From Octopus vulgaris (Eukaryota): a DNA stretch of 64,000 bases. Location: the NCBI GenBank assembly GCA_951406725.2, contig OX597818.1:79794001-79858000 (forward strand). The letters are read 5' to 3'. Numbering within the stretch: the stretch's first letter is position 1; every line of letters starts with the position of its first letter. Made by a program: the position numbers and the translations under genes. Shown here piece by piece: positions 1 to 64,000 of the stretch. The notes beneath the pieces are model-generated. The model made no database searches. It was not told where the DNA came from and saw only the letters and a list, made by a program, of their open reading frames with translations.

Positions 1-506
1 TTTATCTTTCTTGCTTTTCCCAAATCTCGCAATTTACCCTTTATCGTTTTTCTTTCGCTATCTATGCCTATATTTGTGAGTGTGTATAAGAGGGAATGTA
101 TGTGTGTTTGTCTCTATGCGCATATTTTGTGAGTTAGAGTGCGTGTGTGTCAGTGTGTGCGCGTCTGTGAGACGTATTTCAGCGTGTGTCAATGTACATG
201 CGTTTATAAGTATGTTTATACAAGGTTAAAAGAGAAACAATAAATTATAGTGAAGGTAACAGAGACGTTCACTAGTTGTATGTATGTGTGTGTGTGTCTG
301 TGTGTATAAGTATATAAGTATATATGCATGCTGGTGTGTATGTGCGTACATACTTAAGTGTGTATGTATGTATGTATATATGTATGTCTATATGTACGTA
401 GGTGTATATGTATGTATATCTAGGTGCGTATTGATGAATGTGTGTTGGCGTGAATATATGTATGCATGTGTATGTATGTCGGTGCGTGTGTATGTAGGTA
501 GATACG

Positions 507-509
<3 letters not shown>

Positions 510-538
<29 letters not shown>

Positions 539-668
539 TGTATGTATGTATGTATGTATGTATGTATGTATGTATGTATGTATGTATGTATGTATGTATG
601 TATGTTTGTATGTATGTATGTATGTATGTATGTATGTATGTATGTATGTATGTATGTATGTATGTATG
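510..668. repeat. (TATG)n microsatellite; representative of dozens of (TA)n, (TG)n, (TATG)n, (GATA)n, (TAA)n and (AGT)n tracts across the window
   Basis: Direct tandem tetranucleotide array; explains the YVCM/HTYI-type ORFs in the track. Confidence 0.98.
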
Positions 669-740
669 CGTATATATATTTTTGTACGCATGTTAGTATG
701 TAGGTGTACATATATATGAATTTAAATAGGTACGTATTAT

Positions 741-940
741 TTTATTCTTTTATTTTTGCTTGTTGCAGTCATTTGAGTGCAGCCATGCTGGAGCACCGTC
801 ATTTAGTCAAATAAATCGACCCCAGGACTTATTCTTTGTAAACCTGATACTTATTCTATCAAGCTATAGGGACGTAAACACACCAACATTGGTTGTCAAG
901 CAATGGTGGTGGGGAACAAACACAGACACACACGCACACA

Positions 941-1008
<68 letters not shown>

Positions 1009-1265
1009 GAAATGAAGAAAATGCTGACAAAATAATTTAAGTAATTTAAGTAATTTAATTAGGTGAAAGTTCTTTTTACCGGTTGCGCATTTGTTATGCT
1101 TATCAAAAGATTAGAGTTCCTTTCTGATATATTTTTTCCTCGACAGGCTTTTTTCAGTTTCCGTCTACCAAATCTTCTCTAGTTTCGGGCTTTGGTCGAC
1201 CCGAAGCTAGAGAAGACACCCAAGGTGCCACGCAGTGGGACTGGACCTTCTTACGACATAGTCAT
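741..1265 (-). mobile_element. Octopus-type tRNA-derived SINE (family A), split by (TA)n and an HHR-like insert at ~1005-1140
   Basis: 3' half (741-950) and 5' half (1141-1265) are the reverse complement of the intact copy at 60744-61143. Confidence 0.85.
1071..1110 (-). ncRNA. Degenerate minimal hammerhead-like motif
   Basis: Minus strand reads tct-TTTGATAA-GCAT-aacaa-ATGC-GCAA-CCGG-TA-aaaaga. Stem II and the palindromic CCGG are present, the core is mutated; similar layout to 47798-47841. Confidence 0.4.
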
Positions 1266-1760
1266 GTATGTTAGTAGATATGCATAGTGGGATGTATAAG
1301 TATATATTTGTGGGTAGAGAGGAACATATGTAAGTCTATATGAATATGCGTGTTTATATATATATGTATATATACTTGCGTGTGCACGTATATGTATTTG
1401 TGTATATATATATATGCGCATGATTTATATGTGCATACACGAAGAGATAACCATTTGTACATAGGCATGCTTAACTAAATATTTTGCCGATATATTAATC
1501 TATATATGTATGTATATGTATGTAGTGTGTATGTATGTATATATTTATAATATCGTAGATAGACAGACAGATAGATAGAGAGAGAGGGGGGGGAGATTCA
1601 AAAACGCAGGCTGATATGGGAAATTTGCTTCTCAACCACATGTTTCCGTGTTCAGTCCCACTGCACGGCACCTTGAGCAAACGTCTTCTACCGTAGCCTC
1701 GAGCCGAAAAAGACTTGTGAGTGGATTTGGCAGGCAGAAACTGAAAGAAGCCTGTTGTGT

Positions 1761-1808
<48 letters not shown>

Positions 1809-1879
1809 CAAGCACATACACAAACACACACACACATACGTATATATATGTCCTTGTGTACGTGTGCCTGTGTATATAT

Positions 1880-2080
1880 AAGTCGGCGAGCTGACAGAAT
1901 CGTTAACGCGCCGGATGAAATGCTTAGTGTTATTTCACCCGTCGCTGCGTTCTGAGTTCAAATTCTGCCGCGGTTAACTTTTCCTTTCGGGGCCGATTAA
2001 ATAAGTGCCAGTTGCACACTGGGGTCGATTTAATCCACTTAGTCTACTCCCCCAAGCTGCCCTTGTGGCTAAAATTTAAA
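1880..2080 (+). mobile_element. tRNA-derived SINE family B (Meta/MESC-like central domain)
   Basis: GGCGAGCTGGCAGAATCGTTAG head, GAGTTCAAATTC B-box and GACTTTGCCTTTCATCCTTTCGGGGTCGAT-type core. Other copies at ~11740-11883(-), 15817-16025(-), 19765-19985(-), 20279-20507(+), 20785-20980(+), 39263-39455(+), 55050-55637(-), 58731-58840(+). Confidence 0.85.
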
Positions 2081-2288
2081 ATCATTACTTACTTCATATA
2101 TATTTATTACATATATATATATGGTGGGTTTTTTTTTTTGCCAAATAAACATACGCACTATATATTCGTTCGCTCGTTTATTACTGTTCCTATTTTTTGT
2201 CCATTGTCTGGAAATCATTCGTCACGCATCTGTGACCTCTTCAGCGACCCTTTCCGTCCACATGTATCCTCGTGCTCCGCATATTGAC

Positions 2289-2367
<79 letters not shown>

Positions 2368-2374
2368 CATTTGC

Positions 2375-2617
2375 TGTATTACGAGTCCTGGAAGATTCAT
2401 CTGGCCTCTTACCGGCTTTCCAATGCGCATAAGTGACCAGCATTCCAATATATGGGAAGTCACTTCGTCACAAGTTTGCTCGTTTACGGCTGGGTGAACT
2501 AGAGTAACATAAAATGACGCGTTTCACTCAAGGACACAACGCATCGACCGGTCCGGGAATCGAAACCATGATGTTACAATCGTGAGTGAAACGCGCTAAC
2601 CACTAGCTACACGTCTT
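2375..2617 (-). mobile_element. tRNA-derived SINE family C (V/Deu-like domain)
   Basis: Head GTGGTTAG..GGTTTCGATTCCCGGACCGG..TTGTGTCCTTGAG. Other copies at ~4070-4330(-), 21100-21200(-), 36230-36395(-), 38461-38590(+), 38809-39055(+), 56451-56776(+), 58985-59232(-). Confidence 0.8.
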
Positions 2618-2635
2618 CATTTATAAACTACTTAC

Positions 2636-2804
2636 GCTCCACTTCTTGTGCTGTATGCTCCCCACGTTTCAAATCACTGCCGTAGAACAACAATGACAGA
2701 ACAAGACAAAGAAGGAACTTCAAGACATTGTTAGATCCAAAATAATAACCAGACTTATTCTGTATTGCTTTAACGCGATGTAACTCGCTTAAATATGCAC
2801 GCAT
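2636..2804 (-). CDS. Candidate first coding exon (signal peptide/anchor) of a minus-strand gene continuing left of the window
   Basis: Manual translation MRAYLSELHRVKAIQNKSGYYFGSNNVLKFLLCLVLSLLFYGSDLKRGEHTAQEVE, followed by a phase-1 consensus donor GTAAGT (2635-2630). Non-repetitive sequence, just under the 60-aa ORF cutoff. Confidence 0.45.
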
Positions 2805-3205
2805 ATATCATTTTAGTAGACTATACAAAGCTAAAGTATTGTTTAGCATACCAGTAACTTGTTAAAAGAACTATAACATTTCTCTCTTTTCCTTTTCTCT
2901 CTCTCTCTCTCTCTATCTCTTTTCCTTCTCTCTCTTTCCCTTTCTCTCTCTCTCTCTCTCTTTACGGCTAAACTCTACTGACATTTTCTGGCGAATGCAC
3001 ATGTTTCTATTATTACGCATCTCGTAGTTATGCAAGCGAAGAAGCAGAACTGACAGCAAGTGGTGAACAAGTGTAACGATGGACTAACAGGGCTAGAACT
3101 TGTTCAGATAAACATCTTAACGAATCAGCGATCTTTTTAACATAACGTTCCGCCTCGATAAGCGACATCTGACGGGCATTTAGCGAACCGAAGCTTTCAG
3201 AGATC

Positions 3206-3248
<43 letters not shown>

Positions 3249-4521
3249 CAGAAAGATAGAAAGAAAGAAATAAAGAAAGATAGAACATGCAAACAAACGA
3301 ACTCATTCAGTCAAACAAACAAACAAGCAAAAAGTTTTCTACAAATGTGTGTGTGTGTGAGTGTGCCCGTGTGTGAGCGTGCCCGCGCGCGCGTGTGTGT
3401 GTGTGTGTGTGTGTATGTGTGTGTGTGCGTGTGCATGTGTGTATATGTGTGTGTATTCACGAGTGCGTCGCGCGTGTAGATAGATAGATAGTTAGATAGA
3501 GAGGCGTTAGATTTAAACTGACACAGTGTAATTAACAAAATTTACCCATAGCAGACAATTTAGTTCTTGATTAGAAAAAGACAGTGCAATCCGGCAAGTG
3601 TCAGTCCTTTTGTAGACCTCATCAGAATCAGAGAAGTCACCCATAACTGTGTGTGTGCGTGCGTGTGTGTGTGTGTGTGCGCGCGTGTCTGTGTGTATGT
3701 GTGTATGTGTGTGTGTGTGTGTGTAACAGCTGATAAATTTTCACCGATGTACTCTAGTACTCTAGTTAATTACATGTGCAATATCGGATATAACTATAGA
3801 TATACCATCAATTGTACCATACTTTGTATAATTACCACATTGTTGAGCTTTTATAAAAAAGAACGTTTTACTGCTTTCATATTTTAGGGAAATTCCGAAC
3901 ACAAACAAACAGGTACACACACACACACACACACTTTTATGCGCTCCTACGCCGCTGAGGGTGATTTTGTTTCTTTTAAACTGTTGCGGGTGAACACCAG
4001 CAGAAATGAGATGAGCGCAAAGCAAATTACAGAGGGCCGATATTCTAGACAGTTTTTTTTTTTATTTATTTATGCGCCCTTTTCAAGCCTAGCCAGGTTC
4101 ACGGGCCCGGTTTCCCGGTTTCTGTGGCGTATGTGTTTCCCCCAGCTGGACGGGACGCCAGTCCATCGCAGCGTTACACAAGAAACAGGAAGAGAGAGAG
4201 TGAGGGAAAGTTGGGGCGAAAGAGTACAATAGGGGTCGACACCTACCCACCCCGCCGGAGCCTCGTGGAGCTTTAGGTGTTTTCGCTCAATAAACACACA
4301 CATCGCCCTAACCACTGTGCCATTGGGCTACTAGACGTAGTAGTTAGAGAAAAGGCAGAAAGGTGGGAGGAGGATGCACCAGTTGTGGGATTAGCTCATA
4401 GGTAGTGTCCAAGTGCTTCGAGAACAAATCATTATAGTAGATAGCATGTACGTGTGTGTGTGTGAGGGGGGGGAGAAAATGAGATGACAAAGGAATGAGC
4501 GATTATCTTACGAACTTCATT

Positions 4522-4602
4522 AGCTTACAGATGTTTCTGCTATAGGCTGCAGTGGAGACATAGTTGATTGCCTCAGTAATACCTTATAGCTTCATAGGAG
4601 CT
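4522..4602 (-). ncRNA. Minimal hammerhead motif (core decayed to CCTATGA) within inverted repeat 4474-4533/4642-4706
   Basis: Minus strand: agct-CCTATGA-A-GCTATAAGG...CCTATAGC-A-GAAAC-ATCT-GTA-agct; stems I and II pair. Confidence 0.6.
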
Positions 4603-4808
4603 TCGAACATGAAGTGAGGAAAAGAAATACATATATAACAGCAGCTGTAAGCCGATGAAGTTCTTAAGATAATCATTTCTTGTTTTTTTTTTTCATCTCA
4701 TTTTCTTATTACCACTCTGTAATACTTCGTCCTGAAACATATGTGTACTGAGTCCTACACCAGGTTATTAGACTCGCAGTGCCTAAGTGATATATGTATA
4801 CATTCATA

Positions 4809-4870
<62 letters not shown>

Positions 4871-4945
4871 TGTATGTATGTATGTATTTATGTATGTATG
4901 TATGTATGTATGCATATGATTGTGTGGGTATGTGTGTATAGATAT

Positions 4946-5100
<155 letters not shown>

Positions 5101-5334
5101 CAGACATAATTTTTTTTTTTTTTTTACTTGATTCAGTCATTTTGACGGACGCCATGCTGGCACACCGCCTATAATCGAGCAAATCGACCCCAGGACTTAT
5201 TTGTAAGCCTAGTACTTATTCTATCGGTCTCTTTTGCCGAACTGCTAAGTTACGGGGACTTAAACACACCAGCATCGGATGTCAAGCGATGTTGGGGAAC
5301 AAACAGAGATACACAAACATATACACCCACATAC

Positions 5335-5389
<55 letters not shown>

Positions 5390-6610
5390 TGTATACATAT
5401 ACATGTATATATATGTTAGTTAGTTAGTTAGTTAGTTAATATATATATATATAGATATATACGACGGGCTTCTTTCAGTTTCCTTCTACCGAAACCACTT
5501 ACATGGCTTTGGTCGGTTCGAGGCTATAGAAAAAGACACTTGACGAAGGTGCCACGCAGATATACAGGTATAGATACGTGTGCGGATGTGAGTACGTATG
5601 TGTGTGTGCATGTGTGTGTGTGTGCGTGTGTGTGTACGTGCGTGCATGCGTGCGTACATGTCTGTATGTGCGTATTTGAAAAGTATGAACACATTCGTTC
5701 AATACATTAAGTAAGTATTCAAGGAAAAATAGTTGAGAATCCCTGACGGACTCGTTTTACTAATTACTGACTGACCGTCAGAGGAAGAACGCCCTATTTT
5801 CTTCCCCACTCAAGAGCATAGAATATTGGGTTACTATATAAAGCAGGCAGAAGCTAAATTACTACAGCGGTTGATAGGTTAATTTTGAATATTTGTGTTT
5901 TTTAACAGTTCATCAAAAATATGAAATATATATTTTATACACAAAAATATGCAATATATATTTTATACACAACATATGCAATATATATTTTATACACAAC
6001 ATATGCAATACATATGACATATGTGAAAGCATAGTAAGAAGGCAGAGATTTAGGAGATCCAGCCAAGTAATTCAGTGAGGGATCCATGCGAAATCCAGTC
6101 CAGCAAAATGTATTGGAAGGAAAATTAGATTTAGTATTCAGTTAATACACAAAAGATGTTCCATATAAACTATAAATCCAGGGAAATTAACTGATTATGA
6201 GATCGGTGGATCCACAGAAGATTATAAATTTAGAGAAAGAAATGTTAATGACTGTATGAGGGAGTTATGATTGTTTCGAGAATTAGTGCAATTGTGCAAG
6301 TTATTGTATATTACATATCTTTTTATTTTTATAACTCAGCTTGTTGATTGATGCAACAATTCCACTAATTATTGAAACGATCGTAACTGATGAATAAAAG
6401 CAATACTTCCATCTGCTTTTCTTTGTGTACATAAATGTATTCATTTCAATTCACACCGTGATCAAATTTGCCTTTCATCACTACTAGATCGATAAAATAA
6501 AGTACCAATCAAATATGGGAGTCGACTAACCATCTCCCTCTTCTAAATTTGGTGGCCTTTTACTAAAACTTGCAGCCAATGGTTTAACAACCATTATTAT
6601 TATTATTATG

Positions 6611-6649
<39 letters not shown>

Positions 6650-6652
<3 letters not shown>

Positions 6653-8455
6653 TAGTTTTATTTTTATAGCGTGCTTTCACTTCACTACCGAACGCAGCTC
6701 TGTGTGCCTTGGGTATGTGTTGTGATTTGTTGTGATGCTCTGATGGTTATTGTATGGAAAGTGTTCTGCGTAGGATGTGTGCAGTGCCTAGTAGTGCAAT
6801 TTTCTGTATGTTATATGTGTTTGTAAGTGCTGGTGTTTTTGTTATGTATTTGTCTGAATATTTTTTTATCATGCCTAATGCACCTACTATGATAGGAATT
6901 GTTTCTGTTTTCAGAATCCACATTCTGGTTACCTCTATTTCCAGGTCTTTGTATTTCGAGAGTTTCTCCATTTCTTTTAGAGACACGTTGTCATCTGTCG
7001 GTATTCTCGTACATCAATTAGAAAGCATTTTTTTCTTCATGATCTCTGACAACTATATCTGGCCTGTTGGCCTTAATTTCTCTATCTGTGTGTATCGGCA
7101 TATCCCAGAGTATGGTTGCTTTCTCGTTTTCTGTGACCTTTTCTGGTGTGTGCCTATACCATCTTTTTTCTGTTGTTATTCCATAATGTTGGCATAGCTT
7201 CCAATGTATGTAGGTTCCAACTCTGTCATGTCTGTGAATATATTCCTTCTTAGCCAGGACTGGGCAGCTAGAGATAATATGATTTATTGTTTCTTGTCCA
7301 TCTCCACATATTCTGCAGTTACTTGTAATATTTCTTTTCATTACATGTTTTTGGTAATTTCTGGTGGGGAGGCTTTGGTCTTGTGCTGCAATTAAAAATC
7401 CCTCTGTTTCTGCTTTAAGTCCTGAGCTTCTCAACCATTGCTGGGATTTTTCTTTGTCTATTTCTTTTGCGTTTAGTTTAGTGCAGTATTTACCATGAAG
7501 GGGCTTTTCTTGCCATCGTTTTATCATGGTTCGTTGCTGTTCTATTTTTAGTTTGGATTTCATTTGTTTTATAGCTTTTGTTGTTTCTTCATCTTCTTCT
7601 TCTTCTTCTTCTTCTTCTTCTTCTTCTTCTTCTTCTTCTTCTTCTTCTTCTTCTTCTTCTTCTTCTTCTTCTTCTTCTTCTTCTTCTTCTTCTTCTTCTT
7701 CTTCTTCTTCATGTTTAATAGGTGGTATGATTTCTTGTTTGTATTTGTCAGCTTCCTTAAATACTGAGAACAATTTTTTTATTTTGCTCGTGTTTTGCCG
7801 CTATTTGTATCAGTTTTTCTTCCTTCTGAAGTAGATATTTTTGCATTCCTATGGTGGTTATTTTATAGTAGTTTTCCAGTTGTATAAGGCTTCTACCACC
7901 TTCTATACGTTCTATATATAGTCTTTCTATGTCAGATTTTGGGTGATGCATCCTAGATCCTGTCATTATTTTTCTTGTTTTCCTATCTACTTTGGTCAGT
8001 TCATTTCGTGTCCAGTTAAGGATATTGTAGCTGTAACTTATAACTGGGACAGCTAAAGTGTTAATACCTATTATCTTGTTTTTAGCATTGAGCTCTGTTT
8101 TTAGTATTGATCTAACTCGTCTATAATATTCTTTTTTTATTTTCTCTTTCATTTGTGTGTGTTGTGTCTTATCTAGTTCATGAATTCCTAAGTAGTTGTA
8201 AGTTTGGCTTTGGTCTAATTCTTTTATTTCATTGGTTTTATCTAGTGTGATGTTGCTACTCTTAACTAGTTTTCCTCATTTCATGGTTACTTTGGCGCAT
8301 TTTTCTAATCCAAATTTCATATCTATTTCTTTGGTAAATCCATGAACTATCTTTAATAGTGTTTCCAGTTGTTTGTCATTTGCAGCGTATAGTTTTAGGT
8401 CATCCATATATAAAAGCTGGCTGATCGTTTTGCCGTAACATTTATATCCGCATCT
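6650..8455 (-). mobile_element. 5'-truncated R4/Dong-clade non-LTR retrotransposon (RT C-terminus, CCHC zinc knuckle, restriction-like endonuclease), frameshifted
   Basis: LLYMDDLKLY (~8390-8415), AETEGFLIAAQDQSL, CRICGDGQETINHIISSC, HRHDRV, NRPDIVV and EKLSKYKDL motifs. Flanked on both sides by (TTA)n. Confidence 0.92.
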
Positions 8456-8489
8456 ATTATTATTATTTTTTTTTTTTTTTTTTTTTTTA

Positions 8490-8579
<90 letters not shown>

Positions 8580-9116
8580 CATCATCATCATCATTATTAT
8601 TATTAACTGCTAATGAAGGCTGGATATATGCATAAACAATGTCTTTTTCCCATAAGCAACGACTGTATAAATATATCACACAGAAACTCCCAAAACTGGA
8701 CTCCAATATCTAATCATTGTCCAAGCTTAATTAGGTTATCTACGAAGCAAACCAAATAATACCAAAGTAGAAGATCCCCACAAGCTATGAATCCACAAAC
8801 ATTTTCCACTTTACAAGAATTAAGGAAAACCCAGAATAAGAGTCGACAATATAAGAAATTCATAATCGCGCATAATATTTGTGCATGCCAATTATCAGCT
8901 ACCAAACAGATATCACTCGGCATTAAAAATATAAACACTGCCTAGGAATCCACCAGCTTATTACTAAATATTACTATATAGATTATATAAGTTTTATTCC
9001 ATTGTATGTATAAAGTTCATTAATTTCCGTGTATGTATAAGCAGATTTAATTTTTCCCATATCAAATATTTAACGATAATCGTACATTTTCCTTTCTTTC
9101 TTGTTCTCTCTTTCAC

Positions 9117-9171
<55 letters not shown>

Positions 9172-9187
9172 CTCTCTGTACATACAT

Positions 9188-9253
<66 letters not shown>

Positions 9254-9399
9254 CCGCCTTAAAAGTTGGATATTTTCGTATAAAAACTAATACTTCTAAT
9301 ATAATATGGCTTTTCAGACAACGTAAGGCAACATCCATTGTACTACCGTCATATATTGATTTTTAAGGCAAGAAACGTAGGAATCCATTGTATTTATTA

Positions 9400-10480
9400 T
9401 GATAATATGTTTCAACTGTGTGAGGAGCTTTTCCCTTAACCAGTGTATTAGTGAGAGTCTTCTGTTTCTGCATTCGATGACAGCAAATATGTTTGTCCAT
9501 GTATATGTTTGAAGGGTTTAAAGTTAGTTTGTTCCTACACTTGACCTGGAGTGCATTTGTTACTTTGTTACTTCGCTGAATGGTGCTTCATCTTTAGAAA
9601 TCGTTGAGATTTGTTTGCTCAGGTTGGTACGTAGATCTCTAAGAGTGCATAGTGGGTGGTGTATACATCAGACTGAGTCGCTTGGTTTAATGTATGGTTG
9701 GAATCTTTCGTCGTTAAGGTGGAATGCTGACTATTTTAAGGTTCACGTCGTTGAATAGTTCGTTTATGCCTTTTCTTAACTTATTTGTTGGTTGCCCGTT
9801 TATATTTTTTAAAATTTCTAGACTGTCATCTCTATAAATTCCTCCGTTACTGGTGTGGAATTTGTTGTTTATTAAGCATAAAATGTATAATCCAATTAGA
9901 TCTGAAATTTCTGCGGAATTTCTGACTACCAGACTTACATAAAAGAGATTTGTGTTGTCTTTTTCCGATTCGTTTGCTGTCGTTATAGAAGAAAATTCTT
10001 TTCTTGGAGTGCATTATAATTTGTATGTTAGGGTCTGCCACAAGGTGGAGTTTTGTGAACTTTGTACCTTTTAGTAATTGCTATTTAGTGATGGGTGGAT
10101 AGAAGTCAATTATATCAAATTGGATGAATGTATATTCTTGCTTCTCTGCAATACGAATAAACCAACTTATAATTGAGGCGCTGTTATTCTAAAGTGCTCA
10201 ATGTGCTACTCAAGGACTTGTCAAAATGTTGTTCCTGAGTTTATCTTAAATGTTTTTACTAATTCTTCCTGATTTGGTTTTATATGGCTCTGGCTGCAAG
10301 GTTATCCATGAGGTTGGGATTATGGTCCTTGTGAGTTACGTAAGTATTTTTCTTTATGTGCGGAAACTCTTAAATTATTAGCTTTTCTAAGGCTCGTTAT
10401 TTATTTAATGTTAATAGATTTTTTGTCGTCTTCAGGGAAACTGTTTGTAAATTGATTATTGTAAATGTTAAAGTCCATTT
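9400..10480 (-). mobile_element. Degraded Penelope-like reverse transcriptase fragment
   Basis: Minus-strand manual translations FIQFDIIDFYPPIT (~10085-10130), GGIYRDDSL (~9820-9846) and FQPYIKPSD (~9675-9705) match PLE RT motifs; many stops. Confidence 0.7.
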
Positions 10481-10929
10481 CTCATATGTCACTCATATGT
10501 TTCAAGGCATTATATATATATGTACATAACAGGATTCTTTTAGTTTCCGTCTATTAATCCCACTCACAAAGATTTTGTCGGTCCGAGACTATAGTAGAAA
10601 ACACTTTCCCAATGTTTCACGCAGTAGGATTGAACCCGGAATCATGTGGTTGGAAAGCAAATGTCTTACCATGCAGCCACACCTGTGCCTTGTTTAAAAA
10701 TTTGCAGAAAGCTCCTGCTAAACTACTTCAAAAAATTTTCAAAAGTCTCCAGGCAAGTGATAACACTCTAAAGAATTGAAAGATAAGATTTAAGAATAAC
10801 AATATTGAGCAACTACTGAACACACAGGCCTAATCTCTCTGGCTGTACATATCAGCAAATTGATGGAATGGATTACCACGGATAAACTAATCACGTTCTG
10901 ATAGAAAAATTACTTGGTGACTGACATTT

Positions 10930-11080
10930 GATATAGTTTCCGTCCGGAGAAAATCTGCCTCGTATAGCTTCTATCGTGTTACGACTAGGTATTGAAATGT
11001 AGATACAATATACTTCCATTTAGCGAAGAACTTCGACCAAGTTAATTATGGAATAAGACATCACAAACTAAAGTTATCTC
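10930..11080 (+). mobile_element. Degraded CR1/L2-type LINE RT fragment
   Basis: DTIYFHLAKNFDQVNYGI resembles DxIYLDFAKAFDKVxH; an upstream SFRPEKIC resembles GFRxGRSC. Confidence 0.55.
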
Positions 11081-14000
11081 GTGTCAAACCGTATTCTCCA
11101 TCATTCACCAAAAACAAACTACAGAAAAAAGGCTGCAGCAAAATTCCCATAAACATTCACCCTTCCTATCTCTATCCATTCGGCCAATTACTTACATAAT
11201 CACAAACCTCATACTTTTTTTTATTCTCGTCCACACCGTTCTCTCAAAGATAGCATTCAATTTCTTCAACAAGTTGTATATAATTTCATTTTCTGATTTC
11301 TTAAATCGGCGAACGTTCTTGCCGCCAACATCCCCTTCATAATGATTCCTTTCCTCACTCTTTCTCTCCAACTCCGTCTCTTCCTTCCCCTCTCACACCA
11401 TTGTTTTGTTTCTCTATTTCTAATTTTTCCCTATTACAATGTATATAATCGTTGCATCGCAGTTTTTGTATGTATCAGGCATTTCTACTCTTAAACCTAA
11501 ATTCTAAATAGCTAGTCAATTGTTTATAATAAGTGTTTAAATCTTAAAATCAAAGTATTTATAAACTTTGCTTTCACCAAAATATAACACATTGTTTTCT
11601 TGAGCCTTAGGATTAATATGGCTGGTCACCTGTTTTTCCATCCGTATAAATTACCTAAATTAGAACACTCCTCCTGAATAGGATGACTGTCCATTGCAGG
11701 GCTCAAGGCCATCTTTTGAGGGAAGGCAATAAGTACTTGACTAGCATTTTATTTTATTGACCCCGACGGAACGAAAAGAAAAGCTGACCTCGACGAAATT
11801 TGAGCTCAGATCGTAAAGAGCCGGAAGAAATACCGCGAAGTACTTTGCCCGACGTGCTAATGATTCTTCCAGCTCGTCGCCTTATATAGATCTTATATTA
11901 GCCTATAATTTATAAGAAAGTTTTTAGTCGTATTTGAAAGGTAACAAGAAACTTGGAGTGAGAAATATGTATAGCAAACGGAACGAAAATTATGAAAATC
12001 AATGAAAGAAAGTGGAAGCGAAAAATGAAACAGATTTAATGGGGGAAAACGCTGAAAAAGAATTTGAAAGCAAAGAAGCTTAAGAGAGACTAATGAAGGA
12101 TGAAAACTAGATGAGACAGACAATATAGACGAATAGTATGGGAAGGGGAAGTTGAGTGACCAAAACATGGTAAAGAAATTAGAAAAGAATAGAACATTTT
12201 AAAGGCAATAAGTTGTGAACGAGAAATCAGTTGAAATATATAATTTTAAATAATAAGAAAGAAGATGGGATTGAGAAGGGAGATAAGAAAACTGAAAAAA
12301 GTCAAATCGAAAAGAAGCTTTACTTCTTAGTACATGGTTTTGAATTCAGTTCCTCTACATTGCACTTTGAGCAAACGTCTTCAACTGTAGCCCCGGATTT
12401 GTAAGTGGATTTCGTAGACGAAACTGGAAGAAGCCCGATGTACGTATGCGTGCGTGCACATGTTTTTGTATTTGTGTCTGTCTCCTACCTCGAATCTTTC
12501 AGCTTGACAAGCGGCATTGGTTTGTTTACATCCGCGTAACATTAGCATTTCAGCAGAAAGATAAATAGAATAGGTACCAGATTTCAAAAGCAAAAAGAAA
12601 AAAAACATAAATACTGGCCGATTTATTACTCTAAAAGCCTTCAAAGCGGTGCTCTAGCATGGCCACAGTCCAATGAGTGAAACAAGCGAAAGATAAAAGA
12701 TAATGACCAAAACTGTCGGCAACTAATTGGCTACATTTTATTTTAAATTGTAACTGCTTTGTCAGTAAGCCAGAAATTACGTGCAGGGCTTCAGATCTTG
12801 TACAGTCAAACAGGCTTCTTCTTTCTACATCTTTAGCACATTCATGAGATTAACAATGACCGGCTTTCAGTCAACCATGTATAAACACAGAAACCATCTT
12901 ATCGTTCTTTGCCTGTCAAGGCGCCATTATCTTTTTACTCCCAACCCGTGATAACTTGACTGTACGTATGCGTGTGTGCATGTGTGCATGAATGTGTGTG
13001 TGTGCTTGTATATATGTGACGGCGTGCGTGTGTGTGTTTTTGTATGCATGTATGTGTGTACCTGTGCATATGTGTGTGTGTGTGCATGAGATTATTGTGC
13101 GGTTGTGTATTTTATATGAATACATGTACGTTTCTTGCGTGTGTGTATGTGTTTATAGATTATTGAATTATGTGTATTTTATTGGAATGCATGTATGTGT
13201 GCGCGTGTGTGCGTACTTATAGCTGTATGTGTATATGTGTATGTGAGCGTATGTGTATGTGTGCATGTGAGTGTGTGTGTGTGTGTGTATGCGTGCATGT
13301 GTGTGTGCAGATTATTGAATGATGTGTATTTTATTTGAATATATGTATGTGTGCGCGTGTGTGCGTGCTTATAGATATATATATGTGCGTATGTGTGTGC
13401 CTGTGTGTGTGCGTGGGTTTGTGTGTCTGTATGTGTGTGCGAGTGTAGATTATCGTATGAGTGTTTAGTTTATTTGAAAACATGTATGCGTGTGTGTATG
13501 TATGTGCGTATGGGTGTGTGATATTTAGGGAGAGGGGCAATAGCATATTGTGTTTATATGGACGTTGTATGTGACTATATGTATGTATGCGTGTGAATAG
13601 GATATAAACGGTATGGATGTGAATGCGTATATGCATGTGTTGACTATTTATATGTATGTATATATGTGTGTGTATGTGTATGAGTATGTGTGCGTTCGCG
13701 TTTTTGTGTGTGTGTGTGTGCGTGCGTGCGTGTGTGTGTGCGCGCGCGTGTGTCTGTATTGTGTCTATATCCATGTTTGTATGTCAGCTGTAGAACAGAT
13801 ATACGGGTATCTTGGAAGTGAACACTTTAGCTTGGGTACATATTTAAATATGTACATATGCCACAATAATATTTACATATTTACACGCGATTTATACACA
13901 CATACACACACACACTCACACACACACACACACACTCACGCACACACACAAATACCCCAACACCCACTAGTGCTCGCACGCACGCAATATATATTCCTAT

Positions 14001-14425
14001 TTCCATTATCAAGATTCCGTATCATATTCGCTAAAGACACAACCGTTTGATTACAAAATCTTCCGTTGCTCTTGTAAGTCGTTACAGGAGTCTCCTTTAT
14101 CGAGACAGACATTCCACTATGTTATTTAAGTTCTTTAGTTTCTTTTAGCTTTAGCCATCACGCCCAAGACCAGGCTGTAGCACTGCCTTCAAAAACTATC
14201 TTCAGAAGTAAAATAAATATTACACTAAAGTCTGTTTTGGCTTTCTAAATTTGATGAATAGTCGTGCGGTAAAAGAGCTCACTTCGCAATTAAAGGCTTC
14301 GGGTCCGATACCCCAGCGGCAGAATCTTAGCCAAGCGTTTTCTACCAGAGACCTCGGTTGACTAATGCCACGTGGGTAGAATTCAGTCGACGGAAACTAT
14401 GCAGAAGCCCATATATATGTGTGTG

Positions 14426-14465
<40 letters not shown>

Positions 14466-14816
14466 CGCGGGATCATGTGCGTATAAATCTTTATCTTTTC
14501 TCTTTTAATTGTTTCAGTCAATGGACTGCCGCCATACTAGGGCACTACCTTCAACAGTTTAGTTGAACAAATTGATACCAGCACTTATTGTTTAAAGTCT
14601 CTCTGCCCTTTCTACCGAACAACTACGTTACGGGGACGTAAATAAACCAACATCGGTTGCCATGCGGTGGTAAGGAACAAAAACAAACATAAAGACACAC
14701 ACACACAGATATATACATGCATATGTACATACACGCACAGACATATATGTGTGTGCGTGTATATATATATATTTTTTTTAATTTCCTTTCTATCAACACT
14801 TCAAATGTAAAATTCT

Positions 14817-14907
14817 TCCCTGAAGACGGAGGCTGGTGTTATCCGATGATGGAATCAATTTACAATCATTATTTTCGACCACATAGCCCCCAGAAACAGC
14901 CGTTGGA
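14817..14907 (+). ncRNA. Minimal hammerhead motif with extended stem II
   Basis: tcc-CTGAAGA-C-GGAGGCTG...TAGCCCCC-A-GAAAC-AGCC-GTT-gga; lies next to a (TA)n tract. Confidence 0.6.
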
Positions 14908-15631
14908 CTCGAAAAACTCTTATTCAACCCCTTTAATTCCTGATATGATTTCTATTCCGTGTAAGTCGGACCTTTTCAAATGTAAGCATATGTACATTTT
15001 GTGTATTATATGTTTAAGGATCTAATTTGAACCTGCATGAGATTTGAAACCAAATCCACCTGCTAGTTGCTTGTCAAAACGAGCGGGAATTTCCTCTCCA
15101 CAAAAGATGATTGATGGGGAAATATTCCCCCCTTAGGACCTGTGCTGGTCAAGAAAAGGTCAGTCCTTTGTTTAAGGTTTGACTACATTACTGACCATAG
15201 TCTATATAACAGAGGGAATTTTCTATCTCTTCCTCTTTTGTGCCAGCCAGACCAAAGAGCAACACCTACTTTTGCGTCAGTCTTAACCAAGAGCAGCACT
15301 TTCCTTCGTCTTTCGCTCGATATGCGAAGTGAGGCTTTCGACCGCAAGAAAGGCGATGCAGCCTTAATCCTTTCTTCCTATCTAGTCAGCACCATTCATT
15401 CCTTACTCTTTCACTCTTTACTGACAGACAATCTTTTTCTATACTATCAACTACTAACCAGCGAGCCATCCTTGTTGTCACTATCACTAGAGTTGTTACT
15501 GTCTCTTTAACTACCCTACATTTACTTCTATACCTACTCAAGTTTAAATCTCACGAGCATTACTAAATGTATTCTATAAGGAGAAACATGTCATTTGCAT
15601 ATATATATATTTATATATATATATACATACA

Positions 15632-15663
<32 letters not shown>

Positions 15664-16869
15664 CATACATACATATGCATATATATACATAGATATATTC
15701 ACACACATAAACACATATATGTATGTGAACGTGTTTATGTGTGCGTGTAGGTGTGTGTGTCTGTATCTTTGCGCGTGTTTGTGCGTGTGTGCAAGACTGA
15801 GTATCAGCAAATGATATGCTTCAAATTTTGGCACAAGGCCAGAAATTTTTGTAGTAGGCAAGTCGATTACATCAACCCCAGTGTTTAACTGTTACTTATT
15901 CTATCCACCCCGAAATGAAAGGTAAAGTCGACCTCGGTGGAATTTGAAGTCAGATCGTAAAAACGGACGAAATGCCGCTAAGCATTTTCTCCAGCTTCCT
16001 TAACGATCCTGCCACCTCGCCGCCTTAATCAGTAAATGATATATACATCGGTGAGAAAATTTGCCGATACCAGCCGCCACCACCGCGTTCAAACAAAAAT
16101 ACTGCGTGGTATTTATTCCAATAAATTTCTACAGACACTCTCTTGTCGCTCACTATTAACAACAGAAATACAGTGAGAAGCAACGATTGGTCAGTAGGGA
16201 AACTATAACCAATGGCATTATCGTTCACAGAATGCATGATATTTTTAAAAATACATGAAACTCGGTAGACAGGGTTCTAAGTTAACTGCAGTACTGCGCA
16301 CGTTTTGAACTGTCTCTGGATTCAAATTTCATTAAATGTATAATCAGTGTTTGTTTAACTCTGGTTACCATCATATCAAGAATAAATATATCAAAGCTAT
16401 ATATAAAAAGGGTAAAATGATAGTGTTGTTAAACCAGTTGTGACGAGAACTTAACGAAGTTTGAAACGTAGTAACTTCATTGTACTAACGAAAATATACA
16501 GTTATATCGCCTAACTTTCATTCCACACTAAAAGACATGTTGTATCATATACATATGCACATGCATATAAATACCAACATACATATATCTATACGCGCGC
16601 ACACACACACACACATATACATATATATTTATAAACATATACGTATATATACATATATACATATATGATACACATACATATTTACATATATTTATATATG
16701 TATATATGTATATGTGCGTGTGCACACGCGTATATATGCATATACATACATACATACATATATATACATTCATACATACACGCGCACAGAGACGCATACT
16801 GCACATATACACGCACTCTCATACACTCTCATATATATGTACTCATATATATACATATATATATATATC

Positions 16870-16904
<35 letters not shown>

Positions 16905-16935
16905 ATATGTGCATATATATATATATATATATGTG

Positions 16936-16976
<41 letters not shown>

Positions 16977-17217
16977 TAGTGTGTGTAGGTGTATTAGTAA
17001 TTTATTACTAATTCTCAACCCAACACTGCCATGTTAAATTAACTCACCCACGTGTGAGTATTACACTTCTATTTAGCTATGAGTTGTTCATTCTTGGTGA
17101 CACGGTGAACGAGGTTAAATAAACTCCATCAACAACGAAACGAAGGTCAAAGTGACAGAAAGTTAGAGGCCCATTTTTTGTCACACACACATGCTCACAC
17201 ACAAACATTCGCATATT

Positions 17218-17299
<82 letters not shown>

Positions 17300-17301
<2 letters not shown>

Positions 17302-18125
17302 GAGATGTAGTCAAAAAATATCCGACCTTGATTTTTTTTTTTTTTGCACAAAATAATGCGTGAGCAAAATCCGTATGGATATTAGATGGCCGCGTTCTTC
17401 CTGAGCCTGAGCAAAGTTTTTCGTGTCTGTAGATTACGCCATTCGCCGCAGTGATGAGTTGTGTACAGACATGAAGAGCGAATTTTCTTTTTGAGTCAAG
17501 ATGACCGACCTCATTAAGCAAAGGTGCTGTATCAAATTCAGCCAAAAACTTGATGATACGAAAGCCCCGACTATGGAGGAGATTCAGAAGGCTTTTCGAG
17601 ATGATGCTTTGGGAAAAACAGAAATAAAGGCGTGATACAAATGGTTTAAAGATGGCCGCACCTCAGTAGACAGTGAGCCACATTGTGGCCAGACAATTAA
17701 CAATGAATACTACCTGGGAGTTATTCGTTACCTTCGTGAAGCTGTGCGGCGAAAACGACCTGATATATGGGCAGCAAAGAACTGGAAACTCCATCATGAC
17801 AACGCAGCTACTCATTCTACCAACGTCGTCCAAGCATTCCGCCTCGAGCAAAACTCACCACTTGTTTGTCGGGCTTCCTACTCCCCAGATTTGGCTTGAT
17901 GTAACTTTTGGCTATTCCCAAAGCTCAGAAAAACACTCGAAGGTAGAAGATTTGAGTCAACAGAGGACATTAAGCAAAATTCGACAGCACACATCTACAG
18001 CATCCCAAAAAGTGACTTCCAGAAATGTTTCCAGCAGTGGCAGGAACGCTAGCAAGGGTGTGAAGACTCCCAAAGCGAATACTTTGAAGCACACTAAATC
18101 AAAATGCTGAGTTTTTTAATATCAC
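17300..18125 (+). mobile_element. Internally deleted mariner (DD34D) transposon fossil
   Basis: TACGAG-type terminus, WFKDGRTSV, LREAVRRKRPDIW..WKLHHDNA and PYSPDLA.C.FWLFPKL motifs across frames. Confidence 0.88.
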
Positions 18126-20083
18126 TAGTATTATATATATATATATATATACATGTTCATGCCATGGCTTATTATTCCGTATTTAATGCGTCCAGTATTT
18201 GAAAACGCCAGAAACGCTGGTGCAATAGTTTCGAACAGTGAGGATGAGTTGCTCAGTACTGCAAATCGTGGGTAAATATTCTTTATTTGTGGATTAACAA
18301 GGCTGCCAGTGGTTTCATGTGGAAGGAGTTTCCACAATTTTCAAGCGATCCAGAGAAAATATTGGTCGTCGCTTCATACATACATATATACATACACGAA
18401 ATGTGCGTATTTATATCTTTACATATATGTATGTGTGTGTTTGCGTGTATACGTATGTATATCACTCACACACACATGTCATCTCCCAGTGGAAACTTAT
18501 TGTAAAGCAGATAATCATGTTTTCATAATATTAGGATTTAAATGCAGGAATTATAAGGAAAACGATGCATAAAATTCACATATTAATTGTCTTTTTACTC
18601 ATCACAAACTTCGTAATATTATTAGTGTGTGGCAATCTCATTCTTTTTAGAAATCGTCAGTATGATATAACTTTGGTTATATTTATTAAACAACTTATGA
18701 AGCAAGATACTACTTATAAACCGAAAATAATTAGTTTAAAATACATTCAAGGAACGGGTGTCTGTCTTTTTTATTTCTTCACAGAGCATTCGTAGATTAT
18801 CAATCGAGAGAAATGAAAAGCAGAAGAGTTAAACTTCTTAGTATCTGCATGCATAATATATATACATACATGCACACACACGCGCGCGCACACAATCACA
18901 TTGGATATTATAAAGAAATTATTACCACCCTTGTAATAACAGCTCATAATGGGATAATACGTGGTTTGAAAAACTAACCGTTAATTCGAATACACTCTGT
19001 TGAAATCGATGACGATCTTTAAGTCGCTTCTTCCTCTACGTAACATATCATTATTATTTTGATTTTGCCGCTTGAAACCAACATCTACATCTCAAAAAAT
19101 GTATTAAAACAGCTTCTGAATTTTGTTTGGGGCTAAAACTAAAATCATAAGTGCTACAAGACACCTTCACAATATAGAATGTCTTTAAGCATACATCTGC
19201 TGAACCCGTTCCATCATTTTAGGGATATTTAAGGGAAAAAATTATCAAATGTGTACTTCTTATTTTTATAGACTATACTGTGATTTTAGGGATATTCTAC
19301 TATTAATTTATGTAGGCTTAGTGACCATTGCAATGGCTCTCTTTCTGGAGAAGGTAACAGAGAGAAGCTGAATACTATTTGTTAGTATTACAATTGGTAT
19401 AGGAGTTATATATTGTTTTCAACTAAAATGCAAGGTAAAAATGACTTCCATATCTCACCGAAGCGGTTCGACAGACATTTCGTTTGGATAAAATACTGAG
19501 ATTCTACACTTGTATTACTAAGTCGAGGGTGGTTTTAGCAGCATTATAGGCGCCCGGGCAAATCAATGCACTGGGCCCTATAGCATGTAGTTATTGACTG
19601 CAAGCCACAACATACAAAGATCAGGATTGGGCCCCTTGACCCATGGGGTCAACTGCCCAGTGTCCACGCCTTAAGACGACGCTGATTTAGTCCTTTATTA
19701 CCTAACAGTACTCGTTGATTTTAAGGCTTGTCAGGCTTCTCACAAACGCTGAATATGTGAGCTACATTAGTTTCAAATTTCTGCACTAGGCCAGCAATTT
19801 CGAGGGAGGGGTAAGTCGATTACATTGACCTCAGCGTTCGATTGGCACTTACTTTATTGACCCCCGAAGAGATGAAAGGCAAAGTCGACTTCGGTGGAGT
19901 TTGAACTCAGAAAGTGAAGACGAACTAAATGCTACAAAGCATTTTGCCAGGCTTGCTCACGATTCTGCCAGCTCGTCATCTTCAGTATGTGAGTTATGTT
20001 AATATTGATTGTGTCATGTTTAGTGATAATGATATATAATATAAAGAGAGTAGTGCTATCGATTAAATTCCCACCTTCTAGTA

Positions 20084-20594
20084 CAGAGGTTCTCAACCCG
20101 GGTCCACATGGCCTTTAGGAGCCCATATAAGATTTTACTGTTAAAAGATGTTACTGTTAAATGCGCAAGAAATTGGTTATACTTCTACAGGACACAAAAT
20201 ATGTTAACCATTTTTCTTTTTCATGCAAATCCTAATATTTAATTATAAAAACATAATGGCACTTTATTTTAACATCTATTGGCGAGCTGGCAGAATCGTT
20301 AGCACGCCGGACGAAATGCTTAGCGGTGTTTCGTCTGCCGCTACGTTCTGAGTTCAAATTCCGCCGAGGTTGACTTTACCTTTCATCCTTTTCGGGGTCG
20401 ATTAATAAGTACCAGTTACACACTGGGGTCGATATAATCCAATTAATTCTTTTGTCTGTTCTTGTTTGTCCTCTTTATGTTTAACCCCCTGTGGGCAATA
20501 AAGAAATATAAAAAAAATTAACATATAATACATATTGGGGATCCAGTAGAAGAATTAAAGGGATCCATAGACAAAAAATGATTGAGAACAACTG
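20084..20594. mobile_element. hAT/Charlie-like MITE with a family-B SINE nested at 20279-20507
   Basis: Ends CAGAGGTTCTCAAC / TTGAGAACAACTG; imperfect 8-bp TSD TTCTAGTA / CTCTATTA. Confidence 0.7.
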
Positions 20595-21619
20595 CTCTAT
20601 TATGTAAGTGACATTCGTTTTATCGACCCTGCTATGATGAAAAACCCTCGTTGAAATCAAAATATAAGTAGAAAGGTTTGACGAAATATCGCCGGTCAAT
20701 GTTCTTCAATGTTATATTTTTTAATTTTTTTATTTTTCCTTATTCATAATATTTTTCTTATTTATTACTCAAGTACGACGGTCAGCGAAAAAATTGTTAA
20801 CGCGTGAGACAAAACGCTTAGCGATATTTCATCCGGATCATCTTGTTTTCAGTTGAAATCCCGCCGAGGTTGACTTTGCCTTTTGGATTTGATAAAATAG
20901 ATACCAATGGAGCACTAGAGTAGATATACTCGACCTTCTCTTTTAAATGCTGGCTTTGTGCCAAGATTAGAAAGGATATTATTTGCTCAAGGAAAGTAGG
21001 GTAGCGCACGTGACCGTTACAGAACTTTTTCCTAGAATAATCATTATCACCATCATCAATAACTAAACATTACTGTCTCGAGTCCTAAGTGACCGAAATC
21101 CTAATATTCCTCTTGGATGGGACATCAGTCTGCCGAATCGAAACCAGGATCTTGCGATCGGGAGTGCAACATCCTAAACACTAGACCACGCGCTTTCACT
21201 CCTCGTAGAATGGCACATGACCAGGGTGAGGGTTGAAATCGGAATCTAGATAAAGTCAAATGACTCTAAAGACATTCAAGTACTTTGCGCGCTACTCATG
21301 TTGACATCCATTGCCGTCAAAAGGAATTAAAGTGTCTTAATTTTCTTGCAGTATAGGTTAATGCTGTGAAGGGAGACAACTGGTGCTTACATACTGTAAA
21401 TAGAACTGTTCTTATAAGAGCGAGTATTAGGAAATATATGCATAGCCATTATTTTGAATTTATATTTCATATTATAAACATATAGTTCCTGATTCTGTGG
21501 GGTACACTAGGTATGTAAGGTGGGCGGGGAGGGAATCATAAACATGTTGTAAATAACAAGTTAGGTCATTTTTGTATGTAAATATTAATGTATGTATGTA
21601 TGTATGTATGTATGTATGT

Positions 21620-21740
<121 letters not shown>

Positions 21741-21741
21741 C

Positions 21742-21774
<33 letters not shown>

Positions 21775-22820
21775 CATTTTAGCAATAGTTTTAAAAAGAA
21801 GTTCATCATCCTTGAATTCATATCACTATAGAAATACAAATATGTGTGTGTGTGTGTGTGTGTGTATGTGTGTGTGTGTGTGTACGTGTGTGTATCTGCA
21901 TGTGTGTGCGTGTACGTGTGTGTATCTGTGTGTGAATGTCTGTGCATGTGCGTCTAAGTGTGTATCTCCATGTGTGCGTGCGTGTGTTTATCTGTGTTTA
22001 TGCATGTGTGTATTTATGCGTGCGTCTGTATGTGTGTGTGTGAGTTTCATACAGAGGAAGATAATAAGTAAATGCACGAATAAAACATAGTTATCTAAGT
22101 GACATCTGTTCCTTTTTGTTCCTTTTTATGTTTAGTTGTATATCTTCCATCATTTACTTGTTGCAGTCACTGGACTGCAGCCACTTCGGACGAATCGATT
22201 GCAGTACTTTTTTTTTATTTTTTTAACCGGGTAGTTATTCTATCGTTCTCTCGCTGAACTACCAAGTAACGGAGACGTAAACAAACCAGAACCGGTTGTC
22301 AAGCGATGGTTTGGGATGAACAGAAACTCCAAAACACACTATGTATGTGTGTGTGTCTTTGTGTTTGTCTCCGATCACCGCTTGATAACCGGTGTTTGCG
22401 TGTCTACGTCCCCCCGTAACTTAGCGGTTCAGCAAAAGAGACTGATAGAATAAGTACTAGGTCTTAAAAATAAACTTTGGGGTCGATTTGTTTGGCTAAA
22501 ATCTCTCAAGACGGTGCTCTAGCATCGCCGCAGTCAAATGACTGAAACAAGTGAAAGATACAAGAACTTAAAAGAATGTATGTATGTATGTATGTATGTA
22601 TGTATGTATGTATGTATGTATGTATGTATGTATGTATGTATGTATGTATGTATGTATGTATGCGACGGGTTTCTTTCAGTTTGCGTCTACCAAATCCACT
22701 CACAAAACTATAGTAGAAGACATCTACCGAAAGTGTCACGAAGTGGAACTGAACCTAGAACATTGATGTTGGCACACAAATTACTTAACAGCCTGAAAAT
22801 AACAGTAGTAAAGTTTTAGC

Positions 22821-22888
<68 letters not shown>

Positions 22889-22982
22889 AACTTACTTAGA
22901 AAAGGATGCGTGGCGTTCGATCATATAATAATATAAATAATATATAAATATATGCATATATACACACATATATGTACATACT

Positions 22983-23052
<70 letters not shown>

Positions 23053-23514
23053 CATACATACATATATGGGTAAATGACATAGAAAAAACGTAGACGAAAT
23101 GAGAAACGAGAATGTAAAAAACAAAAGCATAGAAAACGAACTTTTGTTCGCACGAGAAAATCAAACAGAAAAACGAGACATGCAACATAAAGAAATTCCC
23201 TTCATCAGTTGTCCCCTGTTTTATCTACTCCGCGTCTCGAAGTTAAAGACAAGACGCGACTTCGTTAAAACAGTCCTTCCCGCAAAGCAAATTAATTTAA
23301 AATCTGTGCTTTTTTGCGGAGGGTAATAAAAACAGGGCAGTGAGAACAAAACAGTAACGGTGAGGGTTGTTAAGCCAAGACGATGTGAAGTGGTGAACAC
23401 AGGAAAAACAAACTTTGAAAAGAGACAGATAAACGGCGTTCGATGCTTCCTAGGGCTATACAGCGGTGGTGTACCCCCTACTGTCACGTTCTTGTTAGAT
23501 TGACAGTATACAAC

Positions 23515-23556
<42 letters not shown>

Positions 23557-24138
23557 GCACGCACATATTTGAGTTCACACACGTGAGTAAAACTTCTTAA
23601 TAAGGAGAGATTAATTATTATTGATTCATTTGAAGCTAATGATTAATTTTCATAAATCAGTTTCCATGGAAGGAAAGACGGAAGTCTATTACTTGGACAT
23701 ATTTTCTACACCCTCCACCAAAATCCCCTTATTCAAGTTTCATAACACTTTATGGGATCGTTAGATTCTTAAAGCGGCGTGATTCATTTAGCTAGGAACT
23801 AAGTTATATTACCATGTGCTGTTCTATCATAACATGGACGTATTCATTACCATAATTAACATTATCATTTACCATCAACATCATTATCTTTTTGCCCATC
23901 ACCGACACTACCACCACCATCATTATCACCATCATCATTAACACAACCATCGATGCCGTTGCTAACAGATATATCACACACACACACACACACGCATACT
24001 CACGCAACTATAGGTGTGCATGTGTGTGTATGCGCGCGCGTGTGTACATAGGTATTTAGAAACTGCAGAGGATTGAAGCAAATAAGTGTGTGTGTGTATT
24101 TATTTATTTAATTATTCATATATATACATTTACATATC

Positions 24139-24294
24139 TATACGAGAAGAAAATGGATGTAAATAACAAGGGGAAACACGTCGTTTTCCCTGGCATACCT
24201 TTAATTTCTTCTTTGTTATCTAATTACATTAAAGGCATACCAGCGAAAACTACGAGTTTCCCCTTATTATTTACATCCATTTTCTTCTCGTATA
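24139..24294. repeat. Inverted repeat, ~67-bp arms (24139-24205 / 24228-24294)
   Basis: TATACGAGAAGAAAATGGATGTAAATAA... pairs with ...TTATTTACATCCATTTTCTTCTCGTATA. Confidence 0.9.
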
Positions 24295-24509
24295 TAACCT
24301 CACTACGGTCTACCAACCAAACTACCTGTTACCGTACAACTTTTTAAAAGACTTTGGACTTAATTATCCCTTAGAGGTATTAAACTCCTCTAACTGATAC
24401 CTATATTTACATATACATACATACCAGGTCTTCCAGTCGCCATGATAGATCTTTATCCACTACACGCATTTTTTCTCTCCCTGTTTATCTCCTTGTTTTA
24501 TTTCTGTCC

Positions 24510-24545
24510 CTTTCTGTAGAAGAGCATAGGCTCGAAACGTAAAAG
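24510..24545 (+). ncRNA. Ultra-minimal hammerhead-like motif (CUGUAGA core variant)
   Basis: cttt-CTGTAGA-A-GAGC-atag-GCTC-GAAA-CG-TA-aaag; stems I and II pair perfectly; element runs into (TA)n at ~24636. Confidence 0.6.
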
Positions 24546-24632
24546 ACTTTTTCTATTCCTGAGCGTTATATTAATACATCTGTTTGTTTTGTACACCACC
24601 TGTCTTCGTCTTTTGTTTTTTCCATAAAATCT

Positions 24633-24726
<94 letters not shown>

Positions 24727-24728
24727 AT

Positions 24729-24820
<92 letters not shown>

Positions 24821-25030
24821 TATATATATAACATATATATACATATATAAGTGTGTGTGTGTGCCAGTTGAGCGCTGGGGTCAATGTAATCGCCTAACCT
24901 TCCCTCCCCACAAATTCCAGGTGTTGTGCCTATAGTAGAAAGGGTTATTTGCTATCCATGTGGAAATCCTCAAACTTAGTTCGAAAAGGTGGTTCACGAG
25001 GACACACCTAGTGTTGTTATCCTTGTCATA

Positions 25031-25764
25031 TACGACGTGGTATCAAATGCTTCCAGGACTAATTATGTTTAATCAAAAATAACTTATTTACCTAAGTTTT
25101 AACATCATCGCCTTCGAAATAATCACCTTGCAGAGCAATACACCGATCCCAGCGTTCCTGTCACTTTTGGAATCCAGCCTGAGATTTGTTTTCCGTAGGC
25201 GAGTCGGGGACCTTCTGCGATTCGTTCTGGATCTCAACAACAGTGTTAAAACGGCGACCTTTCAGTTGCATTTTCATCTTGGGGAAGAGATGGAAGTCCG
25301 CAGATGCTAAATCTGGTGAATAGAACGGATGCGGAAGTGATACCATGTTGTGTTTGCCAAGAAACTCACGAGTGAGGAGAGCTTGGTGACAGAGCGCATT
25401 GCCGTCGCGAAGGATCTAATACTTCGCACTCCTCAGATCCAGTGGCTTTCAACCGAATGTCCTCCCTCAAACGCTTCAAAACGGCGCAGTAGAACTTTCG
25501 GTTAACGGTCTGGCCCTGGAGAACGAATACTCGATACACAATACCACATTTCTGGGGTTGACGCTGGCGACAGGTCTTCCAGATTGTCCATCGTTTTCTA
25601 GGGACCTTCTTCTGCTTCGTCGCCGTAAGCTTACCGAGGTATGCTCAATGTCTCTGTAGCAGACTTCCCAGGTTTAACGAAAAATTTCGCGTTAGCTCTC
25701 ACTGCGCACGCTCTCATCGGGTGCGCTACAGACCAAACACGGGAACTTTTAGATACAACCTCAT
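25031..25764 (-). mobile_element. Mariner (DD34D) fossil with both degenerate TIRs, internally deleted
   Basis: HPFYSPDLASADFHLFPKMKMQLKGRRF (ORF 25161-25346); ends TACGACGTGGTATCAAA / TTTAGATACAACCTCATA. Confidence 0.85.
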
Positions 25765-26395
25765 ACATTAACATGTGTGCGTGTATGCATGTATGTCCAT
25801 ATGCATGTCATTCCAATCACAATCTTCAAAATTACTCAGGTTACATAAAGTCATCCCGTCGTGCAATAAGGTTTTTATCTGTTAGCAAGATACGTCTAGC
25901 TTTCGAATTCGTCTCCTTCATTTGTAGATATGGCTGTTCGCTTACACGCTTCATGACATGGAGAAGTGCATTTACGTTACAACCTCCCGTTACTACTCAC
26001 CCTTTAAATCTTAAATTATATACGTTTCACGATTTAACTCCGCCATGTACACCTTTGGTGGCATGTAGTAGAATCCACGCTTTTACCCGCATTCAAGTCA
26101 AGCTCCCGGTTACACGATAGCTTGCTCCTTTCCGTCTAACAGTGTCGGAAACCTTGTGAAGAGAATGAGTTCTACTCTCTAACTGTTCTTTGTCTTATAG
26201 TAATTAAAACATTAAGCAAACATACACTATATAAACACATACACACATACATACACGCATACACATACATACATACATGCAAACATACATACATGCATGC
26301 ATACATATCTGTATATGTAAATATATACATACATGTATATATACATATATATATACATATATATATATATACATATATACATACACATATATATA

Positions 26396-26477
<82 letters not shown>

Positions 26478-26511
26478 TATATTATATATATTATATTCTT
26501 TATCTTTTTAC

Positions 26512-26547
<36 letters not shown>

Positions 26548-26689
26548 TCATCGGATAGTTGGTGCGTGAATAAACTGTCGTCTAAATTACGCAAAAATGA
26601 AAATAACAAATTAGCAAAATGAAAAACTGACATCTCATTTTAACAGATATATTTACCAAAATTTCATTAAAATGTCTTGAAATATTAAA

Positions 26690-27460
26690 GAGTAAATCTA
26701 TTCAAGAAAATCACCATTAGCTTCAACCACAGTCTCCAGTTCATCTTTGGTGTTACAATGAGTTTTGTTGGTCTCTCTCTCAACTGCGCCCCACACACAA
26801 TAAGCAAGGGGATTGCAGTCTGGGGAGTTAGGTGGCCAGATATTTGGGATGATGTGGTCGCAGAAATTACCTAACAGCGATGACTAGGTTCTCCTGCTTG
26901 TGTGACATGGTGCAGTGTCCAGACATATGATCTTCCAGCAGCCTCTCTCTTGACCCAGGGCAGCCCTACCTCCTCTAGGCACTTGATGTAGGCCTCCGTG
27001 TTGTGTCTGAGGCAGTGAGGAAAGATGAATGAAGGCATAACGCTGCCAACACTAATGATCACTTCAAACACCATGATGTTGACTGGATGTTTGATTTTTA
27101 TCACGCACGGTACATGTTTTGGGGCCATGGTAAGCCAAAGGTTCACCATCTGATCCTGGCAAAAATTTTTCTCGTCTGAGAAAAAACAGAGCATGTTCCG
27201 TTGGAGGGGATGCTTGAGTTTGTTCAAAAGCTTCGTAGAGCGGTCTTTCCTCTTGTCCTTGATGGTTTGAGATAACAATTTACCTTTTCTCATCTGATAT
27301 GATGAATACCGAATGTTTTCAAACACTACCTGATAAGAATCTCGGACGCCCCCATGTCCCTGGCGATGGACCTCATTGACTTGGAGAGATCGTTGTCAAT
27401 CATGGCCTGGTTCTCACCAACAAATTCAGGAGAACGATCAGAGTGAGTTTTCCGAGCTTG
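26690..27460 (-). mobile_element. Tc1/mariner superfamily, maT/DD37D-like transposase fossil
   Basis: FFSDEKNF, KHPVNIMVF..I, YIKCLEE..LPWV and WPPNSPDCNP motifs. Confidence 0.82.
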
Positions 27461-27468
27461 TCCTATTT

Positions 27469-27716
27469 CTATAGAGGGGTTCGTGTCTCAGACTAGTGCA
27501 TGCTTTGATTGGTAGAAATTAGTCTGATGACTAGAAGATAGTGACTGTCACTAGACATGTTCAGTCAACTTACGATGCCAAACATTATCACTTGATACTA
27601 GCACACGGACGTAGCGAGGCACCTAGAAACATTTCTAAGACCAGTCATATGACTTTCTTCTATCAATCAAGTCCTATTCAAAACATATTAATTTGAGCCA
27701 TGAACTCCCTATAAAA
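27469..27716. mobile_element. Degenerate fold-back/MITE-like element
   Basis: TATAGAGGGGTTCGTGTCTCAGA imperfectly inverted as TTTGAGCCATGAACTCCCTATA; inner TTGATTGGTAGAA / TTCTATCAATCAA. Confidence 0.55.
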
Positions 27717-27798
27717 ATAGGGCAACCTTCAAGCACTAGCCAGAAACGACACAGCTGTGACAACGCCTTTCTATTTCTAAAACCGGTTAAATATTTAA

Positions 27799-28050
<252 letters not shown>

Positions 28051-28629
28051 ATTTTAACAATTCTCAGTGCAATTTCAACTTCTATTTTTCCAATATTTCT
28101 ACCCGTGTTGAACTGTTATATATATATATATATATATATATATTACTCTTACTCTTACTCTTACTCTTTTACTCTTTTATTCTTTTACTTGTTTCAGTCA
28201 TTTGACTGCGGGCATGGTGGAGCACCGCCTTTAGTCGAACAAATCGATCCCAGGACTTAGTCTTTGTAAGCCTAGTATTTATTCTATCGGTCTCTTTTGC
28301 TGAAACGCTAGGTTACGGCGACCTAAAGACACCACCATCTGTTGTCAAGCGATATTGGGGGAACAAAGACAGACGCACAAACATATACACATACACATAT
28401 ATACATATATACGACGGGCTTCTTTCAGTTTCCGTCTACCAAATCCACTCACAATGCTTTGGTCGGACCGAGACTATATTACAAGACACTTGGCATTCGA
28501 AAAAAAAGGATGATAGAATAAGTGTTAGGCTTTAAAAATTAGTACTGGGATCGAATTGTTCGACTAAAAAGAAACCCCTTCAATGCGGTGCCTTAGCATG
28601 GCCATAGTCAAATAACTGAAACAAGTAAA

Positions 28630-28716
<87 letters not shown>

Positions 28717-28792
28717 AAGGACGGGTCCTTCGGAGTTTTCTTTCCTCATTCGAGTTGCAGATTATCTTATGTAAGTATATATATATATATAT

Positions 28793-28841
<49 letters not shown>

Positions 28842-28977
28842 ATGTGTGCGCACAATAACGGTTAAATAAAGAGACTACATTTACTGAAACATTTCAACCG
28901 CGCCTGAATATAAACGTTTAATCAATTTCGGACTATGTAAATATTTTATTTCATAATATAGATAGATAGATAGAAAA

Positions 28978-29041
<64 letters not shown>

Positions 29042-29055
29042 TTAGATAGTTAGAT

Positions 29056-29147
<92 letters not shown>

Positions 29148-29429
29148 CGATAGATAGATAGATAAACATTGTACACATTTATACACACATATGTGCAAAT
29201 GTATATATAAAATATATTACAAAATAGAGAAATTGACATGGAATTCAGGAGATATCTTGTTAATCGTTAAGATCGTTTCGAATCATCTTGGTCTCTAGCG
29301 GGTGAGGTACTATACAACAGGCTGTGGTGCATATTTCAGCGCACCTGTGTCTCGTCATGTGACTTTACAAAAGGTACTTTGCTCAATAAACTGTCTCGGT
29401 TGGCTAGATTATAATGCATAAATATATGT

Positions 29430-29512
<83 letters not shown>

Positions 29513-29539
29513 GTGTGTATGTGTGTGTTTGTGTGCGTA

Positions 29540-29571
<32 letters not shown>

Positions 29572-29806
29572 AATATTATTAATAGTTAGGGAATGTAATA
29601 ATTCCAAGCTAAGAGGGGAAAAAATTTCAATTTAGCACACTAAATCAAAATTCACCATATATACATGTATATAGAATTTAGAGACAAACTGCTATTTAGT
29701 TATTCCATCAATAGTGATAAGATATTATCTCTAATAACCACATAGAAATTAATTAAATATCTTATACTTATTATTCTAAAAATCTCATAACAAATCAAAC
29801 ATTACA

Positions 29807-29923
29807 TTAACTACGCGCGTTTCATGACTAAATATATAAATCGATAATGTCAAAATTTAATTTTTAAAATTTAAAATTCACTATTAATTCAATTTAGAAA
29901 TATTTAGCCACTCTTCACGTCAA
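29807..29923 (-). ncRNA. Hammerhead motif with long AT-rich stem II (C3 mutated to G)
   Basis: Minus strand: ttgac-GTGAAGA-GTGGCTAAATAT...ATATTTAGTCAT-GAAAC-GCGC-GTA-gttaa; 12-bp stem II base and palindromic GCGC. Confidence 0.7.
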
Positions 29924-30494
29924 AAAACTAACATAAATAAATTTAGATATTATAATAAAACAATATTAATGTAAAGCAAAAACATGACTTATCTTATTGA
30001 TGAAAACCAGTCTCTAAATTATATATATATAAATGTTGTGAGTATGTGTCTTGAGGTGTGGATTGCTAAATTAAAGAAGTCAACCATACTACCATATTTC
30101 AAAATACCCCTTGACCTTACGTCAACAATAGCGTGATTACAGCCCGATTTAGCCGGTTTCAATTCCGGCTTTAAACCAATTACACATCGCTTAGATAACT
30201 TACCACTGTTTATTAAAAAAGTAACATAACATGAAAAACTTCTATCCTTCAAATTATATGACCTTGAGCTTAATAATAAATCAATATTACAATAAATAAA
30301 TGATATTTCAGATGTCGCGTTGTAATTGCATACGTTGTTTATTTAGCTGTCTAGCGTTTCGGTTTCAATCTAAGTATGTTTTATTTTCATGTTTTTAACG
30401 TTCATTACACATAGATTTTTTAGTATCCGGTGTCAACTTCTTTATGCTACTTTATTAATGTATGTATGAATAAATATACTTACAAACATGTGTA

Positions 30495-30539
<45 letters not shown>

Positions 30540-30540
30540 C

Positions 30541-30625
<85 letters not shown>

Positions 30626-30858
30626 CACACACACACACACGTGTGAGTGTATATATGTATATGAATGTAAGCATACACGAATCTAAATTTTGTGTGTGTA
30701 TGCTTGTGTGTGTGTGTGTAAATGCAAATTTGAAATTCATGTTTATGCTACAATAAATGTTTCAAAATTTACAGATACAGACACACACGCACATTTATAC
30801 ATCCAATTTATATGTACACACACAAACACACACACATACATACACAAATTCCTATACG

Positions 30859-30905
<47 letters not shown>

Positions 30906-31179
30906 TAAATAGAGAGAAAAAGAGAGAGAGATGTAGCATATATACATATATATATAATGCTTAATTCATATACATACATACACACATACATATGTATATA
31001 TATATATATGCCTGAGTGTATGTATGTGTGTGTGTATGCGTGCACGTGCGTGCGTGTGTGTGTGAGTGTGCAGTATTACGCTTACAAGTGAGCGCACTGT
31101 TTGCTGCTAATTATGTTACATGCACGAGTATAGTGTTTGCTTTCATGAATATGTACACATGTTCCCTAGTTCTGGTTCT

Positions 31180-31324
31180 GGTTCTGATGATGACAACGGC
31201 GGTGTTGGCGTGTATAATGACATCGACCGTGACCACCGCCAACATGAAGGTTATGACGACGAAGAAGACGACGATGACAATGATGGTGATGATGATGATG
31301 ATGAGGAGGAGGAGGATGATGATT

Positions 31325-31355
<31 letters not shown>

Positions 31356-31596
31356 CGATGACGTGGATGATGACGACAATAGTCATCACGGATATGATGA
31401 GGAGGAGGAGGGGGATTTCGACGACGACGATGATGATGATGATGATGATGATAACAATAATGATGATTTTGATGATGATGATGAAGATGGTCAGCAGTAG
31501 CAGCATGAAGAAGAAGAAGAAAATGAAGAAGAAGAAGAAGAAGAAGAAGAAGAAGAAGAAGAAGAAGAAGAAGAAGAAGAAGAAGAAGAAGAAGAT

Positions 31597-31637
<41 letters not shown>

Positions 31638-31881
31638 TTGCTGCTACTGATGGTGATGATGATGATGATCATAATGATCATGATCATGTTGATTAAGACA
31701 ATTATGAGCCTGCGTGACTAGAAATGTAGCGCAGTTGGATTTTAACAGTTATTTTGATACGTTGCAGGGGACAGGCTATTGATGACGAAAGTGATGATGG
31801 CGATGATGACGATGCTAATGGTGGGGGCGGTGATTCAGGGAGCGGCGGTGTAGGGGCGGTGGTGTTGGTGCTAGTGTTGGT

Positions 31882-31944
<63 letters not shown>

Positions 31945-31985
31945 GGTGTTGGTGGTGGTGTTTGTGGTGGTGGTAGTGGTGGTGA
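31180..31985. repeat. Compound low-complexity trinucleotide block (GAT/GAC/GAG/GAA, then GTT/GGT)
   Basis: Degenerate triplet runs producing poly-D/E/K/M/L in different frames. Confidence 0.9.
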
Positions 31986-32253
31986 GTTGGAAAATATTTA
32001 ATTTAGCATGTTTCTTTGTTGGCTAATTGAAAATGTTCTCAGTGTGATACAAATATGCGCCATATTGTAACATGTAGTATTACAACATAAAAAATATATT
32101 TTTTAAAAACTCCACATGAAAAAATGTGCTCCTCAGTAATTGCTCTCAGATTGTCTCTCAACTGGATCTTATGTATCCACACTGCGTCTACACGAGTGCT
32201 GTTATTAATTTTGTTGTTACTGTAGTTGTCGTTGATGTCACTCCTTTCTCTCA

Positions 32254-32317
<64 letters not shown>

Positions 32318-32319
<2 letters not shown>

Positions 32320-32673
32320 TAGCAGTATCGCCCGGCGTTGCTCGGGTTTGTAAGGGAAATAATTATAAAGCATTTTTAGAGAGTTATAGCCCAAAAATGG
32401 AAAAAAAATGATGGTAAATTTTTTTAGTTAAAAAGGTCGAGTTGCGTCCCCTAGACAGTCTGTGGTTTGTGTTTCTGATTGTTGACCCCATGTCGACTTT
32501 ATCGATTTTTTTCAGAACTGGGGGAACTTTTCAAAATTTTCGCTGCGTTAGTTTTGAATTAAGACATTGGGCTATGTGCGTGTCAAGTTTCATCAGAATC
32601 GGTTGAAAGCCGTGGTCAGGGTGAGGGTACAACCAAACAGACACACAGAAACACACACAGACAAACTGCCGTT

Positions 32674-32680
<7 letters not shown>
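32318..32680 (-). mobile_element. Non-autonomous Helitron-like element
   Basis: Minus-strand 3' end ...CCCGAGCAACGCCGGGCGATACTG-CTAGT (GC hairpin then CTAG); embedded in (TA)n with no TSD. Confidence 0.65.
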
Positions 32681-32732
<52 letters not shown>

Positions 32733-32769
32733 GATCAAAATAAAATAAAAACATGATGCGAAGGATTCA

Positions 32770-32847
32770 GCGGTACATATGTTTCGGGCCTTTATTAGAC
32801 AGATTTATAACAATGCATAATGTATGTCTGTGGCCTTCTTCAGCCGC
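32770..32847 (-). ncRNA. Minimal type-I hammerhead ribozyme (mirror of 33834-33911)
   Basis: Reverse complement of the + copy. Confidence 0.82.
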
Positions 32848-33833
32848 GCACAACAGCTTCTGCAAGGACATGCGTTACATCAAGAATTCTTGGTTGGGGA
32901 TGCAAATCCTCTCATTCACGTACGACATAATGCGGCAGCAGCATAGAATTGAAGCGTCCATCTCTTTCTTCTCTCAATGTGGAATGAGGAAAAAGTATGT
33001 AGTGATGGGCGCGCGTATATACATGTGAGCGTGTACGCGCGTAATGTCCGTGTATATATGCGGATATTCTGGTGTATGTATGTGTGTGTACGCGCGTGCG
33101 TGTGGGTGCGTGTGTGTTTATGTACGTGTTTACACGCGAGTGCGTGTGTATGCTTATATGCTTGGAGGCGTATATGTACGCGTATATGTGGGTGTATGTA
33201 TCCATGATGATATGTATGTACTAGTAGTCCACTCAATTCAAGGAACCAGATTAAATGCTCATCAGCTCTGATTTACAACGCATTAAGTCCCCAGACGAAA
33301 CTGTTGATTTACTGTTGATTTACTGACAATTCTACAACTAAATTTTATCAATCTCCTGACCACCATGCTTGGTCCGTAACCTCTATACATCCCTTATCTT
33401 TACATTCTTTTACACTTTTATCATGGTTTTATCAGATTTTTTTACTTTTATTCCTATTTCTATTTTTACTTTATAACCTTATGCCTTTACATTTATTTAC
33501 ATTTCTTTATATTTCTTTATACCCCCTTTACATCTCCTTACAACTCTTTATATCTTTATCCTCTACATTTTTATATTATTCTATACTTACACTTTTTATA
33601 CATTTTTTATCCCTCGTCCCGAACTCTCGCCCCTCCATCTTCACCTCTATATATGTATTTATTTATTTACATTACCTCAACATCCAATTTTCCTCATTCC
33701 ACATTGAGAGAAGAAAGAGATGGACGCTTCAATTCTATGCTGCTGCCGCATTATGTCGTACGTGAATGAGAGGATTTGCATCCCCAACCAAGAATTCTTG
33801 ATGTAACGCATGTCCTTGCGGAAGCTGTTGTGC

Positions 33834-33911
33834 GCGGCTGAAGAAGGCCACAGACATACATTATGCATTGTTATAAATCTGTCTAATAAAGGCCCGAAAC
33901 ATATGTACCGC
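33834..33911 (+). ncRNA. Minimal type-I hammerhead ribozyme, canonical core
   Basis: gcgg-CTGAAGA-A-GGCC...GGCC-C-GAAAC-ATAT-GTA-ccgc; perfect 4-bp stem I, palindromic ATAT loop III, predicted cleavage after A33907. Confidence 0.85.
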
Positions 33912-34018
33912 TGAATCCTTCGCATCATGTTTTTATTTTATTTTGATCAATTTACTCCACCACCTACACCACCAAACGGTATACACAGGTGCTTATAATT
34001 ATCAAGTACTCACCCCGA

Positions 34019-34068
<50 letters not shown>

Positions 34069-34253
34069 CAAAGTCTGCCAAAATAAAAGGCAAAATTCTG
34101 TATAAATATTTAACTTGTTTAATATAACTACCTCTATAAATATAAATACCTCTTTCGATGTTTTATCAAACTGCAATAACACTGAATAAAAATATTTATA
34201 CAGACTTTTCCTTTCTTGAAGTGTTTATATATTTTGGGGGTGGACTCTGTATG

Positions 34254-34285
<32 letters not shown>

Positions 34286-34756
34286 TGTATGTATGTATGT
34301 ATGTACGTACGTACGTACGTACGTATGTATGTATGTATGTATGTATGTATGTATGTATGTATGTACGTACGTACGTACGTACGTACGTATGTATGTATGT
34401 ATGTATGTATGTATGTATGTATGTATGTATGTATGCATGTATGTATGTATGCATTTATGTATGTATGTATATAATTCAAATCAGTTTGATTCGGATTCCA
34501 TATTACTTCAAATTTCGAACGCCCAAACGAAGCCTTTCTCGTTAGGGTGGTAATAATATGATTATCACAACACTGAGGAGAAAGTCTCCGTTAGGTTCCT
34601 CGAAACTTAAAGTAGCATGGAATCCGAAGCATACTGTTTTGAATAATACATGTGACTCCCAATAAATGTGTTGCGTACCGCTTTCTTTCGTTTATCCACT
34701 CACTCATACACATATAAATGAGAGAGAGTGAGACAGTCAAACAGATAGAGACAAAG

Positions 34757-34832
<76 letters not shown>

Positions 34833-34931
34833 TTATATATTTATATAGAAAGGCTTACCATTGTATACATACATACATTTATATGTATGTATGTATGTAT
34901 GTATGGATAGATAGATAGATAGATAGATAGA

Positions 34932-34962
<31 letters not shown>

Positions 34963-34971
34963 GTGCGTGTA

Positions 34972-35560
34972 AATTAAAAAGGGTGGCTTACTTGCAATTA
35001 GAAGCTAAAGGCAAAACTAATAGAGTTCACTAAGTGACAAGAAGTACTGACTAGTACCGCTTTTGCTAAAGATAAAAAGCCACAAAATCACTGTTTTAAT
35101 GACTGACAAAGGGAGATAAGTCCCCAGCGTAAAAGTGAAAACAATAAATTAAAAAGGGTATCTCACTTTGTCAATAATTAAGACAGTGATTTTGTGGCTT
35201 TTGAGTTAAAGTATCTTCAGTTTTCTGACCTCTATAAATATGCCTTTAGGTTCTAATTGCTAATAAGCCACCTTTCTTAATTTTTTGTGTACACTTTTAC
35301 CGTTTTGAAAATTTGCACACATTTTCAACAATTTTCTTATAAGACTGACAAAGGTAGTTGAGTTTAACACTAGGCATTAAGAGCTGCTGATGAGATTTAG
35401 ATGGTCGACATCAAAATTCGAAATCATGATCCGGCTATGTACGCTTGGGATTTACCTCCCTTTGTCAGTCATTAAGACAGTGATTTTGTGACTTTTGAGT
35501 TATTTTAAATCTTATCTTTAGCAAAAGCGGTGCTAGTCAGTACCCTCTATCACTTTTGTG
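34972..35560. mobile_element. Rearranged fold-back (MITE-like) element with interleaved inverted repeats
   Basis: 34972-35013 is inverted at 35241-35282, and 35046-35126 is inverted at ~35447-35543. Confidence 0.7.
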
Positions 35561-35742
35561 TCATTTCGAGTTTCATAGCCAGCCGCCAACATTTTTTTCT
35601 GTAAAATAGGAGTAGCTTATCCTGTTCAGGCTATCTTATTAGCATTATCCTGCATTTGAGAATTTTTTTAAAAGCAAACTTCAAAAGCAAACTTCGTTCG
35701 TTTGTTTACGTTCATCGTAATTTGAATTTAATACACACATAC

Positions 35743-35812
<70 letters not shown>

Positions 35813-36626
35813 GTTTGGGTTGGGACAAACGGGCAAGTAATGCTCTGTGAGATTCTCCGAGTTCAACTAGTCCTTCGGGTGTGTCTCTTCAAATAATTAT
35901 AAAACAACGTATTTTCTGACACAGAGGTCGACGTAGCATATACTAACAGTACTACTCATGAAAGTGCATGGTCAATTGATTAGGGTGTTTGTACTCGCAA
36001 TTTCACAATCATTGGTTCGATTCTTAAAGAGTCATTGTGTTGTATCCCTGAACGTGGTATTCATTTTCTCATTGCTCCAGTCTAGTTAACTGGTGTAACT
36101 CTATCTCTCTCCGGTTGTCACATCATTTGCATTCCTCTGGTGTTGTGTTTGTAGCTGCTCACAACTTTATCATCCTCATTATCAACAGCCCCTGGACATT
36201 ACTGTTTCAAGTCCTAGAACTCATGGGACATGTTTCCATCCGAGTGGGACGCCAATTCGTCGTAGGGCTACCCATTTACAAATGAGTTCACTGAGTTCAC
36301 TTTCCTCAAGATTACAACACACCGCCCTGTCTGGGAATCGAAATCACAATCATGCCACTGGGAGTGCAACAGCCAAACAATTATGCCACGCGCCTTTGCT
36401 TCACTTTATGTAGACACAATATAAATAGCTATTAGCGAATGCGTGATACAAACTGCCAAGAAGTTATTCTCTCTCTCTTTCTCTCTATCCCTCTCAATCT
36501 CTCTTTCGCTTTTTACCTCTCTCTCTTTTTCTCTCCCTCTCATTCTCTCTTTCTCTCTCTTTCTTGCATCTAAATACTTAACACTTTCACTACTACTACT
36601 ACTACCCATTTTTCTGTGTGTTTCAG

Positions 36627-37265
36627 GCACGTTAGCGGTGATTATCGGAGCCTTCAAAGACAATAAAGTTCAAATTGATCTGCAAGAAGGAATTGTGAGT
36701 GGTTACAGTCCTGATGTGGAGTTCCTCACTTCTCCAAAAGAATCAACAAACGATCGATGCACCAGCCAAGCAGTAATCAAAGTAGATTTATCGGGAAAAT
36801 ATCGAAGCGTTAGCCTCTATCTGGAATATGGTGAAACTCCAAAACAATGGACTTTAGATATATCAGATTCTGCAACTGGAAATGGTTATGGTGGCGACAA
36901 TGGCACCACTGGTAATATGGCCGAAGTACATATTTGCAATAAACAGCTACGTATTTATGGTAACAATTTACCAGGTTATATGGACGCCTCTGAAAATGGC
37001 GGCTTGCTTATGAAAGTAGTTGATAACTTTGTGAAAAAAGGTGCTAAAGTCAATGTAAACATCAGCGATGAAAGTGTTGAGTGGTCACGTGGCAGGAAGC
37101 ACGGTCATCTTAAATCTGAGTATCTTTTTACTCTAAATGGCCAAAAACCTTCTTACGGAAGTGTGGATTACAATATCTATATTGCATTCAATCGTGTTGT
37201 GGCAGGAGCTTACCGCAATGGCAGCGGACTATGCAAAGCAACGATTCTCTTACAAGACACACCAG
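36627..37265 (+). CDS. Internal coding exon (639 nt, phase 1-1) encoding an uncharacterised, probably secreted beta-rich domain
   Basis: Pyrimidine tract and TTTCAG acceptor (AG 36625-36626), CAG|GTTAGT donor, stop-free 213 codons of complex sequence, three Cys, and N-glycosylation sequons NGT, NIS and NGS. Confidence 0.9.
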
Positions 37266-39146
37266 GTTAGTAGATTTATTAGTTTCACTGTTGATGTATT
37301 TGTTTAAAAATATTGTTGTGGAGGCTTTATTTTTTGTTAAATTCTTTTCATCGAAAATCATTGTTTAACAATAGAAAAGTGCTGTTTTTAAATTAACTTT
37401 CGTTTTGTGTTTATAAAATACACCAGTTTAGCTCAATTTAATGTATTTATTTATAGTTATTGTTTTATCTCCTCATGTTAAATATTTTACTCTATTCAAT
37501 CAAAAAAAAAGCATTATTTAAAAATATAAATGTTTTGTTTATCTTTTGTTCTGTGTTATTTGTTGTTATATTTCAAATTATCGTTTAAGTCATGAAAGAT
37601 TAAAAATAAATTATTTTTAACGGTGGAACTCGAACTAGATAAAGCTATAAACAATAGCTGTTATAGATAACAGACTGTAGAATATCTTTCGCAGTTTCTA
37701 AATTTTTATATCAACAACGTGAAATTCAAACTGGGGAGAACAAAGCTTCTAGAATGGACAAAGGAAATTCCAAGGGTTGCTTTAGTATAATGCTATAACA
37801 GCTGTCATGTTTACAGAAGATTTGGGTTCGATTCTGGCGGGCAGCATTTGTCTTTTTCCATACAAGGAATTTTTAAACAGTATTCTGCAGGCTATCATTT
37901 GTAGCTATTTATTTAGTTCCTTCGTTAAAATAACGATTTATTTCAAATCTCACGTAGCTCTAAATCGTCATTATGTAGACAATATATAATCCTCGCTAGT
38001 AAGAACAATGCTTCCCAAATAAACGGGAACCCAAATTCGAAAGGTTGCTTTGGTATAACGGTTAAACAGCTATCATGTTCACAGAATATTTAGGTTATCT
38101 ACTTCAAACTCAGGCCGTCAAGAACAGTTTATTTGAAATTATTATATCTGTTAGTAAATATTTGCTTCTTCGATTATCGAAACATATGTAAATGTGAAGG
38201 GGATTATGGTATTAGACGTAGTGAACGAGAGCGACAGAGTGCACGAAATTATTCGTTTCTAAATAATGCTCTTCACTTTTAATCTCATTCTTTTCTTATT
38301 CTCCACACGCACACATGCACACAAACACATCTACTCACACTGTAACAAAATACCCCCGCACGCACAAAACAAGTCACATACATAGCCACACGTGATTAAA
38401 GCTATTCTTTTATGATTTTCGGTTTAATTTTTGTAATAAATTGATTTCATGGTATATTGTCAAGGTACATGGCCTAGTGGTATGGAGGCTAGCTCGCATG
38501 ATCATAAAGTCGTGGTTTCGATTCCCGGACTTGGCGGAGCGTTGTGCTTCTGAGCTAAACACTTCATTTTCCGTTGCTCCAATCCAGTCACTTCTAAACA
38601 AGTTCTTACAAGAACTATAAAGTCCATCCTGTAAAGGACAGGTGTCCTTTCCATGGCGGGGGTGCTTGATCTCAGCCTACACTACAAAGGACGAATACCC
38701 TAACCAACAACAATAATAATAAAGCATTCAACTAGTATCTACTTAATTATCTAATTATTTATGTAACAAATCAATCTAAAAATATTTCATTTGTAATTTC
38801 CTATACACGGAGGCGCGTAGCTTAGTGATTAGGGTGTTGAACTCATGATCGTAAGGTTGTGGTTTCGATTCCTGTACCGAGCGATGCGTTGCGTTCTTGA
38901 GTAAAACACTTCATTTTACGTTTTTCCAGTCCACTCAACTGGCAAAAATGAGTAATAGTGCGACAGACCGGCATCCCATCCAGGTGGGAAATTTCTACGC
39001 CACTGAAACCGGGAAACCGGCCCTTATGAGCCTGGTGTGGCTCAAGAAGGAACATTTTTTTTTCATTTTTTTTTTATTTCCTATAATGTCTTTAATGTCT
39101 TGGGACATTGCAGATATGTTTCTTCTTCTTCTTCTTCTTCTTCTTC

Positions 39147-39201
<55 letters not shown>

Positions 39202-39222
39202 CATTATCATTGTAATTATTAT

Positions 39223-39263
<41 letters not shown>

Positions 39264-39454
39264 AGGCGGTGAGCTGGGAGAAACGTTAGCACACCGGGCG
39301 AAATGCTTAGCGGTATTTCGTCTGCCGCTACGTTCTGAGTTCAAATTCTGCCACGGTCGACTTTGCTTTTCATCCTTTCGGAAACACTTGGGTCGATACA
39401 ATCGATTAGTCCCCTTCCCCCAAAATTTCCGACCTTGTGCTTATAGTTGAAAGG

Positions 39455-39517
<63 letters not shown>

Positions 39518-40620
39518 GCCTTTGCACAGCTTCTAACACTGGAGATGTACTACGGTGTCAGCTGTTCACTGCCGGTGATCTAAGGTAACACCTCAAAGTT
39601 TTCGAGCACCTTCCGGAGTATTCGAGCGGTTCCAAGCAGTGCTGTTTTCTGCAAGTGTTCCACCCTTATTGCAGTCCCTGTTTGTTCCATGTACTTCTCG
39701 AGATTTTACTCAATGTTCTCAGGGCTCCGACAATTATTGGTACCACTACCACCTTTTTCATCGACCACAACTGCTTTACCTCCCAAGCTAACCTGTCATA
39801 TCTCTCGACTTTCCTTTCTTCTTTATCGCATACCTTGTTGTCAGCTGGGCATGCTATATCTATGATCCAGCATAGTTTACTTTCTTTCTCAATTAAGTCT
39901 ATGTCTGGCTTCCTATTTTCTATCTTAATGTCGCACAGAGTTGTAAAATCTCACAGAATATTTTCAATATCATTTTCGATGAAGCCTTCGGGTTTGTGGT
40001 CGTACCAATATTTTTCTCTGTCAGGACCATACTTGTTACAAAGCGTCCAATGGACAAGCCTTGCTACATTGTCGTGGCGCCTCTTATATTCCATCTGGGC
40101 TAGAGACGTACATTGGTTGGTAATATGCCATACGGTTTCACCATTTTGTCCACATATTCTGCACTTATCACTTTCTGATGTGTTGTCTACTCTGTATTTT
40201 ATGTAGTTTGTTCTTAGTCCCCAGTAGAGCAGTATTTTGGGCTTGCTCTGCTCTCATGTCAATTCCGATTTCTCTGACATACTTCTCGAACTAGGTTGTT
40301 AGTGCTCTGAGTACCCCTCCAACTACTCTCCTCATTGTCCACATTTTTGTTATTTTATCTTTTAATAGTCTGTATTTTACAATCTGTTCTAGTCCTTTGT
40401 CACTTATTCGTGCATCCTCAGGTATTACAATATCTATAAATTTGGTTTCCTTTTTTCCTTTATCTACCACAAAAATATCTGATCTCCGAGCATCGGTTAG
40501 GGAGTCACATTGGATTGTAAACTCTCACAGCATCTTATATTCCTAGTTCTCGGTGACACTTTCTGGTTCATATTCGTGCCATTTCTGTGCTCTGTCCAGG
40601 CCGTACGTTTCACATAGCCT
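39518..40620 (-). mobile_element. Two stacked R4/Dong-type LINE 3' fragments (RLE domain), junction near 40220
   Basis: Manual minus translations ETVWHITNQC..EYKRRHDNVARLVHW, RKPDIDLI..IIDIACP and RRSDIFVVDK..FIDIVIP; bounded by (TTA)n/(TCA)n arrays. Confidence 0.82.
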
Positions 40621-40673
40621 CCTCCTCATCATCATCATCATCATTATTATTATTATCATTATTATTATTATCA

Positions 40674-41091
<418 letters not shown>

Positions 41092-41101
41092 ACTTTAGTC
41101 C

Positions 41102-41161
<60 letters not shown>

Positions 41162-41259
41162 TTACATCCCACAGCTCTCGGTTTTACTTGCACTGATTGA
41201 TTCTATGAGAGCGGACAGCAACTTGTTGTCAGGAGGTTCACGGGGTCTCTCCTGTATTC

Positions 41260-41305
<46 letters not shown>

Positions 41306-41317
41306 TATTATTATTTT

Positions 41318-41885
41318 CCGATTGATCTGCATATTGTTTTATCTTCTGGCCGGATCTCAACCAGAGACCTTATGCGCGTATATATTAGATGGAGAGAAAT
41401 TTCTTGAAAATGTGGACGGTTGATGTCTACAAAATGTCGAGTCTCATAAATTGTTGATTTCCCAGAAATCTGGTCAAAAAATTTGTCAGTGTCCTTTTTA
41501 ATCATTCCTAGGGCATCTACAACAACAGCGATGGTTTGGGTTTTTAATTGACATGTCCTACATATCTCACTCTCAAGGTCCTTATATTTCAACAGTTTTC
41601 CAAACTCCTTTGCTGAGATGTTTCTATCAGCAGGCACTATCATATCAATTAACAGCCATGCTTTTTGTCTTATGTCTTTAATGACGGTGTCTGGTCGGTT
41701 AGCACTTATTTGCCTGTCTGTACGTATCTCATAATCCCAAAGGATGGTAACACTTTCTTCCTTAGTGACTGGCTCTAGAAGGTGCTCATACCAGTTTTTA
41801 GGGTGCGGAGTATCATAGTGATGGCATACGCTCCAGTGCAAGTACTGGCTAGCTCGATCGTGCCTGGTTTTATATTCTGTAGGGG
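41318..41885 (-). mobile_element. R4/Dong-type LINE 3' fragment (RLE domain)
   Basis: ORF 41311-41841: TILWDYEIRTDRQISANRPDTVI..LLIDMIVP..KEFGKLLKYKDL; flanked by (TTA)n on both sides. Confidence 0.88.
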
Positions 41886-41909
41886 CAGAATTATTATTAT
41901 TATTATTAT

Positions 41910-41979
<70 letters not shown>

Positions 41980-42689
41980 TGTTGTTGTTGTTGTTGTAAT
42001 AGTAGTAGTAGATCAAAATTAAAAGAAGAGTAGAATACATGTATCGCCAAGATAATTTACATCAATGAATCGAAATTGAACAAAGAGAATGAAATTAGAG
42101 TTACCAGTAGCACATATTTCAATTCAAGGTCAAACAGGGGTATACTAAATGTCATACAAGATAAATTCTCTATTTATTAAAATTATTTCTGCTTCCAAAG
42201 AAAACAGACCAATCGATTTGTAGTAGTTAGCACTAAGTCGAAATGAGAAAGCGAGATAATGCCGAGAATCAGGATTCCTCCAAAAGTTACATACCGTTAA
42301 GAAAAAGACAATCATCTGATTGTTTGGAGACATGAGAACAGCTGTGGATTGCCTTGACCTTTTCACCAGTGTGAAAGTCTGAATAGTCATGTCTCAAATA
42401 ACTGTGACTAAGTCGTTGTCATGTACCGAGCTTAGAACATGTTTATAACCTCTTCTTATCTGTTGTCACTGCGATATGTCAGTGTAGTGACAAGTTGACA
42501 TAGCAGCTTATCATGCTGTGGATATACTTGAATCTAATAAGGAGCCAGAAATGTTGTAGGGGAATTGTCTCTCTCAGTTTACTGGTTGCATAGACTGTAA
42601 GTTGCTGCTCTGCTACTGCTTCTGCCAAAACTACTGCTACTACTTCCTCTTCTTGTTCTATAGGTACACACACAGTGTCATCTCATAAA

Positions 42690-43953
42690 TGATGTGGTTT
42701 TTTTATACTTTTATTTTTCAAAATTAAGATAAACAAAGATATTTTTTAATCTAATATATACTTTCCTTCTTTTTTCTACAATGCTCTTCCATCTATCTGG
42801 TAGACTTGCAAGGCCCCTATTCCGAAATTCACTTGTCCGTGACGAAACATATTCCTCCAGTACTGTTCAGACCTCATCTACAGAATTCATATTTTTTCCG
42901 TCCAAATGATTTTGAAGACTGTGGAATAAATGATAATAAGATGGAGGAATGTCCGGTGAAAATGGTGGGTGGGGCATCGTTTCCAATTCAAACTGCTCCA
43001 GTCTTTGGAATGTCGTCCTCGCTGTATGTGGCCGAGCATTATTCTGATGGAAACATTATACTTTGGATTTCGTCATGAAACCAAAGATGGTCATTTTTCT
43101 TCAAGCGTTGACTTAAGCCGTTCAAGCTACTCACATTAGATCGCCCTTGTTATCGTTTGGTTTGGGTTTATAAGTTCAAAGTGAGCTAAGCCTTTCATAT
43201 CCCACCAAACAGATGACAACACCTTACGTGTGTGAAGACCTTCATTAGTCTGAGGTGCCAGTGTTTCTCCTTTCCCTACCCACTGTCTTCAGTACTTGGC
43301 GTTTTTATAGAGAACCCATTTCTCGTCACCAGTCACTATTCGGTCCAGAAAAGGTTCATTCGTGAGAGGTAACAGCAAAGAAGAGCACACATTTATTCTC
43401 TGCGGGCGATTAGACTTGGAAAGTTTGTGAAGAACCCATTGATCCAATTTGCTGACTTTTCTGATGGCACGCAGGTGTCGATGACTGGTTGAATAAACAA
43501 AGCCAAGCTTCTCTGCTAGTCCTCAACAGTTACGATGGGATTTTGTTCCACTAGTGTTTGCAGGACATCCTCGTCGAGCTCCACAGATCTTACAGGATGA
43601 GGCTCGTCTTCTAGGCTGTAGTTTCCGGCTCGGAATTTCTGGAACCACCGTTGACACTGGGTTGCATTTATCGTTCCATACCCATATACTGCATTGATAT
43701 TCCTTGCACTTTCCATTGCGTTGATGCTTTTATTGAACTCATAAAATAAACTATGCCAAATATGCTCCTTTGTCACTTCCATTATAGCTTTGAAAATATA
43801 ACTGCGCTCTTCAAAACTTGCACTAAGGATAAGAGCAAGGTAAAATTACTGCCTGCTTTTATAGTAAATTGATGCAGATGGTTTATCCCCTCTCTCTCTC
43901 TGACATTTAGTTCATGCAATTGAAAAACAAAAACGCATTATTTATGGGATCAT
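42690..43953 (-). mobile_element. Near full-length mariner fossil (cecropia/SETMAR-like); left end repeated at ~44205-44325
   Basis: HTH ..QCQRWFQKFRAGNYSLEDEP, FLDRIVTGDEKWVLY and PHPPFSPD motifs; end sequence TCCCATAAATAATGCG occurs twice. Confidence 0.88.
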
Positions 43954-44377
43954 ACATAAAAGTTGTAAATACTTCTATTTGAAAGGATCTGTAGTTATTC
44001 TGAAGCAAATTTGGAATGTAATTAAGCATCATAACCGTGGTGCAGCATGTTTAAAGGAGCTACGAAGTGAGTACAGTACAAACATCTCAGATATGTCTTC
44101 GGTGTCCAGAAACACGGGACTGTAATAATTATGTGATCAATAAGATAGATAGATAAGAATGTCTCCAAACCTATACATAAGACAGAATGCGCGTATGTCG
44201 ATTGGGTACTGAGAATAAGGACAAATTAAAATTATTACCTGCCTTGATAGCAAGTTGATGCAGGTAGTTTATCCCGACTTTTAGTTCATGCAACTGAGAA
44301 AACCGCATTATTTATGGGATAATCCTATATTTATGCACAGATGTATCGGTCTGTATATGTATACATACATGTGAGTA

Positions 44378-44490
<113 letters not shown>

Positions 44491-44707
44491 GTGTGTGTGT
44501 GCGTGTGTGTAAATTCATGGCTGTAGACGCAAGCGAGGGTGTAGACACAGGCAGTGCTCTGTGGTAAGAAGCTTGCTTCCCAAACACATGGTTCCGGGTT
44601 CAGTACCACTGCGTTAAATTTGGGCAAGTGTCTTCTACTATTGTCTCGGGCCAGCCAAAGCCTTCTGAGTGGATTTTGAAGATTAAAATAACATATATAT
44701 GTATATA

Positions 44708-44740
<33 letters not shown>

Positions 44741-44748
<8 letters not shown>

Positions 44749-44863
44749 GAAGGAGCTTCTACAGGACTAGTACTGTTTCATTCAAGAGAAATCTTCAGGA
44801 GCTTCCTGAAGATTTCTCTTGAATGAAACAGTACTAGTCCTGTAGAAGCTCCTTCTATATAAT
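44741..44863. ncRNA. Perfect palindrome (60-bp arms, 3-nt loop) made of two head-to-head hammerhead cores
   Basis: + strand: CTGAAGA (44806-44812)-TTTC-TCTT-GAAT-GAAAC-AGTACTA-GTC (44837-44839); identical on the minus strand. Confidence 0.75.
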
Positions 44864-44931
44864 AAATTAATTTTACTCTGCTATGTATTGAGTACCTTAC
44901 TTACTGTGGTTAACCCCGAATCAACCCGGGA

Positions 44932-45008
<77 letters not shown>

Positions 45009-45293
45009 ATGTTTATATGTATATATATATATCACGTGATCACGTGACCGACCAGACCATCAGATGTTGTTACACATCGCTGGTCACAATGCGTTCGCAT
45101 TGTTTTAGCCTTCGAATGACGCCACCCCGAAGAAAGAGTGGGAGAAAGAGTACAGCAGGGATCACCCCCCCTGCCGGAGCCTCGTGAAGCTTTTAGGTGT
45201 TTTCGCTCAATAAACACTCTTATATATATATATATAAGAATGAGATAAGAAAAACCAAGGCTGTGTAGATATTAGAACATTTATAGATAGAAG

Positions 45294-45345
45294 GTCATAC
45301 AGCTGTTTCCAGGATATCTATTAATTATATCCCATCATCGGAGAC
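45294..45345 (-). ncRNA. Minimal hammerhead motif, CCGAUGA core variant, in PLE pseudo-LTR
   Basis: Minus strand: gtct-CCGATGA-T-GGGATAT-aattaatag-ATATCCT-G-GAAAC-AGCT-GTA-tgac. Confidence 0.75.
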
Positions 45346-46127
45346 GGTGTGATAGGATGATTAAGTAATACTTAATTTAGATAGGATACACAATAGAGAG
45401 TGAGGTGGGGGAAAGAAAATAGATGTGAGATATGTAGGGATATTGAAGTTGTAAATCCATTTTTTAGACAGAATGGTATATATATGTAAGATTCCAATAC
45501 CTTATGAGTAAAATTCTTATATACACATGCTGACATATGACCAACGTTGAACCCCTTATTCGCAATATGTATATATGTATATATAGGGGTAAAATATGAA
45601 AAATCAACGAAAATGCATATTGCAAATAAAAAAAGGCTATTTATGACAGGTAACGACAAATATATACATTTAGATTGACTGAGGTAGTAATACGAGTCAT
45701 AAAAGTCATTATTATGAGATGATTATAAGATGATAATAAAGTAAGAGATCAAAACGAACCAATGATTTACGCAAAGCTATTCATCGTTTGAACACCGGTT
45801 AATACACGGTATCAGATCTAATAGTTCCTAAAAAAAAAAGATTATTTGTGAGGGAGGTAAGTAGTTCTGGATTATTTGTAAGGGAGGTAAGTAGTTCTGG
45901 ATTATTTGTAAGGGAAGTAAGTAGTTCTGGATTTAGAGATGTGAGTGGTGTAGGAAGTGTATAGGGTTTAGTGGTTTCAATTGAAGAGTTAGTGATGTTC
46001 TGTATTGAGTTGTGTGTTCATATTTAGTTGGGGGAGAAATTTATTGATGAAAAATGCCTCTTTATTCAACTTTTATTGCATTGTGGTGTTCTGTGAACAT
46101 TGGTAAAAGGGAAATATTTGGAAACCG

Positions 46128-46616
46128 AAGTCACTGAAAAAAATATTAACTAGCGCTAGACTTTACCCACTAACGACTGAGCCAAAAGTGACAAAATGTG
46201 GACGTTCTAACTGTGGAACATGCCCTCACCTTCTGGAGGGTTCAGAATTCCAATTCAAACAAGGAGACATATTTAAGATCAAATCAAATTTCACCTGCGC
46301 CTCAGCAAATGTAATCTATGTCATGACATGCATAGGATGTGGTAAACTCTATATTGGACAAACAGGAATTTCGCTCCGTCAAAGAATCACCATTCACAAA
46401 GAGCAAATCCGTCACCCACAATACAGACAGTTAAAGGTGAGTGAACACATGGAAAGATGTGCCAGGAATCTTAATCCCAATTTCCAAATATTTCCCTTTT
46501 ACCAATGTTCACAGAACACAACAATGCAACAAAGGTTGAATAAAGAGGCATTTTTCATCAATAAATTTCTCCCCCAACTAAATATGAACACACAACTCAA
46601 TACAGAACACCACTAA
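46128..46616 (+). pseudogene. GIY-YIG endonuclease domain of a Penelope-like element (Neptune-type Cys motif); stop-free but lacking RT
   Basis: KCGRSNCGTC..FTCASANVIYVMTCIGCGKLYIGQT..LRQRITIH..KEAFFINKFLPQLN. Confidence 0.92.
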
Positions 46617-47008
46617 CTCTTCAATTAAAACCACTAAACCCTATACACTGCCTACACCACTCACATCTCTAAATCCAGAACTACTTACCTCCCTTACAAA
46701 TAATCTTTTTTCTCAGGAACTATTAGACCTGATACCGTGTATTAACCGGTGTTGTTCAAACGATGAATAGCTTTGCGTAAATCATTGGTTCGTTTTGTTC
46801 TCTTACTTTATTATCATTTTATAATCATCTCATAATAATGGCTTTTATGACTCGTATTACTACCTCAGTCAATCTAAATGTATATATTTGTCGTTACCTG
46901 TCATAAATAGCCTTTTTCTATTTGCAGTATGCATTTTCGTTGATTTTTCATATTTTACCCTTACATTTCCACGTGCATTTTATATTTTCTTTTCGTAATA
47001 TATTTCTA

Positions 47009-47055
<47 letters not shown>

Positions 47056-47446
47056 TATACATATATATATATACATATATACATATATATATATACATAC
47101 ATACATACATACATACATACATACATACATGCATGCATATGTGTGTGTGTACATATGGTGTCATGTGCCACACTTTTGCCACATGTAGGTGCTTATGTGG
47201 TCGGGGACGTATACATACATATGTGTCAGTTTGTGTGTGTGTGTGTACATATACATAGGCGTAGGCATGGCTGTTTGGTAAGAAACTTGCTTCCCAATCA
47301 CATAATTTCGGGTTCAGTCCCACTGCTTGGTACCTTGGGTAGCTATCTTCTATTATAGCCTCGAGCCGACCAACGCCTTGTGAGTGGATGTAGTAGACGG
47401 AAACTGAAAGAAGTCTGTTGTGTATATATATATATATATATATATA

Positions 47447-47876
47447 CTCTGGGCGAATATATTGAAAGATGCGTAAAAGGTAAAATACCGAATTTCCATA
47501 TTTTTCCATTATACCAATGCAAAGATTCAATCTCCTTACAAGAACGCCTAAACAAGTAAAACCTATTCATACAAAAGTACAGACCACACTTTAATATACA
47601 GACTTGGCCACTTGATCCTTACACATTCCTATTTCAAAATCAAATATATTTACCACTATTCAATAATGTTGAGGAGGTAGTTGTCCCCCTTGTCATCTAT
47701 TGTCTCACTTCATTCTACACTCTCTCCATTCATTCTTACTTTTCAAGAAATCCCAAATGGCGTGATTCCTTTGTCTCAAGTAATGATTACTTCACAATGT
47801 CCCTTGAAAAGCTAATTTAAATAGCGAAAACCGGTTGGATATCACTACATTTTATGAGACTTTTACCATCCATAAA

Positions 47877-47880
<4 letters not shown>
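47447..47880 (+). mobile_element. Related PLE 3' fragment with decayed hammerhead at 47798-47841
   Basis: LGEYIERCVKGKIPNFHIFPLYQCKDSISLQERLNK*NLFIQKYRPHFN aligns with the end of the 46128 ORF; tgtcc-CTTGAAAA-GCTA-atttaaa-TAGC-GAAAA-CCGG-TT-ggata follows. Confidence 0.78.
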
Positions 47881-47915
<35 letters not shown>

Positions 47916-48083
47916 AAAGATATTAAAACGTGAAATGAAGGCATTTCTCTTCCCCTTTATATATATGTTTTCTTCATATTTTCACTTCATAATTTTCCCA
48001 CGTGGTGTATACTGATTCTCTAGCATTTTTCTCCTTCTAAATTTATATGTGTGTGTGTGTATGTGCATGTATGTATTTATAAG

Positions 48084-48108
<25 letters not shown>

Positions 48109-48118
<10 letters not shown>

Positions 48119-48583
48119 ATTTCGGAATGGTCATTTTGCCAGTTTAGCCAATAAAAACACACGCACTATATATTTGGTGTTACTTTGCTTCAGTGTTATT
48201 TATTTTTTACATTAAACTTAATCTTATTTCGGCCAGAGTTCTTTCGTCACACTCCTGTGACCGCATCAGTGGTCCTTTGCTTTCTTCTTTCTTATTTGTG
48301 TGTCTCTCCTTACTAACCGTCAGCCGTTTTGTATTTCTATTGTATGTGTATTCATTTGCGCATGCGTATATCTCTATGTGCGTCTATGTTTAGTTAGTGG
48401 GGGGGGAATGCCTGTAATATTTGTATATTCTGTTTATATACGTTCGTGTAATTTGTTTTTGTTTTTGTTTATTCCTATTTTGTTCATGTGTTTACATCCA
48501 CTTATTATTATTATTATCATTATTATTATTATTATTACATATGCTTGTATGTATGTATAACAACAACAATACTAGTAATAATG

Positions 48584-48623
<40 letters not shown>

Positions 48624-49544
48624 CAACAACAATAATAATAATTATTATTATTATTATTTTTAATTTTTTTAGATGTATATAGTTATTTACTTCCATTTTT
48701 TTATTTATTTGTGTATTTTATTTTATTATGTTTTCAGAGTGTCATGTTCGTTGGCACTACCCCTAGAGGTGAACTGGCATACCGCTTTAGAAGGACCCTA
48801 GACAAACTTAAGCTAAGGATTAAGGTTGTTGAAAAGCCAGGCAACCCTATCAAATCCATAATCGGTAGAACCTACCCTTTTAGTAGAACCCCCTGTACGG
48901 ATAGGTACTGTACTGTGTGTAGATTTAGCCCACAAACAAACTGTAAAGCCAGAAATGTAGTCTATAGTATAAGATGTATAGAGGGACGGTGCAGTAACAA
49001 GACAACGATATACGTAGGGGAAACAGCACGAAGCATAGGAGAGCGAATAAATGAACATTGGAGAGACAAGAGGAAGGACAGAGCTCATCAATTATATACC
49101 AACACGCTGAGCAGGAACACGGGGGCTCAATCAACAACATAGAAGTTAAAATCTTGTCCACACATAGAACAGACGCAACAATCAGACAAATTACGGAAGC
49201 TACACACATAATAGGAGATAAACCTAGCCTGAATAGGAAACTGGAATAGAACACTATCACACACCACAACATATGACAGAAGAGGATCCCCATAAACTGG
49301 TTACAATATAAGCAAAACTGAAAACATAATAAAATAGAATACACAGATAAATAAACAAGTGGAAGTAAATAACTATATACATTAAAATTTTTTTAAAATT
49401 TTTTATTATTATTATTATTATTACTAGTATTGTTGTTATACATACATACATATATACATCCATACATATATACATACATACATATATACATACATACATA
49501 AATACAAGCATACGTAATAATAATAATAATGATAATAATAATGA

Positions 49545-49579
<35 letters not shown>

Positions 49580-49979
49580 GGATGTAAACACATGAGCAAA
49601 ATAAGAATAAACAAAAACAAATTACACGAACGTATATAAACAGAAGATACAAATATTACAGGAATTTCCCCCCACACTCACACACACACACTAACTAAAC
49701 ATAGACGCACATAGAAATATACGCATGCGCAAATGAATACACATACAATAGAAATACAAAATGGCTGACAGTTAGTAAGGAGAGACACACAAATAAGAAA
49801 GAAGAAAGCAAAGGACCACTGATGCGGTCACAGAAGTGTGACGAAAGAACTCTGGCCGAAATAAGATTAAGTTTAATGTAAAAAATAAATAACACTGAAG
49901 CAAAGTAACACCAAATATATAGTGCGTGTGTTTTTATTGGCTAAACTGACAAAATGACCATTCCTAAATACAACAATAT
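48109..49979 (+). mobile_element. 5'-truncated Penelope-like element (second clade) with ~630-660-bp inverted pseudo-LTRs (48109-48737 / 49318-49979)
   Basis: 48738-49249 encodes SVMFVGTTPRGEL..IKVVEKPG..C..C.VC..CKARNVVYSIRC..IYVGETARSIGERINEH, then after a frameshift IYQHAEQEH..IRQITEA..KPSLNRKLE (GIY-YIG). Confidence 0.9.
49816..49855 (+). ncRNA. Hammerhead-like motif, CUGAUGC core variant (mirror at 48233-48272, -)
   Basis: cca-CTGATGC-G-GTCACA-gaag-TGTGAC-GAAA-GAAC-TC-tgg; the same core variant is in both arms. Confidence 0.65.
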
Positions 49980-50015
49980 CTTTTGCAACACACGATTTCA
50001 CATAAAAAATCTTGC

Positions 50016-50102
<87 letters not shown>

Positions 50103-50386
50103 ATATGTATTTGTGTGTGACTGTCTCTTGTCTGTGTGGATGCACGCGCGATTGTATGTGTACCTACGAGTGTATTTGTGCTTGTTTGTCCCCCACCACC
50201 ATTCGACAGGTGGTGTTGGCGAGTTTACGTTGCGTAACTCAGCAGCTCGGCAAAGGTGACGGTAGAAAAGTAGCAACCTTTAAAAAATTTAACAGAATCA
50301 ATTCATTCCATTCAAAATTATTCAAAATGATGCCGCAGCATGGCTACAGTCTGATAACTGAAACAAGTAAAAGATAAAAGAAATAG

Positions 50387-50454
<68 letters not shown>

Positions 50455-51189
50455 ATTAAGGATTCGAAGCGCATGTTCCTAGATAGGTGAATATAATATA
50501 AAAAAGTAACAACTGAAGGACAGGTATCAGTTCATTATGGCCGTTTCTAACGACTCCTTTAATTGATTAATGAATACATTATATCATTATAAAGAAATTG
50601 TTTTCTGAAATAATAGTGTATTTATATCACAAGGAAAATTATAAATTCAACTCGGACTTACATATGTGCACCTGTGGATCTTAATGTAGTGTAAACGGAA
50701 TGCTGGTACTTCATATTTCGTATGTATATGCGGATATATAACACTTTGCATGGTATTGTAGTACTATTGTGACTATATTGCTAATAATGGAATCTATGTA
50801 TTGTTTTTATAGTATTAGCGTTATTAATAATAATATGAATGATGATATTGGTAGCATTAGTGGCAACGACAATGATAATGATGCTAACATTAATGACATT
50901 TTGGAAATTAATAAGAATTAATAGAATGTAATATTGACTCTCTATATCTGCATTTAGGTATTAATATGTGTGTTTTTCTACATTGTAATTATCACAATAT
51001 TAAGTTGAAAAACTGTAACATTGAATGTGGAACATATGTATGTTTGTTAATTTATATTATTTATATCATTATGTATATGTATATTTATATGTATAGGAGT
51101 ATGAGTATATGCACTCATATGTATATGTATATGTTTTATTATGGGTATGTACCCATGCCTATATAAGTATGTATGTAATTTTATTTGTA

Positions 51190-51316
51190 ATCTCCGAAGA
51201 GGCTTTAGGATATTTTTGTAAATGTCTCATTTATAACTACATATTGACCTACCATAAATGGCTAATATAAGTTGAATGAGACATGCTTATCTACATGGCC
51301 GAAACAGCTGTAAGAT
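51190..51316 (+). ncRNA. Hammerhead motif, CCGAAGA core, ~100-nt structured stem II
   Basis: atct-CCGAAGA-GGCT...(ATGTCTCATTTA / TGAATGAGACAT)...GGCC-GAAAC-AGCT-GTA-agat; perfect stem I. Confidence 0.78.
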
Positions 51317-51728
51317 GTAGTCTATATTTATATTTATAGTTATGCGTACTTATATTTATTTTCTATTATACGTATTCTACTTATTGTATAACATTACTAT
51401 TTTATGTACACTCCTACATGTACACTGTTTTACCCTACATTATTATGTTTAACCTTATAGTGTCTTATGTAGTGGTTTAATAAAGTATGTGATTGAGTAT
51501 TATCTGGTAATTGATATTTGATTTCGATGTATTTCTCCATTTTCTTATTTTGTATTATGAATTTGTGGTAAAACATTTTACCTTTGCCCATATAATACAA
51601 TAAATGAATTAATTGTATCGTAATTCTTAACATTTATGTATTAACATTGTTGGGTACTTCACTAGAAGTATATTGGATATATGTTATCCCATGGAGGGTT
51701 GCATTTACAACCCCTATCTCAATTTGTA

Positions 51729-51772
<44 letters not shown>

Positions 51773-51898
51773 TTAGGTACAATAAATTCAGGGTGAATAC
51801 TTGATAAATGTAAGCACTTGTATATGCCAGCTAATAGCATGGGTGATAGAATATATGTATCAAATGAAATAAATGAAAAATAGGACACAAAGGATGTT

Positions 51899-51991
51899 GC
51901 AGTACATATGTTTCGGGCTTTATAGAACAACTTATTCTTACATCAATGCATAATCGACATAACAGATAGTTCAAAAGCCTTCTTCAGCCGC
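51899..51991 (-). ncRNA. Minimal hammerhead ribozyme, diverged relative of 33834-33911
   Basis: Minus strand: gcgg-CTGAAGA-A-GGCTTT-tGAAC...GTTC-tat-AAAGCC-C-GAAAC-ATAT-GTA-ctgc. Confidence 0.82.
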
Positions 51992-52187
51992 GTGCAATTG
52001 CTACACCAAAGACTTGTATCACATTATAAAAGGTTTGAGAAAAAAACATTTGGTATTGTTTATAATGGTAGGTAAACCGAGTATCATTGGGAAAGCATGT
52101 TAGTAAATCTTCATAGTCGTACATGGTATTATTAGACTCCAAAACAAATCGTCCATACCGTTTTTTCACTCGAGATAGAATGAATAC

Positions 52188-53037
52188 TCATTCAGATAAA
52201 ATGCTTAAATAGTCTTGACTATTGATTCTACCATGAAGGGAAACCATTGGGCCGGCGGATTTCCAAGATATAGCCCTCCCCCCGATCATCACATATTCTC
52301 CACCATATTTAACAGTTGGAAGAAGGCAGTCTGTGTCAAATGCTAACTTTGGCTGTCTCCACATGTATACTCGGCCGATGGTCGGAAATAAGGTAAATGA
52401 TGACTCGTCCGAGAAAATAACATTCTTCCACTGCTCTAGGGACCAATTCTGTAGGTTTTTACTCCACCCTAAACGCATCGCAACGTTTGTTTTGAAAGTA
52501 GTGATTTTCTGTTTGCAGCCCTCCCGTGAAATCCGGCTTTGAACAGCTCTTGGCGAAAAGTTTTTGTGGAAACTTGGTTCTCGGGGTGGTCATTAAGCTC
52601 TGCAGTAATTTTTGGAGTTGTACTTATGTGACCCTTTCTAACAATTCGCGTAAGAGTCCGACGGTCCCTTTCTGAAAGTTTTGGTTTTCTTCCGGAGTTT
52701 TGTTTCGACGAGGAGGTATTTCCCACGTTCTCAAAGGCTGTCATTACTTTCGAGACAGTACTTCTTGATACACCAAACATTTCGGTTGTTTTCTTTATGC
52801 TAGCGCCTGCCATACGAGCACCGACGATTTGACCGCTTTGAAAGTCGTTTTAATGAATTCTAATTACCTTTTTCTGATGATATCTGAAAAGACACAGCAA
52901 TTTTAGCAAAACATATTAAGCATCCCTAATAATATATAAAAAAACATGAAAATAAACAAGCTTTTGGCAGTTTTATAGATATTTTAAAATTATGATGCCA
53001 TGATGCTAGGTGTTTCCATTATTTTGTCCAACCCCTG
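52188..53037 (-). mobile_element. Tc1-like (DD34E) transposon, 5' half with one TIR
   Basis: TIR CAGGGGTTGGACAAAATAATGGAAACACC; FGVSRSTVSKV..SGRKPKLS and WKNVIFSDESSF..LLPTVKYGG motifs. Confidence 0.92.
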
Positions 53038-53038
53038 A

Positions 53039-53080
<42 letters not shown>

Positions 53081-53159
53081 GTATGTACGTATGTATGCAT
53101 GCATGTATGTATGTATGTATGTATGTATGTATGTATGTATGTATAAATATATACATTTG

Positions 53160-53226
<67 letters not shown>

Positions 53227-53227
53227 G

Positions 53228-53325
<98 letters not shown>

Positions 53326-55049
53326 AAGACAGAGAGACATAGACTTGAGAGTGTATGTATGTGTATGCATATGCACATATATGGGAAGCAGGAAGAATGT
53401 CTGTCGTTTGTTAGTAGTGTTTTCTCGCTTTATAACCTGTTGCTTTCAGTCACATCTTAGCAGTTTGACCCTCATCAACATTAACGTCAACAACCACAAC
53501 AACAGGAGCAGCATCAGCAGGAGCCGCCGCAACAACTATAGCGAAACAATAACAAGAACAACAATAAGAACAATAACAACAACAGCAACAATAACAGTAA
53601 CAACAACAGCAAAAACAACAGCATAGCCATTATCGTCCTCATTATCACCGCTATCGTCACTACCATTATCGTCGTGGTTATCATAATCATCATCGTCATC
53701 TTCGAGGTTGTCAATAGAGGGCGCTTTAGAAACCTTCTAGCAATGACACAAAGTCAAAGCGGTTAAACATCACAAGAATGTTCGCGTCGGCCTAACAAAT
53801 TTTACACCATTTTAACACAGCAATTAAACTGACAGACTTCACTTAAAAAACATGCCCGCCTGTCTCTTTCGGTTCTTAACTGATTTGATTTGCTATGCCA
53901 TTCGACCAGTAAGCCTTTGAAATTTTTATTGTTGTTGTTGTTGCCGTTCGTTTTTGTTTGATTATATTTTCCCTTTAATTGTATGCTTACTTATTGTGAT
54001 GGCTGTATGGCTGTCTAGAGATGTCTGCAATGGACGGTTAGTAGCTTAAAGACACCAAACAGAAGACAAATAACGCAGGTAAGACAGGGAGCTTATCTCG
54101 AGTAAAAGACCCTAACTAGATTTGTAGCAATATTAGACATTTAACTCAGACTCGCACTATAGATTATGTTAGCCATTCAGGTAGTAATATGATGTATAAA
54201 ATAGTACACGCACGCCACACAGACACACACACACACACACACACATTCACATACATACATCCAAACATACATGCACACATACAAACATAAATGCATGCAT
54301 ACATGCATACACACATACACATAAATAAATACATATATATATATTCATGCATACGTACATACATACATACATACATACATACATACATACATACATACAT
54401 ACATACATACATACATGCATGCATGCATGCATGCATACATACATACATACATACATACATACATACATACATGGTGGCTGACCCTTCGTTATCGAGTATG
54501 GCCATTGCACGAAGCTTAATCAATGTTGTTATCGTGCAATGCCTGTGCAAGAAGATTTTTTTTAAAGGGAGGAAAGGCTGTGTCAATCACACTCACTAAG
54601 CGACAGCAGCCATAATCCGAAAAGAAGAACAAGTCAACATCATCGGTAACCACTGAGCCGCAGTTTTTATGTCGGAGTTATCCCAGTTACCTGAGTTACC
54701 TCCTCCTAGAAGGATGCCCTAACAAAGGCTAGGAATCCTTCTCTCCCAATGGTTTAACTGCGCGATCGGGTATTCAGTCCGATTATTTCTATGTCCCCGC
54801 GCATGATACAGCCTTAAGACATTTATTGGATGGCCGTTGACTCTCAAGAGTTCCTCCGCCCTTTGACGAGTTTTGTTTTTCATCCCGCAGGGTGTCCAAT
54901 AAACATCCTCCTCACCAAGCAAGCTTAGTGGGGTTGCCGGTTTAGTCGCCGACGACCCGACCATGTAACAGGTCGTACTGGGTTACATGTTACCAGTAGC
55001 ACTCGAAAGTGACCTGATATAACATATACATACATACATACATACATAG

Positions 55050-55637
55050 GCTTCTTTATTGCCCACAGGGCGCTAAACATAGATGGCACAAAGAAGGAAA
55101 GACAAAGGGATTAAGTCGATTATACCGACACCAGTGCACAACTGGTACTTATTTAATCGATCCCGAAAGGATGAAAGGCAAAGTCGACCTCGGCAGAATT
55201 TGAACTGGGAACGTAAAGACAGACGAAATACCTATTTCTTTACTACCCACAAGGGGCTAAACACAGAGAGGACAGACAAACGGATTAAGTCGATTATATC
55301 GACCCCAGTGCGTAACTGGTACTTATTTAATTGACCCGAAAGGATGAAAGACAAAGTCGACCTCGGCGGAATTTGAACTCAGAACGTACCGGCAGACGAA
55401 ATACCTATCCCTTTACTACCCACAAGGGGCTAAACATAGAGGGGACAAACAAGGAGAGACATAGGTATGAAGTCGATTACATCGACCCAAGTGCATAACT
55501 GGTACTTAATTTATCGACCCCGAAAGGATGAAAGGCAAAGTCGACCTCGGCGGAATTTGAACTCACAACGTAGCGGCAGACGAAATACCGTTAAGCATTT
55601 CGCCCGCCGCGCTAACGTTTCTGCCAGCTCGCCGCCC
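55050..55637 (-). repeat. Family-B SINE with three tandem ~175-bp body/tail units behind one head
   Basis: GAAAGGATGAAAG(G/A)CAAAGTCGACCTCGGC..GACGAAATACC recurs at ~55165, 55338 and 55522; the head CTGCCAGCTCGCCGCC occurs only once, at 55621-55636. Confidence 0.9.
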
Positions 55638-56372
55638 TACACTCCAACTATAAGAATACTCGATTAGGAGTCACCGGGAGCTAAACAGCAATAACAATAA
55701 CAACTTAAATAAAAGTAGTAACAACAGCCATAAAATACAAGAGACAGGTTTGTTCTGTCATCAACGAGACAGAGTACAGTAATGGCATTTTAACTATTTT
55801 TGCCTCCGGTTAGAAAAGCATTCATAAAGATAAACATGTGAGACTTACTGATTAATTCACAATAAATGCAGACAGGAAGACACGGCTGTCAGAGTGAACA
55901 AGGGTCTCTTTTCGTTGTTCACATGCTTGTTTTTTTATTTAGTCCCAGATAAATCTTGAATGAGGGTACCTATGATCAAAGGCATTCCAGTTATGACCAC
56001 TCCGTCTTTTTGTCAGCCATTGAGTATCCAGAACTATATTATATAATACATTCCTGTCTGTTCATGATGTTAGAATGTAATTCAAGGATGTGCGTGTATG
56101 GCTATGTATTAGGAGCTTGCTTCTCAACCACGTGTTTCCAGGCTCAGTCCCACTGCGAGGCACCCTGGGAACTTATGGGACGAACGCTGGAACAAGCGGC
56201 AGCATTTTATGCGACATGAAGAAAGCTCGAACGTCAATAGTGGAAAACGTAAAATATAAGATGAAAGGGAATTGTGTTAAAAGAACGAGCATTTATAAAG
56301 CAATGAAAAATTAGGACCTAAATACTGCCAATAAATTTTAATATATACACACACGCACAAGCTCATGCACAG

Positions 56373-56433
<61 letters not shown>

Positions 56434-57651
56434 TACATACATATATTTGTGAAGGCGCATGGCTCAGTGGTTAGAGCATCGAGCTTAGAATGGTGAGGTT
56501 GTGAGTTCGAACACCGGGCTGCGTGTTGTGTTCTTGAGCAAGACACTTTATTTCACGTTGCTTCAGTTCACTCAGCAGTAGAAATGAGTTGCGACGTCAC
56601 AGGTTCCAAGCTGTATCGGCCTTTGCCTTTCCCTTGGATAACACTGGTGGCGTGGAGAGGGGAGGCCGGTATGCATGAGCAACTGCTGGTCTTCCATAAA
56701 CAACCCTGCTCGGACTTGTGCCTGGGAGGGTAACTTTCTAGGTGCAATCCCATGGTTAGCCATGACCGAAGGGGGTCTCAGCTCAGCATATATATATTTA
56801 TATATACGTGCTTTTTTAATACAATTAGTATTCGTTGCTAAACACACTATCATCGTAAATACTGTTATCCATTCTACGGTTACGTGTAGTGAAAATTGAG
56901 CCCATCTCATTCACATTATTGTCACCCTTTTGAAGCAAACTGAACGCGAGAAATGTAATCTTAGTATGACTTAGTTTACGTAATGAAAATGCATACACAA
57001 ATGTGCCTCATCGACTTTGTTCCACAATAACTTCTAGAAAAATGTAAATTTTAAATGAAATTTTCTACAGTTATGCTTCTGATGGTATAAAATCCGATTG
57101 TATCGGAATTTATTGTTAAAAATATTTTTCGAAGTATGAGGAGAGGAGTTCCAAAAAGTTCACACGAGTCGGTTTTCTTTCCTTATAACTTTCGGAGAAA
57201 TGGGTATTTCTAGATGAAATTTTTTACAAAAACCTTTCAGAGTGTTTAAATTACGATTATATTAGAATTTAAGGTGAATTGGTGAGAACGCACACAAATA
57301 CTGACACACGTCACATTTTTTTCCGAAATTTCCAGTTTTATTTTATAGATATGTATGATGTATGTATGTGTGCAAGCCCACCAATTATTTTATAAATTAA
57401 ATTCCGATATAATTGTAATCTAAGCACTCCGAACGATATTTGTAGAAAATTTCATCAAAAACTTTCCATCTTCCTAAAAGTTATGAGGAAACAAAGTGTC
57501 TTGTGTGAATTACCCTTCACTACATAAAAATAAAATAAAACTATTTACATGTATGTACATATAAACTTTTCCAAATAATGCTTCCTACCATATTAACCAT
57601 GCCTCATTTATCTAACCTTTTCTACGCACAATGTTACCATTTCCTCACATG

Positions 57652-57870
57652 TACGAGTGGGTGTTGAAAAGTTCCTGGCTTTAGGTAAAAGAAAATACAG
57701 GAGGATCAGCTAATTATGATTTCATTCAACATATCGCCCTCTCAGACTCACTCACTTATTGCAGTGGTCCTTCGATTTTTCCAAGTCCTGTACAAGAACT
57801 CGGAAGGTTGGGCCACCAACCAGGCCTTTCGCGATACCTTTAAAGCCAGTAACTTTACGCCCCCCTCGTA
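57652..57870. mobile_element. Mariner-derived MITE
   Basis: TA-CGAGTGGGTGTTGAAAAGTTCCTGGCTTTA ... TAAAGCCAGTAACTTTACGCCCCCCTCG-TA. Confidence 0.8.
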
Positions 57871-58474
57871 AAAATTTTTAAAAAACCTATGTTCCTTTTT
57901 CCTCCAATGACTTCATTTTTCTTACAACTGTGAATTAACCTCTTCATAATATTTATTTATTTATTTTACTGACTTACTTTACTTTCTGTCACTTCCTCTA
58001 CTTCCTTAGACCCGACAATCTCTCTTCTCTTTTCAGTTGCCCCTTTATAATAACCTTTCACTGCTCTACTAATATCTATTGTTTCAATTTCATGCAATAG
58101 CCTCTTTTTTTCTGTGTATTTAAAGATCAACTAGTTTGGTGTTATCTTGCTCTTCTGATCCCCACTTTCTTGACACATTTCTGTATTCCACAGCTTGTTG
58201 AGAAGCCTTCTGGTAGACAAATAATATTTCCCACTCAGCATGTTGATCTTCGTCCACACACGTACACATATAAACCTTGTTTCCATAACTTTATGCGTTC
58301 TCTGATGCATTCGAATACAAACAAAACAGGATTAGTATTGTAAGTTCCATGAACAATAGTGTTCAAAGAACAATAGTGACTTAGGGGTTGGTCCACACTC
58401 TTCAAAACCCTAGAACTCTCGAACGAGGGTTCCTCTACTTGATGCAGTTTAATGTCATATTCAGGACAGGAAGC

Positions 58475-58702
58475 TTAACCCTTTAGCATTCAGATTATTC
58501 TGTCGAATGTAATGTTTATTTCTTCTCATTCATTTGAATTAACCATGCATTATCTCTTAGCTTTGAGATATCAATGATCAGATTGTTTAACTTTAGAATG
58601 ATATTATAGGGCAGGTATGAGAGGCCAGATTTAGCTGGTTTGCGCATAAAACAAGTATAATATTTTGGCCTGATATGACCAGTTTCAATGCTAAAGAGTC
58701 AA
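58475..58702. mobile_element. piggyBac-like MITE
   Basis: TTAA-CCCTTTAGCATT ... AATGCTAAAGAG-TCAA. Confidence 0.7.
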
Positions 58703-59439
58703 ATAGTATCAGGTGCTAATATAATAAATAAGATGAACTGGCATAGTCGTTAGTCTAGAATGTCTCGCTGTATCTGTTCAACTTTGTGTTGTGAGCTCAA
58801 ATCTCTCCGAGGTCGACTTTTCCGTTCATCCTTTGGAGTTCGGTTTTTTTTTAATGATTCAATCCAACGCAGAGATGTATATGATGGTCTGGTCGGTCAC
58901 GTGATCACGTGATTAATAAAACATGTAATTTGCAGTATCAATAGAAATTAATGAAAATATAATGTAATAAAAATAAAATAATAAATGCACCCTTTTAAAG
59001 CCTAGCCAGGCTCTTGGGCCCGGTTTGCCGGTTTCAGTGGCGTATGTGCTCCCCAGCTGGACGGGACGCCAGTCCATCGGAACGTTAAACATTCTTGCCA
59101 ACTGAGTGGACTGGAGCAACGGTAAATGAAGTGTTTTGCACAAGAACACAACACGTCACCCGGTCCAGGAATCGAAACCACAATCTTACGACCATGATGC
59201 TGACACCCTAACCACTAAGCCACGCGCCTCCACAATGAAAATATAGTGTGGTTTAAATAAAATGTTGTGAAAATATAATGTAGTGTAAATAAAATGTTGA
59301 TAAACTGTGATGTCAATGGATGGAAACATTAATCGAATGGCTTGATCGACATAAAAATGTAACGCTAACAAAATGTAGCGTTAATAAAATGTGAAAACAA
59401 TATAATGTTGTGTAAGTTCAAAATAGTGTGAACAGAATA

Positions 59440-59746
59440 AATGAATGAGCGAATAAATAAAGAAATGGGTGAACGAACGAAGGAATAAACGAACGAATGA
59501 ATGAACGAATGAACGAACGAGTGAAGGAATAAACACACAAGTGAATGGGCGAACAAATGAATTTATGAATGGACGAACAAATGAGCGAATGTTTGAATAA
59601 ATGTACGAAGGAATAAACGAATGAATGAATTAGCGAATGAATGATCAAATGATTAAGTGAACGAATAAGTGAATGAAAGAATGCATTAACGAACGAAGGA
59701 ACGAATGAGCGAAAGAATAAATGAATGAATAAATAAATGAATGAAT

Positions 59747-59748
<2 letters not shown>
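59440..59748. repeat. Degenerate (GAAT/GAAC)n tract
   Basis: Tetranucleotide-phased repeats. Confidence 0.85.
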
Positions 59749-59811
<63 letters not shown>

Positions 59812-60206
59812 CGTGCGTGAGTATGTCTGTGTGAGTTTGTGTTTGTCTCCCAACGAAGACGGCAGTGTTGGCTTCTTTACTTCCACGTAACTTAGCGGTT
59901 CGGTAAAAATATCCGATAGAATAAGAACCGAACTTAAAGGGAAAAATAAGTTCTGGGATCGATTTGTTCTACTAAACGCCCTGAAATGGCGCTCCAGCAT
60001 GGCCTCAACCAGTAACTTGGAACAAGTAAAAGATACATACATACATACATGCATTCCTACATACATACATACATACATACATACATACATACATACATAC
60101 ATACATACATACATACATACATACATACATACATACATACTTACGTATATACGTACGTACGTACGTAAATACATACATGCATATATGCATCCTGGCATAC
60201 ATGCAT

Positions 60207-60712
60207 CTTAAATTCCTTGATGGCGACCGGAGATGGAGGCTGTCCTCTCAACCAATACGCTGCGGTGGCTGCGCTAGATGATGGACTCTGGTGATGATAT
60301 TATTCCAAGCTTTCCGACCTATGGCTCTGGCCTTAGCATACTCGAGATCGAGGCTCTGCGACTTTAGGTCTTCAATTTTTTTCGTCCATATCATCAGTGG
60401 TGCGCTACGCTGCATTCTCCAGTGAGTGGGTCGGCCGAACCTAGCCTGCGCTACTTGACTTGGCGTTCAATGGTCGGCTGTTACTGTCATTGTTCTCTGA
60501 TGTTACCGTTTGAGATTCGGCCGCTTAGAAAGACACCAAGGATCCGACGATGACACTGCATTTGAAATAACTCGAGCTTATACAGGTCTCTCTTGAGGAT
60601 GGACCATGTCTCAACGTTGTACAGGTGGAGTGGCAGAACCAGCTCGCGGAGAAGATGGATCTTGGTCCTTAGGAAGATGTTGGGCTTCTTCCAGACACAA
60701 CATCGAAGGGAT
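60207..60712 (-). mobile_element. RTE-clade LINE 3' fragment, degraded
   Basis: Manual translation VLPLHLYNVETWSIL..KLELFQMQCHRRILGV..RISN..VK*RRL matches the RTE C-terminal pattern LYGxETW..F..CLRRIL..RRL. Confidence 0.75.
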
Positions 60713-60743
60713 ACATATTACATACATACATACATACATACAA

Positions 60744-61143
60744 GGCGTAGGAGTGGCTGTGTAGTAAGTAGCTTGCTTACCAGCGACATATTTCCGGGTT
60801 CAGTCCCACTGCGTAGCACTTTGGGCAGGTGTCTTCTACTATAGCCTCGGGCCGACCAAAGCCTTGTCAGTGGATTTGGTAGACGGAAACTGAAAGAAGC
60901 CCATCGTATATATGTATATATGTGTATGTGTGTGTATATGTTTGTGTGTCTGTGTTTGTCTTCCCAACATCGCTTGACAAATGATGCTGGTGTCTTTACG
61001 TCCACGTAACTTAGCGGTTCGGTAAAAGAGACCGGTACAATAAGTTCTAGGCTTACATAGAATAAGTCTTGGGGTCGAATTGTTCGACTAAAAGCAGTGC
61101 TCCAACATGGCCGCAGTCAAATGACTGAGACAAGTAAAAGAGA
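60744..61143 (+). mobile_element. Full-length family-A SINE (reference copy) with internal TA/TG microsatellite
   Basis: tRNA-like head (TGGCTGTGTAGTAAG, GGTTCAGTCCC), CORE-like TTGGGCAGGTGTCTT, and tail CATGGCCGCAGTCAAATGACTGA. Partial copies at ~1606, 5120, 10530, 12310, 14260, 14490, 22150, 22350, 22663, 28170, 44555, 47258, 50170, 59820, 62690 and 63277. Confidence 0.9.
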
Positions 61144-62562
61144 GAGAAAAAGAGAATATCTAAATCACATTCATATCAAGAACATATTAGAATTGTTATT
61201 AATTCATCATAAATCACTTTTCGTTAACCAAACAACTAAATTAGCATTTTTCTTTATTATCCATGTTACCTGGGGTCGAATTGATCGACTAAAGGCTGTG
61301 CTCCAGCATGGCCGCAGTCAAATGACTGAAACGAATAAAAAAAATAACAGAAAAGAATACATACATACATACATATATACTTACACACATACATACATAC
61401 ATACATACATACATACATACATACATACATACATACATACATACATACATACATACATACATACATAGACGCATACATACATATACTGACACAAGTAAAA
61501 TATGAAAGATAGGATATATATATATATCATTATAGAATCATTTTTGCTAATTAAAAGGACACATGGATGGTTATATCAACGTTTATAATTATATTTTCAG
61601 TAACATATTTTAAATATCAAAGCCTTTTGTCGGCCGTTTGCGACTTGATCAATTATATTTCATTGTATTATATGTTTCGCTAAATATTTATCTGGAAACG
61701 TGAATATACAGTAATTTAATATTTAATGAAAAAGTTATCTTTACGTTCGTAGGAGAACTTTGATAGCATATTGTAGTTGTTTATTATCTGTGCTATCTTC
61801 ACCTGGAATCATTTTGTTGCGATGTCTAAAGCTCTTAAGAATTGCCAAACATCTGCAGTGTCTGTATTAGTTTATTAGTCTGACTTTTACGACTTATTCC
61901 GTTTAATGTTGTCAGTATTTGTTGACTTTTATAGAAATGAAGATGACATTGAAGGGAATTCTAATTTTGGTAAATGTCTGATTTGTCTGGTAATGAACTC
62001 TCAGCTGTGGAAAGTCACAAGAAAGTCTCTATTTCTTGTAACTGTGAACTATATTTCTATGTCATTGAAACAGTTTTGGAGACATTAAGTCTGGCTCCGA
62101 CTTTCATGTACGCCAAGTTGCGCTCTTAACAACGATTATTTTGTTGTTGTTGGTGTTTTCTTCTTCACTTATTTAAAAAGACAAAAAATAAAAATACGAA
62201 CCCAATTCATTTTATTTGACCAAGGAATCCTTTAAAAGATGTAGGATTAGCTTACTTCCAAAATAGCCGAATAGAAATTATTGGTCTATTATTTCTAACA
62301 AGAAGAAGATGTGAAATTATATCAATGTCATCACTAACCTGGTTAGAATACGGTAGCTATAATATGGGGGGGGGCGTGTGCGCGTTCGTGTGTGTGCGTC
62401 TGTGTGTGTATGTATGTATGCATATGTGTGTGTGTGTGTATGTATGTAGTTAAAAACGTAGTTAAAAACTTTTTATTTCTATGGACTCTTAACCCCTTTT
62501 CAACTATACACACATACATTATGTATATATATATGTGTGTGTGTGTGTATTACAGAGAGAAG

Positions 62563-62619
<57 letters not shown>

Positions 62620-62891
62620 TGTATGTATCTCTCCCACTCTCACTGTGTGTGTGAGTGTGTGTATATTTATATACCTAACTTTTTTTTACCTTTTATTTGT
62701 TTCAGTCATTGGACTGTGATTATGCTGAGACACTACCCTGGAGTTTTTCTTTTTTTATTCAAATAAATCGACCCCAGTACTTATTTATATGTCTGATATT
62801 CTAGCAGACACTTCTTCCGAACTGCTAAGTTACGGGGGCGTAAATATAAAGACACACACTACACATACATACATACATACATACAAGCACG

Positions 62892-62945
<54 letters not shown>

Positions 62946-62971
62946 TATAGATATATACATATATACATATG

Positions 62972-63185
62972 TGTAAATGTAATATGTGACAATTATTCGG
63001 TAGCCATGATAAACTCCGAGTTTCGGATGCCGAGGTGGAAATCCATGCCACCATCTCTTCAGTTATCCGACCATCGGAAAAATACTATGAAAAATGAAGA
63101 GATGGCAGCGTGGATTTCCACCTCGGCATCCGAGACTCGGAGTTTTATCGTGGCTACCGAATAATTGTCACATATTACATTTACA
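62972..63185. ncRNA. Inverted repeat (62972-63061 / 63095-63185) forming a head-to-head hammerhead pair
   Basis: Minus 63008-63067: gataa-CTGAAGA-GATG...CATC-C-GAAAC-TCGGA-GTT-tatc. Plus arm starts at TGAAGA and reads ..CATCC-GAGAC-TCGGA-GTT-ttatc. Confidence 0.75.
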
Positions 63186-63454
63186 GATAAATTCCTCTAT
63201 TTACATAATATCGAGGTCTCTTTCATTCTTTCGTTATCTTACCATTTTTATCAATATATATATATATATATATATACGGTGGGCTTCCATTCAGTTTCTG
63301 TCAACCAAGTTCATTCACAAGGCATTAATCGACCCGGCTATAGTAAGAAGACAGTTACCGAGGGTGTCGCAGAATGAGGCTGAACCCGAAATCACGTAGT
63401 TACAAAGTTACCTTTTTTACCACACTGTATCTGCAACTATATATATATATACAT

Positions 63455-63544
<90 letters not shown>

Positions 63545-63638
63545 GTATACATGCAAACATACAAAATACGTAAGTGCGTATGTATATATATATTTATATA
63601 TATAAGTATGTATGTATATATATATGTATATATATATT

Positions 63639-63669
<31 letters not shown>

Positions 63670-63850
63670 GTATATATGTATACACACATACCACATACGT
63701 ATGTATGTACGTACGTGTGTATACATGCACACACATATATACATATATGCATATATATACATACATATATATATACATATACGTATACATATATATATGT
63801 GTGTGTATGTATATATGTATATATATATATATATATGTATGTATATATAC

Positions 63851-63891
<41 letters not shown>

Positions 63892-64000
63892 CGATAGTGT
63901 AAATGAAATGTGGATGTAGTAGCTACTTTGTGTAATTTCATCCCCCACAAGATAGTTGCGTTAATTTTGTATATCTCTGAAACCCATAACATTTCTTATA

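Follow-up and report, generated by a model that had tools for sequence, protein, structure and literature searches.

An inverted pair of hammerhead motifs in Octopus vulgaris as the probable 5'-truncated end of a young Hydra-clade PLE

The inverted pair of hammerhead (HHR) motifs described here lies in a stretch of 64,000 nucleotides of the Octopus vulgaris genome (contig OX597818.1; hereafter the window) and is, with a probability of approximately 0.95, a non-coding insertion, truncated at its 5' end, that a young Hydra-clade Penelope-like element (PLE) has made in a (TA)n target. The whole insertion (32728-34023), sited in (TA)n, consists of a tailed 3' end and an inverted copy (Table 1), and the full explanation that we prefer, i.e., the stump of a Hydra-clade PLE with arms twin-primed from one RNA, is very likely correct. 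The family is a new one of a known class; the locus itself is an ordinary, dead stump.

Table 1. Features of the insertion, its hammerhead motifs and the related copy, in window coordinates.
Feature	Position	Strand	Remarks
Left flank	32676..32727		(TA)26 target microsatellite
Inverted 5'-truncated arm	32728..32993	(-)	266 nt; ends at the short end of the family
Type I HHR motif, mirror copy	32770..32847	(-)	predicted cleavage after A32774
Head-to-head junction	32994..32994		one untemplated A, relative to other copies
Direct arm	32995..34023	(+)	5'-truncated, non-coding, tail included
Type I HHR motif	33834..33911	(+)
HHR stem I	33834-37/33908-11	(+)	4 bp, Watson-Crick
HHR CUGAAGA	33838-44	(+)
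HHR A10.1 opposite C11.1	33845 / 33895	(+)	A·C instead of the usual G-C
HHR stem II	33846-49/33891-94	(+)	extension of ~40 nt
HHR GAAA	33896-99	(+)
HHR palindromic stem/loop III	33899-33906	(+)	loop ATAT
Tail	33954..34023	(+)	70 nt
Right flank	34024..34067		(TA)22 target microsatellite
Solo 3' end, older subfamily of the same lineage	51771..52188	(-)	5' extent at least to 52188
HHR of this relative	51899-51991	(-)

The initial annotation had described a young 266-bp inverted pair at 32728..33953. The pair was indeed recovered, its arms (32728-32993 and 33688-33953) being 266 nt long with a single mismatch at 32861/33820, but the extent was too short: the insertion continues past 33953 via the tail to 34023-34027, where (TA)22 follows and where the boundary is fuzzy, TATA being common to element and target. 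It had also escaped notice that the pair is a PLE end. Its interior is colinear with the 3' UTR of a PLE, the direct arm corresponding to the last ~1.03 kb of the element's 2.1-kb 3' UTR/pLTR. The outer end of the inverted arm lies ~46 nt beyond the cleavage site of its HHR, and its inner break corresponds to position 4351 of the unit, in a stop hot spot (15 of 64 arms). Compared with other copies, the junction at 32994 has neither microhomology nor a palindrome. A reading of 33235-33280 as a decayed ORF end was rejected, the ORF stopping ~1 kb upstream of the window's break. To the left of the TA target, 32319-32675 looks like a separate non-autonomous repeat, the ends of which we take, by resemblance, to be Helitron-like.

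The insertion belongs to a dispersed family. All 40 places scored (of 1,303 candidates) match 33235-33953 at 96-100%, and the window copy is 99.3% identical to its nearest sisters, in line with the recent insertion that had been claimed. The HHR core pattern gave 1,854 exact matches in the genome (reversed control, 0) and a looser pattern 6,912 (control, 4). At other loci this 3' end is preceded by a long ORF. Of 20 loci retrieved near the 5' part of this ORF, three (L081-L083) carry it uninterrupted from start to stop (836 aa), and in these source copies it lies downstream of pLTR, tail and leader. The unit measures 4,684 nt and comprises leader, ORF, 2.1-kb 3' UTR, HHR, short end and tail; in full-length and tandem copies (L081-L087) the tail sequence runs on as the 5' leader up to the ORF start. 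A pLTR resulting from a partial tandem, an inverted 5'-truncated copy and a tail are all present in the family. Contigs 90-100% alike to the arm occur in sequencing runs under four different organism labels and, therefore, the family is probably common to related species. None of the runs listed was of RNA, which says nothing for or against expression. When 32740-33060 was compared with contigs of four runs, the junction was unbridged among the 29 pieces listed, contigs being unable to show absence.

The protein encoded by the source copies outside the window (P0001, 836 aa) contains an RT, with YRDD present, followed by GIY-YIG. Its AlphaFold model (pLDDT 85) has telomerase RT (3du5) as top Foldseek match (E 7e-9), and only this fold search named it: sequence searches of the PDB were blank, and a Pfam search of P0001 gave no match to RT or GIY-YIG. 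Support for GIY-YIG is by motif since PF01541, found in 2 of 30 homologues, is absent from P0001 itself. In a 112-sequence alignment ADKT, CNCRCASEC, YIG, CQLC..E and N..E....CIH are kept, the GIY-YIG residues IY..YIG, R, H, E and N are (near-)invariant, and the EN motifs, at residues 696-825, are C-terminal to the RT. The RWK motif reads RWA in P0001 (homologues: R 99%, W 100%, K 75%). Homologues numbered 1,405 among 8,000 scored candidates, and those with a name among the 120 listed are from molluscs.

Placement in the Hydra clade is consistent with the fit of the motifs DKT, CxCX5C, YIG, CxxC..E and N..CxH to the diagnostics given in the available text of PMC8557442. As in this clade of C-terminal EN+ PLEs, which includes Hydra-1_Obim (Craig et al., 2021, PMC8557442), RT and GIY-YIG follow each other in one ORF, the DKT, CxCX5C, CxxC..E and N..CxH motifs are present, the target is (TA)n and an HHR lies near the 3' end; a 5'-truncated inverted copy is reported for Penelope-13_HM too (PMC8557442). 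However, the 4.68-kb unit with its 2.1-kb 3' UTR exceeds the published Hydra elements, which according to the same sections are generally under 3 kb, and the family differs from them in its 836-aa ORF with two low-complexity inserts, in RWA for RWK and in the 70-nt tail. The HHR of Hydra-1_Obim is also unlike that of the window, which has the ~40-nt stem II extension and the A·C; the two families are distinct. An assignment to Naiad/Chlamys PLEs, which have an N-terminal EN and no canonical HHR, was rejected, the EN being C-terminal and an HHR present. A match to the RT region of the element at 9732-10287 (-) of the window (tblastn, 33% identity, E 6e-16) is apparently the remnant of an older related PLE.

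A second Hydra-like family is very abundant in the genome (17,994 candidates, of which 150 were scored at 93-100%; L036:4111-6316 (-); L181-L210). At 26 out of 30 of its ORF ends the element finishes at (TA)n, ~520 nt past the stop codon, and these ends are without a CUGANGA core, carrying a CUGAAUA...GAAA look-alike only, in contrast to the canonical HHRs that are said to be universal in Hydra elements.

Both HHR copies, at 33834-33911 (+) and 32770-32847 (-), possess CUGAAGA, GAAA and U16.1-A17, i.e., the CUGANGA/GAAA/UH core with three stems that defines a type I HHR, with cleavage predicted after A33907. Their description as canonical holds for the core, the 4-bp stem I and the ATAT loop but not for the A·C at 10.1/11.1 or for stem III, which comprises 2 bp inside a perfect 8-nt palindrome, ACAUAUGU. 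The missing G10.1-C11.1 pair (A33845·C33895) is a common, not an obligatory, feature of HHRs; G-C occurs in subfamily F and in families G and H, and sister families have G-C or G·U. In the available text on PLE HHRs this pair is called “highly conserved” (PMC4209133; PMC6765202), and the Hydra HHR table also contains mismatches at 10.1/11.1, namely U·U (PMC8557442). The motif resembles the minimal, dimer-type PLE HHRs of these accounts in being of type I with a 4-bp stem I and a short palindromic stem III (PMC4209133; PMC6765202), and is unlike them in its long stem II extension. When the window was scanned on both strands for the type I layout, with at least 3 bp of stem I required, four matches resulted: the two arm copies, the relative (51903-51987) and a weak one at 14820. 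Rfam returned no HHR family, either at the gathering threshold (0 matches) or among 29 matches at E<=10, and the folding z-scores of the HHR pieces were unremarkable (-0.2 to +0.9).

The initial annotation had regarded a comparison with the relative at 51899-51991 as direct evidence of selection on RNA structure. The relative is present as described, in a copy whose long (tailed) end adjoins (TA)n at 51727-51770, but its interior, said to be largely rewritten, can be aligned: a shared block is surrounded by two insertions and one deletion. The compensatory change in stem II likewise exists, although it concerns a single pair, altered on both sides from C-G to U-A, so that as evidence of selection the two-sequence comparison amounts to one compensatory pair. 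Across subfamilies stem II follows a path of C-G, U·G and U-A. Better evidence that the RNA fold is kept by selection, as had been proposed, comes from the genome at large, where stems I and II change yet stay paired: across nine subfamilies, holding 112 of 119 distinct HHR sequences (the seven unassigned ones were omitted), stem I is paired in 35 of 36 positions (shuffles 19.6, slid 21) and stem II in 40 of 45 (shuffles 26.5, slid 15). These nine subfamilies represent about three lineages and, therefore, few independent events. In 21 aligned copies two-sided changes occur in all four stem I pairs, and the covariation score was reached by none of 500 shuffles, whereas measures counting pairs or pair types were not above shuffles (261 and 259 of 500). 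The alignment-based analysis covered stems I and III, because MAFFT misregistered stem II in this lineage; for stem II, pairs were counted with the sequences anchored on the core. The search patterns themselves make the core and loop III invariant and also partly fix the stem II letters of the window's lineage. These data support a hammerhead-type fold under selection in element lineages; any such selection acted on source elements and not on stumps such as that in the window.

It is a different question whether the two HHRs of the window are themselves active ribozymes under selection here, which we consider very unlikely. Their core nucleotides are intact, the fold covaries across families, and in an isolated 83-nt piece stem I (predicted probability 0.58) and stem II (about 0.7) form, with 0.17 for stem III. 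However, in each of the three wider contexts 33820-33925, 33760-33953 and 33688-34023 the predicted probability of stem I falls to 0-0.02, and the first of these is the very construct that had been proposed for in vitro cleavage. The two copies cannot pair in cis because they face opposite strands, and in a read-through transcript of the whole locus 78 out of 78 HHR nucleotides are predicted to pair with the other arm as a perfect duplex; the locus is thus not the good candidate for an active ribozyme that had been suggested. Stem III is unfavourable in a monomer, the palindrome having a predicted +2.4 kcal/mol as hairpin versus -7.0 kcal/mol as intermolecular duplex, and the A10.1·C11.1 mismatch also argues against activity. 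The intact motifs are explicable without local selection because the copy differs by only 0.7% from its sisters. According to the available text of PMC4209133, related minimal PLE HHRs showed no activity as monomers and weak activity as dimers or other multimers, and a review of PLE HHR dimers concurs (PMC6765202); the Anolis PLE HHR is reported to cut only with protein and to be dispensable for insertion (PMC11167929), and among Xenopus retrozyme dimers one of nine is reported to cut well (bioRxiv 10.64898/2026.07.22.740005). We infer that the HHR in the window copy is a passenger. In source transcripts the HHR would most likely cut as a dimer via the ACAUAUGU palindrome and/or aided by the element protein. 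The natural series of HHR variants, with A·C versus G-C at 10.1/11.1 and C-G, U·G and U-A in stem II, is usable for testing dimer- or protein-assisted cleavage.

The pair had been singled out as special, an assessment that the family as a whole does not sustain. Of the first 100 core matches listed, 44 lie in 22 divergent pairs less than 6.5 kb apart, which, by extrapolation, gives many hundreds of insertions of this type. A two-armed insertion is not obligatory, since over half of the listed HHR copies lack an HHR-bearing partner. Within the 30 pairs in which both arms passed a 190-nt coverage filter, the arms differ by a median of 1 and a mean of 1.8 per 210 nt, and the window pair is typical because its one mismatch equals this median. 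Any two of 110 copies differ by 6.6 per 210 nt. The arms in the window share 33808G, which none of 108 other copies has, and 33797C, found in 2 of 108. This likeness and the shared private variants indicate one template or later gene conversion.

A notable regularity of the family concerns its ends (Table 1 lists those of the window). Of 136 distinct HHR copies in the fetched loci, 135 have enough flank; in 70 the end is short and lies 26-58 nt past the cleavage site, in 59 it is long, at 98-133 nt, and six read through into the ORF leader, with a TA run adjoining 125 of the 129 non-read-through ends. All 39 divergent pairs found by script carry one short end (26-58 nt), its partner being long in 38 (115-133 nt) and, in one, a read-through that belongs to a tandem unit with a long far end. 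The chance of 38 mixed pairs is about 3e-12. Together with four pairs missed by the script's motif (L138, L257, L267 and L268), this gives 43 pairs out of 43 in which a short end is combined with a long one, and either arm may be the tailed one; pairs were chosen by position or similarity and not by their ends. Two inverted arms that consist of tail only (L039 and L087) also obey the rule, as do 15 out of 17 pairs in older or other HHR families, the exceptions being L221 (short/short) and L215 (ambiguous). Arm lengths and junctions are individual to each pair, from 24 nt to 4.5 kb. Among 32 simple junctions, a set that leaves out one tandem and six complex cases, 12 have a longer tailed arm, 10 have a longer short-ended arm, and the other 10 are symmetric; in nine the arms end within 10 nt of each other (shuffles 1.6), and in L142 both arms extend into the ORF.

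A tail at one end has already been published qualitatively; the strict rule is, as far as we found, unpublished. In the literature searched no statement of a strict tail rule or of PLE twin priming was found, older papers possibly containing one, and a search on octopus PLE hammerheads gave no statement of the end rule. The PLE insertion unit in print likewise has a direct 3' end, an inverted 5'-truncated copy and a tail at one end (PMC3846280; PMC8557442, Fig. 2 legend). In the available text that tail measures 30-40 bp and is called optional, or is said to be “often” present at one end, versus 70 nt, strictly one per pair (43/43) and on either arm in the window's family.

The end rule speaks for a model in which each of the two target strands is primed, at separate sites of a single RNA. 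We consider at slightly better than even odds that both arms were copied from one RNA by RT priming on both strands of the cut target. The GIY-YIG domain would cut both strands of (TA)n; one 3' end would prime at the long site, where the tail ends, and its counterpart at the short site, ~70 nt upstream of it. Both cDNAs would cross the hammerhead while it is still uncut and would stop either independently of each other or at the 5' end of the RNA, after which end joining would unite them head to head. This priming order is deduced from the end products of insertion. Since all inserted copies span the cleavage site, the template was uncut there or re-ligated. Two primings on one RNA would explain why short and long ends are strictly paired, why either arm may bear the tail, why the arms share variants and why stops can be symmetric, the last because both cDNAs run off the same 5' end; alternatively, the shared private variants could stem from gene conversion after insertion. 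In agreement with this model, in the Anolis PLE, a member of another clade, both strands are reported to be cut and extended and two RT start sites to bound the tail; against it, the start site is reported not to differ between strands in vitro (PMC11167929). Many solo copies (L101, L115, L119, L123, L254, L260 and L043) start at unit position 4311, an internal TA-rich run, which suggests, on sequence grounds, that they became joined on their 5' side through annealing with the (TA)n target.

The inverted arm could also stem from fold-back or self-priming, with either the new cDNA or an antisense template being copied and the short end being cut by the endonuclease during resolution of the intermediate; self-priming on an antisense template has been proposed (PMC3846280), and the available text of PMC8557442 attributes the tail to EN-mediated resolution. 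This route, which we regard as rather unlikely, predicts near-identical arms and explains the symmetric junctions (10 of 32) and those with a longer tailed arm, and it agrees with an 18-nt palindromic overlap in L010 and with a hairpin (-11.7 kcal/mol) into which the stop hot spot folds. However, the untailed arm is longer in 10 of the 32 junctions, by up to 4.3 kb, and reaches 5-9 nt further in three of the symmetric cases, which speaks against fold-back because a cDNA started at the tail cannot template such an arm, although a full-length antisense template would escape this objection. The junction in the window, moreover, has no palindrome or microhomology. A non-autonomous unit that moves as a whole, either MITE-like with 266-bp terminal inverted repeats or a retrozyme, is hardly credible. 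Long terminal inverted repeats and a TA context are indeed what a MITE-like unit would show, but each pair has its own junction and its own arm lengths (24 nt to 4.5 kb), the right end lies 70 nt past the repeat, and the interior is colinear with a PLE 3' UTR. Non-LTR retrozymes consist of tandem 170-400-nt HHR monomers without an ORF; at the locus there is no tandem array of HHR monomers, and the sequence is colinear with the PLE 3' UTR.

Priming of both target strands may be extended, tentatively and at somewhat less than even odds, to PLEs in general: an RT dimer positioned at the tail would prime both cut strands on one RNA, on either side of the tail, and copy overlapping sequence through an uncut or re-ligated hammerhead. 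The strict end rule, with either arm tailed, and the surplus of pairs whose arms have coinciding stops would be the record of this mechanism. If true, inverted ends and tails of PLEs would be explained in one step, and a young family with intact ORFs would make this directly testable. The Poseidon element PAc from Anolis, studied in vitro, similarly has two RT start sites that bound the tail, an AT-rich target and an HHR upstream of these sites (PMC11167929). Its tail lies inside the ORF and its HHR overlaps the start codon, whereas both are upstream of the ORF in the window's family, and pairing of the start sites within a single insertion is not reported in the available text of that study (PMC11167929). 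The formation of tandem and inverted PLE insertions has been named an open problem (PMC8557442). In the octopus family, two-armed insertions that are young and follow a sharp end rule number in the hundreds, and its uninterrupted ORFs suit the in vitro assay already built for the Anolis PLE.

Some further arrangements were observed. L083:2938-7355 is a unit-length copy that starts at approximately the short site, passes through tail, ORF and HHR and ends once more at the short site, a layout as expected, from its sequence, of a tandem or circular template. At G000:C1:57297032-57313394 three HHR copies in the same orientation are spaced 8.1 kb apart, which is probably a segmental tandem repeat. 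Within the window, a 173-bp unit is repeated in tandem at 55087-55589 (2.8 copies, 86% matches); the array looks like a common dispersed repeat.
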